Below are positions 1-64,000 of a DNA stretch of 64,000 nucleotides, piece after piece. The position numbers were made by a program, and so were the translations under genes. The DNA is taken from positions 2,393 to 66,392 of the forward strand of contig QCER01000006.1 in assembly GCA_003280515.1 (NCBI GenBank). Direction: 5' to 3'. This DNA is from Prochlorococcus sp. AG-355-P18. GTDB taxonomy: Bacteria; Cyanobacteriota; Cyanobacteriia; PCC-6307; Cyanobiaceae. Each line of letters starts with the position of its first letter. Positions within the stretch are counted from its first letter, which is position 1. The notes below the pieces were generated by a model, which was given only the letters and a program-made list of their open reading frames with translations, did not search any database and was not told the DNA's origin.

Positions 1-1
1 A

Positions 2-346
2 GTTGTCACTACTCCTCAACAAGTATCTTTGCAAGATGCAAGGAGGGGATTAGCAATGTTTAAACAACTCGGAGTACCTTTACTGGGAATTGTAGAAAAT
101 ATGTCAGTATTTATTCCGCCAGATATGCCAGCTAAAAAATATGAAATCTTTGGTAAAGGTGGTGGCCAAACATTAGCTACCGAAAATGACTTACCATTAT
201 TAGCTCAAATTCCTATTGAAATCCCTCTCGTTGATGATAGTAATAAAGGTGTACCAATCTCAATAAGCCAGCCCAATAAAGAAAGCTCTATCGTATTTGG
301 TAATTTAGCTCAATTAATTAAGAACCAATTTGTTAATACTTATTGA
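2..346 (+). CDS. mrp: Mrp/ApbC (NBP35) family Fe-S cluster carrier ATPase, 5'-truncated by window edge
   Basis: Frame open from nt 2: VVTTPQQVSLQDARRGLAMF...GIVENMS...IFGKGGG, the typical Mrp C-terminal motifs. Confidence 0.9.
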   Translation, partial: VVTTPQQVSLQDARRGLAMFKQLGVPLLGIVENMSVFIPPDMPAKKYEIFGKGGGQTLATENDLPLLAQIPIEIPLVDDSNKGVPISISQPNKESSIVFGNLAQLIKNQFVNTY

Positions 347-1614
347 TGTTTAAGAGAATTGCTTTATTAAATAAAAGAGGATTTTTACAAAAAAAAGACA
401 ATTTTAATAGAGGTTTTTTATTTTCTCCGCTACTTATTATTCCCCTGTTTTTGGTTATTATTTCGGGGGTTTTGATAAAAAGTATTCAGGGCGATTTTTT
501 AGTATCGAATTATCTAGGACATATCGTAACTGGTTTTTTAGGTTATTTCTTAGCATTTTTTATTTCTTATATACCGTTAGAGAGACTTAGAAAGTATGTG
601 GTTCCTTTTTATTTTTGTACTCTAATATCCTTATTACTTATTTATTTTTTTGGGATTTCAGTTTCTGGAGCTCAAAGATGGCTAAACTTGGGCATCTTTT
701 CTTTTCAGCCTTCAGAGGTAGCTAAGCTTAGTAGTGTATTAACTCTTGCTTTAGTACTCGACAAAAAAATAATCCTAACAATAAGAGATTTAGTTTTGCC
801 TTTAGTAGTATTTGTTATTCCTTGGTTATTAATTTTCTTCCAACCAGACTTGGGTACCTCTTTAGTTTTAATTGTTTTGACAGGTGTTATGCTCTATTGG
901 TCTCAACTGCCAATAGAGTGGATTTTGATATTAGTGTTTTGTATTGTCACATCAATATTATATCTAACCTTACCAACTATTCTTATTTTCTGGATTCCAG
1001 TTATAGGATATCTTGCCTATAGATCTTCAAAAAAGAAAATTATTTCTTCTGCTCTCGCTATTTCGTTCCATTTATTAGTGGCAAAATTTACACCAATTTT
1101 GTGGCAATATGGCTTAAAAGAATATCAAAAAGATAGATTAGTTTTATTTTTAGATCCAAGTAGAGATCCATTAGGTGGCGGATATCATCTGATACAGAGT
1201 AAAATTGCAATTGGTTCTGGAGGATTATTTGGGACCGGTTTGCTACAAGGTAAGCTGACTAATTTGCAATTTATACCTGAACAACATACTGATTTTATAT
1301 TCAGTGCTTTAGGGGAAGAATTAGGTTTTGTGGGGTGCGTTATGGTTTTATTTTTGTTCTTTTTTTTGATTAAAAAACTTATTGCTACTGCAACAATTGC
1401 TAGGACTAACTTTGAATCTCTAATTGTCATTGGAATAGCCTCAACTTTTTTATTTCAAATAATTATTAATTTATTTATGACTATTGGATTAGGACCAGTT
1501 ACTGGGATTCCCCTTCCTTTTATGAGCTATGGTCGAACGTCATTGGTGACTAATTTTATATCTATTGGATTTGTTTTATCTACATTGAAACGCTCTAGAT
1601 CACTTAGAAGTTGA
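346..1614 (+). CDS. rodA: Rod shape-determining protein RodA (SEDS family)
   Basis: Multi-TM protein; GAQRW, FQPSE, QPDLGT, IPEQHTDFIFS, GIPLPFMSYG motifs; ATG overlaps mrp stop (TGATG). Confidence 0.9.
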   Translation: MFKRIALLNKRGFLQKKDNFNRGFLFSPLLIIPLFLVIISGVLIKSIQGDFLVSNYLGHIVTGFLGYFLAFFISYIPLERLRKYVVPFYFCTLISLLLIYFFGISVSGAQRWLNLGIFSFQPSEVAKLSSVLTLALVLDKKIILTIRDLVLPLVVFVIPWLLIFFQPDLGTSLVLIVLTGVMLYWSQLPIEWILILVFCIVTSILYLTLPTILIFWIPVIGYLAYRSSKKKIISSALAISFHLLVAKFTPILWQYGLKEYQKDRLVLFLDPSRDPLGGGYHLIQSKIAIGSGGLFGTGLLQGKLTNLQFIPEQHTDFIFSALGEELGFVGCVMVLFLFFFLIKKLIATATIARTNFESLIVIGIASTFLFQIIINLFMTIGLGPVTGIPLPFMSYGRTSLVTNFISIGFVLSTLKRSRSLRS

Positions 1615-2978
1615 TGAATTCACAAATAACTATAAAAAAAATTCAAGAGCTTTTAATTAAAGGAGTTCAAACCATATATGTTGAAGATGATACATCCAGA
1701 AGAATGTGGTGGGCTTCTTTAGAAGTCATTCAAAAAGATTTCTTATCTCAAAATTATAAACAAGGGGGGATTTGGGTTGCCTCCCCTTTGCCAGCTTTTA
1801 ATGAAAAAAAATTTTTAAATCAACTTCATGGATGGCTTTGGTCTCCTGAGGGGTTTCCATACTTTCAAAATGAGAATGCAGGTTTTTTACCAGTCAATAA
1901 TTCAGAGAAGATAAAAAAAAATTTCGATTTAGCTAGTAATTATAAAGTCTTAAATCTTTGTCAGGAAGATGGTTATGATCCTTTTTTGATGATAATCACC
2001 CCAAATTTTCAGTGCGTATTATCAATTGTAGGAGAAAAAGATAAGAAAATTCTATTAATGAAGTGTGATGAAGAAAGCCTAAAACTTTCAATTGAATTAA
2101 TGCATGCAAAATTAAATCAAGAAAATTATGAGGAAGGAGTAAAATTTCGTAATGCAATCAACAATTTAGGTAACCTTAATATTAACAATCAATTTGAAAA
2201 ATTATTTTGGCCAATATTATCGGCAAAATTAGCGAATAATACCCCAAGTCATAATATACATAATTCTGTGAAAAATGATGAAAAAAATGTTCAAATTACT
2301 GAAGCAAAGTTATTACGTGCAATTTCTCATGAAGTAAGAACTCCCTTGGCAACAATAAGAACCCTAATAAGTTCTACTTTAAAAAAATATAAAATGGATG
2401 AATCAATGAGAAATCGTTTAATTCAAATAGATAATGAATGTAATGAACAAATTGATAGGTTTGGTTTAATATTTAACGCAGCAGAATTAGTTAGTAATGA
2501 AGTGCCGTCATTGAATAATTTGGCGAAAATTAATTTAACCGAAATTTTCAAAAAGCTTTCTCCTTTATGGAATAAACAATTAAATCGACGCGGTATCTCT
2601 TTGAAGATAGATATTCCTAAACAAGTTCCACAAATTTTGAGTGATTCTGAAAAATTAGAATTAATGCTAAGAGGATTAATTGATAAAAATACTAGAGGAT
2701 TGAAAGAAGGTAGTACATTGATTTTAGAATTGAGACCAGCTGGTCAAAAACTCAAACTTCAACTCAAAGTTCAAAAATTAGATAACAATCAAAAAGAAAT
2801 TCTAAAAAAAGATAATGGTTCTGATATTGGCCCTGTTTTAAATTGGAACCCTCAAACTGGAAGTTTACAACTTAGTCAAAATGCCACTCAGAAGTTGTTA
2901 GCTAGTTTAGGAGGTCATGTCACCCAAAGACGTGATGCGGGTTTGACAGTATTTTTTCCGATTTCAGATGCAAAATGA
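1614..2978 (+). CDS. Cytoplasmic sensor histidine kinase, Hik34-like (HisKA box, degenerate ATPase domain)
   Basis: H-box ISHEVRTPLATIR; no TM segments; N/G1/G2 boxes not recognisable. Confidence 0.75.
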   Translation: MNSQITIKKIQELLIKGVQTIYVEDDTSRRMWWASLEVIQKDFLSQNYKQGGIWVASPLPAFNEKKFLNQLHGWLWSPEGFPYFQNENAGFLPVNNSEKIKKNFDLASNYKVLNLCQEDGYDPFLMIITPNFQCVLSIVGEKDKKILLMKCDEESLKLSIELMHAKLNQENYEEGVKFRNAINNLGNLNINNQFEKLFWPILSAKLANNTPSHNIHNSVKNDEKNVQITEAKLLRAISHEVRTPLATIRTLISSTLKKYKMDESMRNRLIQIDNECNEQIDRFGLIFNAAELVSNEVPSLNNLAKINLTEIFKKLSPLWNKQLNRRGISLKIDIPKQVPQILSDSEKLELMLRGLIDKNTRGLKEGSTLILELRPAGQKLKLQLKVQKLDNNQKEILKKDNGSDIGPVLNWNPQTGSLQLSQNATQKLLASLGGHVTQRRDAGLTVFFPISDAK

Positions 2979-3089
2979 AATGAGAATTAAGTTATGCATA
3001 TATTAAATAATGTAGAAAATTTCTTATTAATTTTGAATTTTGCAAAATATGAATGCTAATTTCTTATAAGAAATAACTCAAAATTTAGG

Positions 3090-3512
3090 ATGACTGAAAC
3101 TTTAGTTGGTCAATTTCCAAAGCATATAGGAAGTACTGGGGGTTTATTAAACTCAGCAGAAACCGAAGAAAAATATGCAATTGTTTGGAAAAGTTCAAAG
3201 GAACAAGCATTTGAATTGCCCACCGGAGGAGCGGCTATTATGCATGAAGGTGATAATCTAATGTACTTTGCAAGAAAAGAACAATGCCTTGCATTAGGGA
3301 CACAATTAAGAGCCTTCAAACCAAGAATTGAAGATTTTAAAATCTACCGAATTTTCCCAGGTGGCGATATTGAATTTTTACATCCAAAGGATGGTGTTTT
3401 CCCTGAAAAAGTAAATGAAGGCAGAGAGAAAGTAGGTCATAATCCTAGAAGAATAGGTGAGAATCCTAATCCAGCTGGTTTAAAATTCACAACTAAGAAT
3501 ACTTTTGATTAA
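3090..3512 (+). CDS. psaD: Photosystem I subunit II PsaD
   Basis: [39 protein letters not shown]. Confidence 0.97.
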
Positions 3513-3571
3513 CTTCCTTCAAGTTGATATAAAAGAAGAAAATAATTATAATTTGGGCTGACATTATTAAT

Positions 3572-5092
3572 ATGATCAGCTCAAACAAAGATAGTTTTTT
3601 AAAGGCTTACAAAGAAGGTAAAAATTTTATACCTTTAGTTGAAACTTGGCCAGCAGATTTAGAGACTCCATTATCGACTTGGTTAAAATTATCTTCAAAA
3701 GATTCCCATGGTGTTTTTCTTGAATCTGTCGAAGGCGGGGAGAATTTGGGTAGGTGGAGTATCGTTGCTACTAAACCTCTTTGGGAAGCCGTTTGTTATG
3801 GAGAAGAAATAATTAAAACTTGGAATGATGGCAAAACTGAAACACATAAAGGTGATCCTTTTGATACTTTAAGAAGTTGGACACAAGAATACAAGTCAAC
3901 CATGCTTGAGGACTTGCCATCAATTGGACAGTTATATGGCTCTTGGGGTTATGAATTAATAAATCGAATAGAACCAAGCGTTCCAATAAATGAAATTCCA
4001 GAAAACAATATCCCCTATGGTTCCTGGATGTTTTTTGATCAATTAGTTGTTTTTGATCAAATAAAAAGATGTATTACAGCAGTTGTTTATGCAGATACAA
4101 CTTTTTCAAAAGAGTTCTCAATTGAAGAGTTGTATCTAAACTCAATTTCTAAAATTCAGAAAACTAGAAATTTAATGAGAGTTCCTTTAAAAGAAAATCA
4201 GTTTTTAGATTGGAATGAAAATGAGAATTTGAATTTAGATCTAGAAAGTAATTGGGAGAAAAAAGATTTTGAAGATGCAGTTCTCTCTGCAAAAGAATAC
4301 ATAAGAAAGGGAGATATCTTCCAAATAGTTATAAGTCAGAGATTCAAAACTCAAATCAATAATGATCCCTTTAATTTATATAGAAGTTTGAGGATGGTTA
4401 ATCCATCTCCATACATGGCATTTTTTGATTTTGGCTCATGGTATCTGATAGGTTCAAGTCCTGAAGTAATGGTTAAAGCAGAAAAAAATAAAAATAGTCA
4501 GATTGTTGCAAGCTTAAGACCAATAGCTGGCACAAGACCTAGAGGTATTGATAATCAACAAGACTTGGAATTAGAAAAGGAATTATTAAAAGATCCAAAA
4601 GAAATAGCTGAGCATGTAATGCTAATTGATCTTGGGAGAAATGATCTTGGAAGAGTTTGTGAAATTGGTACTGTCAAAGTTAAGGATTTAATGGTAATTG
4701 AGAAATATTCACATGTTATGCATATAGTCAGTCAAGTTGAGGGAATCTTAAAAAACAATGCTGATGTATGGGATTTGCTCAAAGCATCCTTTCCCGCTGG
4801 GACAGTAACCGGTGCCCCAAAAATAAGAGCTATGCAATTGATTAAGCATTTTGAAAAAGATGCTAGAGGACCTTATGCTGGTGTATATGGATCTATTGAT
4901 ATTAATGGTGCATTAAATACAGCAATCACGATAAGAACCATGATAGTTGAACCCTCAAGAGATGGGAAGTATGATGTTTCGGTGCAAGCAGGAGCTGGAA
5001 TAGTTGCTGATTCTTTTCCCGAAAATGAATATCAAGAGACGATAAATAAAGCAAAGGGGATACTGAAAGCATTAGCCTGTTTGGATAAATAA
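3572..5092 (+). CDS. trpE: Anthranilate synthase component I
   Basis: [52 protein letters not shown]. Confidence 0.93.
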
Positions 5093-6202
5093 ATGAGTCA
5101 AAATAATCTTTATAAGGGTTTTGAAGTGGAACTTTTCACAGGTTCCTTAAATTCTCATATTGGTGTTTCGGCTGAAATTGAGAAAAAATTTCCTGATTTT
5201 GTTAAAGAGCCAGATAACAGAAACGTTGAATACATAACAACACCTGAAAGAGACTATGACTCTTTATATGAGAAATTAATAACTCCAAGAAAAAAGTTAA
5301 GGAAGTGGCTAAATACTCAAAATTTAACAATCATTCCTTCATCCACTCTTTGTTTTAAACACGATATTCAATTTCAAAGATCTGATATTGACAATGTCTA
5401 TCATCAATTTATTCAAGATAATTATGGAATATCTATTGCAACTTCAAGTGTCCATATAAACATAGGAATAGATGATTTAGATAAACTTTTTGCAGCTATA
5501 AGACTGACAAGATCTGAGGCTTCTCTATATCTAGCATTAAGTGCTAGTTCACCGTTTTTAAATAATAAAATTACGAATAACCACTCTCAAAGATGGATCC
5601 AGTTTCCTAAAACACCAAGTAGGGTACCATTTTTTGCAAATCATAATTCTTATATCGACTGGATAGAGGAAAATATATCTAATAAAAAAATGCAAAATAT
5701 TAGGCATTTTTGGTCGTCAATCCGACCAAACGGTCCCCAAAGACCTTTAATTCTTGATCGTTTGGAATTAAGAATTTGTGATTTTGTTCACGATATTAAT
5801 CTGCTTTTAGGGATAACGGCCATGATAGAACTAAGAATTTTAAATCTTTTTGAAAATATAAACACCTTAGATCCTTTGAATGCTAGTAATTTTTCTATGG
5901 ATGAGTTGTCAGAAATATGTGATCAAAATGAAATTAATGCTGCTAAAGATAGTCTGAATTCAGAGTTAATTCACTGGCAAGATGGCAAAAGAGTTATTTG
6001 TAGAGAATGGATTCAAAATTTGTTATCAGATTTATCATCCACAGCAGAAAATTTTGGTATGAAACATCTTTTAGATCCTATTTATAAAGTGCTTGAAGAA
6101 GGCAATCAATCTATGAAATGGATAAATCAACATGAAAAAGGTCTTTCTATTGAGCAGATAATGAAAATTTCTATCGAAGATATGATTAGGAGTGAGGCCT
6201 AG
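5093..6202 (+). CDS. gshA: Glutamate--cysteine ligase (cyanobacterial type)
   Basis: KGFEVELFTG, EPDNRNVEY, SVHINIG, LSASSPF, RPNGP, RLELRICD. Confidence 0.88.
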   Translation: MSQNNLYKGFEVELFTGSLNSHIGVSAEIEKKFPDFVKEPDNRNVEYITTPERDYDSLYEKLITPRKKLRKWLNTQNLTIIPSSTLCFKHDIQFQRSDIDNVYHQFIQDNYGISIATSSVHINIGIDDLDKLFAAIRLTRSEASLYLALSASSPFLNNKITNNHSQRWIQFPKTPSRVPFFANHNSYIDWIEENISNKKMQNIRHFWSSIRPNGPQRPLILDRLELRICDFVHDINLLLGITAMIELRILNLFENINTLDPLNASNFSMDELSEICDQNEINAAKDSLNSELIHWQDGKRVICREWIQNLLSDLSSTAENFGMKHLLDPIYKVLEEGNQSMKWINQHEKGLSIEQIMKISIEDMIRSEA

Positions 6203-6264
6203 AATGTTTGATTATTTAAATAAACATTTGATCTGAACATTTTCACTTGTGACATAATGATTAT

Positions 6265-9234
6265 ATGGAATCTTTTCGACAGATAAAAAATAATAACGTG
6301 GATCTCATAAGTAACAATGATCCACTTGATAAAAATCGTCTTTTAATTGAAGATCTCTGGGAATCTGTGCTCAGAGAAGAATGCCCAGATGATCAAGCAG
6401 AGAGATTGATACAGCTTAAAGAATTAAGTTATTCAAAACAAATTGATGGTGATAGTTCAAAAACTTTTAAAAATGAAATAGTTGATATTGTAAATTCTAT
6501 GGATTTAGCGGAATCCATAGCTGCAGCAAGGGCATTTTCATTATATTTTCAACTTGTGAATATTTTGGAACAAAGAGTTGAGGAAGATAGATATATTCAA
6601 AGCTTTACCAATAAAGATGTTCAAAAATCGCCCGATAATCTTGATCCTTTTGCCCCAGCATTGGCTAGACAAAATGCTCCAGTAACTTTTAGAGAATTAT
6701 TTTACAGGCTAAGAAAATTAAATGTACCTCCAGGAAAATTAGAGGAGTTGTTACAGGAAATGGATATTCGTTTAGTTTTTACTGCACATCCGACGGAGAT
6801 AGTGAGACATACGATTAGACATAAGCAAACAAGAGTAGCAAATTTGTTAAAAAAAATACAGATTGAGCAATTTCTAACAAAAGAAGAAAAAATTTCTCTA
6901 AAAACCCAATTAAAAGAGGAAGTAAGACTTTGGTGGAGAACAGATGAATTGCATCAATTTAAACCTTCAGTTTTAGATGAAGTTGATTATGCTTTGCATT
7001 ATTTTCAGCAAGTTTTATTTAACGCGATGCCTCAATTGAGGGGCAGGATTGCTGAAGCACTTACCGAAAATTATCCAGATGTTCAGTTACCCTCAGAATC
7101 TTTTTGTAACTTCGGTTCTTGGGTAGGCTCTGATAGGGACGGTAATCCATCAGTAACTCCGGAAATAACATGGAGAACTGCTTGCTACCAAAGGCAGTTG
7201 ATGCTGGAAAGATATATTATTGCTACGTCTAATCTTAGAGATCAATTAAGTGTGTCGATGCAATGGAGTCAAGTAAGTTCCTCCTTATTAGAATCACTCG
7301 AAACTGACAGGGTTAAGTTCCCTGAAATATATGAAGCTAGAGCTACAAGGTATAGATCAGAACCCTATAGATTAAAATTAAGTTATATTTTAGAGAAATT
7401 AAGGTTAACACAAGAAAGAAATAATTTATTAGCTGATAGTGGGTGGAAGTTTGACTTGGAGGGAGAAATTGAGAATAAAAATCTAGATAAAGTTGAAAAC
7501 TTATATTACAAGTCAGTAAACGAATTTACTTATGATCTAGAACTAATTAAAAATAGCTTAATTAGTACAGATTTAACTTGTGAATCTGTAAACACCTTAC
7601 TTACGCAGGTTCATATTTTTGGATTCTCTTTAGCAAGTTTAGATATTCGTCAAGAGAGTACAAGGCATAGTGACGCTATACAAGAGCTTACAAATTATCT
7701 TGATATATCTTTTCAATATGACCAAATGTCTGAGGAAGAGAAAATTAAATGGCTTATAGACGAATTAAATACAAAAAGGCCTTTAATTCCATCTGACGTT
7801 AATTGGACAAAAACTACAGAAGAAACCTTTTCAGTTTTTAAAATGGTTAAAAGATTACAGCAAGAATTTGGAAGTCGCATTTGTCATTCTTATGTAATTT
7901 CAATGAGTCATAGTGCATCTGATTTGCTTGAAGTTCTCTTACTGGCAAAAGAAATGGGATTGCTTGATCAGAATTCACACAAGTCAAAATTATTAGTTGT
8001 TCCTCTTTTTGAAACTGTGGAAGACCTTAAAAGAGCACCAGAAGTAATGGAAAAGTTGTTTAAATTAGATTTCTATAGATCATTATTGCCAAAAGTAGGA
8101 GAATCTTTTAAACCCCTGCAAGAATTAATGCTTGGATATTCTGATAGTAATAAAGATTCAGGATTTGTTTCTAGTAATTGGGAAATTCATAGAGCCCAAA
8201 TAGCTCTTCAAAATCTCTCAAGTAGAAATAACATATTGCTGAGACTTTTTCATGGAAGAGGTGGTTCTGTAGGGAGAGGAGGAGGTCCAGCCTATCAGGC
8301 AATATTGGCTCAACCAAGCGGAACTTTAAAAGGGCGAATAAAAATAACAGAACAAGGTGAAGTGTTAGCTTCTAAATATAGTCTGCCCGAACTAGCTTTG
8401 TACAATCTTGAGACTGTAACTACAGCGGTAATTCAAAATAGTTTGGTAAATAATAGACTTGACGCTACTCCAGAATGGAATCAATTAATGTCTAGGCTGG
8501 CAGAAACATCAAGGTCTCATTACAGAAAATTAGTACATGAGAATCCTGATTTATTGAATTTTTTTCAAGAGGTCACTCCAATAGAAGAAATAAGTAAATT
8601 ACAGATATCTAGTAGGCCTGCTAGAAGAAAAAAAGGTGCAAAAGATTTGTCAAGTTTAAGAGCTATTCCATGGGTATTTGGTTGGACGCAAAGTAGATTT
8701 CTTTTGCCAAGTTGGTTTGGAGTAGGGACTGCATTGTCTTCTGAATTAAATTCGGATCCGCAACAAATTGAACTATTAAGAGTTCTGCATCAAAGATGGC
8801 CATTTTTTAGAATGCTTATATCTAAGGTGGAAATGACATTATCCAAGGTGGATCTGGAAGTTGCTAGATATTATGTTGATACTCTTGGCAGTAAAGAAAA
8901 TAAAGATTCTTTTGATCATATTTTTGAAGTAATTTCTAAAGAATATAATCTTACAAAATCTTTAATACTTGAAATAACTGGTAAAAATAACCTACTAGAA
9001 TCTGATAGAGACTTGAAATCATCAGTAAGCTTGAGAAATAAGACAATTATTCCATTAGGGTTTTTGCAGGTTTCACTTCTAAGAAGATTAAGAGACCAGA
9101 CAAGACAGCCTCCAATAAGTGAATTTCTTATAGATAAAGATGAATCTAGAAGAGCTTACAGCAGAAGTGAACTATTGAGGGGGGCACTTTTAACTATTAA
9201 TGGGATAGCAGCTGGTATGAGAAATACAGGTTAA
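6265..9234 (+). CDS. ppc: Phosphoenolpyruvate carboxylase
   Basis: [49 protein letters not shown]-terminal MRNTG. Confidence 0.98.
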
Positions 9235-9237
9235 TAA

Positions 9238-9684
9238 TTGCAATATTTTTCTAAAAAAAAACTTGTTCTTCCAGAAGGTTATTTTGTTAACTCTTCTCAA
9301 ATCCCATTAGCTAAAGAAGTTAACAAACTTTTAGCGAATTGTGGTTGTGAGACATTTCCAATAAAGCCTCTTTCTGAGGCTATTAAGAAAAGTAATTTCT
9401 TTTTTACTATACAGAGTGAATTAAAAAATAAATTATATGGCTTTGTAAGGGTTACGTCCGACAGGGGATTGAATGCCAACTTGTGGAATTTAAGCGCATT
9501 ACCAGGGAATAATCAACAACTTTATTATTCAATATTAATTCGAGTAACTCTTGAGAAAATAAATAGAGAAATGCCTGGATGCAGTATTTCTGTACAGGCT
9601 CCAGTATCTTCGTTTATAAGTTTAGAGGAAAATGGATTCATACTAGATCCAAATGGAATAAGAGTAATGGGATATAAACTTTAA
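9238..9684 (+). CDS. GNAT-fold protein (N-acetyltransferase-like, degenerate acetyl-CoA loop)
   Basis: LYGFVRVTSDRGLNANLWNL resembles GNAT beta3/beta4; C-terminal E.NGF; TTG start 3 nt after ppc stop. Confidence 0.6.
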   Translation: MQYFSKKKLVLPEGYFVNSSQIPLAKEVNKLLANCGCETFPIKPLSEAIKKSNFFFTIQSELKNKLYGFVRVTSDRGLNANLWNLSALPGNNQQLYYSILIRVTLEKINREMPGCSISVQAPVSSFISLEENGFILDPNGIRVMGYKL

Positions 9685-9695
9685 AAGTCATTTTA

Positions 9696-9769
9696 CGAGC
9701 ATGGAGGGATTCGAACCCCCGACTCTCAGAACCGGAATCTGATGCTCTATCCAACTGAGCTACATGCCC
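9696..9769 (-). tRNA. tRNA-Arg(CCG)
   Basis: Reverse complement GGGCATGTAGCTCAGTTGGATAGAGCATCAGATT-CCG-GTTCTGAGAGTCGGGGGTTCGAATCCCTCCATGCTCG folds as a cloverleaf; CCA not encoded. Confidence 0.96.
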
Positions 9770-9846
9770 TTTAATTTTTCAATTTCTTTAAAGAGAATCT
9801 AAATATTTTAAACTTAGCTAATTTAATTAATGAATGCACAAAAAAA

Positions 9847-10938
9847 ATTTTTTTAAATAAATTAAAAATTAAAAATTTTCGGAACCATAAAAGTTTTGAA
9901 ATTGATCTAAAAGAACAAAGAGCAATTGTTCTTGGCTGCAATGGCATTGGCAAGTCAAATTTACTGGAATCGGTTGAATTTTTAAGTCAATTAAAATCTA
10001 ATAGAGCACTAAGCGATAAAGACTTAATAGAGAATGGCAGTGATATGGCTATAGTTATAGGACAGATAAATTTTAAAGACGATTTAAAGTTAAATTTATT
10101 CCGAAAAGGGCCTAAAAGAATTTATGTAAATGAATCAATCTTGAAAAAACAGAGTGAAATAAAGAATTATATTCGGAGTGTATGTTTTTGTTCTAATGAT
10201 ATTGATATTGTTAGAAGTGAACCCAGTTATCGAAGAACATGGATTGATAAAGTCGTATCTCAGCTTGAACCAGTATATTTAGACCTGATAAGTAGATTTA
10301 ATAGGCTTTTAAAACAAAGAAGTCATTTTTGGCGTTCGGAAAGTTTCTTAAAAACCCAATCCACAGATATTGTTGAAAGCTTTGATATTCAAATGTCAAT
10401 AATAAGTACAAGAATTTTTCGGCGCAGAAGAAGAGCTTTATTAAAAATAAAACCATATGTTGAATATTGGCATAATCATTTAAGTAAATCTAAAGAGCAA
10501 ATAGACATAAATTATCTATCGGGGATACAAAATATAAGTCCAGAAGAAGAAGAAGAAGAAGTTATTAGTAAAAAAATAGCAGAAGAACTCTTAAATCAAC
10601 GTTCAATAGAAGCATTGACTGGTAAATGTAATTTTGGCCCTCATCGTGATGATATTGAGTTTCTAATTAATAATGTTTCAGTTAGAAAATATGGTTCCTC
10701 AGGACAGCAAAGGACTTTTATCTTGGCTTTAAAGATGGCTGAACTCGATTTATTAACTAAAACATTAAATGTTCCTCCAATACTTATATTGGATGATGTC
10801 TTGGCGGAATTAGATTTAACCAGGCAAAATTTATTATTAAATTCTGTTGGTAAAGATAGTCAATGTTTTATAAGTGCGACACATTTAGATAAATTTAATC
10901 AGTCTTTCTTAGGTTCTTCACAAATGATTCACTTATAA
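9847..10938 (+). CDS. recF: DNA replication/repair protein RecF; start uncertain (ATT at 9847 proposed; the ORF-track start at 10045 omits Walker A)
   Basis: In frame upstream of 10045: IFLNKLKIKNFRNH...VLGCNGIGKSNLLES; downstream GPHRDD, YGSSGQQR, LILDDVLAELD. Confidence 0.88.
   Translation: MFLNKLKIKNFRNHKSFEIDLKEQRAIVLGCNGIGKSNLLESVEFLSQLKSNRALSDKDLIENGSDMAIVIGQINFKDDLKLNLFRKGPKRIYVNESILKKQSEIKNYIRSVCFCSNDIDIVRSEPSYRRTWIDKVVSQLEPVYLDLISRFNRLLKQRSHFWRSESFLKTQSTDIVESFDIQMSIISTRIFRRRRRALLKIKPYVEYWHNHLSKSKEQIDINYLSGIQNISPEEEEEEVISKKIAEELLNQRSIEALTGKCNFGPHRDDIEFLINNVSVRKYGSSGQQRTFILALKMAELDLLTKTLNVPPILILDDVLAELDLTRQNLLLNSVGKDSQCFISATHLDKFNQSFLGSSQMIHL
10543..10560 (+). repeat. (GAA)6 trinucleotide tract encoding poly-Glu within recF
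   Basis: ccaGAAGAAGAAGAAGAAGAAgtt = PEEEEEEV. Confidence 0.9.
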
Positions 10939-10990
10939 TTTTTAAAAAGCGTGTTTTTTAGCTAATCTTAATTTCATATAAATTTCTTAA

Positions 10991-11425
10991 ATGGAAATCT
11001 ACAAAAAAAGTCAAATTTTAAGTTCGTTAAGTAATGAGCAAAAATTAATTCATCAAAGTAAACACCTTTTGTTGGAACTTTATAGGTGCGATCGCGAAAA
11101 ATTAAATGACGAATCCTTTTTGCGGTGTATTTTAAATAGAGCTGCTAAATTGGCAAATGCAACAGTTTTGAATTTGATAAGTAATAAATTTGAGCCTCAG
11201 GGGGTTACGGCAATTGCATTACTGGCAGAATCTCATATTTCAATACATACTTGGCCTGAATCTAATTATTCGGCAGTCGATATTTTTACATGTGGTCAAA
11301 ATATGATGCCTGAACTAGCTAGTCAATATTTAATTGAATCTTTGATGGCTAAAGAACATTCTTTGCGTGTCATTGAGCGAAATCCACCTTCAGCAGTCTC
11401 TAATCAGATCAGAACGGTTGTTTGA
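10991..11425 (+). CDS. speD: S-adenosylmethionine decarboxylase proenzyme (pyruvoyl-dependent)
   Basis: FEPQGVT, LAE-SHISIHTWPE autocleavage motif, DIFTCG. Confidence 0.9.
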   Translation: MEIYKKSQILSSLSNEQKLIHQSKHLLLELYRCDREKLNDESFLRCILNRAAKLANATVLNLISNKFEPQGVTAIALLAESHISIHTWPESNYSAVDIFTCGQNMMPELASQYLIESLMAKEHSLRVIERNPPSAVSNQIRTVV

Positions 11426-11431
11426 CAATAT

Positions 11432-12256
11432 TTACCTATTTAATTTTCCGCTTACAAGTCCCTCAAGATCTAAACTTGTGCAATTAAATCCTAAATTAGA
11501 AAAATATTGAACTAACTCACTAAAATTATATTTGTTAAAAAAATGCTTTAATTCATCTTGGGGAATTTCTATTCTTGCAGTTAAGCCTTGGCATCTAACT
11601 CTAACCTCCGATATTCCACATTCTTTAAGATATTCTTCTGCTTTCTCAACCATTTTTAGCCTTTCACTAGTTATTTCATGGCCATAAGGAAATCTTGATG
11701 ATAAACAAGGTTGGGCAGGTTTATCCCACCAAGGAAAACCCAATGCTTTTGATATATCCCTAATGTCTTGTTTTGAGACTTTAAATTTTGCAAGGGGAGA
11801 GATAACTCCTGCTTGTTTTGAGGCTTGTATACCTGGTCTGTAATCTTTAAGGTCATCCAGATTGACTCCATCTAAAACTATCTTGTAATTAAGTTTTTTA
11901 GAGAGGTAGGTTGTATGTTTGTGGAGCTCTTTTTTGCATGCAAAGCACCTATCCTTGGGATTTTCACTGTAACTTGATTGGTCTAATTCTGATGTTTTAA
12001 TCTCTACATGCTTTACTCCAATCCATTTTGCTTGCATTCTTGCTTCTTCACGAAGAGTAGTGGCTAATGCAGGAGAAATTCCAGTAATGGCAATTGCTTT
12101 GCTACCTAATTGCTCGAATGCTAATGATGCTACTAATGTACTGTCAACTCCTCCGGAATAAGCAATACAAACACTATCAAGATTCTTAATGTATCTTCTA
12201 ATTGTATAAAGCTTTTCACTTTGTTCATCAGAGAGAATTTCTAGTTGATTGAACAT
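11432..12256 (-). CDS. larE: LarE family PP-loop ATP-dependent sulfur transferase
   Basis: AYSGGVDS PP-loop, RCFACK, DGVNLDD, DYRPG, PCLSSRFPYG, VRVR; ATG at 12256 preferred over TTG at 12277. Confidence 0.85.
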   Translation of the reverse strand: MFNQLEILSDEQSEKLYTIRRYIKNLDSVCIAYSGGVDSTLVASLAFEQLGSKAIAITGISPALATTLREEARMQAKWIGVKHVEIKTSELDQSSYSENPKDRCFACKKELHKHTTYLSKKLNYKIVLDGVNLDDLKDYRPGIQASKQAGVISPLAKFKVSKQDIRDISKALGFPWWDKPAQPCLSSRFPYGHEITSERLKMVEKAEEYLKECGISEVRVRCQGLTARIEIPQDELKHFFNKYNFSELVQYFSNLGFNCTSLDLEGLVSGKLNR

Positions 12257-12364
12257 GCTTATTACTTTAAAATTCAAATTACCTATGAATAGGTTGAATT
12301 TATTATTAAATCTTTAATAATATTCTTATCTATATCTTAGATTAAATTTACTAATTTTGTTCAA

Positions 12365-13525
12365 TTGACGAATACGAGTAGAAATAGAGGAATTGGAATT
12401 GTCACAGCAAGTGACAGTCAAGAAAGATCAAAAGGTCAATTACATATTTATGATGGAGAAGGTAAGGGGAAAAGTCAGGCTGCTTTGGGAGTAGTTCTCA
12501 GGACAATAGGATTAGGAATATGCGAAAAAAGACAGTCAAGAGTTTTACTTCTAAGATTTTTAAAAGGCCCTGAGAGACCATATGACGAGGATTCAGCTAT
12601 AGAGGCTTTACAAAGAGGCTTTCCACATTTAATTGACCATGTAAGGACAGGAAGATCCGAATTTTTTACTGCTGACCAAGTTACAAAGTTTGATGTTGGT
12701 GAGGCCGAAAGAGGTTGGAATATTGCTAAAGGAGCAATTGCTAGTTCTCTTTATTCTGTAGTTGTACTAGATGAGTTAAATCCAGTTCTTGATTTAGGAA
12801 TGCTTGATATCAATGAAGTAGTTGAGACTCTGCAAAATCGTCCAGATGGATTAGAAATAATTATTACTGGAAGGGCAGCCCCACCCTCTTTGGTAAGAAT
12901 ATCTCAACTCCACTCAGAAATGAGACCACGTTTGATAGGAGACTTATTAGAACTATCCAAACAAAGTAGTTCTAGTGGTGGAATTGAGATTTATACAGGA
13001 GAAGGAAAGGGTAAATCCACAAGTGCACTCGGTAAGGCTCTTCAAGCTATTGGTAAAGGAATATCTCAAGATAAAAGTCATAGAGTTTTAATATTACAGT
13101 GGTTAAAAGGTGGAAATGGATATACCGAAGATGCTGCCATAGAAGCTTTGAGAGAGAGTTACCCTCATTTAGTAGATCATTTGCGTTCAGGCAGAGATGC
13201 CATCGTATGGAGAGGTCAACAACAACCAATTGATTATGTTGAGGCTGAAAGAGCATGGGAAATTGCTAAAGCTGCTATTTTGTCTGGCTTGTATAAAACA
13301 ATCATTTTAGATGAATTGAATCCAACTGTTGATTTAGAGTTGTTACCTGTGGAATCAATACATCAAACGCTCTTAAAAAAACCAGCAGATACAGAAGTTG
13401 TAATTACTGGAAGGTGTAAAAATGAACCTTCATACTTTGAACTAGCTGATGTTTACTCTGAAATGGTTTGTCATAAGCATTATGCAAATGTGGGAGTTGA
13501 TTTAAAAAGAGGAGTTGATTACTAA
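12365..13525 (+). CDS. cobO: Cob(I)yrinic acid a,c-diamide adenosyltransferase, tandem-duplicated domain
   Basis: Two repeats, each with Y(D/T)GEGKGKS, LKG, LDELNP and ITGR; C-terminal KRGVDY. Confidence 0.88.
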   Translation: MTNTSRNRGIGIVTASDSQERSKGQLHIYDGEGKGKSQAALGVVLRTIGLGICEKRQSRVLLLRFLKGPERPYDEDSAIEALQRGFPHLIDHVRTGRSEFFTADQVTKFDVGEAERGWNIAKGAIASSLYSVVVLDELNPVLDLGMLDINEVVETLQNRPDGLEIIITGRAAPPSLVRISQLHSEMRPRLIGDLLELSKQSSSSGGIEIYTGEGKGKSTSALGKALQAIGKGISQDKSHRVLILQWLKGGNGYTEDAAIEALRESYPHLVDHLRSGRDAIVWRGQQQPIDYVEAERAWEIAKAAILSGLYKTIILDELNPTVDLELLPVESIHQTLLKKPADTEVVITGRCKNEPSYFELADVYSEMVCHKHYANVGVDLKRGVDY

Positions 13526-13533
13526 CTTATTCT

Positions 13534-14685
13534 TTAAAAATTATTTGCACAATATTTTTTTATTTTTTCAATGCCGCCTTCAATAGATCTTGACTGAATT
13601 TTGAATTTAGACAAGATTCTTGAAGCTTTTTCAGAGCGTTTCCCCGATTTACATATAGTGAAAACCTCTTTATTTAAACTTTCTTTTTGAATAAATTTTA
13701 AGTCAGATTCTTGCTTCAAATGACTCAGGGGAATTGAGATAGAACCCTCTATTGCGGATTTAGAAAACTCTTCATTTTCTCTAACATCAATTAAAAGAAT
13801 TTTGTTTGGTTTTGATTTGTATAAACTATTAAAGTCATTAGCATTAATACTTTTAATTTCATCGTTTTCCCCACAATATTCATCACTATTATAAAAGCTC
13901 TCAAACTGAGACAGATTTTTTATTCGTTTATTTAACTGATCACTTTTTAAATGTAATTTTTTCATATTCATATTCAATAGATCAAAAATTAAAATTTTCC
14001 CATCTAAAATTTCACCTTTTTTCAAAATGATTTTGATAATTTCATTAACCTGAAGAATTCCTATTAAACCTGTTGAAACACCTACTACCCCGTATTCTGC
14101 ACAACTAGGGACAGCATTTTTTGTAGGTGATTCTGGAAGTAAGTCTCTTAAATTAGGACTATTTTTATATAAATTGAAAACACTCACTTGCCCTTCAAAG
14201 CCTTGTACACTTCCAAAGACTAAGGGTTTTTTTAATATCAGGCATGAATCATTTATTAAATATCTTGTGCCAAAGTTATCCGAGCAATCACAAATAACAT
14301 CAAACTCCTTTATTAATTCAAGAGCATTTTTAGGATTAATTCTCTCTGAAAAGGTTAATATTTCACAATTAGGATTGAATTTTTTAATTCTTTCCCGAGC
14401 AGAATCAATTTTAAGATTGCCAATAGTATTTGTTTCATGAATTATCTGTCTCTGGAGATTAGACTTTTCAACTTGATCGTTATCAACTATTCCAATTCTC
14501 CCAATTCCTGCTGCAGCTAGATAAAGCAAAACGGAAGAACCAAGCCCACCTGCTCCAATGCATAATACTGAGCTGTTTTTAAGATTTAGTTGGCCCTCAT
14601 AACCTATCTCTTTGAGGGTCAAATGTTTTTGATATCTTTCTTCTTCATCAGAGTTTAAGAAATTAATTTTTATATCTTTGGACAT
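13534..14685 (-). CDS. moeB: MoeB/ThiF-family adenylyltransferase with C-terminal rhodanese (MoeZ-like)
   Basis: IGAGGLGS, SNLQRQ, DCSDNF.TRY, SCAEYGV; rhodanese DVRE...ICKSGKRS. Confidence 0.88.
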   Translation of the reverse strand: MSKDIKINFLNSDEEERYQKHLTLKEIGYEGQLNLKNSSVLCIGAGGLGSSVLLYLAAAGIGRIGIVDNDQVEKSNLQRQIIHETNTIGNLKIDSARERIKKFNPNCEILTFSERINPKNALELIKEFDVICDCSDNFGTRYLINDSCLILKKPLVFGSVQGFEGQVSVFNLYKNSPNLRDLLPESPTKNAVPSCAEYGVVGVSTGLIGILQVNEIIKIILKKGEILDGKILIFDLLNMNMKKLHLKSDQLNKRIKNLSQFESFYNSDEYCGENDEIKSINANDFNSLYKSKPNKILLIDVRENEEFSKSAIEGSISIPLSHLKQESDLKFIQKESLNKEVFTICKSGKRSEKASRILSKFKIQSRSIEGGIEKIKKYCANNF

Positions 14686-14979
14686 TGAAATCCTTTAATT
14701 TTTGCGAGATAAACTATGAAAATATAATAATTAAAATAAAAATTTTAGACTTTTAAATTTTTCTTATTACTCTAATTAATTAATGTTTTTGTTAGAACTA
14801 GACCATAATGTGAAGTTTTTATAAATCAATTTTAAGTTTAAATATCTTCAGAAAACATACATACCAAAGCCTCTAAAAAAATACAAAATGTTTCGGTTCG
14901 GAATTTTGCACAACAAAAAGGTAGTCAATAGACGTTTTTTCCGATACTGTCTGGTTCATACATTAAGTTTACTGAATTC

Positions 14980-15345
14980 ATGAGTGATAACACTCCAGAG
15001 TCAAACCAAGACTCCGGCTCCGATACAAGCTCAGAAACCAAAAGTTTTTCAGAGAAGTACTCTGATGTTATGGGAAAAGTCAACGAAACCCTTGGTAATG
15101 TTGATTGGACTCAAATGGGCAAGTACGGCAAGGCGGCAGGCATAATTGCTGTTGTCGTAATAGCTCAGATAATCATTAAAGTTGTCATTGACACGATAAA
15201 CTTTTTCCCAATTCTTCCTGGTTTACTAGAACTGCTAGGGGTCATTGTTGTAGGTCAATGGAGCTGGCAAAATCTTCGTACCAGTGAAAATCGTGAAGCT
15301 GTTCTAGATAAGGTACAAAATCTTAAGAAGACATATTTAGGGTAG
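14980..15345 (+). CDS. curT: CAAD-domain thylakoid curvature protein (CurT/CURT1-like)
   Basis: Amphipathic N-terminus, two TM helices, IN.FPILPGLLELLG motif. Confidence 0.75.
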   Translation: MSDNTPESNQDSGSDTSSETKSFSEKYSDVMGKVNETLGNVDWTQMGKYGKAAGIIAVVVIAQIIIKVVIDTINFFPILPGLLELLGVIVVGQWSWQNLRTSENREAVLDKVQNLKKTYLG

Positions 15346-15352
15346 TTTAATA

Positions 15353-16231
15353 TTACATATTAAGAATTACTTTTACGTAATTTTCAACTTGGTTTAAGTA
15401 CCCTCCGCCAAACATATTGGCGTGATTCAATATGTGGTAAAAATTATAAATAATAATTCTTTTTTCAAATCCGTCTTTTATTGGAAAAATTCTATGGTAT
15501 TCTTCATAAAATTCTTTTCTAAAACCTCCAAATAGTTTTGTCATAGCTATATCTACTTCATTATCTGCCCACCAAGATGCAGGGTCAAATATAACCCCCT
15601 TTCCATTTTTGTCCATTCCTGCATTGCCTGACCATAAATCACCATGAACTAGAGAATTTATTGGTTTGTGATTAAGCAATTCTGATTTAATTTTTTCTTT
15701 AACTTTATTTATGATTTCTTTATCTAAAATTCTCGATTTAAGACTTAATAATTGTGGAATTATCCTTAAGTTTAAAAAACAATCTATCCAATTATCTTCC
15801 AAGCCTTTTTTCTGATCTGTTGTTCCGATAAAACCCTCAACTGGAAACCCAAACATTTTGGGGTTAGATTCAGCTGATTTCAAGTGCAGTTCACCTAAAC
15901 CTTTTCCAAGCTTTTTTTGGTCAAATTTATGCATATCTATCCATTCAATTAAAAGAATCTCTATATTTTTTATATTTTTATATGCAATAACTTCAGGAAT
16001 AACTAAGTTTTCTTGATTAATATATTTTCTCAAATTTTGGAGACAATATTTTTCAAATTCAAGAAATTTTTTGTTTCTAATGTTTCTTTTAAGGAATAAC
16101 TTTTTGTTAGAGAATTCTATTCGCCATGCATTATGAATATCGCCACCATGTACTTGTTCAATACTTTTTGGGTAGGTTTCACCTAATTCTTCACAAATTT
16201 CGTTAATTTCAATAGGAGATAATTTTTGCAT
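15353..16231 (-). CDS. Fructosamine kinase family protein
   Basis: GGDIH, LVHGDLWSGN, IFDPA, EVDIAMTKLFGGF, YHILNHANMFGGGY. Confidence 0.9.
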   Translation of the reverse strand: MQKLSPIEINEICEELGETYPKSIEQVHGGDIHNAWRIEFSNKKLFLKRNIRNKKFLEFEKYCLQNLRKYINQENLVIPEVIAYKNIKNIEILLIEWIDMHKFDQKKLGKGLGELHLKSAESNPKMFGFPVEGFIGTTDQKKGLEDNWIDCFLNLRIIPQLLSLKSRILDKEIINKVKEKIKSELLNHKPINSLVHGDLWSGNAGMDKNGKGVIFDPASWWADNEVDIAMTKLFGGFRKEFYEEYHRIFPIKDGFEKRIIIYNFYHILNHANMFGGGYLNQVENYVKVILNM

Positions 16232-16235
16232 TTTA

Positions 16236-17741
16236 ATGAAAAAGTCTGAAGTTATTGTTGTAGGCGCAGGTATAGCAGGACTAACTTCTGCAGCGATTTT
16301 ATCAAAACAAGGCTTATCAGTGACTTTAATCGAATCTCATACTCAAGCCGGAGGATGTGCCGGTACTTTTAAAAGAAAGAATTATATTTTCGATGTTGGA
16401 GCAACTCAGGTTGCTGGTTTAGAGAAGGGAGGAATACATTCTAGAATTTTTGATTTTTTAGATATTCCATCCCCAGAAGCCATAATTTTAGACCCTGCTT
16501 GCATTGTTGATTTAAACGATGGTAGTAATCCTATACCTATTTGGTATGAAAAAAGCAAATGGATTGCTGAACGAGAAATGCAGTTTCCTGGGAGTCAAAG
16601 ATTTTGGAAGCTTTGTACCCTAATACATGAAAGTAATTGGATATTTGCCAATAATAATCCTGTATTACCTATAAGTAATTTTTGGGATTTTTCTCAACTT
16701 CTCAAAGCACTAGTACCTTCAAACCTTGTCACAGGTATCTTACTTAAATCTACTATTTTTGATCTATTGCGGATATGTGGATTATCCAAGAATGAACGCT
16801 TGATTAAATTCTTAAATCTTCAACTAAAACTTTATTCTCAAGAGGACGTTTATAGTACTGCAGCATTATATGGATCTACTGTTCTGCAGATGTGTCAACA
16901 GCCACATGGTCTGTGGCATCTTAAAAAATCTATGCAGTCTTTAAGTGAATCATTAGAAAGTTCATTAATTAAAACTGGAGTTAATTTAATTTTTGGACAA
17001 GAAGTTAATTCTATAACTTTTGACGACGTAAATATGTGTTGGCAACTATCTGCTAATTCGAAAAAAAAATCATTTATTTATCAAGCAAAAGATGTAATTT
17101 ATACCCCACCTCCACAATCTTTGCTCAAGCATTTGAAAGATCCTTTAGAACGAAAAAAAAATTATAAAAATCGACTTAATAATTTGCCTGATCCAAGTGG
17201 AGCTGTAGTTTTTTATTCAGCATTAAAAAAAGAACATATTAAAAAAACATTCTCCAATCATTATCAATTTGTTTCAAAAGAATTTTGTTCGTTATTTGTA
17301 TCAATTAGTGATGATGGTGATGGAAGAGCGCCAAAAGGTGAGGTTACTTTAATTGCCAGTATCTTTACCAAAACTGAAGATTGGTTTGATCTAGATAAAC
17401 AAACTTACTTAAAGAAAAAAAACGGTTTCATGAAAAAAATATCTCTTGAATTGGAAAGTCAATTTGATATTGATCCTGAAAAATGGCTACATAGAGAATT
17501 AGCAACTCCATTGGGCTTTGAAAAATGGACAAAAAGACCTAATGGAATAGTAGGCGGGCTTGGTCAAAATCCAGATATTTTTGGTTTATTTGGATTATCA
17601 AGTAGGACACCTTTTGAGGGTTTATGGCTATGTGGAGATTCTATTTATCCAGGAGAGGGGACTGCAGGTGTTAGTCAGTCAGCATTAATGGTTTCAAGGC
17701 AAATTTTAGCTTCCAAAGGTATAGAAAATTTTAGTTTATAA
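16236..17741 (+). CDS. crtD: CrtD-like carotenoid C-3',4' desaturase / FAD-dependent oxidoreductase
   Basis: VVGAGIAGL Rossmann motif, GGCAGTF, FDVGATQVAGLE, LCGDSIYPGEGTAGVS. Confidence 0.75.
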   Translation: MKKSEVIVVGAGIAGLTSAAILSKQGLSVTLIESHTQAGGCAGTFKRKNYIFDVGATQVAGLEKGGIHSRIFDFLDIPSPEAIILDPACIVDLNDGSNPIPIWYEKSKWIAEREMQFPGSQRFWKLCTLIHESNWIFANNNPVLPISNFWDFSQLLKALVPSNLVTGILLKSTIFDLLRICGLSKNERLIKFLNLQLKLYSQEDVYSTAALYGSTVLQMCQQPHGLWHLKKSMQSLSESLESSLIKTGVNLIFGQEVNSITFDDVNMCWQLSANSKKKSFIYQAKDVIYTPPPQSLLKHLKDPLERKKNYKNRLNNLPDPSGAVVFYSALKKEHIKKTFSNHYQFVSKEFCSLFVSISDDGDGRAPKGEVTLIASIFTKTEDWFDLDKQTYLKKKNGFMKKISLELESQFDIDPEKWLHRELATPLGFEKWTKRPNGIVGGLGQNPDIFGLFGLSSRTPFEGLWLCGDSIYPGEGTAGVSQSALMVSRQILASKGIENFSL

Positions 17742-18570
17742 AATTTTGTCTGTTTTCTTTTGCTTCAGCAAGTTTTTTAGAAAGTAAATCCCAATTTTTT
17801 TCTTTAATAAGAGATTCCAGTATATTCAGCTTATTTTTAAAATTATTTATGGAATTTAAAACATTAATCTGATTATTAATAGCTAAATCTAGGCCTAGTT
17901 GTTCATTGCCTCCGCCAACTCTCGAAGTGTCAGCAAATCCTGTAGCAGCTAATTTTTGCGAGAGATCTAATAAAGATTGATTATTTTTTGTTTGCGCAGT
18001 TTCTATCAGGGCAGAAGCTAAAAATATAGGTAAATGAGAAATTAGAGATACTGCTTCATCATGCTCTTTTGGCGAAGCTTGGCAAATTTCACAATCCATT
18101 GATTTTATGAGCTCGGAAATAGTTCTGACTGAATTTAAATCACTATTTTGTGTTGGGGTAATAATCCATTTTGCATTTTTAAAAAGACCTTCAAAACCTG
18201 AATTAACTCCTTTTTTTTCTGTGCCTGCCATTGGATGAGATCCAATAAATAGAGGATGTGTATTTTCCCATGTATTTACAATTGGTTCTTTTACAGACCC
18301 TACATCAGTTAGTATTGTTTCCTGAGGTATTGATGCTACTAATTGTTGCGAAGGACTGATCAAATCTTTGATAGGCAATGCCAAAATTATTAGCTCACAT
18401 TTTTTTAATAAGCTGAGATCACAGCTAACAAAATTTGCAAGTTTTTTATCCTTAGCTTTTTTTTCATTAAATTCATTATTTGCTATTCCATAAATTGTAT
18501 GATTTAGACTTTGGAGTTTTAATCCTAAAGAACCACCGATTAATCCTAATCCTACTATTCCAATTTTCAT
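17731..18570 (-). CDS. tyrA: Prephenate/arogenate dehydrogenase
   Basis: GLGLIGGS, DVGSVK, GSHPMAG, HDEAVSLISHLP, GFADTSRVGGG; 3' end overlaps crtD by 11 nt. Confidence 0.92.
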   Translation of the reverse strand: MKIGIVGLGLIGGSLGLKLQSLNHTIYGIANNEFNEKKAKDKKLANFVSCDLSLLKKCELIILALPIKDLISPSQQLVASIPQETILTDVGSVKEPIVNTWENTHPLFIGSHPMAGTEKKGVNSGFEGLFKNAKWIITPTQNSDLNSVRTISELIKSMDCEICQASPKEHDEAVSLISHLPIFLASALIETAQTKNNQSLLDLSQKLAATGFADTSRVGGGNEQLGLDLAINNQINVLNSINNFKNKLNILESLIKEKNWDLLSKKLAEAKENRQNFIN

Positions 18571-18665
18571 AAATTAATTAATTCAAAACCCTCTTTTATT
18601 GATAACAATTTTTTGTATATTAGGTTCATAAATTTTGCATGTTTTTGGAATTAAATTAATTATAA

Positions 18666-20114
18666 ATGCTTGAAATCTTAAGTCATCAATATTTGAAAAA
18701 TTTTTTGAGAGATCAAAGTATTAATTGGGAGCACATATATTCTTTTGGGAGGATAGTTTCCAAATGTATTGAAAATGATTCTACCTATCTAATTAATTCT
18801 GAAATTTTCTCTAGCTATGATTGGTTACCTCCAATTTTGATTTCTTTATTTTTAAAAGAAGAGGATTCAACTTTTATTTTATCTAAAGAAAAAATCCAAT
18901 TTATAACCCAATTTCAGATTGATTCATTGAAAAATCTAGGTTTTAATTTTATTTTGAAAAATGATCAATTTATTTTTGCAAATCATCGTGTTCACTTGAT
19001 AACTATCCAAAGTTTTCTTAATGATCCCAATTCTCGTGATCTTAGAAATCATCGAATAGTTTATTCAGGAATTGAGGATATAAAACATGATTTAAAAAAT
19101 CATTTTAGGATTTCTTTACTTAAAAAGGATTGGACAAAAAATTTTAAAGAATTTGAATTAATCAATCAAAAATTTATAAAAGTATATGATTCGTTGAAGA
19201 AAAAGTTCTTCTTGAGAAAGGTCTTAGGAAATAGTTATATCAATTTAGATGAAAATGAAATTAGTTTCTTATCAAACTTTTTTCATGAAAATTCTTTTTT
19301 TTCTGATAAATTTTTAAGCGTCAACAAAGCATTATCTCAAGGCTGGGCATGCTGGGTAAAGTTAAATGATACAAATTTAGATTGGAATTTATATTTACAG
19401 CCAATAGATGAACTTTTTCAAATTAAGGAATTTTTTTCAAATAATAAATTTGTTTTTTTATCAGCATTGAGAAAAGATAATTTTTTCCAAATGTATTTTA
19501 AAAAACACAGTTTAGATATTGACTTGGTTATTAACTTTAAGAGTAATTTTGAAGAGAAAAAGATTTCATTATATATACCTTCTAAACAGTTGCTTCCTAA
19601 TAATCCTTTTTTTACAAATTCAATCTTGGACAAATGCAAAAAGTTAATACTTTTTAGAAAGGGTTTAACTTTAGTGTTGTCTGATGATATTGATTTAAAA
19701 ACTAATCTTGCTACAGAATTAGCTTCTACTTACGGGAAGAGAGTATTTCTAGAGACAATTCCCTCTGGTAAGAATGAAATTCTTTGCTCTAGTTTTGACT
19801 GGTGGATTATGAATTCTTATTTAATTCAAATTCCACAACAAATTATCATTCCTTTACTTCCGATTCCGAATATGTCAGAACCCATTAATGCAATTACTGT
19901 TTCTCATAAAAAGAAGCTTTCTCAAGATTGGTTTAGAGACTTCTTTCTTCCTCAAGCGAGAATTAAACTTGAAAGATCTATTTCTCCTTTAAGAAGAAAT
20001 TCAGGTAAGTTAATAATCCTAGATGGAAGAGCAAATAAAAGAACCTGGGGAAGATTACTTTTGCAAAATATTCAACCCTCAAAACAAATTAACTATATGC
20101 TACCTTTTGATTAG
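18666..20114 (+). CDS. DinG/XPD-like helicase C-terminal-domain protein (degenerate)
   Basis: C-terminal LLPIP..P, PLRRNSGKLIILDGR...WG resemble DinG motifs V-VI; no Walker A or DEAH. Confidence 0.55.
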   Translation: MLEILSHQYLKNFLRDQSINWEHIYSFGRIVSKCIENDSTYLINSEIFSSYDWLPPILISLFLKEEDSTFILSKEKIQFITQFQIDSLKNLGFNFILKNDQFIFANHRVHLITIQSFLNDPNSRDLRNHRIVYSGIEDIKHDLKNHFRISLLKKDWTKNFKEFELINQKFIKVYDSLKKKFFLRKVLGNSYINLDENEISFLSNFFHENSFFSDKFLSVNKALSQGWACWVKLNDTNLDWNLYLQPIDELFQIKEFFSNNKFVFLSALRKDNFFQMYFKKHSLDIDLVINFKSNFEEKKISLYIPSKQLLPNNPFFTNSILDKCKKLILFRKGLTLVLSDDIDLKTNLATELASTYGKRVFLETIPSGKNEILCSSFDWWIMNSYLIQIPQQIIIPLLPIPNMSEPINAITVSHKKKLSQDWFRDFFLPQARIKLERSISPLRRNSGKLIILDGRANKRTWGRLLLQNIQPSKQINYMLPFD

Positions 20115-20143
20115 GTTATGATTTTGTAAATAACTAAAGAAAT

Positions 20144-20389
20144 ATGGGAGAAGCAAAAAGACGTAAAACACTTGGTTTACCCCCAAAAAAAAATAATACT
20201 AAAACTAAAATTGATGAGTCTCCAAGATTATTTGAATGGCTTCCCTTTACAGTCAATCAAAGAGATAACCTAATTAAATTAAGTATTAAGGCCAGTTGGT
20301 TTGGAATCGGAGGGTTAGTAATCTTATGGATTGTAGTTAGATTTATAGGCCCTGCTGCTGGGTGGTGGACTTTAGCTGATTCTTTATAA
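20144..20389 (+). CDS. DUF2839-type small membrane protein
   Basis: MGEAKRRK start, single TM, RFIGPAAGWW end, typical of this cyanobacterial family. Confidence 0.75.
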   Translation: MGEAKRRKTLGLPPKKNNTKTKIDESPRLFEWLPFTVNQRDNLIKLSIKASWFGIGGLVILWIVVRFIGPAAGWWTLADSL

Positions 20390-20391
20390 AT

Positions 20392-21489
20392 CTAAGCTAC
20401 TGTTTTTATATCATTAACAGCGATTGTATTAGCAGGATTGCTATTTAATGCTTTCATTGAATTAGAACTGACTTCAGTTCCTTCTGTTAATTTCTCTTTA
20501 ACCATAGATTCTACTTTATTCCTGATTTCTAAGTTTTGATCGAGCCAAATAATTGTGTTATCTCTTCCTTGTCCAATATTTTCTCCTTCATAACTATACC
20601 AAGCACCTCTCCTTATGATGATATTAGTCTCTTCTGCTAAATCTAATAAGCATCCTGTTGTACTAATACCTTTCCCAAAGAGAATATCAAATTCTGCAAT
20701 TCTAAATGGTGGTGCAACTTTGTTTTTTGCTACTTTCACTTTTGCTCTTATGCCATATTCCTCAGTACCTCTTTTAAGAGTTTGAATTCTTCTGATATCA
20801 AGTCTTACTGAGGCGTAAAACTTTAATGCATTACCTCCTGTGGTTGTTTCTGGATTGCCGTATGTAACGCCAATTTTTAGGCGTAATTGATTCAGGAATA
20901 TTACCGTACATCCAGATTTGCCAATATTTCCTGTTATTTTTCTCATTGCTTGGCTCATCAGCCTTGCTTGGCTTCCAATGACGTGATCTCCCATCTCTCC
21001 TTCTATCTCGGCTCTTGGGGTTAGCGCTGCGACCGAGTCAACAACAACAAGATCTACCGCACTCGATCTTATAAGTTGGTCAACTATTTCCAGAGCCATT
21101 TCACCAGTATCTGGCTGTGAAACTAACAAATTTTCTACATCAACTCCTAAAGAGGCTGCATAAACTGGATCGAGTGCATGCTCAGCATCTACAAATGCAG
21201 CTACTCCTCCATTTTTTTGGACCTCCGCAATCGCGTGAAGCGTTAATGTAGTTTTTCCTGAACTTTCAGGTCCGTAAACTTCTACTACTCTTCCTTTTGG
21301 ATAGCCTCCTCCTAATGCTAAATCTAAGGTGAGCGCTCCAGTAGATATTGTTTCTACTTTCATTCTTGAGGCGTCACCAAGTCTCATTATTGAACCTCGT
21401 CCAAAATTTCTTTCTATTTGACCTAAGACAAGACTTAATGCCTTGTCTTTTTCTTTTGATTCAGTTTTTTTCTTTTCTTCAAGGCTCAT
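20392..21489 (-). CDS. recA: Recombinase A
   Basis: [41 protein letters not shown]. Confidence 0.99.
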
Positions 21490-21571
21490 TGTTTGATTTA
21501 TCGGTTAAAGTTCTTGTAATTATTCTAAATTTGGAAATCATTATTTAAACCAAACTTCATAAATACAAACT

Positions 21572-21587
21572 ATAGTACACCTGTACT
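21572..21587 (-). promoter_or_regulatory. LexA (SOS) box overlapping the putative recA -10 element
   Basis: Palindrome AGTACA-CC-TGTACT at 21574-21587 matches cyanobacterial RGTAC-N4-GTWC; minus-strand TACTAT at 21577-21572; about 85 bp upstream of recA. Confidence 0.85.
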
Positions 21588-21601
21588 CTAACTGATTATA
21601 T

Positions 21602-22381
21602 TTAAATTGCAACTAATTCTCCAAGGTTTCCTAATTTTAATAATTTGATTTCATTATTTAACTCATTTTTATCTGATTCTTTCAAATATCCCCAATCAGC
21701 TAGGAAGCATGGAATGTGAGAAGTTTCTGAATTCTGTTTAATATCGATTAGAGTTTTTTTTCTATCTTCTATAAAGCCTAAAATTTCATAAGTTTGTGTA
21801 AGTTTTTCAGCTATTTTGATTTTTGTTCCTGATTCATAACCAAAAATAAATTCTGGAAAAATATTTAATTGTTTAAGAATTTTTTCTGCAAATATTTTAC
21901 CTTTAGTTGTTATGACTCCAGTTTTTATTGCTCTTTTGCTTAATTCTTTCATAAAATTTATAATTTCAAAAAAAGGTTTATGTAAATTTACCCACGATTT
22001 AAAATCTTTATCAATTTGGTACTTGCGAGACTTATCTAACATTTTTTGTATATCTTCTGCTATCCAGGAATTTTCATTTAATATCCTCTGGCAATTTTGA
22101 TGATAATTATTAATGAATTCATCTTTATTATCATTTTTTAATGGATTTTCTGTTTTTATAATTTCGTGAACAATTAGAATCATTTCCCAACCATATTTAA
22201 CCCAAGGCCTAATTTCTTTGAAAGAATTTGGTACTTCTTGATAAAGTTTTTGATCAATAGTGATGTTGGGAGAATTTAAATATCTTTCACAGGCCAGCAA
22301 GGAGCTATGCCAATATTCTTGCATTCCATCAACTATTACTCCATCAAAATCGAATAGAAAAATTTTTTGAGAAGACACCAA
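21602..22381 (-). CDS. HAD-family hydrolase
   Basis: FDFDGVIVD motif I, TTKG motif II, FIEDR motif IV. Confidence 0.85.
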   Translation of the reverse strand: MVSSQKIFLFDFDGVIVDGMQEYWHSSLLACERYLNSPNITIDQKLYQEVPNSFKEIRPWVKYGWEMILIVHEIIKTENPLKNDNKDEFINNYHQNCQRILNENSWIAEDIQKMLDKSRKYQIDKDFKSWVNLHKPFFEIINFMKELSKRAIKTGVITTKGKIFAEKILKQLNIFPEFIFGYESGTKIKIAEKLTQTYEILGFIEDRKKTLIDIKQNSETSHIPCFLADWGYLKESDKNELNNEIKLLKLGNLGELVAI

Positions 22382-22394
22382 TTGAATATTAGAA

Positions 22395-22466
22395 CTGGGC
22401 CGCTAGGATTCGAACCTAGGAATGTCGAGACCAAAACCCGATGCCTTACCACTTGGCGACGGCCCA
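22395..22466 (-). tRNA. tRNA-Gln(UUG)
   Basis: Reverse complement TGGGCCGTCGCCAAGTGGTAAGGCATCGGGTT-TTG-GTCTCGACATTCCTAGGTTCGAATCCTAGCGGCCCAG. Confidence 0.96.
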
Positions 22467-22560
22467 TTGAAATTCCATTTTAATACATGAGAAGATTTTT
22501 TTCTATCCAAAAAATACAAATTTTTTATAAACATGGCGCTAGTTTTGAAAAATAAAAATA

Positions 22561-23568
22561 TTATTTGAATGAGCTCGATTTCCATGGCTCTAGAAATTTC
22601 TGAGCTTTTTTGATCGCCAAACCCATTATTTCAGGATACTCATAGAGTTTTTTGTTATTTTTGTGAGCAAATTCAATAAGGGGCTGCATAATTTTTCTTG
22701 CAGCACTTCCAAATGCTATTCCATCTGGGAGATTGTTTGAATTCAACAATTCATGAGTTTTTTCATTTGTTCCTCCTGCTAATTGAATTAATCCTGGTGG
22801 AAGATCTGAACCGATTTTTTCAAACAACTTAACAGCATCTCTACTTGTTGTAGGAGCAAGATCTCCAGACATTGGCCTTCCATCTAGTTGCCAAATGAGT
22901 GGAATATCTAGCTCATTCAGAATTTCATATCTTTCCCAAAGAGCCTTCAAAAGATCTTCGGGCTCTTGGGCTTTTTTGAAAGATTGATTTAATCCACAAC
23001 TAATAGATATCTTGTCTAATTTCATTCCAGAACTTTTAAGGATATTTACAACTTTTGCAAAAGAATCTAGGCGATTGATTTCCGTATGAATTTCTACTGC
23101 ATTAGGCCTTATTGTTTGAAGTGTTGATGCTAAATCGTTTTTTGACAAATTATATTCATATTCACTAATTAGATTTAGAGGACAACTATTTAAACATCTT
23201 CCACATCCATAACATTTACTCTTTTTGATCCCAGAATTATCAATAGCAAAGGTGGGGCATACTTTTTCGCATGGTCTTGGACAGCTAGAGGGACATTTTA
23301 AAGGATCAAATTTTGCTTTTCGAAAGTGGATATCATTACCATCACTAATACTTATCATTAATCCAGGGGAGTTTTTAAAGACTTTTTTTGCCCACTCGAT
23401 TCCTTTTTTTGCTGCATGGACTATAGATTCTTCTGCGGCAACATCTATGTAATCGACACCAGCAGCAGTATAAATTGCACATAAATCTTCTATGGCAATA
23501 ATATCTTCATTACTGGCACCACAAATTAACTTAATCCATTTATCTTTTTTATAATTTGTTTTAATCAA
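22561..23568 (-). CDS. ldpA: LdpA (light-dependent period) 4Fe-4S protein
   Basis: WIKLICGAS, HFRKA, CPSSCPRPCEKVCP and CYGCGRCLNSCP ferredoxin motifs, WQLDGRPMSGD, QLAGGTN. Confidence 0.85.
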   Translation of the reverse strand: MIKTNYKKDKWIKLICGASNEDIIAIEDLCAIYTAAGVDYIDVAAEESIVHAAKKGIEWAKKVFKNSPGLMISISDGNDIHFRKAKFDPLKCPSSCPRPCEKVCPTFAIDNSGIKKSKCYGCGRCLNSCPLNLISEYEYNLSKNDLASTLQTIRPNAVEIHTEINRLDSFAKVVNILKSSGMKLDKISISCGLNQSFKKAQEPEDLLKALWERYEILNELDIPLIWQLDGRPMSGDLAPTTSRDAVKLFEKIGSDLPPGLIQLAGGTNEKTHELLNSNNLPDGIAFGSAARKIMQPLIEFAHKNNKKLYEYPEIMGLAIKKAQKFLEPWKSSSFK

Positions 23569-23573
23569 ACAAT

Positions 23574-24050
23574 TTAACTTTCAAATTCATCCAAAATATA
23601 ATTACTTAATGGTTTCCATTCAAGTTTTCTTGAACCCCCCATTTCAACAACTATTGTTAGTTTATTATCGTTAGTGCAAATCTCTATTAAGCTCTCTAAT
23701 TCAGATTGAGATAATACTTGACCTTCTAATAACCAAAGCAATTTATTTTTATCATTTTCATTAAATAACTCAGAAGCTTGTGGGATTACTTGTTGAACTT
23801 CCCCAAGCGCTCCGTTTCTTCCTATACTTTGATGACCAAGGTGAGGTGGTCTAACGCCATGCAATTTGAGCAAGAAAACTTCTGGATCTCCAAGACCTCT
23901 TGCTGAAGTTATATAAGTTTTAAAGCCTTTGGTCCTCATTCTCCTTAAAAGACGAGTTTCATAACCACCTTCAAGAGGAGCAAATATTGCGAGACATTTG
24001 TTAGTTTTTAAATCGTTATGAAACTTTTTCCCTGAGAGAAGTAATGGCAT
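23574..24050 (-). CDS. ndhN: NDH-1 subunit N
   Basis: [34 protein letters not shown]. Confidence 0.93.
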
Positions 24051-24100
24051 AAAAATTTCCTTTATTTCTATTTTATTTTATTTTATGGTACTTGATGATG

Positions 24101-24329
24101 TACAATTGTAACTCAGTGAATTTTTAAGCTCGCAAGCTAGCCGAGCCTCTGAAAATTTCACATTTTTTAGCGTTTCGTTAAAAAACTCAGGTGGGTTTAT
24201 CCCGAGAGAAACTATCTATTATTTCAGATAAGTCTCGACCTTACTAATTGTTTTTTTATTAACTTCACCTTAATAACTGAAGGGTTTAGATAATCGAAAA
24301 ATTATTACGAGCTAGCCTAATTTAGTCTT
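24101..24329 (+). promoter_or_regulatory. rplC operon promoter (-10 TACAAT) and long structured 5' leader
   Basis: TACAAT at 24101; stem GTGAATTTTT/GAAAATTTCAC with inner GCTCG/CGAGC (24116-24161) followed by a T tract; further stems at 24203-24237 and 24263-24282. Confidence 0.6.
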
Positions 24330-24983
24330 ATGTCTATCGGAATTTTAGGAAAGAAATTGGGCATGTCCCAACTTTTCGATGATAAAGGTAATTCGGTACC
24401 AGTTACTCTTATAGAGGCTGGTCCATGCCGCGTCACTCAATTGAAAACAACTGCTTTGGATGGTTATACCGCCGTTCAGATAGGTTATGGCTTGTCCAAA
24501 GAGAAGCATTTAAGCAAACCTGAAAAGGGACACTTATTGAAATCAGGTGAAGAACTTTTAAAGCATTTGAAAGAATATAGGGTTGAAGAAACTTCATCTT
24601 ATGAAATCGGAAAACAAATAACTGTAAAAAACTTTGAGGTTGGTCAAAAAGTTGATATCAGTGGCAAATCTATGGGTAGAGGTTTTGCAGGTTACCAGAA
24701 AAGACATGGTTTTAGCAGAGGTCCTATGAGTCATGGTTCAAAAAATCATAGAGCACCAGGATCTACAGGAGCAGGAACAACTCCGGGTAGAATTTATCCA
24801 GGGAAAAGAATGGCAGGAAGATATGGAGGGAAACAGATAACTACTAAAGGATTGTTAGTTCTAAAAATTGATGATCAGAAGAATTTGCTTGTTGTAAAGG
24901 GTTCTGTTCCAGGTAAGCCCGGCTCAATTGTCAATATTAAGCCAAATAATGTTGTGGGCAAAAAAGGAGGTGAAAAATCATGA
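24330..24983 (+). CDS. rplC: 50S ribosomal protein L3
   Basis: [36 protein letters not shown]. Confidence 0.98.
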
Positions 24984-25612
24984 CAACACTTGAAACTTTA
25001 AAGTGGGATGGTAAAAAATCAGGCAAAGTTACTCTTGATTTGGCAGTTGCTAAAGAAACTTCTTCGGCAGACTTAATCCATAGAGCAGTCCTTAGACAGC
25101 TAGCAAATAAAAGACAAGGGACAGCATCAACTTTGACAAGATCTGAAGTGCGCGGGGGCGGTAGAAAGCCATACAAACAAAAAGGTACAGGAAGAGCTCG
25201 TCAAGGATCAATAAGGACACCCTTAAGACCTGGTGGCGGAATTATTTTTGGACCGAAGCCACGTTCTTACAATCTTGATATGAATCGAAAGGAACGTAGA
25301 TTAGCTCTTAGAACAGCTCTTATGTCCAGAGTATCTGATATGAAGGCTGTTGAAGATTTTGGATCTACTTTAAAGCAGCCTAAAACAAGTGATATCATCA
25401 ATGGCCTTGCTCGATTAGGTATACAAAAAACTGAAAAAGTTTTGGTTATTCTCGATAGTCCTTCCGATATTATAAAAAAATCCATTAATAATATTGAGAA
25501 AGTAAAATTAATCGCCGCCGATCAATTAAATGTATTTGATATTCTCAATGCCAATAAATTGGTAATAGGTCAATCAGCGATAGATAAAATTCAGGAGGTT
25601 TATGCATCATGA
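24980..25612 (+). CDS. rplD: 50S ribosomal protein L4
   Basis: [32 protein letters not shown]. Confidence 0.98.
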
Positions 25613-25911
25613 GTAAATTATTCGATTCTCGTTTAGCCGATGTAATACGAAAGCCAGTTATTACTGAAAAAGCTACAAATGCACTAGATTTTAACCAATA
25701 TACTTTCGAAGTAGATCATAGAGCGGCTAAACCACAAATAAAGGCAGCTATTGAAGCCTTGTTTAGTGTTAAAGTCATAGGAGTTAATACTATGAATCCT
25801 CCTAGGAGAACAAGAAGAGTCGGGAAATTTTCCGGTAAACGTTCTCAGGTCAAGAAGGCAATTGTACGTCTTGCTGAAGGAGACAAAATCCAACTATTTC
25901 CAGAATCTTAA
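25609..25911 (+). CDS. rplW: 50S ribosomal protein L23
   Basis: [19 protein letters not shown]. Confidence 0.97.
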
Positions 25912-25923
25912 GGAGTTTTAATC

Positions 25924-26787
25924 ATGGCAATACGTAAATTTAAACCTTATACACCTGGCACTAGGCAGAGAGTAGTATCTGACTTTAGTGAAATCACAAG
26001 TGCAAAACCTGAAAGATCACTAATAGTTTCAAAACATAGAGTTAAAGGCAGGAATAATCGTGGAGTTATCACTTGTCGGCATCGTGGTGGTGGTCATAAA
26101 AGGCAATATAGATTGGTCGACTTTAGAAGAGATAAAAGAAATATCAACGCTAAAGTTGCAGCTATACACTACGATCCTCATAGAAATGCAAGGTTGGCAC
26201 TTTTATTTTACGAAGATGGAGAGAAAAGATATATTATCGCTCCAGCAGGAGTAAAAGTCGGACAAAATGTCATTTCTGGAGAAAATGTTCCAATTGAAGA
26301 TGGAAATGCAATGCCGCTTTCTGTTATGCCATTAGGATCTAGTGTTCATTGTGTTGAGTTATACGCAGGTAGGGGTGCTCAAATGGTTAGATCCGCAGGA
26401 GCTAGTGCTCAAGTTATGGCAAAAGAGGGAGATTACGTTGCTTTAAAACTCCCATCTACTGAGGTAAGACTTGTAAGAAAAGAATGCTACGCAACTCTTG
26501 GTGAAGTAGGTAATTCTGAAATAAGAAATACTAGCTTAGGTAAAGCAGGAAGAAGAAGATGGCTTGGAAGAAGGCCTCAAGTAAGAGGTAGTGTAATGAA
26601 CCCATGTGATCATCCACATGGAGGAGGAGAGGGAAAAGCACCAATTGGTAGAGCAGGCCCAGTTACTCCATGGGGTAAGCCAGCTCTTGGACTAAAGACA
26701 CGTAAAAAGAACAAACCAAGCAATAAATTAGTTGTTCGAAGACGCCGTCGCGTTTCTAAGAGGAGTAGAGGAGGAAGAGACTCTTGA
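25924..26787 (+). CDS. rplB: 50S ribosomal protein L2
   Basis: [31 protein letters not shown]. Confidence 0.99.
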
Positions 26788-26824
26788 TTACTTCATTTAT
26801 TATTTCAATTTCTATTACATAATC

Positions 26825-27103
26825 ATGGGACGTTCACTAAAAAAAGGACCTTTTATAGCGGATAGCCTGCTCAAGAAGGTAGAAAAACAAAATACCGATA
26901 ATGACAAGTCTGTCATCAAAACTTGGTCAAGATCCTCTACGATTTTACCTTTAATGATCGGTCACACAATCGCTGTACATAATGGCAAGACTCACATTCC
27001 AGTATTTATTACTGAACAAATGATTGGTCATAAACTCGGAGAATTTGCTCCTACACGCACTTACCGAGGTCATATAAGAGATAAGAAAGGAGCAAAATCA
27101 TGA
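26825..27103 (+). CDS. rpsS: 30S ribosomal protein S19
   Basis: True start ATG at 26825: [10 protein letters not shown]...KTWSRSS...[11 protein letters not shown]. Confidence 0.97.
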
Positions 27104-27486
27104 CAAAAACACCTGAAACACCTAAAACAGCCATTGCTCATGGGAATTATGTTCGCGGATCAGCCTCTAAAGTGAGAAGAGTTTTGGATCAGATAAGGGG
27201 TAGGTCTTATAGAGATGCATTGATTATGTTGGAATTTATGCCTTACAGATCTACAGATCCTATCACTAAAGTTCTAAGATCTGCTGTTGCCAACGCAGAA
27301 AATAACCTTGGGATGGATCCATCTACATTAGTTATTTCTTCTGCATGGGCTAATAGTGGTCCTGTAATGAAAAGGTATAGGCCTAGAGCTCAAGGTCGAG
27401 CTTTTTCAATTAAAAAACAGACTTGCCACATCAGTATTTCTGTCGAATCTGCTCCTACTCAAACTAATGCGGAGGTACAAAACTAA
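27100..27486 (+). CDS. rplV: 50S ribosomal protein L22
   Basis: [26 protein letters not shown]. Confidence 0.97.
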
Positions 27487-28217
27487 TGGGACATAAAATA
27501 CATCCTACTGGACTAAGATTAGGAATTACACAAGAGCATCGCTCTAAATGGTTTGCTACTTCCAAAACATATCCAGTTCTTCTTCAAGAAGATTTTAAAA
27601 TTCGTACATTTATACAAAAAAAATATGGAGCAGCGGGAATTAGCGATGTTTTAATAGCTAGAAAAGCTGACCAACTGGAACTTGAATTAAAAACAGCAAG
27701 ACCAGGAGTAATAGTTGGAAGACAAGGAAGTGGTATTGAAGAATTAAGATCTGGTATTCAAAAAACTTTAGGTGATAGAACAAGGCAAGTTAGAATAAAT
27801 GTTGTTGAAGTTGAACGTGTAGACGCCGATGCCTTTTTACTAGCTGAGTATATTGCGCAACAATTAGAGAAAAGAGTCGCCTTTAGAAGAACTATCAGGA
27901 TGGCCTTACAAAGAGCTCAAAGGGCTGGAGTCTTAGGTCTTAAAATACAAGTAGGGGGAAGGTTGAATGGTGCTGAAATAGCTAGGACTGAATGGACTAG
28001 AGAAGGTAGAGTACCTTTACATACTTTGAGAGCTGAAATTGACTATGCAACACGGGAAGCTAATACAACTTACGGTGTTCTTGGCATTAAAGTTTGGGTT
28101 TTCAAAGGTGAAGTTCTCCCTAAAGAAGAACAAACTATCCCTGTGGGTGCTGGCCCTAAGAGGAAAGCTAGTAGAAGACCTCAGCAATTTGAGGATCGTT
28201 CAAATGAGAATTCATAG
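27486..28217 (+). CDS. rpsC: 30S ribosomal protein S3
   Basis: [32 protein letters not shown]. Confidence 0.98.
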
Positions 28218-28228
28218 GAGGTATAAAA

Positions 28229-28711
28229 ATGCTTAGTCCAAAGCGTACTAAATTCCGTAAACAACACAGAGGCAGAATGAGGGGTGTAGCCTCAAAAGGT
28301 AATACTATTGCTTTTGGTCAATTTGCCCTTCAAGCACAAGACTGTGGATGGGTAACCGCACGTCAGATTGAAGCAAGTAGACGAGCTATGACAAGATATA
28401 TCAAGCGTGGTGGTCAAATCTGGATAAGAATATTTCCTGATAAACCAGTAACCATGAGACCTGCTGAAACTAGAATGGGTTCTGGTAAGGGTAATCCCGA
28501 GTTTTGGGTCGCAGTTGTAAAACCTGGGAGAATACTTTTTGAAATGGGTGGTGATGATATCACTGAGGAAATTGCAAAGGAAGCTATGCGTTTAGCTCAA
28601 TACAAACTCCCAGTAAAAACTAAATTTATCTCTATTGATAAAAATCTAGAAGATTCCTCCCAAGAAAATCCAAAAAATAATAAAAAATCTCAAGAGGAGG
28701 TTAAACAATGA
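28229..28711 (+). CDS. rplP: 50S ribosomal protein L16 (C-terminal extension)
   Basis: [27 protein letters not shown]. Confidence 0.98.
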
Positions 28712-28926
28712 AAAACTCAGAGTCTCTTAAAGAATTTAAAAAATTAAATTCTGATCAAATTGCCGAAAAGATTAATCAATTACGCAAAGATCTTTTTGAT
28801 TTGAGATTCAAGCAAGCTACAAGACAGCTCAATGAAACTCATAAATTTAAAATTATCAAGAAACAAGTTGCGCAATTACTTACTCTCAGTAAGAGCCAAT
28901 TTGCTTCTAAAACAACTTCTGATTAA
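28708..28926 (+). CDS. rpmC: 50S ribosomal protein L29
   Basis: [13 protein letters not shown]; operon position. Confidence 0.93.
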
Positions 28927-28935
28927 TTATTAGTT

Positions 28936-29202
28936 ATGGCACTTAAAGAAAGAATTGGTACTGTTGTCAGCGACAAAATGGATAAAACAGTTGTTGTTGC
29001 TGTTATCAACAGATATCCACATCCCACTTATAAAAAAATTGTAAGTAGAACTACAAGATATAAAGCGCATGATCCCGAAAATACATGTGTTTTGGGAGAT
29101 CGAGTTAAAATTAGAGAAACTAGACCGCTTAGTGCTCAAAAAAGATGGGCAATAGAAGAGATTCTCAATAAAACAAGTCAGGCTAAGGAGGTTAAAAAAT
29201 GA
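28936..29202 (+). CDS. rpsQ: 30S ribosomal protein S17
   Basis: [25 protein letters not shown]. Confidence 0.97.
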
Positions 29203-29564
29203 TTCAACAAGAAACTTACTTAACAGTTGCTGATAACAGCGGAGCGAAAAGACTCCAATGTATCAGAGTTTTAGGTTCTAATAGAAGGTATGCACATGTT
29301 GGGGATGTAATCGTAGCAACTGTAAAAGATGCTCTTCCTAACATGGGAGTTAAGAAATCTGAAGTTGTCAAAGCCGTTATTGTAAGAACTAAAGCAACAT
29401 TAAGAAGAAATACTGGTAATTCAATCAGATTTGATGACAATGCTGCAGTTTTGATTAATGAAGATAAAAATCCAAAAGGTACTAGAGTCTTTGGTCCTGT
29501 AGCTAGAGAACTGCGGGAAAAAAATTATACAAAGATTGTTTCTCTTGCTCCGGAGGTGATTTAA
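29199..29564 (+). CDS. rplN: 50S ribosomal protein L14
   Basis: [33 protein letters not shown]. Confidence 0.98.
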
Positions 29565-29921
29565 ATGTTGGATTCATTAAAACAAAAGAAAAATTTTCAG
29601 AGAATTAAAATGAGAATCAAAACTGGAGATTTGGTAAAAGTAATCAATGGTAAGGACAAAGGGAAAACTGGTGAGGTTTTAAAAACTATCCCTCTTGAAA
29701 ATAGAGTAGTTGTTAAGGGTATTAACCTTAGGACTAAACATGTAAAACCACAGCAGGAAGGAGAAACTGGAAGAATACTTACAGAGGAAGCATCTTTACA
29801 TGCGTCAAATGTGATGTTCTTCTCAAAGGATAAAAATCTTACAAGTAAGATTGAATACTTTATTGATAAAGAAGGGGTTAAGAAAAGAAGATTGAAGAAA
29901 ACTGGTGAAGTAATTGATTAA
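29565..29921 (+). CDS. rplX: 50S ribosomal protein L24
   Basis: KOW motif [21 protein letters not shown]. Confidence 0.96.
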
Positions 29922-29995
29922 TTTTTCATCAGAAATCAGATTTCAACTTTTTCTAATTTATCAATTCTGACAAAGACCAGAATTTACAAAAAATT

Positions 29996-30535
29996 ATGAC
30001 TCTTAAAAATCGCTACAAAGAAACAATAAGACCAAAACTTTTAAAGGATCTTGGTCTTAATAATATTCATCAAGTACCTAAAGTTGTCAAAGTCAACGTT
30101 AACAGAGGTCTTGGTGAAGCAGCTTCAAATTCGAAAGCTCTAGAAGCCTCTTTAAACGAAATGGCCACAATTACAGGACAAAAGGCTCTTGTTACTAGGG
30201 CCAAAAAAGCTATCGCGGGTTTTAAAATTCGTGAAGGCATGCCTATTGGTTGTACTGTAACTTTGAGAGGAGATAAGATGTATTCCTTTTTGGAAAGATT
30301 TATAAATCTAGCTTTACCAAGAATAAGAGACTTCAGAGGAGTTAATCCAAAAAGTTTTGATGGGAGAGGGAATTATACCCTTGGAGTGAAAGAGCAATTG
30401 ATTTTTCCTGAAATCTCTTTTGATAAAATAGATTCAATTAGAGGTATGGATATAACTATTGTCACTAGTGCAAAATCAGATCAAGAAGGTAAAGCTCTTT
30501 TGCAGGAGTTAGGAATGCCTTTTAGTAAGAATTAA
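29996..30535 (+). CDS. rplE: 50S ribosomal protein L5
   Basis: [27 protein letters not shown]. Confidence 0.98.
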
Positions 30536-30544
30536 ATTAAAACT

Positions 30545-30946
30545 ATGTCAAATCACGATCCTATTTCAGATATGCTTACTCGAATTAGAAATGCGAGTCA
30601 AAAAAAGCATACAACCACAACAATTCCAGGTTCAAAAATGTCCTTAAGTATCGCCAAAGTGCTTCAAAAGGAGGGGTTCATTTCTGATATTAATGAGGAA
30701 GGTGAAGGTTATAAGGCACAAATAATACTCGGCCTCAAATATAGTGGTAAAAATAAATTCCCTACCATTAGATCAATGCAAAGAGTTAGTAAACCTGGTT
30801 TGAGAATTTATAAAAATACTAGAGCTTTACCAAAAGTTCTTGGAGGTCTTGGTGTTGCCATAATATCAACTTCTAAAGGTGTCATGAGTGATCGCGATGC
30901 TAGGAAGCAAGGCATTGGCGGTGAAGTCCTCTGCTATGTTTATTAA
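30545..30946 (+). CDS. rpsH: 30S ribosomal protein S8
   Basis: [34 protein letters not shown]. Confidence 0.98.
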
Positions 30947-30958
30947 GGAGAATTAATC

Positions 30959-31498
30959 ATGTCAAGAATAGGAAAAACACCAGTACTGATTCCAGAGAAA
31001 GTTACAGTTGATTTTGATGGATTAACAGTTACAGTGAGAGGCCCAAAGGGTGAGTTAAAACGTCTCATGCCTGAAGGAGTTAGTTTTGATAAGAAAGATA
31101 ATACTATTATCGTAAGTCCTACTTCAACCAAAATATATTCAAGGCAGAGACATGGTTTATGTAGAGCGTTAATTGCAAATATGGTTGAAGGGGTTACTCA
31201 AGGTTTTTCAAAGAAACTAGAAATTGTTGGCGTCGGATCAAGAGCACAAGTAAAAGGTAAAAATCTTGTTGTAAGTGCAGGATATAGTCATCCTGTAGAA
31301 ATGATCCCCCCTGATGGTATAACATACAAAGTTGAGAGTAATACAAACGTTACTGTATCTGGAATTGATAAGGAAATTGTTGGCAATGAAGCAGCAAAAA
31401 TCAGATCAATTAGACCTCCAGAGCCATATAAAGGTAAAGGAATTAAATACCATGATGAGAGAATTCTCAGAAAAGCTGGTAAATCTGGCAAAAAATAA
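30959..31498 (+). CDS. rplF: 50S ribosomal protein L6
   Basis: [28 protein letters not shown]. Confidence 0.98.
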
Positions 31499-31512
31499 TT
31501 CCAATTAAAAAA

Positions 31513-31881
31513 ATGACCAAACTTTCCAGGAAATTACAAACCCAAAAAAGACATAAAAGATTAAGGAGATTCTTAATCGGAGATTCAACACGTCCAAGAT
31601 TGTCTGTTTTTCGCTCTAATAACCATATTTACGCCCAGGTTATAGATGATAACGCTCAAACAACTATTTGCTCAGCTTCAACTGTTGATAAGGAACTAAG
31701 AGAAAAATCTGAGAAATTACCTTCTGATTGCAATTCTTCATCTATTGTTGGAAAATTACTAGCAAAGAGAGCGATAAAAAAAGGTATTAAGCAAGTAATT
31801 TTTGACCGTGGAGGTAATTTATATCACGGTAGAGTTAAGGCGCTTGCAGACGCTGCTCGTGAAGCCGGCTTAGAATTCTAA
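31513..31881 (+). CDS. rplR: 50S ribosomal protein L18
   Basis: [26 protein letters not shown]. Confidence 0.97.
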
Positions 31882-31895
31882 CTTTTATTTTTACT

Positions 31896-32516
31896 ATGAC
31901 TGACACTCCCACAAAACAAGAAATTCAATCCAAGAATGAAAACGTTCCAGGAGCAATGCCTGACGAACAAAAAAAGAATAATCGTAATGATCGTAGAAGA
32001 AATAGAAGAGGCGATTCGAAAAATCTTGAGAGAGATTCTGATTGGCAAGAAAGAGTTGTTCAAATAAGACGCGTTTCTAAAACTGTTAAAGGTGGAAAAA
32101 AAATGAGTTTTAGAGCAATCGTTGTTGTAGGAAATGAGAAAGGTCAAGTTGGGGTTGGAGTTGGTAAAGCAGGGGATGTGATTGGTGCTGTGAGAAAGGG
32201 AGTCTCAGATGGTAAAAAGAATCTTGTTAGGGTTCCTTTAACTCCAAATAATTCAATACCGACTCTATCTAAAGGTCGAGATGGTGCTGCTAACGTATTG
32301 ATTAGACCAGCTGCTCCAGGTACAGGTGTAATTGCTGGTGGTTCAATAAGAACTGTTTTAGAATTGGCAGGTATAAAAAACGTCTTAGCCAAAAGATTGG
32401 GTAGTAAAACACCTTTAAATAATGCAAGAGCTGCTATGGTTGCTCTTTCTCAATTAAGAACACACAAATCCGCCTCAAGGGAGAGAGGCATCTCACTTGA
32501 ACAGCTCTACTCTTGA
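31896..32516 (+). CDS. rpsE: 30S ribosomal protein S5
   Basis: [26 protein letters not shown]. Confidence 0.98.
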
Positions 32517-32521
32517 AAATT

Positions 32522-32980
32522 ATGACTTCAACATTAAATACACTAAAATCGAACTCTGGCTCGAGAAAGAAAAAATTAAGAAAGGGTAGAGGTATTGCAG
32601 CCGGTCAAGGTGCTTCATGCGGTTTTGGAATGAGAGGACAAAAGTCACGTTCTGGAAGACCCACACGCCCAGGTTTTGAAGGTGGCCAAATGCCTTTATA
32701 CAGAAGAGTTCCTAAATTAAAGCATTTTGAAATAATTAATCAAAAGAACTTTTCAATAATCAATTTAGAGAAATTAAATGATTTTAAAGATAATGATACT
32801 GTTAACCTAGACTCATTAGTTAAGAAAGGATTGATTTTCAAACCAAAATTTCCTTTAAAAGTACTTGGCAACGGAAAAATTAATGTAAAACTAAAAGTCC
32901 AAGCTCATGCATTCACAAAAGTCGCAAAACAAAAAATTGAGGACGCAGGTGGATCTTGCGAGCTTTTGAATAATAAATAA
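32522..32980 (+). CDS. rplO: 50S ribosomal protein L15
   Basis: [33 protein letters not shown]; ATG at 32522. Confidence 0.97.
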
Positions 32981-33009
32981 ATTTATTAAAAATTTAGGTA
33001 AGCTTCAAA

Positions 33010-34329
33010 ATGTTTGTCAACAAAAGTAGAAATCCAAGCGCTACTGAAATACTTTCCCAATTATTTTTAAATAAAGAGCTAAGGAGTAGAGTTTTAACAA
33101 CTTTAGGTCTCCTCCTTTTAGTGAGACTTGGTATCTATATACCCATGCCAGGTATTGATAGAGTTGCTTTTAAAAGTTTTATCGATCAAGGGGGTCAATT
33201 AATAGGTTTTTTAGATATTTTTACTGGAGGAGGAATTTCAACCTTAGGAATTTTCGCATTAGGAATACTTCCTTTTATCAACGCATCAATTATTATTCAG
33301 CTCCTCACAGCTTCGTTGCCTGTACTTGAAGATTTACAAAAAAATGAAGGAGAGGCGGGAAGAAGAAAAATTGCTCAAATAACAAGATATGTCTCATTAG
33401 GATGGGGGTTTTTGCAAAGTATAATTTTTTCTTTAATTCTCAAACAATATGCTGTTCAGGGGATAAGTGAAACTACATTTGTCTTACAAACTTCTATTGC
33501 CTTAGTTACTGGTTCAATGTTAGTGATGTGGTTTAGTGAAATTATTACGGAGAAAGGGATAGGTCAAGGAGCTTCACTGGTAATTTTTTTGAATATTGTT
33601 TCTACTTTACCTAAAGCTCTAAGTTCAACCATTGAAAAAGCTCAAACTGGTGATAGAGGAGATGTCTTAGGTATAGCAGTTTTACTTGGAGTATTTTTAC
33701 TTACAATTATTGGGATCATTTTTGTGCAAGAGGGAGCAAGACGCATTCCTATTGTTAGTGCAAAAAGGCAACTAGGCAATTCAACACTACTTCCTACTAG
33801 GCAAAGTTATTTACCTTTGAAATTAAATGCAGGAGGAGTTATGCCAATTATATTTGCATCTGCTTTAATCTTTTTACCTATTACTATTGCAAACGTTACG
33901 GGTAATCCAGTCTTAATCAAGTTAGCGAGTAGTTTAAATCCAGGATCTTCTAATCCATGGCCATATGCTCTTACTTTCTTCTCCTTGATTTTGGGGTTCT
34001 CCTATTTTTATGCATCTCTTACTATTAATCCGGTTGATGTTGCTTCAAATTTAAAGAAAGGAGGAGTCGCCATACCAGGAGTCAGACCAGGAACTAATAC
34101 GGCAAACTACCTATCAGGTATACAAAATAGGTTAACTTTATTAGGAGGATTATTTCTGGGTTCAGTAGCTATAATCCCTGCTGCAGTAGAGAGAGCTACA
34201 AATGTGCAGACTTTTCAAGGCTTAGGAGCAACTTCATTACTCATCTTAGTGGGTGTTGCTATAGATACTGCTAAGCAAATTCAAACTTATGTTATTTCTC
34301 AAAGGTATGAGGGACTAATTAATAATTAA
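33010..34329 (+). CDS. secY: Preprotein translocase SecY
   Basis: [44 protein letters not shown]. Confidence 0.98.
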
Positions 34330-34877
34330 TGAAGAAACATTTACTATTTTTAGGAGCTCCCGGAGCAGGGAAAGGGACTCAAGCGGAATTGCTAAGTCAG
34401 ACTAATTCTTATTTACATCTTTCTACTGGTGAATTATTAAGAAAGGAAATAGAAATGAATACTAACCTTGGTATCCAGGTAAAAGATATTATGAATCGAG
34501 GGGAACTTGTTAGTGATGAACTAGTATTAAAGATAGTAAGACAAAATTTAGTAAAGGATAATAAAGGTTGGATTCTAGATGGCTATCCAAGAAATTTATC
34601 TCAAGTAAATTCATTGAATGAGGTTTTAACTGAAATTAATCAACCTTTGGAAGTGGTTTTTTATTTAGATATTCCAGAAGAAGTGCTAATTAAGCGTTTG
34701 CTTTTAAGAGGGAGAAAAGATGATACGGAAGAGACAATTAGAAAAAGAGTTGACATTTATAAAAAAACTACTGAACCATTGATTCAATATTTTAGAAATC
34801 TCTCATTGTTAGAATATATTAATGCTGATAGAGATTTTAAAACCATTTCCTCTGATATCAAACAAAAAATGGCTTGA
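34329..34877 (+). CDS. adk: Adenylate kinase (short LID)
   Basis: [30 protein letters not shown]. Confidence 0.96.
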
Positions 34878-34922
34878 TGATGATGTAGAATATGGTATTA
34901 ACGTTTTTTTTGTTAAATCCCT

Positions 34923-35039
34923 ATGAAGGTCAGATCTTCAGTCAAAAAAATTAGTCCTGACGATCAGATCGTGAGGAGAAGAGGTAAAATCTATGTTATC
35001 AACAAGAAAAGACCTCGCAATAAACAGCGTCAGGGTTAA
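34923..35039 (+). CDS. rpmJ: 50S ribosomal protein L36, zinc-ligand-free (C-) form
   Basis: Manual translation [38 protein letters not shown]; lies between adk and rpsM. Confidence 0.95.
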
Positions 35040-35080
35040 ATTTCAACCCTTAAATTCAAACTTTTACTTATTCAAAACAC

Positions 35081-35446
35081 GTGGCCAGGATTGCAGGAAT
35101 TGACATACCTCGCGAAAAGCGAGTTGAAATAGCACTTACATACGTCTATGGAATTGGTTTAACGAGATCAAAGCTAATTCTTGCTAATACGGGTGTAAAC
35201 CCAGATACTCGTGTCAAAGACCTTTCAGATTCTGATGTGCAAAAACTTAGAGGTGCTACAGAAGAATTCACTTTAGAAGGAGATTTGAGAAGAAAAGAGG
35301 GAATGGCTTTAAAACGTCTACAAGATATAGGTTGTGTAAGAGGAAGAAGACATAGAATGAGTCTTCCAGTGAGAGGTCAAAGAACTAGAACCAATGCAAG
35401 AACAAGACGGGGTTCTAGGAAAACTGTTGCAGGAAGAAAAAAATAA
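35081..35446 (+). CDS. rpsM: 30S ribosomal protein S13
   Basis: GTG start; [22 protein letters not shown]. Confidence 0.98.
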
Positions 35447-35490
35447 TTAACTAAATCTATTTACAAATTGAAGTATTAAATTAAAACATC

Positions 35491-35883
35491 ATGGCACCTA
35501 CAGTAAAAAAAGCAGGTTCAAAGAAATCTAAACGTAATGTACCTAATGGTGTGGTACATATTCAAAGCACATTTAATAACACTATTGTCTCAATTACTGA
35601 CACCTCAGGACATGTAATTTCTTGGTCTTCTGCAGGCGCAAGTGGATTTAAAGGGGCTCGTAAAGGTACGCCATTTGCTGCTCAAACAGCTGCTGAAGCT
35701 GCTGCTAGAAGAGCACTTGATCAAGGAATGAGACAAATTGAAGTACTAGTTAGAGGGCCTGGCGCAGGTAGGGAAACGGCCATAAGGGCTTTACAAGTGG
35801 CCGGATTAGAAATAACTCTAATAAGAGATGTCACTCCATTACCTCATAATGGATGTAGAAGACCTAAACGGAGACGCGTTTAG
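35491..35883 (+). CDS. rpsK: 30S ribosomal protein S11
   Basis: [33 protein letters not shown]. Confidence 0.98.
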
Positions 35884-35938
35884 GTCTTAACCATTCTCAA
35901 CCCCCCCCAAAAAAAAACTCTTAACCTCATTATTTTCC

Positions 35939-36877
35939 GTGTTGCAATACCAGATTGAAAGAACCGACCATCAAATAGCAGATGATCGCTCCCAAACAGG
36001 AACTTTTTTAATTGGCCCTCTAGAAAGGGGACAAGCTACAACTTTGGGTAATTCTCTTAGAAGAGTCCTTATGGGAGGACTTGAAGGGAGTGCAGTTACT
36101 GCAGTAAGAATAGCAGGAATTAATCATGAATATGCCACCATTCCTGGTGTTAGAGAGGACGTTTTAGATATTCTTCTCAATTGCAAGCAATTATCAATAA
36201 ATAGTTCTAATCCAGAACTAGAAATCGGCAGGTTAGTGGCGAGTGGTCCAATGGAGGTGAAGGCGAATGACATTCAATTCTCCTCTCAAGTTGAAATTGT
36301 TGATGGCGAAAAACCCATCGCTACTATTCAGGAGGGTCATAACTTAGAGTTGGAAATCCATGTTGAAAGAGGTGTTGGATATAGACCCGTTGACCGTAAG
36401 AGTGAAGAGACAACTGCTATTGATTTACTCCAAATTGATGCTGTATTTATGCCAGTGAAGAGAGTTAATTTTACGATCGATGAGACTGCTGTAGCAGAAG
36501 GAGGAACGGGAAGAGAAAGATTAAAAATGGAAGTCGTAACAGATGGTTCAACAAGTCCTGACGATGCTATTGCTGAAGCTGCAAATCAGTTAATAGAACT
36601 TTTTCAACCCCTTGCTACTGTCACAATGGTTGAGGAAATTCCTGAAGAACCTGAACCATCTCCTGAAGCTCAAATTCCTCTAGAGGAACTAAACTTGTCC
36701 GTTAGAGCATATAATTGTTTGAAAAGGGCGCAAGTTAACTCAGTTTCAGATTTAATGGGCTTCAGTTATGAAGATCTTCTTGAAATTAAGAACTTTGGCT
36801 CTAAATCTGCAGATGAGGTTATTGAGGCTCTTGAGCGCATCGGCATTTCTATTCCACAAAGCAGAACATCTGTTTAA
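35939..36877 (+). CDS. rpoA: RNA polymerase alpha subunit
   Basis: GTG start; [34 protein letters not shown]. Confidence 0.98.
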
Positions 36878-36891
36878 CAATTTTAAAGATT

Positions 36892-37242
36892 ATGAGACAC
36901 CAACTTAGAATTCCATTATTAAGTAAACCTGCTGACCAGAGGAAAGCACTTCTAAGAGGTTTAACTACTCAATTAATTAAGGAAGGTAGAGTAACTACAA
37001 CAAAAGCTCGTGCTAAAGCTTTAAGAAATGAAGCTGAAAGAATGATTTCACTCGCTAAAGATGGAAGTTTGGCATCTAGGAGAAGGGCTATTGGATATAT
37101 TTATGATAAAAAATTAGTTCATTCATTATTTGAAAAAGCACAGGAAAGATATGGAGACAGAGATGGTGGTTATACACGCATAGTAAGAACTGTATCTAGA
37201 AAAGGTGATAACGCTCAGATGGCAATAATCGAGCTTGTTTAA
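36892..37242 (+). CDS. rplQ: 50S ribosomal protein L17
   Basis: [29 protein letters not shown]. Confidence 0.98.
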
Positions 37243-37280
37243 GTTAGTTAATTAAAGAGGCTTTTACTAAAAAATAACTT

Positions 37281-38087
37281 TTGAAAAGGGTAGCTTTACT
37301 AGTCCAATATGACGGAACTCATTATTCAGGTTGGCAAAAACAAAAAAATGCAACTACTGTTCAAGAAATTTTAGACAGAGCTCTCTTAAAAATTACGAAT
37401 CATACAGTAAAGACTTTTGCAGCAGGTAGGACTGATGCTGGGGTTCATGCATCAGGTCAAGTAGTACACTTTGATGTTGATTGTGTTGTTCCAGGAAATA
37501 GTTATTCTGATGTCTTAAATAGTCTCTTACCCTCATCAATTAGGATCTTGGAATCAGTTGAGGTAAAAGATAGTTGGCATGCATGCTATTCAGCAATGTA
37601 TAGACATTATCGATATGTCATTAATAACAGTAAATTCCCAAACTTGTTCATCAATAATTGGTCATGGCATAGATATCAAAAAGTATTAGATGAAGTTTTA
37701 ATGTTAAATGCATCCAAGAAAATGATAGGAGAACATGATTTTTTTGCTTTTCAGAAAAGTGGTAGTAATAGAATAAACTCAATTACAAAAATAAAAAATA
37801 TAGATATTAAAAGAATTGAAGATTTGATTTTTATTGATATTAAAGCTACTGGTTTTCTATATGGAATGGTCCGCTTAATTATTGGTCAACTAGTTTTAGT
37901 TGGAGAAAACAAAATATCGCCAGAAATTTTTACGGATAGATGGGTAAACAAAAAGAAAAATGATGTTAAAGAATCTGCTCCAGCTAAGGGGTTATGTTTT
38001 GTAAATGCTGTTTATGAAGAAAATGTTTTTAAAAAGATTAATAACAATGATTTTTTCCCTGTATTTTTAATTAAGGGTTTTTCTTAA
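37281..38087 (+). CDS. truA: tRNA pseudouridine(38-40) synthase
   Basis: YDGTHYSGWQ, AGRTDAGVHA, GFLYGMVR, APAKGL. Confidence 0.96.
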   Translation: MKRVALLVQYDGTHYSGWQKQKNATTVQEILDRALLKITNHTVKTFAAGRTDAGVHASGQVVHFDVDCVVPGNSYSDVLNSLLPSSIRILESVEVKDSWHACYSAMYRHYRYVINNSKFPNLFINNWSWHRYQKVLDEVLMLNASKKMIGEHDFFAFQKSGSNRINSITKIKNIDIKRIEDLIFIDIKATGFLYGMVRLIIGQLVLVGENKISPEIFTDRWVNKKKNDVKESAPAKGLCFVNAVYEENVFKKINNNDFFPVFLIKGFS

Positions 38088-38201
38088 GTCAGTTTTAATT
38101 AAGAGAATTTTTTGTGTAAATCATTCAAAACTGTTGTTTAATATTCCTTCAATAAGGTAGAATTTAAGACTAATTTAAATTTATTTGCAGAAATTTGGTA
38201 A

Positions 38202-38633
38202 ATGAATAAAACAATTACTCCATCTTTAGAAACAATTGAAAGAAATTGGTTTTTAGTTGACGCAAAAGATAAGACGCTTGGTAGACTTGCCACAGAAATC
38301 GCAACTGTATTGAGAGGTAAGAATAAACCAACATTTACACCTCATCTAGATACTGGAGATTTTGTCATTGTAGTAAATGCCGAGAAAGTTGAGGTAACAG
38401 GTAAAAAAGCATCACAAAAATTGTACAGGAGACATTCTGGAAGACCAGGAGGAATGAAAATTGAAAAATTTGAGTCTTTACAAGAAAGAATTCCCGAAAG
38501 AATCATCGAGCAAGCTGTTAAGGGCATGCTGCCTCATAATTCTTTAGGAAGACAGCAGTTTAAAAAACTAAAAGTTTATAAAGGTGCTGATCATCCTCAT
38601 GCTGCTCAGAATCCTGTATTATTAAATAGTTAA
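38202..38633 (+). CDS. rplM: 50S ribosomal protein L13
   Basis: [33 protein letters not shown]. Confidence 0.98.
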
Positions 38634-38642
38634 TTTATCAAA

Positions 38643-39053
38643 ATGAATAGTCAAATAAAAAACAAAGCTGTGTATTGGGGAACTGGAAGAAGAAAAACTT
38701 CAGTAGCTAGAGTTCGCTTGATTCCAGGAAATGGACTTATAAAAATTAATGGTCGTTCTGGAGATGATTACTTAAACTTTAATCCCCTGTACTTAAATTC
38801 AATAAAAGCACCTTTGCAAACATTAGGCCTTGAAAATTCTTATGATATTTTGGTAAATGTTTTTGGTGGTGGATTGACTGGCCAAGCAGATGCTATAAAG
38901 CAAGGTGCAGCTCGAGCACTTTGCGAATTATCTCCTGACAATAGGAAACCGCTAAAAACGGAAGGCCATCTGAGTAGAGATCCTAGAGCTAAGGAAAGAA
39001 GAAAATATGGTCTTAAAAAAGCAAGAAAAGCTCCTCAATTCTCTAAACGTTAA
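38643..39053 (+). CDS. rpsI: 30S ribosomal protein S9
   Basis: [32 protein letters not shown]. Confidence 0.98.
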
Positions 39054-39066
39054 AGGAATTTAAATT

Positions 39067-39327
39067 ATGCCAAAATCAGAAATTCATCCAAAATGGTATC
39101 CAGATGCAAAAGTTATTTGTAATGGAGAAGTTGTAATGACTACTGGCTCCACGCAGCCTGAATTACATGTTGATGTTTGGAGTGGAAATCATCCCTTCTT
39201 CACCGGAACTCAAAAGATTCTTGATACAGAAGGTAGGGTTGATAGATTTATGAAAAAATATGGAATGGGTTCAGCTAATTCGGCCACGTCAAAAGATCAA
39301 AAAGAAGAAAAAGATTCTAAAAAATAG
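39067..39327 (+). CDS. rpmE: 50S ribosomal protein L31
   Basis: IHPKWY, DVWSGNHPFFTG, DTEGRVDRF. Confidence 0.96.
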   Translation: MPKSEIHPKWYPDAKVICNGEVVMTTGSTQPELHVDVWSGNHPFFTGTQKILDTEGRVDRFMKKYGMGSANSATSKDQKEEKDSKK

Positions 39328-39354
39328 AATTTTCAAAATTAAGCACTATTTCAA

Positions 39355-40449
39355 TTGGAATACTCAACATTAATTGCAAGGTTGAAAACTGCTTCAGAAA
39401 GTTTTGAAAATTTGGAAGTGCAACTTGCAGATCCAGATATAGCTAATGATCCAAAAAAATTAGAATCCATAGCAAGAGAAAGGTCAAAATTGGAACCTTT
39501 GGTGATTGATTTTAATAAGTTGCTTGATACTGATAAAGAAATCGAAGATTCAAAAAATCTACTTAAAGAGAATAGAAATGACAAAGAAATGGAATCTTTG
39601 ATAAATGAGGAGTTAATAACTCTAGAGGAATCTAAGAGTGAACTGATTCAAAAAACCACAATCGCCTTATTGCCAAAAGACCCAAGAGATGAAAGAAGTG
39701 TAATGTTAGAAATCAGAGCCGGTGCTGGAGGCAACGAGGCTTGTATCTGGGCGGGTGATTTAGCAAGAATGTATGAAAGATATGGACAAAAAATTGGATG
39801 GTCTGTAAAACCTGTTAGCGCTTCCGAGTCAGATATGGGTGGATTTAAGGAGCTAGTTATCTCTGTTAAGGGAGATTCTGTTTATAGTCAACTTAAATTT
39901 GAGGCTGGTGTACATAGAGTCCAAAGAGTTCCAGCTACTGAATCTCAAGGTAGAGTTCACACCTCTACTGCTACAGTCGCCGTTATGCCTGAGGCTGATC
40001 CTGTTGAGGTTAAAATTGATCCAACAGATCTAGAGGTTGGAACAGCAAGATCAGGAGGTGCAGGGGGACAAAATGTTAATAAGGTAGAGACAGCTATTGA
40101 TCTTCTCCACAAGCCTACAGGAATAAGAGTTTTTTGTACTCAAGAGAGATCACAGTTGCAAAATCGAGAACGAGCAATGGAAATTTTAAGAGCTAAATTG
40201 TATGAAATTCAATTAAAAGAAGCCAATGCAAAAGAGAGATCACAAAGGCTTTCCCAAGTTGGAACAGGCGATAGAAGTGAAAAAATCAGAACTTATAATT
40301 TTAAAGATAACAGGACAACTGATCATAGATTAGGTTCCAATTTTTCTCTTGAGCCAATTCTTGCTGGTCAATTAGAAGAAGTGATTAATGCATGCATAGC
40401 GCAAGAACAAAAAAGAATGATGGAAGATTTTAATAAAGAAGTAAATTAA
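39355..40449 (+). CDS. prfA: Peptide chain release factor 1
   Basis: PAT (PxT) motif in [22 protein letters not shown]; TTG start. Confidence 0.97.
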
Positions 40450-40459
40450 GATTTTTTTA

Positions 40460-40966
40460 TTAAATTGAAACCCCTATTACGTATTTACTCCATTCTTTAT
40501 GCTTGCCAGAGTCAATTTGTCTTGTAGCTTCAAAATTTAGATTACTTAATGGACGATAAGGCCGACGTTTTAAGGGCATATTCGCCTCCTCGGGGGTTCG
40601 ATTACCTTTTTGTACATTACATCTGAGACATGCAGTAGTAACATTTTCCCAGTTATCTGTTCCACCTCTGCTTCTCGGTAAAACATGATCTATTGATAGG
40701 TCACTACCCCTATAATTACAGTATTGGCAAGAATTATTATCTCTCAGAAGAATATTTTTTCTTGTTAAAGAAACCTCTCTAAAAGGAACTTTGACGTAGT
40801 AACGAAGTCTTATAACTGTCGGCAACTTTTTCCCGCTATGAATTGAATATGTTTTGTCTTCCTCTAAGCTTTCTGCTTTACCTTTAATCATCAAAATTAC
40901 AGCTCTTCGCCAGGAAGTGATGTTTAAAGGTTCATAAGATGCATTTAAAACTAGAGTCTGGCCCAT
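40460..40966 (-). CDS. HNH endonuclease (McrA-like, Zn ribbon)
   Basis: Probable start MGQTLVLNASYEPL; RDNNSCQYC, IDHVLPRSRGG, WENVTTACLRCN..KGNRTP. Confidence 0.88.
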   Translation of the reverse strand: MGQTLVLNASYEPLNITSWRRAVILMIKGKAESLEEDKTYSIHSGKKLPTVIRLRYYVKVPFREVSLTRKNILLRDNNSCQYCNYRGSDLSIDHVLPRSRGGTDNWENVTTACLRCNVQKGNRTPEEANMPLKRRPYRPLSNLNFEATRQIDSGKHKEWSKYVIGVSI

Positions 40967-41034
40967 GCCAAAATACAATTTACATGTCATGCTAACTGTA
41001 TATTTCAATAAGCGCATATATTTGTGCAAAGTTA

Positions 41035-42234
41035 ATGCAAAATAGGCAAACAAATCAGGTATATAATTTTGACAAATTTCCAAATTTTGAAAAAGATATA
41101 GATCTAAAACAAAGAGCATGGATTGAAGTCAAAGGTAAAGCAATAGAGACAAACGTTAGACAGTTAAGATCAAAATTAAGTAAAAATTGTCAATTTATGG
41201 CAGTCGTTAAAGCTGATGGATATGGACATGATGCGAAATTAGTATCAGAGTATGCTATCAAAGGTGGAGCATCTCAATTAGGTGTTGCCACATTAAATGA
41301 GGGCATTAAGCTTCGTTCTTCTGGAGTTAAAAAACCAATACTTATCCTAGGAAATCTTTATACGAAAAAGGATCTTACTATATGTTTTAAAAATGATCTT
41401 ATGCCAACTATTAGTAGTATGAGAGAATGTTTAATTTGTAATAACATTGGTAAGCAATTTGGATTGAAATTTCTTTTACATCTTAAAATTGACACGGGAA
41501 TGTCAAGATTAGGATTTGAATACAGTAAATTTTTTCAGCAATTTGAAAAAATTAAATCTTTTGAGAACATTTTAATAGAAGGAATATATAGTCATTTGTC
41601 TTCTGCAGATGAAGCTAACGCATTAGATCCTAAAAGTATTACACAACTACAAAGACTGAAGTTTAATGAAATATTAAAGCAAATTAATTTTGATCGAAAT
41701 AATGAAATTAAGATTCATTTGGCTAATTCTGCAGGAATGCTTATTAACAAAGATTTTCATTTTCACATGGTACGGGTTGGGCTTTCTATGTATGGATACA
41801 GTCCTTTAGACAAAATAGATAAAAATTTATCACTTAAACCAGCTTTATGTTTGAAAGCTAAAGTAGCTTTTATTAGAACTATTGATCCAGGAGTTGGTGT
41901 AAGTTATGGAGGTAAATTTGTAAGTCATAGAAAAACTAATTTAGCTGTATTAAGTATTGGATATGCAGATGGAGTACCAAGAAATCTTTCAGGAAAGATA
42001 AACGTTATTCATAATGATAAACTTTATCCCCAAGTTGGATCTATAACTATGGATCAAATGATGGTGGACATAACAGGTTCAAGTGAAATTAAAGTTGGGA
42101 GTACCATGGTATTACTAGGATCTGATGGAGATAAAACAATTTCTCCTCTTGAATGGGCAAGAAAATCTAATACTATACCGTGGGAAATTCTTTGTTCTTT
42201 TAAAAATAGATTACCTAGAGTTCAAGTTGATTAG
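41035..42234 (+). CDS. alr: Alanine racemase
   Basis: AVVKADGYGH PLP-lysine motif, KIDTGMSRLG, GYADG, MDQ. Confidence 0.95.
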   Translation: MQNRQTNQVYNFDKFPNFEKDIDLKQRAWIEVKGKAIETNVRQLRSKLSKNCQFMAVVKADGYGHDAKLVSEYAIKGGASQLGVATLNEGIKLRSSGVKKPILILGNLYTKKDLTICFKNDLMPTISSMRECLICNNIGKQFGLKFLLHLKIDTGMSRLGFEYSKFFQQFEKIKSFENILIEGIYSHLSSADEANALDPKSITQLQRLKFNEILKQINFDRNNEIKIHLANSAGMLINKDFHFHMVRVGLSMYGYSPLDKIDKNLSLKPALCLKAKVAFIRTIDPGVGVSYGGKFVSHRKTNLAVLSIGYADGVPRNLSGKINVIHNDKLYPQVGSITMDQMMVDITGSSEIKVGSTMVLLGSDGDKTISPLEWARKSNTIPWEILCSFKNRLPRVQVD

Positions 42235-42295
42235 ACATTTCGATTAAATAAAAAATTTTGAATGTTTGCAAAAAAATTGATAATGTATAAGAACT

Positions 42296-42384
42296 GGAGA
42301 GGTGGCTGAGTGGTTGAAAGCGGCTCCCTGCTAAGGAGTTACAGGAGGTAACTTTTGTCGAGGGTTCGAATCCCTCCCTCTCCG
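42296..42384 (+). tRNA. tRNA-Ser(GCU)
   Basis: GGAGAGGTGGCTGAGTGGTTGAAAGCGGCTCCCT-GCT-AAGGAGT, long variable arm, GGTTCGAATCC, CCTCTCCG. Confidence 0.96.
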
Positions 42385-42419
42385 TGATTTATTTAGAAAA
42401 TTTTTAATTAATATTTTTT

Positions 42420-43208
42420 TTAAAACAAGTCAAGAATAATATCTTTAAGGTCATAAATAGAATTCAAAATTAAATCAGCACCAGCATCTCTAAGATTTGT
42501 TTCGTAAGAATTACGTTCTTTTAATCGAGAATTTAAATGTAAATGAGGTGGAGCTATTCCGATACTTATGAATTTCTGAGATGGTATTTCCTTTCTAGCA
42601 TTTATAACTGTATTTATATCTGCAATAGTATCTCCTACATATGCAATGGGAATATTTGATTCGCCAAGTTTATTTCCAATAAGCTTTTTTGATAAGTTAA
42701 TAAAACCTTTAGGATCAGGCTTGTCAGGGGCATCTCCCATAGATATTAATGGTGGTGATTTTAGTCCAAGTCTTTTTTCTAAAACAAATTTTGCAGAAGC
42801 AGATTCTGCACCACTAACAAAACCCCAGATTATTCCATTACCTTGAATTAAATCAAAAAACTTTTTATCAACTAATAACTCCTCGTTTGTTATATAACCA
42901 GACCAATATTTACTATCTTTATTTGGATCTCCACCAAAGTAAAACTCTTCAAAACATTTTACTATTTCCTCTCTTGGAGGAATTTTAAGGTTTAAGTTCT
43001 CTTTTTTTATAAATCTTTTTATAAGTTCTAAACTTAAATCCCAGTCATTATTCCAGATCCCTTCATTTTTTGCATTATCAATATCTACATAACTTGGCTC
43101 CCATCCGGAAAATTTGTAAACCGTTTTTTTTAATGAAAGTCTATAACTATTTTCTACACTGCGGATTACCCCATCAATGTCAAACAAAATTAAACCAATA
43201 TTTTTCAA
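42420..43208 (-). CDS. HAD-type hydrolase (TIGR01548-like)
   Basis: FDIDGVIR, WNNDWD, KPDP, YVGDTIAD. Confidence 0.8.
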   Translation of the reverse strand: MKNIGLILFDIDGVIRSVENSYRLSLKKTVYKFSGWEPSYVDIDNAKNEGIWNNDWDLSLELIKRFIKKENLNLKIPPREEIVKCFEEFYFGGDPNKDSKYWSGYITNEELLVDKKFFDLIQGNGIIWGFVSGAESASAKFVLEKRLGLKSPPLISMGDAPDKPDPKGFINLSKKLIGNKLGESNIPIAYVGDTIADINTVINARKEIPSQKFISIGIAPPHLHLNSRLKERNSYETNLRDAGADLILNSIYDLKDIILDLF

Positions 43209-43302
43209 TTAATTTTCTCAAATCACTATAAAAGATTAGTATTCTTATACAGAAAAAGCAAAGAAAAACATTCTATATTATAAAATTATGGATTATCTAA
43301 AA

Positions 43303-45105
43303 TTAATTTTGTAAATATCCTCTGGGAGTGAGAAATATTTCGTCAACCAAGGTTGTTTGAGAATTGCCAATAATAATAATTGATAACATATCAATCTCTT
43401 TAAAAGGAATAGTGTTTAAGGTAAAAAATTTTTTGGTTTGATTTTCTCTCCCTACTTGTCTAGCTATTAAAACAGGAGTGTTACCATGCCTAGATTGTAA
43501 ACATATATCTATTACACTTTTTAGCTGCCAATTTCTTTCAATGGATTGAGGATTAAATAAAGCTATTACAAAGTCACCCAAAAGAGCTCCTTCAATTCTT
43601 TTTTCTATTAAGGACCATGGAGTTAATTTATCGCTTAAGCTTACTGAACAAAAGTCATTCATCAGTGGGGCGCCACTAATCGCAGCCGCTAATTGAACAC
43701 TACTTATACCTGGATGTACTTCAAAGTAAGGTCTATATTCTTTTTTGATTTTTTGGAGTAATTCTAAAAGTAAACCTGCCATGCCATAAAATCCAGATTC
43801 CCCTGAAGAAATTAAAGCCACTTTTATTCCTTCCTCAGCTAGTTTTATTGCTTTATTGCATCTCTCTTTTTCTTCAGTAAGATTACTTTCAAATAAAACT
43901 TGGTCACTCCTTTTTAAGCACTTAATTAAATCTAAATACATTTTGTATCCGATCCAAACACTACATCTTGAAAGTGCTTTTCTTGAATTATTGGTTAGGA
44001 AGGAGATATCACCAGGCCCACTTCCAATAATATGGATTTCACCTTGGGTGGGATTATATTGATTTTTTGATTCTGATACAGCGATAGTTACTGCCCCAGA
44101 TTGATTTTTAAAAATTCTTTTTTCTTCTAATAATTTTGATCCTTCTCCTGCTGCAAGTAAGCAAGATGCTTCTGCTACGGAAGGGGTGCCAATTTCTTTT
44201 TGCACAACATTTGATGGATTTGGAACAATTATTTTTGAAAGATCTTCTTTACTAAAAAACTTTATAGGCAAGTTTTTTTCTTTAGCAACTTCTAAAATTC
44301 CTTTCTCATCTTTTTTAATATCAACCGTTGCAAGTCCTGCAATTGAATACTTGGATAAATTTCTCGACTCCAATAAATTATTGAAAGAATTTGCTATTAA
44401 TTCTTTGCTTGTATTTCTTTCACATCCAATGCCAATCCATAATACGGGCGGGTGCCAAGTTGTTTTATGATTTTCAAATATACTCACATGAAATGTTGAA
44501 TCTGGTTTTTCAATTTCTTTTTCATTAATTTGATTAATATTTTCCCCTGATTCTGATTTTTTCCATAAGCTATTACCAGATAATTGTTTGCAAAATATCT
44601 CTTCTTTCTTAGCTTGTTTAATTACTAGTTTTGACCAATCCTTAATGTTGCCAGATCTTTCCCAACCCCATTGATTCCCAAATGCATCAAGATTTAAGAA
44701 GCTTTGATCATTGGAATTATTTGTTTCTATTATTTCGCCATCAAGTAAATTAGCAATTTGATATGCAATATTTTGCGTATTTGACTGATGTAAGCCAATT
44801 AAAGGAACTATCTTGGAACATTTGTTATCTATTACGATTACTCCTGGATCTTGATCTTTAGAGGTTAAAAAAGAGTTTATTATGCGTATTGATGCAGCAA
44901 TTGAGCCTATAAAAATAATTAAATCTATCTCCGGCCATTTTTTAAGTAAGATTTCTCTAGGTTTTTGCACTTGAATAAGTTCATTTTTATCTCCATCATC
45001 TTTTGAAGAACTTGCAATATATATATCTTTGACAAATTCGGTTTTTTTAAGCCTTTTTAAAATTTCTTTTGAATTATTAGATAGACCTATAGCAATTCCT
45101 TTCAA
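43303..45105 (-). CDS. cobJ: Fused CbiG / precorrin-3B C17-methyltransferase (CobJ/CbiH)
   Basis: N-terminal CbiG motifs KDQDPGV, GIGCER, SVAEAS; C-terminal GSGPGD, ISSGESGFYGMA, SLSDKLTPW, TPRGY. Confidence 0.9.
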   Translation of the reverse strand: MKGIAIGLSNNSKEILKRLKKTEFVKDIYIASSSKDDGDKNELIQVQKPREILLKKWPEIDLIIFIGSIAASIRIINSFLTSKDQDPGVIVIDNKCSKIVPLIGLHQSNTQNIAYQIANLLDGEIIETNNSNDQSFLNLDAFGNQWGWERSGNIKDWSKLVIKQAKKEEIFCKQLSGNSLWKKSESGENINQINEKEIEKPDSTFHVSIFENHKTTWHPPVLWIGIGCERNTSKELIANSFNNLLESRNLSKYSIAGLATVDIKKDEKGILEVAKEKNLPIKFFSKEDLSKIIVPNPSNVVQKEIGTPSVAEASCLLAAGEGSKLLEEKRIFKNQSGAVTIAVSESKNQYNPTQGEIHIIGSGPGDISFLTNNSRKALSRCSVWIGYKMYLDLIKCLKRSDQVLFESNLTEEKERCNKAIKLAEEGIKVALISSGESGFYGMAGLLLELLQKIKKEYRPYFEVHPGISSVQLAAAISGAPLMNDFCSVSLSDKLTPWSLIEKRIEGALLGDFVIALFNPQSIERNWQLKSVIDICLQSRHGNTPVLIARQVGRENQTKKFFTLNTIPFKEIDMLSIIIIGNSQTTLVDEIFLTPRGYLQN

Positions 45106-45329
45106 ATCAGAAACTATTGATAGTTACGTTGAAATTATATACTGTCGCTGGATTTAATAAATTTTCTTTGAAATATAAAAAAAAATTTAAGAAATTTTCA
45201 TAAATTTTGAGTAAAAATACTCATAATTTAGTCATAGACTAGAATTTAACAAAATATTCATATAGTAACAATCATTAGAACATTTGTTACGTTAATGCAT
45301 AACGAAAGAATCTTTGCCTTATTATTTTT

Positions 45330-45409
45330 GAAACGAATATCTAAAGTTCCGATGGATTCGTTTTCTTGAACATTATGATTAAAAATAGGTTCAAGATCCG
45401 ATCAATCGG
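45330..45409 (+). promoter_or_regulatory. Structured psaA 5' leader (three hairpins; psaA RNA motif-like)
   Basis: GAAACGAAT/ATTCGTTTT, TCTTGAAC/GTTCAAGA and CCGAT/ATCGG stems upstream of the GAGG Shine-Dalgarno. Confidence 0.6.
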
Positions 45410-45439
45410 CTTTAATGTCAATTATTTTCGAGGTGCTAG

Positions 45440-47743
45440 ATGACCATCAGCCCACCAGAAAGTGGAGAAAAAAACAAAAAAGTTTTGGAGGATCCTGTTA
45501 AGGCCGATCCAAGACCTATTGATTTTGCCAAATTAGATAAGCCAGGTTTCTGGTCAAGTAAATTATCTAAAGGTCCAAAAACAACAACTTGGATCTGGAA
45601 TTTGCATGCTGACGCACATGATTTCGATGTGCATACAGGCGATGCTGAAGAAGCAACAAGAAAAATCTTTTCAGCTCATTTTGGACATCTTGCAGTCATC
45701 TTTATATGGATGAGTGCTGCATTTTTCCATGGAGCAAGATTTTCTAATTACTCAGGTTGGTTAGCTGATCCAACTCATGTCAAACCCGGTGCTCAGCAAG
45801 TTTGGGCAATTGTTGGTCAAGAAATGTTGAATGCTGATCTTGGTGCTAACTACAATGGAATTCAAATCAGTTCAGGAATATTTCACATGTGGCGAGCATG
45901 GGGAATTACTAATGAGAGTGAACTGATGGCTTTGGCAATAGGTGCTGTAGTAATGGCCGCACTTATGCTTCATGCTGGAATTTTTCATTATCATAAAGCA
46001 GCTCCAAAAATGGAGTGGTTCCAAGATATTGAGTCTATGCTTAACCACCATATAGCTGGTTTAGTAGGATTAGGATCTTTAGCATGGGCTGGCCATTGTA
46101 TTCACATTGGAGCTCCTACAGCAGCTCTCCTAGATGCAATTGATGCAGGCTCTCCTTTAGTTATTAATGGAAAAGAAATAGCAACTATTGCAGATATGCC
46201 TATGCCGCATCAACTCTGCGATCCACAAATTATTGGTCAGATATTTCCAGGATTAGCAAGTGGTACAGGCAATTTCTTTAGTTTAAATTGGTTAGCTTTT
46301 TCAGACTTCCTTACTTTCAAAGGTGGACTTAACCCTGTGACAGGAAGCTTGTGGATGACTGATGTTTCACATCATCATTTAGCTTTTGGTGTAATAGCAA
46401 TAATCGGTGGTCATATGTACAGAACCAATTACGGTATTGGTCATAGTATGAAAGAAATATTAGATTCACAACAAGGAGACCCAATATTATTTCCTGCGCC
46501 TAAAGGTCATCAAGGTCTCTTTGAGTTCATGGCAGAAAGTAGACATGCTCAGCTTTCAGTAAACCTAGCGATGCTTGGATCTATAAGCATACTTGTATCT
46601 CATCACATGTATGCGATGCCTCCATATCCTTACATAGCTACTGACTACATGACAGTTCTTGGATTATTTACCCATCACATGTGGATAGGTGGATTATTCA
46701 TAGTAGGAGCAGGTGCGCATGCTGGAATTGCAATGGTTAGAGATTACGATCCAGCAAAGCATATCGATAATGTATTAGACAGAATTCTTAAGGCAAGAGA
46801 TGCTTTAATCAGTCACTTGAACTGGGTATGTATGTGGTTAGGATTCCATAGTTTTGGACTCTATATTCACAACGATACTATGAGAGCCTTGGGTAGACCC
46901 CAAGATATGTTTAGTGATTCTGCAATCCAACTTCAGCCAATCTTTGCTCAATGGGTACAGAGTATTCAAGCATCTGCTGTTGGAACTTCTCTTCTAGCGG
47001 GTACTGCAGAAGCTTTACCTCACAAAGCCTTAAGTGAAGTTTTTAATGGAAGTTTAGTAGAAGTTGGTGGAAAGGTAGCTATAGCGCCAATTCCATTAGG
47101 TACAGCTGATTTAATGATTCATCATATTCATGCTTTCCAAATCCATGTAACTGTTTTGATACTTCTCAAAGGAGTACTTTATGCAAGAAGTTCAAGGTTA
47201 ATCCCTGATAAAGCTTCTCTAGGATTTAGATTCCCTTGTGACGGTCCTGGAAGAGGTGGTACATGTCAAGTTTCTTCATGGGATCACGTTTTCTTGGCTC
47301 TCTTCTGGATGTATAACTGTTTATCAATAGTTATTTTCCACTTCTCTTGGAAAATGCAGAGTGATGTTTGGGGACTCACTGGTGGTAATTTTGCACAAAG
47401 TTCAATTACTATCAATGGTTGGTTAAGAGATTTCCTCTGGGCTCAAGCTTCTCAAGTTTTAACAAGCTATGGTCAATCAATAAGCATGTACGGTTTGATG
47501 TTCTTAGGAGCTCACTTTATATGGGCCTTCAGTTTAATGTTCCTCTTCAGCGGAAGAGGATATTGGCAAGAATTGTTCGAATCAATTGTTTGGGCACACA
47601 ATAAATTAAAGGTTGCACCAACCATTCAACCTAGAGCTCTATCTATTACTCAGGGACGTGCAGTAGGTGTAACACACTTCCTTGTAGGTGGTATTGCTAC
47701 AACATGGGCCTTCTTCCATGCTCGCCTTTTCGGGCTGGGCTAA
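45440..47743 (+). CDS. psaA: Photosystem I P700 apoprotein A1
   Basis: [28 protein letters not shown] (FX ligands), RGYWQEL. Confidence 0.99.
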
Positions 47744-47770
47744 TAACCTGAACTTCACCTTTTTAATTCA

Positions 47771-49999
47771 ATGGCAACAAAATTTCCATCATTTAACCAG
47801 GGTCTAGCTCAGGACCCTACAACCCGACGAATATGGTACGGAATAGCTACCGCTCACGACTTTGAAAGTCATGATGGTATGACCGAAGAAAAGCTTTATC
47901 AGAAGCTTTTCTCTACACATTTTGGACATCTAGCAATAATCGCCCTTTGGGTAGCTGGTAACTTATTCCATATTGCTTGGCAAGGTAACTTTGAGCAATT
48001 TGTACTTGATCCAACTCACGTTCGTCCTATTGCTCATGCTATTTGGGATCCTCATTTTGGATCTGGTATTACAGAAGCAATGACACAAGCTGGAGCTAGT
48101 GGTCCCGTTAATATAGCTTACTCAGGTCTCTATCATTGGTGGTACACAATTGGAATGAGAACTAATGAGCAACTCTTCCAAGCTTCAATATTTATGAGTA
48201 TTTTAGCTTGTTGGACCCTATTTGCAGGTTGGTTACACTTACAGCCAAAATTCAGACCTTCTCTAGCTTGGTTCAAAAATGCAGAGTCAAGATTAAATCA
48301 TCATTTAGCTGTCTTATTCGGTTTTAGTAGTATCGCTTGGACAGGTCATTTGGTTCATGTCGCTATACCTGAATCAAGAGGACAGCATGTAGGTTGGGAT
48401 AACTGGTTAACAGTACTTCCACACCCTGCAGGACTAGCCCCTTTCTTTACCTTAAACTGGGGAGCTTATGCCCAAAATCCTGATTCTTTGGATCAAGTTT
48501 TTGGAACAACTCAAGGAGCTGGAACAGCAATCTTTACTTTCTTAGGAGGACTTCATCCTCAAAGTGAAGCACTATGGCTTACTGATATTGCTCATCACCA
48601 TATTGCAATTGGAACAGTATTTGTAATTGCTGGCCATATGTATAGAAATACTTTTGGAATAGGCCATAGCCTCAAAGAAATTACAGAAGCTCATAATACT
48701 AGACATCCAAATGATCCCCATAAAGGTAGTTTCGGAATTAATCATGATGGTATATATGAAACTGTAAATAACTCATTACATTTCCAACTTGGACTAGCAT
48801 TAGCATCACTTGGAGTAGCAACTTCGCTTGTCGCTCAACATATGGGAGCACTTCCTTCTTATGCTTTTATCGCTAGGGACTACACTACACAATCTGCTTT
48901 ATATAGTCATCATCAGTACATAGCAATGTTCTTGATGGTTGGTGCTTTTGCACATGGAGCTATTTTCTTTGTGAGAGATTACGATCCTGAATTAAACAAA
49001 GACAATGTATTAGCTAGAGTTCTTGGAACAAAGGAAGCTTTAATTAGTCACCTTAGTTGGGTAACAATGTTGCTTGGATTCCATACTCTTGGAATTTATG
49101 TCCATAACGATGTTGTTGTAGCTTTTGGTAATCCTGAAAAGCAAATTCTCATTGAGCCAGTATTTGCTCAATTTGTTCAGGCAGCTCAAGGTAAGATGAT
49201 GTATGGTTTCAATGCTTTACTTTCTGATCCCACAAGCTCAGCAAGTCTTGCTGCGAATTCTTTACCAGGTAATCACTACTGGATGGATCTTATCAATAGA
49301 CAAGATGCCTTAAGTGCATTCTTACCTATAGGTCCTGCAGATTTCTTAGTTCATCACGCTATTGCTTTAGGTCTTCATACAACTGCTTTAATCCTTATCA
49401 AAGGCGCACTTGATGCTAGAGGAACTAAATTAATTCCTGATAAGAAAGATTTGGGTTATGCATTCCCTTGTGATGGACCTGGACGTGGAGGTACTTGTGA
49501 TAGTTCATCATGGGATGCTATGTACTTAGCGATGTTCTGGGCATTAAATTTACTAGCATGGGTAACCTTCTACTGGCATTGGAAACATCTAGCAATATGG
49601 CAGGGTAATGTAGCACAATTTAATGAATCAGGAACTTATCTAATGGGTTGGTTCAGAGATTATCTCTGGTTAAACTCTGCTCAACTTATTAACGGATATA
49701 ATCCATTTGGAGTAAATTCTTTATCACCTTGGGCTTGGATGTTCCTATTCGGACACTTAGTTTGGGCTACTGGTTTCATGTTCTTAATATCATGGCGTGG
49801 TTACTGGCAAGAATTAATCGAAACCTTAGTTTGGGCACATCAGAGAACTCCAATAGCTAATCTTGTTGGGTGGAGAGATAAGCCAGTTGCACTCTCAATT
49901 GTTCAAGCTAGATTAGTTGGATTGGCACATTTCACCATAGGTAACATTCTTACATTCGGTGCATTTGTGATTGCATCAACTTCTGGTAAGTTTGGATAA
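47771..49999 (+). CDS. psaB: Photosystem I P700 apoprotein A2
   Basis: [38 protein letters not shown]. Confidence 0.99.
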
Positions 50000-50016
50000 A
50001 TTTCCTTTAAATAATT

Positions 50017-50046
50017 AAAATCACCACATATGTGGTGATTTTTTTT
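50017..50046 (+). terminator. Intrinsic terminator of psaAB
   Basis: Perfect 26-bp palindrome AAAATCACCACATATGTGGTGATTTT running into a T tract, 17 nt after the psaB stop. Confidence 0.88.
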
Positions 50047-50102
50047 GTTTATTTTTAATTTTCTAAATTAAGTTACAATTAAATGATTATTGTCTAATAA
50101 AT

Positions 50103-51065
50103 ATGTCAGATATAAATCAACTAATTTCTATTGTTATACCTGTTTTCAACGAAAGCGAGAGTATTGGTTTTTTATTGGATGAACTTATTAATGTAATGTC
50201 ATCTCATAATTTTAATTTCGAATTGATCGTTGTAAACGATGGATCTACAGACAATACTCATCAAGTACTAAAACAACTAACTCTTAAAATAAAAGAATTA
50301 TGTGTAATTTCTCTCCGCAAAAATTATGGGCAAACTGCAGCGATGTCAGCTGGCTTTGATAATTCTACAGGCGATATCGTTATTACTTTGGATGGTGATT
50401 TACAAAATGACCCCAATGATATTCCTAAATTAATTTCAGAAATTAATAATGGCTATGACTTGATTTGTGGGTGGAGGTTTGATAGGAAAGATAAATTACT
50501 TAATCGGAAGATACCATCAAAAATAGCAAATAAATTAATAGCTCAAGTAACAGGTTTGAAGTTTCATGACTATGGATGCTCACTAAAAGCTTTTAAAAAA
50601 GAAATAATAGATGATATTAAATTATATGGAGAACTTCACAGGTTTCTGCCAGTTTTAGCCAACATTGAAGGTGCAAGAATTAAGGAAATTAAAGTCAATC
50701 ATAGAAGTCGGAAATATGGATCCAGTAAATATGGAATTAATAGAACTTTTAAGGTTTTAATGGATTTACTCACTGTTTGGTTTATGAATAAATTTTTAAC
50801 AAGACCTATGTATGGATTTGGTTTCGCTGGAATCATAAGTATACTGATAAGCCTTGTTATGAGCTCTTATTTGATAGTTCTTAAATTAATGGGAGAGGAT
50901 ATTGGTAATCGTCCGATGCTAATGTTTACATTAATATTAGGAATTGCTGGTGTCCAATTATTTAGCTTTGGATTATTAAGCGAACTTTTAATGAGGACAT
51001 ATCATGAAAGTCAAAGTCGTCCAATTTATAGAATAAGGTCAATAAGTAGTGCCAACCAAAATTAA
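50103..51065 (+). CDS. Glycosyltransferase family 2 (polyprenol-phosphate glycosyltransferase-like)
   Basis: SIVIPVFNE, VNDGSTD, NYGQTAA, DGDLQNDP, two C-terminal TM helices. Confidence 0.9.
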   Translation: MSDINQLISIVIPVFNESESIGFLLDELINVMSSHNFNFELIVVNDGSTDNTHQVLKQLTLKIKELCVISLRKNYGQTAAMSAGFDNSTGDIVITLDGDLQNDPNDIPKLISEINNGYDLICGWRFDRKDKLLNRKIPSKIANKLIAQVTGLKFHDYGCSLKAFKKEIIDDIKLYGELHRFLPVLANIEGARIKEIKVNHRSRKYGSSKYGINRTFKVLMDLLTVWFMNKFLTRPMYGFGFAGIISILISLVMSSYLIVLKLMGEDIGNRPMLMFTLILGIAGVQLFSFGLLSELLMRTYHESQSRPIYRIRSISSANQN

Positions 51066-51069
51066 ATTT

Positions 51070-51450
51070 TTACTTGAATTTTCTTATTAATAAAGCTGAA
51101 AGTTTAACTACTTCAGGAGACATATCTCTTAAGCCTTGTCGTAAAATTGATAATGTTGATTTATCAGATAATTCTTCCGCAATTTTTAATGCTTTTAATT
51201 TGTCTTCTGTATTTCCCTGAAAAAGACTACACATTTTATTTCTTTGAGAATTTTTATAAAATTCTGAGTACTCTCTCTCCTTATGATTGTATAAAAAACT
51301 ATTTTTTTTAGATGAAAATTTATTATTTTTATTTAATTTAATAGAATATAAATCGCTTTTATTTATTAACTTTTTAAAGCTTCTTTTTTTTAAAACTAGA
51401 AGTAATATTCCTGTAAAAATAATCAGTACAATTGCGAAAAATTTTATCAT
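51070..51450 (-). CDS. Membrane-anchored HEAT/PBS-lyase-repeat protein
   Basis: N-terminal hydrophobic anchor; C-terminal LSILRQGLRD.SPEVV..SA HEAT-like repeat. Confidence 0.6.
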   Translation of the reverse strand: MIKFFAIVLIIFTGILLLVLKKRSFKKLINKSDLYSIKLNKNNKFSSKKNSFLYNHKEREYSEFYKNSQRNKMCSLFQGNTEDKLKALKIAEELSDKSTLSILRQGLRDMSPEVVKLSALLIRKFK

Positions 51451-51542
51451 GTAAAAAGTTAATAATTTTTATATCATCCAGTAATAAAATTAACACTATT
51501 TCGCAGATAAATACTAAAGTGTTTAAAGATGTTTAATGAACT

Positions 51543-51656
51543 ATGCCATCTGATTTACCAAGTCTTTTACCTTCAATTTTTGTTCCATTAATTGGTATAG
51601 CAATGCCTGCTGTTTTTATCGTATTGATTGGAAGATTAATTACAGCAACTGAATAA
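51543..51656 (+). CDS. psaI: Photosystem I subunit VIII PsaI
   Basis: Manual translation MPSDLPSLLPSIFVPLIGIAMPAVFIVLIGRLITATE*; LPSIFVPL.G motif; directly upstream of psaL. Confidence 0.92.
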   Translation: MPSDLPSLLPSIFVPLIGIAMPAVFIVLIGRLITATE

Positions 51657-51683
51657 ATTATCAAATACTAAACTATTAAAAAA

Positions 51684-52283
51684 ATGAGCGACTTTCAAAA
51701 ATCATTCTCAGAATCAACAAGTTCTATTAAGTTTGATGAGAAATACATAGATACTTCTGTACAACCAAATGATATTGGAGTAGCAGAACAATGGGCAGTA
51801 AAAACTGTTGCTGATCCTTGTGTAGGTAATTTAGCTACTCCAGTTAACAGTGGTTATTTTACAAAAGCCTTCATAAATAATTTACCTTTTTACAGAGAAG
51901 GTATTTCCCCTAATTTTAGAGGTTTAGAAACTGGAGCAGCTTTTGGATATCTTCTATACGGACCTTTCACTATGACTGGCCCATTAAGAAATTCTGAATT
52001 TGCTCTAACAGCTGGACTTCTCGCTACTATTGGAGCTGTTCATATTTTGACAGCACTTTTTGTTCTATACAATGCACCTGGCAAAGCACCTAATGTTCAA
52101 CCTCCAGATGCGACTGTTAATAATCCGCCAAAGGATTTATTTACAAGAGCTGGCTGGGCTGATTTTACAAGTGGATTTTGGTTAGGAGGCTGTGGAGGAG
52201 CTGTTTTTGCTTGGTTACTTGTTGGGACATTACACTTAGATACCATAATGCCAATTATCAAAAATATTTGGACTGCTGGTTGA
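51684..52283 (+). CDS. psaL: Photosystem I subunit XI PsaL (extended termini)
   Basis: [40 protein letters not shown]. Confidence 0.96.
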
Positions 52284-52344
52284 TTCCTAAATAAAAGAAT
52301 AAGTAAAATTAAATTTAATTTAAAGTTAAAGGTTAGTTTATTAA

Positions 52345-53103
52345 TTAACGTATAGTTCTGTCCCATCTATAATTTCTAATTACTCGTCCTGCAGAAATTA
52401 GCTTAGATTTATAATGAAATGAAATTTTGTCATTAGACTTTTTTAGGGTATCTAATCCTATTCCATTTCTGCCAAAATCTTTTCCAGAGCTATGGTAATA
52501 TAATCCGTCTCCCTTGTAGATTCCAATATGATCACATTTTTCTTTATTTCCAAAAAATAAAAGATCGCCAGGTCGTAGACCTGCATATGATTCTTTGTAA
52601 TAAAAAAGGTGTTTACAAAAACTTTTTATTTGAAAAGAGTCTCTAGGTATATTAATTTGATGCTTTAAGAAAGCAGTCTGAATTAATCCAGAACAATCAA
52701 AATTGGGTCCTAATGTTCCTCCCCAAAGGTATTCATTATTTAACTCAGATTGAACCTTGATCCATTTTAAAATTGAGTTAACTTTATCTTTTATAAAGAA
52801 GTATTCATTTTTTAAACTGTTATTTTTTTTGAATTCGCATTTCTCAATAATTAATCCATCTAAATTTATCCAACAGACGTATCCATCTTCATATAGTTGA
52901 ACTAGTATTCTTGAAAATTTATGATTGTTTTGATAAATATTTGGATAAATAAGTCTAAAAATTCTATTTTTAAATATTTCAGTAACTAATTTATCTTCTG
53001 TTTCATTTTGATATCCCGAAATATTAACTTTTAATTGCCACCAAATAGTTTTTGAAAAATTAGTTTGTTTAAATAGTGAGATAGGATTTTTATAAATTTC
53101 CAT
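52345..53103 (-). CDS. NlpC/P60 (C40) peptidase with SH3-like N-terminal domain
   Basis: EDGYVCW, YLWGG...FDCSGL (catalytic Cys), PGDLLFF, HIGIY, YHSSG. Confidence 0.88.
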   Translation of the reverse strand: MEIYKNPISLFKQTNFSKTIWWQLKVNISGYQNETEDKLVTEIFKNRIFRLIYPNIYQNNHKFSRILVQLYEDGYVCWINLDGLIIEKCEFKKNNSLKNEYFFIKDKVNSILKWIKVQSELNNEYLWGGTLGPNFDCSGLIQTAFLKHQINIPRDSFQIKSFCKHLFYYKESYAGLRPGDLLFFGNKEKCDHIGIYKGDGLYYHSSGKDFGRNGIGLDTLKKSNDKISFHYKSKLISAGRVIRNYRWDRTIR

Positions 53104-53106
53104 ACA

Positions 53107-54015
53107 ATGTCCTTTTACTATTTAAGTCAGGAGATGGGGCTAGCCTTAAATGGTATTTTAAGGAGAATATGCTCTCATAATAAAGATTTTTTAATAGAAG
53201 ACATTTCGATAACTTGGATTAATTATAAAAGTGAAAATAAAAGTGTATTTAAAGGTTTTGGAACTGGCATTAATAATAAAAAAATGGTTTACCCTGCCAG
53301 CATAGTCAAGTTAGTTTATGGCCTTGCTGCATTTTATTGGATTAAAAAAGGAAGTTTATTTTTATCAGATGAAATTATTGATGCTGTATGGAAAATGTTG
53401 TCTTTCTCCAGTAATAATGCAACAAGCTTTTTAATTGATTTACTCACTGGAACAACAAGTGGACCTCGTATTGAAGGCGAACTATGGGAAAATTGGAAAT
53501 ATCAAAGAAATATAATAAATGATTGGCTACATGATTTAAATTGGGAAGAATTGGTTGGAATAAATTGCTGTCAGAAGACTTGGGATGATGGCCCATTTGG
53601 TCGTGAGAAAGAATTTTACGGATATGATAATAAAAATAGAAATGCTATGACCTCTGATTCAGCTGCAAGGTTTTTGGAAGAAATTATGATTCATATTGAT
53701 TATCAAGAAAATAATTTAAATTTGCGAAGTTTTTTAAAAAGAAATTTAAATAAAGTTGTTCTTAAAAAGGATTCACTTAATCAAATAGATGGTTTTTTGG
53801 GTGAAGGATTACCAGAAAACATTAATCTTTGGAGTAAAGCAGGCTTAATGTCTGAAGTTAGACATGATTCAGCTTGGTGGATTAATAATCAATCTCTACA
53901 AACTTTATTGGTAGTTTTTTGTAATGGAGAAAAATATTCCAAAGATTCTTCCCTTTTACCGTTTATAGCAAAAGAAGTATACGATTTTAATAAGAAATAT
54001 ATTATTGAGGACTAA
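53107..54015 (+). CDS. Serine hydrolase, class A beta-lactamase/PBP fold
   Basis: YPASIVK (SxxK), SSN (SxN), WSKAG (KTG-like), RHD. Confidence 0.85.
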   Translation: MSFYYLSQEMGLALNGILRRICSHNKDFLIEDISITWINYKSENKSVFKGFGTGINNKKMVYPASIVKLVYGLAAFYWIKKGSLFLSDEIIDAVWKMLSFSSNNATSFLIDLLTGTTSGPRIEGELWENWKYQRNIINDWLHDLNWEELVGINCCQKTWDDGPFGREKEFYGYDNKNRNAMTSDSAARFLEEIMIHIDYQENNLNLRSFLKRNLNKVVLKKDSLNQIDGFLGEGLPENINLWSKAGLMSEVRHDSAWWINNQSLQTLLVVFCNGEKYSKDSSLLPFIAKEVYDFNKKYIIED

Positions 54016-54221
54016 AGTGAATCTTCTAAGAAATTAGAATCTAATTTGTCAGTATATGCTTCATAAGGTAGCATCATTACTTCTTCCAAATCTAAATCAT
54101 TCATAATCCATTCTCTATATTCTGCTAACAAGCTTTTTCTGTCTTCATTATCTAATTCATAAATACGCAATGCGGTATCTTTAAAATTTTCTTTTATTAA
54201 ATTTTCAATTTCTTTCTTCAT
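54012..54221 (-). CDS. Small acidic hypothetical protein (69 aa)
   Basis: ATG start 4 nt after the resolvase-like stop; protein-like composition (19 D/E). Confidence 0.65.
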   Translation of the reverse strand: MKKEIENLIKENFKDTALRIYELDNEDRKSLLAEYREWIMNDLDLEEVMMLPYEAYTDKLDSNFLEDSL

Positions 54222-54225
54222 TATT

Positions 54226-54849
54226 TTATGTTAATTCTCCCTCCAAAATCACTCTCCTAATTGTTGATAATGCAATTCCAGTTTGTGTTCTGATTGATCG
54301 ATATGAATATCCTTCATTGCGCAATCTGATTACTAAAGATTCTTTTAAAGGACTTATTTTGGGCCTGCCTCCCAAATTATTTCCAGATAATTTTCTGCGT
54401 AATAGTTGTTCTTTTTTTCTTTCACCTAAACTTTTGTCTTCTAAATTATCTAATTCATATAAAATCTTAAAAATTGAAGAATTTGCATTAGAAGATTCAT
54501 TAGCAGCAAAAAAACCAGTCAAAGTTCGCAATTGAATATTCTTATTAATAAGTTTATTTATTGTTATCAAACATTCTTTTTTATTTTTGAATGCTCGATC
54601 AAGCTGAGTTATTATTAATTGATCTCCTTTTGATAAGGAATTTATAGCTTTATTGAGTTGGGGTTTGATTTCTTCATCTAAACTTATAAATTCAGAGAAC
54701 ACTAAACTGCAACCCTCTTCCTTCAAAAATTTTATTTGCTCTTCTAAATATTCATATTCGTTATGAGTAGCTCTAGCATAACCTATTGCTTTAGAGTTTT
54801 TATTTTTTTCCGATAATAAAATACGCTTTCTTTTAAATTTAAAAGTCAA
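54226..54849 (-). CDS. Resolvase/invertase-family small serine recombinase homologue (catalytic Ser apparently replaced by Thr) with C-terminal HTH
   Basis: GYARAT, EQ...L..EGC..VFSE, KGDQLIITQLDRA, GGRP and HTH GYSYRSIRTQTGIALSTIRR. Confidence 0.85.
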   Translation of the reverse strand: MTFKFKRKRILLSEKNKNSKAIGYARATHNEYEYLEEQIKFLKEEGCSLVFSEFISLDEEIKPQLNKAINSLSKGDQLIITQLDRAFKNKKECLITINKLINKNIQLRTLTGFFAANESSNANSSIFKILYELDNLEDKSLGERKKEQLLRRKLSGNNLGGRPKISPLKESLVIRLRNEGYSYRSIRTQTGIALSTIRRVILEGELT

Positions 54850-54873
54850 TGTTTTATTACATATATTTTTTAC

Positions 54874-55038
54874 TGTATCAAAAAATAATTAAAAAAACAC
54901 TTTTTAGTACAAAATAAAGCATATATTATTGGTTTTTTAGCTAAATTTTTTAATCATTACGTTCTGATATCTGTATTAAAAATAACGTTATGAAATCTGA
55001 TTCAATTTTAGTTTATGAAACAAAAACGTTGTGTAAAT
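54874..55038. repeat. Array of imperfect repeats resembling resolvase res subsites
   Basis: TGTATCAAAAA...TTTTTAGTACA inverted pair; ACGTTCTGATATCTG (54959), ACGTTATGAAATCTG (54985), AGTTTATGAAAC (55010), ACGTTGTGTAAAT (55026). Confidence 0.5.
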
Positions 55039-55191
55039 AGTAACTTTAATTAAGATTTTCTAAATTGCAGAAGGATTAGTTGGATTCATTTATTTATTTA
55101 CTTCTGTTGAATGAGCTTCGTCTTTGAAATTATAAATAGTTAATTCATCTTGTTTTTAGTAAAATAAAATTACAGGTCAAGAAGATTTAAT

Positions 55192-56085
55192 GTGACTAAT
55201 AATCCTAATAGTTTAATTTCAAAACCTGAATGGTTAAGGGTCAAAGCTCCACAAATTGAGCGAATTGGTAATACTGCAAATTTATTAAATGATTTAAATC
55301 TCAATACCGTGTGTCAAGAAGCAAGCTGTCCAAATATCGGTGAATGTTTTGCTAGTGGAACTGCAACTTTCCTCATAATGGGTCCTGGTTGCACTAGGGC
55401 ATGTCCATATTGCGATATTGATTTTGATAGATCTAAGAGAGACTTAGACCCAACTGAACCATATCGTCTAGCCGAGGCTGTTTTTAGAATGAAGCTTAAG
55501 CATGTTGTAATTACATCAGTTAATAGAGACGATCTTGAGGATGGTGGCGCATCTCAATTTTTTCAATGTGTTCATCAAATAAGAGAAAAATCTCCTGAAA
55601 CTACTATTGAGCTTTTAATTCCTGATTTTTGTGGCAACTGGAAAGCTCTTGAAAAAGTTCTTGATTCAAATCCAAACGTTTTAAACCATAATATTGAGAC
55701 TGTGCCTTCGCTATATAAAAAAGTAAGACCTCAGGGTAAATATGAAAGAACTCTTGAGTTGCTTAAAAGAACCAGAGACTATTCTCCCAAAATTTATACA
55801 AAGTCAGGCTTCATGCTTGGTTTAGGGGAAAAAGATGAGGAGGTCGTAAGTCTGCTTAAGGATTTAAAAAGTAATTTCGTTGATATTGTTACTATCGGCC
55901 AATATTTATCTCCTGGCCCTAATCATTTACCTGTTAAAAGATTTGTAAGTCCTTCAAAATTTAATTACTTTAAAGTGTTCGGGGAAAAAGATTTAAACTT
56001 CATGCAAGTAATTAGTTCTCCTTTAACTCGTAGTAGCTACCATGCTGAAGAGATTCAAAAACTTATGAAAAAGTATCCAAGATAG
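55192..56085 (+). CDS. lipA: Lipoyl synthase
   Basis: [33 protein letters not shown]. Confidence 0.96.
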
Positions 56086-56091
56086 TTATAT

Positions 56092-56385
56092 TCATTTATT
56101 TGGATCTACCCACTCATTTAATTTCCATTCAACTAGATCATTTTTAATCATTGGATCATTCTTAATTATTTTTAGTGCATTTCTATAATTATTCATCTCA
56201 AGAATAAGTAATCCGCCATCACCTGGCCTATTTAACTCATCTACCAAAAAGCCACTTTTTATATTAATTCCCTCTTCTTTTAATTTTTTTACCCAATCAA
56301 TATGTTCGTTAATTATTTTTCGTTTTAAATCATTATTAATTAAGTAATCTTTTTTGATAATTTCAGTTTTTACAAAGAAAGGCAT
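56092..56385 (-). CDS. YciI family protein
   Basis: EHIDW, SGFL, GGLLI, DPMI; start abuts the gltB stop. Confidence 0.8.
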   Translation of the reverse strand: MPFFVKTEIIKKDYLINNDLKRKIINEHIDWVKKLKEEGINIKSGFLVDELNRPGDGGLLILEMNNYRNALKIIKNDPMIKNDLVEWKLNEWVDPNK

Positions 56386-59300
56386 TTACATTTTTTTTAT
56401 ATCAAGCATCTCTTCTTCGCTTGGAGGAACAATCAATTTGAAAGTACTCTTAAAATGAGACCAATTTTCAATTATTTTGGCAGCCTTTAAGCTATTTGTT
56501 TTCGCTTGATATTCTCTAATAATTTCCAATAAGATATTTTCCTGCTTTGATGAAGTTATTTGATGAATGCTTACTATTTCTTTATTTACTTTATTACTTA
56601 AATCATTATTTTCATCGATTATAAAAGCTATTCCACCAGTCATGCCCGCACCAATATTCCTTCCTGTGGAACCTAGAATAACTACTTTCCCACCAGTCAT
56701 GTATTCACAACAATGATCACCTGCTCCTTCTGTGACCGCTACAGCACCACTATTTCTAACCGCAAATCTTTCTCCCGATTTTCCTAATGCAAATAATTTC
56801 CCACCTGTTGCTCCATAAAGACAAGTATTTCCTAGGATGACTTGTTCGGAGGAGATTTCATTAATTTTTGGTGGAATTATTGTTAGTATTCCTCCATTCA
56901 TTCCTTTACAAACATAATCATTAGCTTCTCCGATTAATTGAACATTCATTCCCTTCAATAAAAAGGCACCAAAGCTTTGTCCTGCATATCCTTTGAAATT
57001 TAAGTTGAGTTCGCCATTGAAGCCCGTGTTGCCGTGAAGTTCTGCGATTTCGCCTGATATTTTCGCACAAACACTTCTATCTGTATTTTTTATCTCAATT
57101 TCTTTGGTTAATATTTTGTGATTTTTAATTGAATCTATAAATTTAGTATCAGACAAAAACTCGTCTTCTAATACAGAACCATTACTATGGGCAGTTTTTA
57201 AATGTTTTAACCATGATCTATCAGGGGTTGAGTGTTCATTTACTAAAGAAGAAAGATCAATATTAGAAGTTTTTGGAAGATCGATATTTCTTTCAGAAAG
57301 AAATTCTTGATTACCAATCAGTTCTTCCATATTAGAAACACCGATAGTACTCATTATCTGTCTTACTTCTTCAGCAATATACAAGAAAAAATTTACGACA
57401 TTTTCTGGAATACCTTTAAATCTTTTTCTTAACTCTTCTTTTTGAGTGGCAACTCCAACAGGACACTTGTTTGTATGACAAACCCGAGCCATTATGCATC
57501 CTTCAGCAATCATTGCTACAGAACCAAAACCGTATTCTTCAGCACCTAGTAAAGCTGCAATAACTACGTCCCAGCCTGTTTTAAGACCTCCATCAGTTCT
57601 CAAAATTACTCTTTCGCGTAAGTTATTCTCTAAGAGAGATTTATGAACCTCAGCAACACCAAGTTCCCATGGTAAACCTGCATGTTTAATAGAACTCAGG
57701 GGTGAAGCACCTGTACCTCCGTCATGGCCTGATATTTGAATTACATCTGCATTAGCTTTGCTTACTCCAGCAGCAATAGTGCCTATACCAATTTCAGAAA
57801 CAAGTTTAACGCTTACTTTAGCTTTTGGGTGAACTTGGTGTAAGTCGTGGATAAGTTGAGCTAAATCTTCAATTGAGTAAATATCATGATGCGGGGGAGG
57901 AGATATTAAAGCTACTCCAGGTTTACTATTTCTTAGTTTTGCGATGTAAGAATCAACTTTTGGACCAGGTAATTGTCCCCCCTCACCGGGTTTTGCACCT
58001 TGAGCCATTTTAATTTCGAGTTGTTTACCACTTCTTAGATATTCAGGTGTAACTCCAAATCTTCCTGATGCTATTTGTTTAATAGCGGAGCATGCTGTGT
58101 CTCCATTCTTTAAGCCTTTAATAAATGGCAACGTCCCTGACTGAGTATTTTCATCGATATCATTTAAAACATTAAAACGAGCTGGATCTTCTCCCCCTTC
58201 TCCACTATTACTTTTTCCACCAATTCTATTCATTGCAACTGCTAAAACTTCATGCGCTTCTCTGGATAAAGCACCTAAACTCATTCCTCCAGTACAGAAC
58301 CTTTTGCAAATTGATTCAACACTTTCAACTTCCTCTAATGGAATACTTTTTCTTTTTGAATTAATTGTTAGTAAATCTCTAAGAGATGTTGTGGGTCTAT
58401 TACTAATAAGTTTTTTGTAAGTTTCAAAATGATCGTACCCTGGACCTTGTTTTACCGCCGAATGTAAAACTTTGGACATCTCTGGGTTATTGGAATGATA
58501 TTCTCCATTATTTCTAAATTGTACAAATCCTAAAAATTCTAATTTCTTTAGATCGATCTCTGGATAGGCTTTCGTATGTATTGAAAGTGTTTCATTAGTT
58601 AATTCTTTTAATGTTATGCCAGCGATACGACTTGTTGTACCATCAAAAGCAATTTTTATTAAGTCAGATCCAAGGCCTACAGCTTCAAAAATTTGTGCAC
58701 CATGGTAACTAGATAAAAGTGAGATGCCTATTTTTGAGAGAATTTTTCTTAGACCGTCTTCTAGAGCTTTTTTAATATTTTCTTGAACATCAACTATTGA
58801 TAATGGATTGATTTTTTTGCTATCAATGAGTTTTTGTGTTTTTGGATGTTTTAACCAGTGTCTACCTGCTTCGAAGGTCAACCAAGGGCAAACTGCACTT
58901 GCTCCATATCCAATTAAACAAGCTAAGTGATGTGTGCTCCAACATTGACCGGTCTCAATTATTAGAGAAGCTTTGAGCCTGATTTCTTTTTTAAGAAGAT
59001 AATGATGAATTGCTCCAACAGCCAGTAAAGGAGGTATGAAAGTCTTTTTAGGATTAATTCCCTTATCAGAAATGATAATTAAAGAGCAACCTTCTTTTAT
59101 AGAAAGCTCACTCTGTTTACAGATTAGTTTTAATTGGTTCTCTAAGCCTTTAATACCTTCCTCTAAATCAAACAAACTTGAAATTGTCTGAGATTTAATT
59201 GTTGATTTTTTGAGGGAAATGAGTTCTTCCTCATTTAGAATCGGACTTTGTAAATGAATAAAAGGTTTAGCATCTTTAATTTCAAATGGTGTACATCTCT

Positions 59301-60957
59301 CTCCTAAATGCATCTCTAAACTCATTACAAGTTTTTCTCTCAGAGGGTCAATAGGAGGATTAGTAACTTGCGCAAATCTTTGCTTAAAGTAGTCGTATAA
59401 AATATGTGGCTTAGATGAAAGAACTGCTAATGGAATGTCGTCTCCCATGCAATAAGTAGGCTCTTTAGCTAATGAAGCCATTGAATCTAAGATAAGGTCA
59501 TTATCTTCCGCTGAAAAACCGTATGCTGTTTGTTGTTGCAACAACTCAAGGTCTTTTAGTTTGCAGTTTTTAACCCATTCATTATTTTTAATTTTTATAG
59601 TTCTATTACTGAGAAGATTTTTATAATCATGCCTTTGAGCGGCTTCAGATTTTACTTCCCAATTCCTTAGTATTTTATTCTGATGAAAATCAACTGCCAA
59701 CATTTGTCCCGGTCCTAATCGACCTTTTTCTATTACTCTTTCTTCTTCAAGATCTACTACTCCTGTTTCAGAACCCATTATTACAAAACCATCATTTGTG
59801 ATTGAATATCTTGCTGGTCTTAGGCCATTTCTATCAAGCGTTGCTCCGACAAAATTTCCATCAGCAAATACAAGGAGTGCAGGACCATCCCAAGCTTCTT
59901 GTAGGCTTGCAGAATATTCATAAAAAGCTTTTATATACTCTCTCTCCTCAAGTTCTGGTTGATCTCTAAATGCTTCAGGAACAAGTTTTAATAGTGAGTC
60001 AGTAATGGGCTGACCTGAACGAATATTGATTTCAAGGGTTGCATCGAGATTTGATGAATCACTTTTGTTTACATCTACAATGGGCTTAATTTCATTAGAT
60101 AAATCTCCCCAAAAATCATCTATATGTGTTTCTGAAGCTTTAGCCCAATTAATATTGCCTAAGAGAGTATTTATTTCGCCATTATGACCCAAAAATCTCA
60201 TGGGCTGAGCTAGTGGCCATTTTGGAAGTGTATTAGTACTAAATCTACGATGATAAACAGAAAATGAAACTTTAAAACTCTCTTCTTTAAGATCTTGATA
60301 AAACTCGGATAATATTTCAGAACGAACCATACCTTTATAAACAACTGTTTGAGAACTTAGTGAGGCAAAATAAAATTCACAATCCCCAACATCGTTTTTG
60401 AAGGTTTCTCTTATTTTTTTCTCAATTCTTTTCCTTAACTGAAATAAAAGTCTTTCAACATCCTTATGATCTTTTTTATCTATATATAAAATCCACTGAC
60501 AGATGAATGGAGCATTTGCTTTAGCTAAAGGACCTAAGATTTCATTATTAACGGGTACTGTTCTCCAAGATGTTTTGTTGACTTTTAATTTTTCTGCTTC
60601 TTCATCACATGTTGATTTACATACATCAATTTTTTCTTTTTTATTAGGCATAAAAACCATGCCTAAACCTCTATTAAATTCTTGAGTATTTTTTTGATTA
60701 ATTTTCTCTTCTAGATATCCCCATGGAATTGAACATAAAATGCCTGCTCCATCTCCTGAATCACTATCTCCTCCACAACCTCCTCTATGCTCCATGCAGT
60801 TGAGTCCCTTTAGAGATTGTTTAAGGATCCAGTTGCTTTCTATACCTTCAACATTTGCTACGAAACCAACTCCACACGCATCTTTCTCCCCAATTATTCC
60901 ATTTGGGGAATAACTATCTTGATATGGGCCAACGATTCTTTTGATACTCTCTCCCAT
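56386..60957 (-). CDS. gltB: Ferredoxin-dependent glutamate synthase (GlsF/GltB)
   Basis: EKDACGVGF (Ntn Cys), HRRFSTNT, SNSGEGGED, AQGAKPGEGGQL, CIMARVCHTNKCPVG [3Fe-4S]. Confidence 0.97.
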   Translation of the reverse strand: MGESIKRIVGPYQDSYSPNGIIGEKDACGVGFVANVEGIESNWILKQSLKGLNCMEHRGGCGGDSDSGDGAGILCSIPWGYLEEKINQKNTQEFNRGLGMVFMPNKKEKIDVCKSTCDEEAEKLKVNKTSWRTVPVNNEILGPLAKANAPFICQWILYIDKKDHKDVERLLFQLRKRIEKKIRETFKNDVGDCEFYFASLSSQTVVYKGMVRSEILSEFYQDLKEESFKVSFSVYHRRFSTNTLPKWPLAQPMRFLGHNGEINTLLGNINWAKASETHIDDFWGDLSNEIKPIVDVNKSDSSNLDATLEINIRSGQPITDSLLKLVPEAFRDQPELEEREYIKAFYEYSASLQEAWDGPALLVFADGNFVGATLDRNGLRPARYSITNDGFVIMGSETGVVDLEEERVIEKGRLGPGQMLAVDFHQNKILRNWEVKSEAAQRHDYKNLLSNRTIKIKNNEWVKNCKLKDLELLQQQTAYGFSAEDNDLILDSMASLAKEPTYCMGDDIPLAVLSSKPHILYDYFKQRFAQVTNPPIDPLREKLVMSLEMHLGERCTPFEIKDAKPFIHLQSPILNEEELISLKKSTIKSQTISSLFDLEEGIKGLENQLKLICKQSELSIKEGCSLIIISDKGINPKKTFIPPLLAVGAIHHYLLKKEIRLKASLIIETGQCWSTHHLACLIGYGASAVCPWLTFEAGRHWLKHPKTQKLIDSKKINPLSIVDVQENIKKALEDGLRKILSKIGISLLSSYHGAQIFEAVGLGSDLIKIAFDGTTSRIAGITLKELTNETLSIHTKAYPEIDLKKLEFLGFVQFRNNGEYHSNNPEMSKVLHSAVKQGPGYDHFETYKKLISNRPTTSLRDLLTINSKRKSIPLEEVESVESICKRFCTGGMSLGALSREAHEVLAVAMNRIGGKSNSGEGGEDPARFNVLNDIDENTQSGTLPFIKGLKNGDTACSAIKQIASGRFGVTPEYLRSGKQLEIKMAQGAKPGEGGQLPGPKVDSYIAKLRNSKPGVALISPPPHHDIYSIEDLAQLIHDLHQVHPKAKVSVKLVSEIGIGTIAAGVSKANADVIQISGHDGGTGASPLSSIKHAGLPWELGVAEVHKSLLENNLRERVILRTDGGLKTGWDVVIAALLGAEEYGFGSVAMIAEGCIMARVCHTNKCPVGVATQKEELRKRFKGIPENVVNFFLYIAEEVRQIMSTIGVSNMEELIGNQEFLSERNIDLPKTSNIDLSSLVNEHSTPDRSWLKHLKTAHSNGSVLEDEFLSDTKFIDSIKNHKILTKEIEIKNTDRSVCAKISGEIAELHGNTGFNGELNLNFKGYAGQSFGAFLLKGMNVQLIGEANDYVCKGMNGGILTIIPPKINEISSEQVILGNTCLYGATGGKLFALGKSGERFAVRNSGAVAVTEGAGDHCCEYMTGGKVVILGSTGRNIGAGMTGGIAFIIDENNDLSNKVNKEIVSIHQITSSKQENILLEIIREYQAKTNSLKAAKIIENWSHFKSTFKLIVPPSEEEMLDIKKM

Positions 60958-61153
60958 GGATTATTTAATTCTATTTAGTTATTTATGTATTTCTATTATA
61001 AAAATAAATATGAAAATAAATCTAAAGATAATGAATATTTACCAAATAATTTTAATTTGACAAATTTTAAAAAAATTATAATTAAAAACTTTTAGTTAGT
61101 GCTCTTAAAAGGTTATGATGGTTTAATGTTTATTTTTATCTAAGTTTTAATAG

Positions 61154-61528
61154 ATGCCCACCATCTCACAATTAGTAGGTTCAGAAAGAAAACGTCTGAC
61201 AAAGAAAACAAAATCTCCTGCATTAAAAGCTTGCCCTGAGAGAAGAGGGGTATGCACAAGAGTCTATACATCAACACCAAAGAAGCCTAATTCAGCTTTG
61301 AGAAAAGTTGCTAGGGTTAGATTAACTTCTGGTTTCGAAGTAACTGCTTATATTCCTGGGATTGGACATAATTTGCAAGAACATTCTGTAGTGCTGCTTA
61401 GGGGGGGAAGAGTAAAGGATTTGCCAGGAGTTAGATATCATATAATAAGAGGAACTTTAGATACGGCTGGAGTCAAAGATAGACGTCAATCCAGATCTAA
61501 GTATGGAGCAAAAGCTCCAAAAGATTAA
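61154..61528 (+). CDS. rpsL: 30S ribosomal protein S12
   Basis: [30 protein letters not shown]. Confidence 0.99.
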
Positions 61529-61553
61529 TTAGTAAACATCACTTTTTTTAAAC

Positions 61554-62024
61554 ATGTCACGTCGTAATGCAGCAGTAAAAAGACCAGTCCTTCCTGATCC
61601 TCAATTTAATAGTCGTCTTGCCTCAATGATGATTTCTCGATTGATGAAGCATGGTAAAAAATCTACAGCTCAAAGAATATTGTCTGATGCGTTTTCTTTA
61701 ATAAGCGAGAGAACAGGAGGGAATGCAGTGGAATTATTCGAAACAGCTGTAAAAAATGCTACTCCTCTTGTCGAGGTACGAGCTAGAAGAGTTGGTGGTG
61801 CAACATATCAGGTACCTATGGAAGTTCGCCAAGAGAGGGGTACAGCTATGGCATTAAGATGGCTTGTTACATTCTCACGAGCAAGAAATGGCAAGAGTAT
61901 GTCCCAAAAACTCGCTGGCGAATTGATGGATGCAGCAAATGAAACTGGTAGTGCCGTTAAAAAAAGAGAAGATACTCATAAAATGGCAGAAGCTAATAAG
62001 GCTTTTGCACATTACAGATATTAA
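61554..62024 (+). CDS. rpsG: 30S ribosomal protein S7
   Basis: [34 protein letters not shown]. Confidence 0.99.
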
Positions 62025-62121
62025 TTTCATCAAAAGTTACTTAAGTAGTTTATTATAATTAAAGTTTGCTTTTAGGGTGAACTACACTTATCAAAAATTA
62101 TTTTTATTTGGAGCTTTAAAA

Positions 62122-64000
62122 TTGGCACGCGACTTTCCCCTAGAACGAGTAAGGAACATAGGTATAGCCGCTCATATTGATGCAGGTAAGACAACAACTA
62201 CTGAAAGAATTTTGTTTTATTCAGGTGTAGTTCATAAGATAGGAGAGGTTCATGATGGTGCCGCTGTAACCGATTGGATGGCTCAAGAAAGAGAAAGAGG
62301 AATAACTATTACTGCTGCTGCAATATCTACCAGTTGGCAAGATCATAGGATTAATATTATTGATACTCCTGGACACGTTGATTTTACTATTGAAGTTGAA
62401 AGATCAATGCGTGTGTTGGATGGGGTTATAGCTGTATTTTGCGCAGTTGGTGGAGTTCAGCCTCAATCCGAAACGGTTTGGCGTCAAGCAGATAGATACT
62501 CTGTTCCAAGGATGGTCTTTGTCAATAAAATGGATAGAACTGGTGCAGATTTTTTAAAGGTTAATAAGCAAATTAAAGATCGACTAAAGGCAAATGCACT
62601 TCCAATCCAGTTACCTATTGGGGCTGAAGGTGATCTCACAGGAATTATTGATTTAGTAGCCAACAAAGCATATCTTTACAAAAACGATTTAGGTACTGAT
62701 ATTGAAGAAGCACCAATACCTTCTGACATGGAGGAGGAAGCTGCTGAGTGGAGATTTAAGCTAATGGAAAGTGTTGCAGAAAATGATGAAGAGTTAATAG
62801 AAATATTTCTCGAAACAGGAGAATTATCTGAAGAACAACTTAAAAAAGGTATCAGAGAAGGGGTTTTAAAACATGGATTGGTTCCAGTACTATGCGGTTC
62901 AGCTTTTAAGAATAAAGGTGTCCAACTAGTTTTAGACGCTGTAGTTGATTATTTGCCAGCTCCAGTTGATGTAAAACCAATACAAGGTGTTTTGCCAAGT
63001 GGTAAAGAAGATATTAGACCTTCAGATGATAATGCTCCCTTCAGTGCATTAGCTTTCAAAGTGATGTCAGATCCCTATGGAAAACTAACTTTTGTAAGAA
63101 TGTATTCAGGTGTTCTTTCAAAAGGAAGTTATGTAATGAATTCTACTAAAGATGCTAAAGAGAGAATCTCTAGATTAGTGATTCTTAAGGCTGATGAAAG
63201 AGAGGAAGTTGATGAATTGAGGGCTGGGGATTTAGGAGCTGTATTAGGCCTCAAGAACACAACCACCGGCGACACTTTGTGTAACACAGAAGATCCAATA
63301 GTTTTGGAGACATTGTTTATCCCTGAACCAGTCATCTCTGTTGCTGTCGAGCCAAAAACTAAAGGCGATATGGAAAAATTATCAAAAGCTTTAACAGCTT
63401 TATCTGAAGAGGATCCAACCTTTAGGGTAAGCACAGATCCTGAGACAAATCAAACTGTTATTGCAGGTATGGGTGAGTTGCACTTAGAAATCCTTGTTGA
63501 CAGAATGCTAAGGGAATTTAAAGTTGAAGCAAATATAGGAGCTCCTCAGGTATCTTATAGAGAAACCATTAGGTCTAGTTCAAAAGGTGAAGGTAAATAT
63601 GCAAGACAGACTGGAGGAAAAGGTCAATATGGCCATGTAATTATTGAAATGGAACCTGCTGAAGTAGGAAAAGGTTTTGAATTTGTAAACAAAATTGTTG
63701 GTGGAGCTGTGCCAAAAGAGTATATTGGTCCTGCATCTAATGGAATGAAAGAAACCTGTGAATCTGGTGTTCTTGCCGGTTATCCACTCATTGATGTAAA
63801 AGTAACACTAGTCGATGGTTCATTCCACGATGTAGACTCATCTGAAATGGCCTTCAAAATTGCAGGTTCTATGGCTTTTAAAGACGGGGTTAAAAAATGC
63901 AACCCTGTCCTGTTAGAGCCTATGATGAAAGTCGAGGTCGAAAGTCCTGATGATTTTCTTGGATCTGTAATTGGTGATCTCTCTTCTAGAAGAGGTCAAG
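62122..64000 (+). CDS. fusA: Elongation factor G, 3'-truncated by window edge
   Basis: TTG start after GGAG SD: [53 protein letters not shown]. Confidence 0.97.

What the first reader, a model, noticed from the sequence alone, without database searches (positions are those of the whole stretch)
54226..54849. Domesticated serine recombinase: nucleophile Ser replaced by Thr, DNA-binding domain intact, embedded in core genome
Seen: the active-site motif reads GYARATH instead of GYARVST (Thr codon ACT at 54768-54766). The SG...R loop reads SLDEEIK and DRLGR reads DRAFK, whereas the GGRP minor-groove arm and HTH (GYSYRSIRTQTGIALSTIRR) look intact. Flanks are housekeeping genes (psaL, lipA, gltB), with no transposase, terminal repeats or composition shift. 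Established: in gamma-delta/Tn3/Hin-type enzymes Ser10, Arg8, Asp67, Arg68 and Arg71 are catalytic, and resolvases also repress promoters in res. Inference: either a catalytically dead resolvase exapted as a transcription or nucleoid factor, or a threonine-nucleophile variant. With the upstream repeat array and downstream acidic ORF it forms a three-part candidate system, the best novelty candidate in the window.
Basis: partly seen in the sequence, partly recalled or inferred. Interest (0 to 1): 0.72.

Follow-up and report, generated by a model that had tools for sequence, protein, structure and literature searches.

The report
Catalytically dead resolvase kept as core gene
High-light Prochlorococcus keeps, as a core gene next to lipA, a resolvase-type recombinase that has lost its catalytic residues but whose DNA-binding domain is almost frozen, so it most likely works as a site-specific DNA-binding protein, not as an enzyme.

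Summary
The 207-aa ORF at 54226-54849 (-) has a small serine-recombinase fold. Thr28 sits where Gin Ser9 (gamma-delta Ser10) sits, and the Arg45 and Arg71 equivalents are Lys.

The Thr-nucleophile idea fails. In 202 distinct orthologues that position is T151, I30, S9, A6, N2, P1, V1. The Arg71 equivalent is K, S, A, C or R.

The gene is not decaying:
- It was found in 65 of 68 good-quality genomes of the genus.
- It lies in the same lipA / gene / orf69 / serine-hydrolase order in 53 of 53 loci.
- dN/dS is about 0.2 in the N-domain and 0.03-0.04 in the arm plus helix-turn-helix.

It belongs to a family found only in picocyanobacteria among those sampled. Intact copies are 85-98% identical across genera and look mobile. 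Long-branched dead copies sit in core neighbourhoods. All share a 60-77% identical DNA-binding domain.

Family members carry clustered TGTTCCANWAAG sites upstream. High-light genomes keep diverged versions in two conserved non-coding blocks.

Best reading: an exapted, probably autoregulating DNA-binding pseudo-recombinase. Its cellular role is unknown. I found no paper on it.

The parts
54226..54849 (-). Coding sequence of the resolvase-like protein: 207 aa with a TTG start. An in-frame upstream GTG at 54900-54898 is closed by TAA at 54891-54889 in this strain.
   Evidence: ORF list and translation. Pfam PF00239 E = 2.6e-16. AlphaFold2 mean pLDDT 85.8. Foldseek best hits are Tn3 resolvase, Sin, gamma-delta resolvase and Gin. 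The N-terminal leader aligns with the Met-started leader of relatives.
54490..54789 (-). N-terminal resolvase-fold domain (residues 21-120) with a degenerate active site: T28 for Ser10, Y32 for Gln14, E53 for Asp36, L57 for Gly40, K62 for Arg45, K88 for Arg71. Tyr6, Arg8, Gln19, Ser39, Asp67 and Arg68 equivalents are kept.
   Evidence: Alignment to Gin 4m6f. State of these positions in orthologues. dN/dS about 0.21.
54766..54768 (-). Codon 28, ACT (Thr), at the position of the serine nucleophile.
   Evidence: In 202 distinct orthologous proteins the position is T151, I30, S9, A6, N2, P1, V1.
54385..54489 (-). Long helix E (residues 121-155). In resolvases this is the dimerisation helix.
   Evidence: AlphaFold2 secondary structure H121-155. 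It is the least constrained part, with dN/dS 0.27-0.32.
54241..54384 (-). Minor-groove arm (NLGGRPK) plus three-helix DNA-binding domain (residues 156-203). This is the nearly invariant part of the family.
   Evidence: dN/dS 0.03-0.04. It is 60-77% identical to members of other genera, while the N-domain is 22-37% identical. pLDDT is 95-98 over residues 171-200. Pfam HTH_7 scores only 18.9 bits, below its cut-off of 23.8.
54850..54912 (-). Proximal conserved non-coding block directly upstream of the start. It contains TGTACTAAAAAG (54911-54900), a 10-of-12 match to the family motif TGTTCCANWAAG. It also contains TTGATACAG (54881-54873), a likely promoter or operator.
   Evidence: Mean column identity is 0.83-0.90 across 21 spread orthologous loci, against 0.50-0.66 in the middle of the spacer. 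It is positionally homologous to the site-bearing region of non-HL members.
54957..55029 (-). Distal conserved non-coding block with AGAAC/GTTCT-type half-sites. In this strain they read TGTTTCATAAAC (55022-55011), TCATAACGTTATTTTTAATACAG (54993-54971) and CAGAACGT (54966-54959). In HLI-type genomes the same place holds an 8-bp inverted repeat (TGTTCTAT and its complement) separated by 8 bp.
Evidence: Alignment of 52 orthologous spacers. Column identity is 0.73-0.87.
54012..54221 (-). orf69: a 69-aa acidic protein (pI 4.25). It starts 4 nt after the stop of the resolvase-like gene and has no known family.
   Evidence: It is present next to the gene in 53 of 53 loci. It has 30 invariant columns and 81% mean column identity across 23 genomes. 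There is no Pfam, PHROG or PADLOC hit.

Best explanation
The gene encodes a pseudo-enzyme. It has a small serine-recombinase (resolvase/invertase) fold that can no longer cut DNA, and it is kept by selection for its site-specific DNA-binding domain.

Shown:
- The fold is that of a small serine recombinase.
- The nucleophile and two of the catalytic arginines are lost or variable.
- Selection is purifying, and six to seven times stronger on the arm plus helix-turn-helix than on the N-domain.
- Position and neighbours are fixed throughout the high-light genus.
- The gene belongs to a family, found only in picocyanobacteria among those sampled, whose intact members look mobile.

Inferred:
- It binds as a dimer, through helix E, to TGTTCYA-type sites in the two conserved blocks just upstream of its own start. 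I read these blocks as a relic of a res site.
- By binding there it represses its own operon, which also carries the 69-aa acidic ORF.
- This is the non-catalytic, repressor or architectural half of what Tn3/gamma-delta and Sin resolvases already do at res.

What the cell gains from it, such as a regulon, an architectural role or control of related mobile elements, is not established.
For: Fold: Pfam Resolvase 2.6e-16. PDB sequence hits to Gin, Sin, Tn3 and gamma-delta. AlphaFold2 pLDDT 85.8 with the canonical strand/helix order, long helix E and a three-helix C-terminal domain. Foldseek probability 1.0 to Tn3 resolvase-site III and Sin-site II complexes.

Loss of catalysis:
- T28 aligns on the nucleophile, K62 on Arg45 and K88 on Arg71.
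- In 202 distinct orthologues the nucleophile position is T151, I30, S9, A6, N2, P1, V1. The Arg71 position is K171, S18, A9, R1, C1. The Arg45 position is K in 200 of 200.
- In Tn3 resolvase S10A is inert and R71 mutants cleave at about 1e-3 of the parental rate. R45K cleaves at 0.02 and gives no resolution in vivo (PMC2794168).

Selection and core status:
- Matches in 65 of 68 good-quality genomes of the genus and 29 of 29 in a second sample.
- The gene order is identical in 53 of 53 loci.
- dN/dS is 0.16-0.20 overall, about 0.21 in the N-domain and 0.03-0.04 in the arm plus HTH.

Family:
- The arm plus HTH is 60-77% identical to members in other genera. The N-domain is only 22-37% identical, no better than to unrelated resolvases.
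- The high-light clade with two metagenomic relatives forms a 100%-supported, long-stemmed, all-dead clade.

Sites:
- TGTTCCA is 21-fold enriched in the 270 nt upstream of 26 non-HL members.
- The consensus is TGTTCCANWAAG, in 3-4 copies, with one inverted copy abutting the ATG.
- In one complete genome, 3 of the 4 exact matches genome-wide lie upstream of the gene.
- The HL spacer has two conserved blocks at the homologous place.

Precedent: Sin bound at site II is a catalytically inactive, architectural complex on head-to-tail repeats (PMC2428073).
Against: No binding was measured.

A weight matrix built from the non-HL sites finds no hit above 5 bits in this strain's own spacer. The sites here are diverged (10 of 12 at best), and the two blocks could simply be promoter elements.

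The sites are not arranged as the close inverted pairs typical of a crossover site.

If the protein bound only its own promoter, that alone would not explain why a streamlined genome keeps it. Helix E, the expected dimer interface, is the least constrained segment.

Pfam HTH_7 is below its gathering score.
Confidence: 0.62

Rival explanations
1. It is still an active recombinase that uses Thr28, or a neighbouring residue, as the nucleophile, and it inverts or excises DNA at this locus.
For: Thr carries a hydroxyl. Tyr6, Arg8, Asp67 and Arg68 equivalents are retained. Nine of 202 orthologues have Ser at the position.
Against: The position is Ile in 12 of 13 orthologues of the about-70%-identity group. 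Within the close group it is also Ala, Asn, Pro or Val.

The Arg45 and Arg71 equivalents are never or almost never Arg. These changes abolish resolution in Tn3 resolvase (PMC2794168).

Gene order and orientation are identical in 53 of 53 loci, so no inversion or excision variants are seen. No second site cluster or flanking repeats were found.
Confidence: 0.03
2. It is a selfish relic. An immobilised resolvase/res module persists with orf69 as an addiction-like (toxin-antitoxin-like) or otherwise self-preserving pair, without benefit to the host.
For: The layout is autoregulation-type: sites upstream, then a DNA-binding gene, then a translationally coupled small gene. Intact relatives sit in islands with tyrosine integrases and next to tRNA genes. 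Small serine recombinases are listed as tycheposon genes (bioRxiv 10.1101/2020.12.28.424599).
Against: orf69 is acidic and has stand-alone weak paralogues without a partner elsewhere in Prochlorococcus genomes. There is no PADLOC hit.

In this genus the position is fixed and copies are single. HTH constraint is strong over a divergence in which the protein falls to 66% identity. This is more than expected for a neutral relic in a genome under strong streamlining.
Confidence: 0.1
3. It is a transcription factor for the divergently transcribed lipoyl synthase gene lipA. This would parallel the way Tn3 resolvase represses both tnpA and tnpR from res.
For: lipA starts 302-367 bp away on the opposite strand in 52 of 52 loci that reach it. 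The shared spacer holds the conserved blocks.
Against: The conserved blocks lie within about 180 bp of the resolvase-like gene. A separate conserved stretch next to lipA looks like lipA's own promoter.

Relatives in other genera carry the same sites but are not next to lipA. The adjacency is therefore specific to this genus and the sites came with the gene.
Confidence: 0.1
4. It is a decaying pseudogene caught before disruption.
For: The catalytic residues are lost. GC is slightly lower than in highly expressed neighbours.
Against: The reading frame is intact in about 150 listed genomes, with a single in-frame stop among them. dN/dS is about 0.2 overall and 0.03-0.04 in the HTH. Contigs from RNA libraries of two studies cover it, though this does not show transcription.
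Confidence: 0.01

Closest known systems
Tn3 / gamma-delta resolvase (TnpR) with its res site
   Same: Same fold and domain order: catalytic-type domain, long helix E, GRP arm, three-helix DNA-binding domain. Both have a cluster of cognate-looking sites directly upstream of the gene, in a spacer shared with a divergent gene. From established knowledge, resolvase bound at res also represses tnpR and tnpA.
   Different: The nucleophile Ser is replaced and variable, and the Arg45 and Arg71 equivalents are not Arg. There is no transposon, no second res and no rearrangement. It is a vertically inherited core gene under purifying selection. It has an extra basic leader of about 20 aa.
Sin resolvase bound to res site II (PDB 2R0Q)
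   Same: It is the second-best structural match. Sin shows that a serine recombinase dimer can sit on head-to-tail repeats in a purely architectural, catalytically inactive mode (PMC2428073). The family's proximal site looks like tandem GTTC-type half-sites 13-14 bp apart.
   Different: Sin remains a full enzyme at site I. Here no catalytic mode is left. The binding geometry is untested.
Gin / Hin DNA invertases
   Same: These are the best sequence matches among solved structures: Gin E = 2e-12 over residues 22-198. The PHROG 'DNA invertase' family scores 1.3e-31.
   Different: There is no invertible segment and no inverted site pair. The catalytic residues are lost. Sources nevertheless annotate orthologues as 'DNA invertase Pin-like' or 'recombinase family protein'.
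Intact members of the same picocyanobacterial family, and small serine recombinases of tycheposon-type islands
   Same: The DNA-binding domain is 60-77% identical. They share the basic N-terminal leader and the upstream TGTTCCANWAAG sites.
   Different: They keep the seven scored active-site positions (Tyr6, Arg8, Ser10, Arg45, Asp67, Arg68, Arg71 equivalents). They are 85-98% identical across eight genera. They occur in 0-3 copies, sometimes broken, next to tRNA genes or a tyrosine integrase. Their coupled downstream small ORFs belong to other families.

Membership tests
Small serine recombinases (resolvase/invertase; Pfam PF00239 + HTH_7) | Resolvase N-terminal domain fold | tested here: met
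   PF00239 scores 60.4 bits against a cut-off of 23.3. AlphaFold2 pLDDT is 85.8. Foldseek gives probability 1.0 to Tn3, Sin, gamma-delta and Gin.
Small serine recombinases (resolvase/invertase; Pfam PF00239 + HTH_7) | Nucleophilic serine (Ser10 of gamma-delta, Ser9 of Gin) | tested here: not met
   The position is Thr28 here. In orthologues it is T, I, S, A, N, P or V.
Small serine recombinases (resolvase/invertase; Pfam PF00239 + HTH_7) | Conserved catalytic arginines (Arg8, Arg45, Arg68, Arg71) | tested here: not met
   Arg8 and Arg68 equivalents are kept. The Arg45 equivalent is Lys in 200 of 200 orthologues. The Arg71 equivalent is K, S, A or C in 199 of 200.
Small serine recombinases (resolvase/invertase; Pfam PF00239 + HTH_7) | C-terminal helix-turn-helix joined by a GRP minor-groove arm | tested here: met
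   The NLGGRPK arm and helices 167-178, 183-190 and 194-206 are present, with pLDDT 95-98 over residues 171-200. Pfam HTH_7 is below its cut-off, at 18.9 against 23.8 bits.
Small serine recombinases (resolvase/invertase; Pfam PF00239 + HTH_7) | Two cognate recombination sites in the replicon, and DNA rearrangement | tested here: not met
   Gene order is the same in 53 of 53 loci. There are no flanking repeats. In a relative's complete genome the exact motif clusters only upstream of the gene. Activity itself was not assayed.
Picocyanobacterial 'SYRSIR' resolvase-like family (defined here) | Arm plus HTH signature: GGRPK, then LV.RLR.EG.SYRSIR.QTG.ALSTIRR | tested here: met
   The signature is present here and in about 35 clusters at 50% identity. 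Among 301 cyanobacterial genomes, strong matches came only from the window's own family: 11 of 26 genomes there, and weak matches of about 42% identity elsewhere.
Picocyanobacterial 'SYRSIR' resolvase-like family (defined here) | Clustered TGTTCCANWAAG sites within about 230 nt upstream of the gene | tested here: inconclusive
   The sites are clear in non-HL members. Here there are only diverged versions in conserved blocks, 10 of 12 at best. There is no weight-matrix hit above 5 bits.

The most novel reading that the evidence does not exclude
The dead resident copies could be held to the same DNA specificity as the intact, horizontally moving copies because they act on those elements.

In this reading, a domesticated resolvase works as an immunity factor or decoy. 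It occupies the res-like sites of incoming tycheposon-type elements, or of their resolvase promoters, and so controls their resolution, expression or establishment.

This would explain why the DNA-binding domain is nearly frozen across all picocyanobacterial lineages while the rest of the protein diverges as far as between unrelated resolvases.
Probability: 0.12. Interest if true: 0.8.

Novelty: new variant of a known kind. Interest (0 to 1): 0.6.

Why it matters
High-light Prochlorococcus has one of the smallest sets of DNA-binding regulators of any free-living phototroph, so an unrecognised core DNA-binding protein matters for its regulatory map.

Databases name the gene 'recombinase family protein' or 'DNA invertase'. 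That wrongly implies site-specific recombination at a core locus.

The family also offers a natural series for studying how a serine recombinase is exapted. It runs from intact mobile copies to dead resident copies, sometimes in the same tRNA-Cys neighbourhood. A review of recruited mobile-element genes lists only catalytically active serine recombinases (PMC8987985). I found no paper on this gene.

Tried and rejected
Contexts were rebuilt from genome stretches instead.
- Complex prediction of the protein with orf69 gave 'no answer'. This is no evidence either way.
- AlphaFold2 of orf69 reached pLDDT 60 only, so no fold search was made. The protein atlas gave only ~70-aa hypothetical proteins.

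Sites and repeats:
- Tandem Repeats Finder found no array in 54700-55300.
- The promoter and terminator scan was no better than shuffles.
- The weight matrix from non-HL sites gave no hit above 5 bits in this strain's spacer. The top genome-wide hits are scattered, so no regulon was detected.
- The exact 12-mer is at background level genome-wide in five relatives, apart from the cluster upstream of the gene in one of them.

orf69 relationships:
- hhalign of orf69 against three other families of coupled small ORFs found no relation.
- A local similarity between orf69 and helix E (the YELDN..KSL peptide, and a 32-nt repeat at 78% identity) is marginal. BLASTP gives E = 0.016 and profiles do not support it.

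Library searches:
- Rfam gave nothing near a gathering score.
- PADLOC gave none.
- The phage collection gave only generic invertases at about 30% identity and no cyanophage.
- The hosts of the two closest outside relatives (P0125 and P0126, 53-54% identical) were not found among 401 genomes.

RNA libraries:
- Contigs from two studies cover the gene and orf69 and bridge their junction.
- These are contigs from libraries that may contain DNA. They show neither transcription, strand nor start.
- The low cover in the spacer is not used as evidence.

Literature searches found no paper on this gene or on catalytically dead resolvases.

Full report
**What is there.** The window comes from a high-light Prochlorococcus; source names of near-identical proteins say so. 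At 54226-54849 on the minus strand lies a 207-aa ORF with a TTG start. It matches Pfam Resolvase (PF00239, E = 2.6e-16). It matches the resolvase HTH more weakly, below the gathering score. Among solved structures the best sequence matches are Gin invertase (E = 2e-12), Sin, Tn3 and gamma-delta resolvase. An AlphaFold2 model built on 60 relatives has mean pLDDT 85.8. It shows the canonical strand/helix core, a long helix E (121-155) and a three-helix C-terminal domain. Foldseek places it with Tn3 resolvase-site III, Sin-site II, gamma-delta and Gin.

**The observation.** The HMMER alignment to Gin puts T28 (ACT, 54768-54766) on the nucleophile Ser9. It also gives these equivalences; the gamma-delta numbering is my transfer from Gin:
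- Y24 on Tyr6, R26 on Arg8 and Q38 on Gln19.
- Y32 on Gln14 and E53 on Asp36.
- S56-L57 on Ser39-Gly40 and K62 on Arg45.
- D84-R85 on Asp67-Arg68 and K88 on Arg71.

The flanks are PsaL, an NlpC/P60 hydrolase, a beta-lactamase-fold ORF, lipoyl synthase, a YCII protein and Fd-GOGAT. There is no clear composition shift. There are no flanking repeats.

The gene was found in 163 of 201 genomes of the genus. Among genomes at least 90% complete it was found in 65 of 68, and in 29 of 29 in another sample. Gene order is identical in all 53 loci fetched: YCII, lipA (opposite strand), the gene, orf69, the beta-lactamase-fold ORF (opposite strand), NlpC. The spacer to lipA is 302-367 bp.

- The nucleophile position is Thr in the close (HLII-like) group, but Ile in 12 of 13 orthologues at 66-74% identity.
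- Over 202 distinct sequences it is T151, I30, S9, A6, N2, P1, V1.
- The Arg71 equivalent is K171, S18, A9, R1, C1.
- The Arg45 equivalent is always Lys.
- The sampling favours sequences close to the query, so the share of Thr is inflated.

A residue that can be Ile, Ala, Pro or Val is not a nucleophile. In Tn3 resolvase, S10A is inert and R71 mutants cleave at about 1e-3 of the parental rate. R45K cleaves at 0.02 and gives no resolution in vivo (PMC2794168). I conclude that the protein is catalytically dead. The few Ser variants are changes on an already dead background; K62 and K88 remain.

**It is not decaying.** Pairwise Nei-Gojobori estimates give dN/dS of 0.16-0.20 for the whole gene. 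The N-domain is about 0.21, helix E 0.27-0.32 and the arm plus HTH 0.03-0.04. The same pattern holds in both the close and the distant groups. Pairs are not independent, so these are descriptive values. Only one of about 150 listed matches has an in-frame stop.

**The wider family.** Outside the genus, 45 of 117 sampled genomes of the same family have matches at 21-46% identity. None of the 26 loci fetched is next to lipA. All share a striking C-terminal signature: GGRPK, then LV.RLR.EG.SYRSIR.QTG.ALSTIRR.

- Against members of other genera the window protein is 22-37% identical in the N-domain. That is no better than against unrelated resolvases (29-35%).
- In the arm plus HTH it is 60-77% identical, against 30-44% for unrelated resolvases.
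- In 301 cyanobacterial genomes the signature was found only in the window's own family.
- No cyanophage carries it.

Members fall into two kinds.

*Intact copies* keep all seven scored active-site positions (Tyr6, Arg8, Ser10, Arg45, Asp67, Arg68, Arg71 equivalents).
- They are 85-98% identical across eight genera.
- They have short branches near the base of the tree.
- They occur in 0-3 copies per genome, with fragments and stops.
- They lie next to tRNA-Cys or tRNA-Asn, or 3 kb from a tyrosine integrase.
- This fits the 'small serine recombinase' listed among tycheposon genes (bioRxiv 10.1101/2020.12.28.424599) and the 'tnpR-like' genes seen in Synechococcus insertions (PMC8995045).

*Dead copies* sit on long, lineage-specific branches.
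- In four low-GC genera they lie in one conserved neighbourhood: tRNA-Cys and an RNase D-like exonuclease, with purM and panC-cmk beyond the gene in the three loci that extend that far.
- In two Synechococcus-type genomes the same upstream neighbourhood (tRNA-Cys, RNase D-like exonuclease) holds an intact copy.
- The high-light clade plus two metagenomic relatives is a 100%-supported, long-stemmed, all-dead clade.

**Cis elements.** In the 270 nt upstream of the 26 non-HL members, TGTTCCA is enriched 21-fold over the rest of those loci. The sites align to TGTTCCANWAAG. Typically they sit about 225, 180 and 143 nt before the Ile22 codon in one orientation. One inverted copy abuts the ATG. In one complete genome, 3 of the 4 exact matches lie there, at background frequency elsewhere.

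In the high-light genus the spacer shows two conserved blocks, 55029-54970 and 54912-54850. Their column identity is 0.73-0.90, against 0.50-0.66 between them.
- They hold TGTTCTA / AGAACG / TGTACTA variants.
- In HLI-type genomes they also hold an 8-bp inverted repeat (TGTTCTAT and its complement) separated by 8 bp.
- The proximal block is positionally homologous to the site-bearing region of the other members.

In this strain the sites are degenerate. A matrix from the non-HL sites finds nothing above 5 bits. There is no tandem array. That the protein binds here is an inference. It rests on the analogy with res lying upstream of tnpR, and with Sin's non-catalytic complex on head-to-tail repeats (PMC2428073).

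**orf69.** The 69-aa acidic ORF (54012-54221, pI 4.25) starts 4 nt after the stop codon.
- It is present in all 53 loci.
- It is better conserved than the recombinase-like protein, with 30 invariant columns.
- It matches no known family.
- It has weak stand-alone paralogues in many Prochlorococcus genomes.
- Intact relatives carry other, unrelated coupled small ORFs.
- Interaction modelling gave no answer.

**Mechanism and odds.** I put the chance that the protein is catalytically inert and maintained as a DNA-binding protein at about 0.85-0.9. I put the chance that it binds its own upstream blocks and autoregulates the two-gene operon at about 0.5. Its benefit to the cell is open. The rivals are:
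- a Thr-nucleophile enzyme (0.03);
- a self-preserving relic with orf69 (0.1);
- a lipA regulator (0.1);
- a pseudogene (0.01).

The most novel reading not excluded is that resident dead copies police the related mobile copies (0.12).

**Comparison and novelty.** Structurally it belongs to the small serine-recombinase superfamily. Functionally it fails the defining tests: nucleophile, arginines and rearrangement. It should therefore not be called a recombinase or invertase, as the databases do. Repression and architectural binding are known side-activities of resolvases. A catalytically dead copy fixed as a core gene, within a family that spans intact mobile to dead resident copies, is a new variant of a known kind. 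I found no paper that describes it.

**Limits.**
- There are no binding, activity or transcript-end data.
- RNA-library contigs cover the genes but do not prove transcription.
- Genomes are anonymous handles, so clade names (HLI, HLII, low-light) are my inference from identity, GC content and one named record.

Noticed in passing
same genome, contig C13:2413-5521 (outside the window): There is a second small serine recombinase (193 aa) with the Ser nucleophile and an RLGR motif present. It is only about 23% identical to the window's protein and has a different HTH. It lies 1.2 kb from a 426-aa protein that is homologous (31% identity) to a Pfam-confirmed phage-type tyrosine integrase in a relative's genome. 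This looks like an island of tycheposon type.
   Followed up: partly
window 54889-54900 (-): An in-frame GTG lies 17 codons upstream of the TTG start. It is open in many orthologues, where gene callers give 224-228 aa. In this strain it is closed by TAA after three codons. The high nucleotide conservation there is therefore probably regulatory, not coding.
   Followed up: partly
L095:1501-1692 (-), L096:1486-1686 (+), and many places: orf69 belongs to a loose family of 60-80-aa Prochlorococcus proteins that share a DR.SLL.EY.EW-type motif. There are up to five weak matches per genome, not next to a recombinase-like gene. The function is unknown.
   Followed up: partly
window 54130-54161 and 54428-54459: A 32-nt direct repeat (78% identity) links orf69 and helix E of the recombinase-like gene. 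Both encode a YELDN..(E)D(K/R)KSL peptide. BLASTP gives E = 0.016, profiles do not support it, and the similarity is weaker in HLI-type genomes. It is probably chance.
   Followed up: yes
L005-L029 (downstream of the recombinase-like genes): Intact family members are followed by small ORFs of 57-78 aa from at least three unrelated families (four counting one seen in a single locus), usually overlapping the stop codon by 4 nt (ATGA). None has a known family.
   Followed up: partly
L080-L082, L085, L088, L090: In six other genera the family member lies in one conserved neighbourhood beside tRNA-Cys and an RNase D-like exonuclease, with purM and the panC-cmk fusion beyond it in three of them. The window genome's homologues of the flanking genes lie at the ends of contigs C6 and C20, so that locus is unassembled here.
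   Followed up: partly
window 54012-54015: orf69 (-) and the 302-aa beta-lactamase-fold ORF 53107-54015 (+) converge and overlap by 4 nt at their 3' ends.
   Followed up: no
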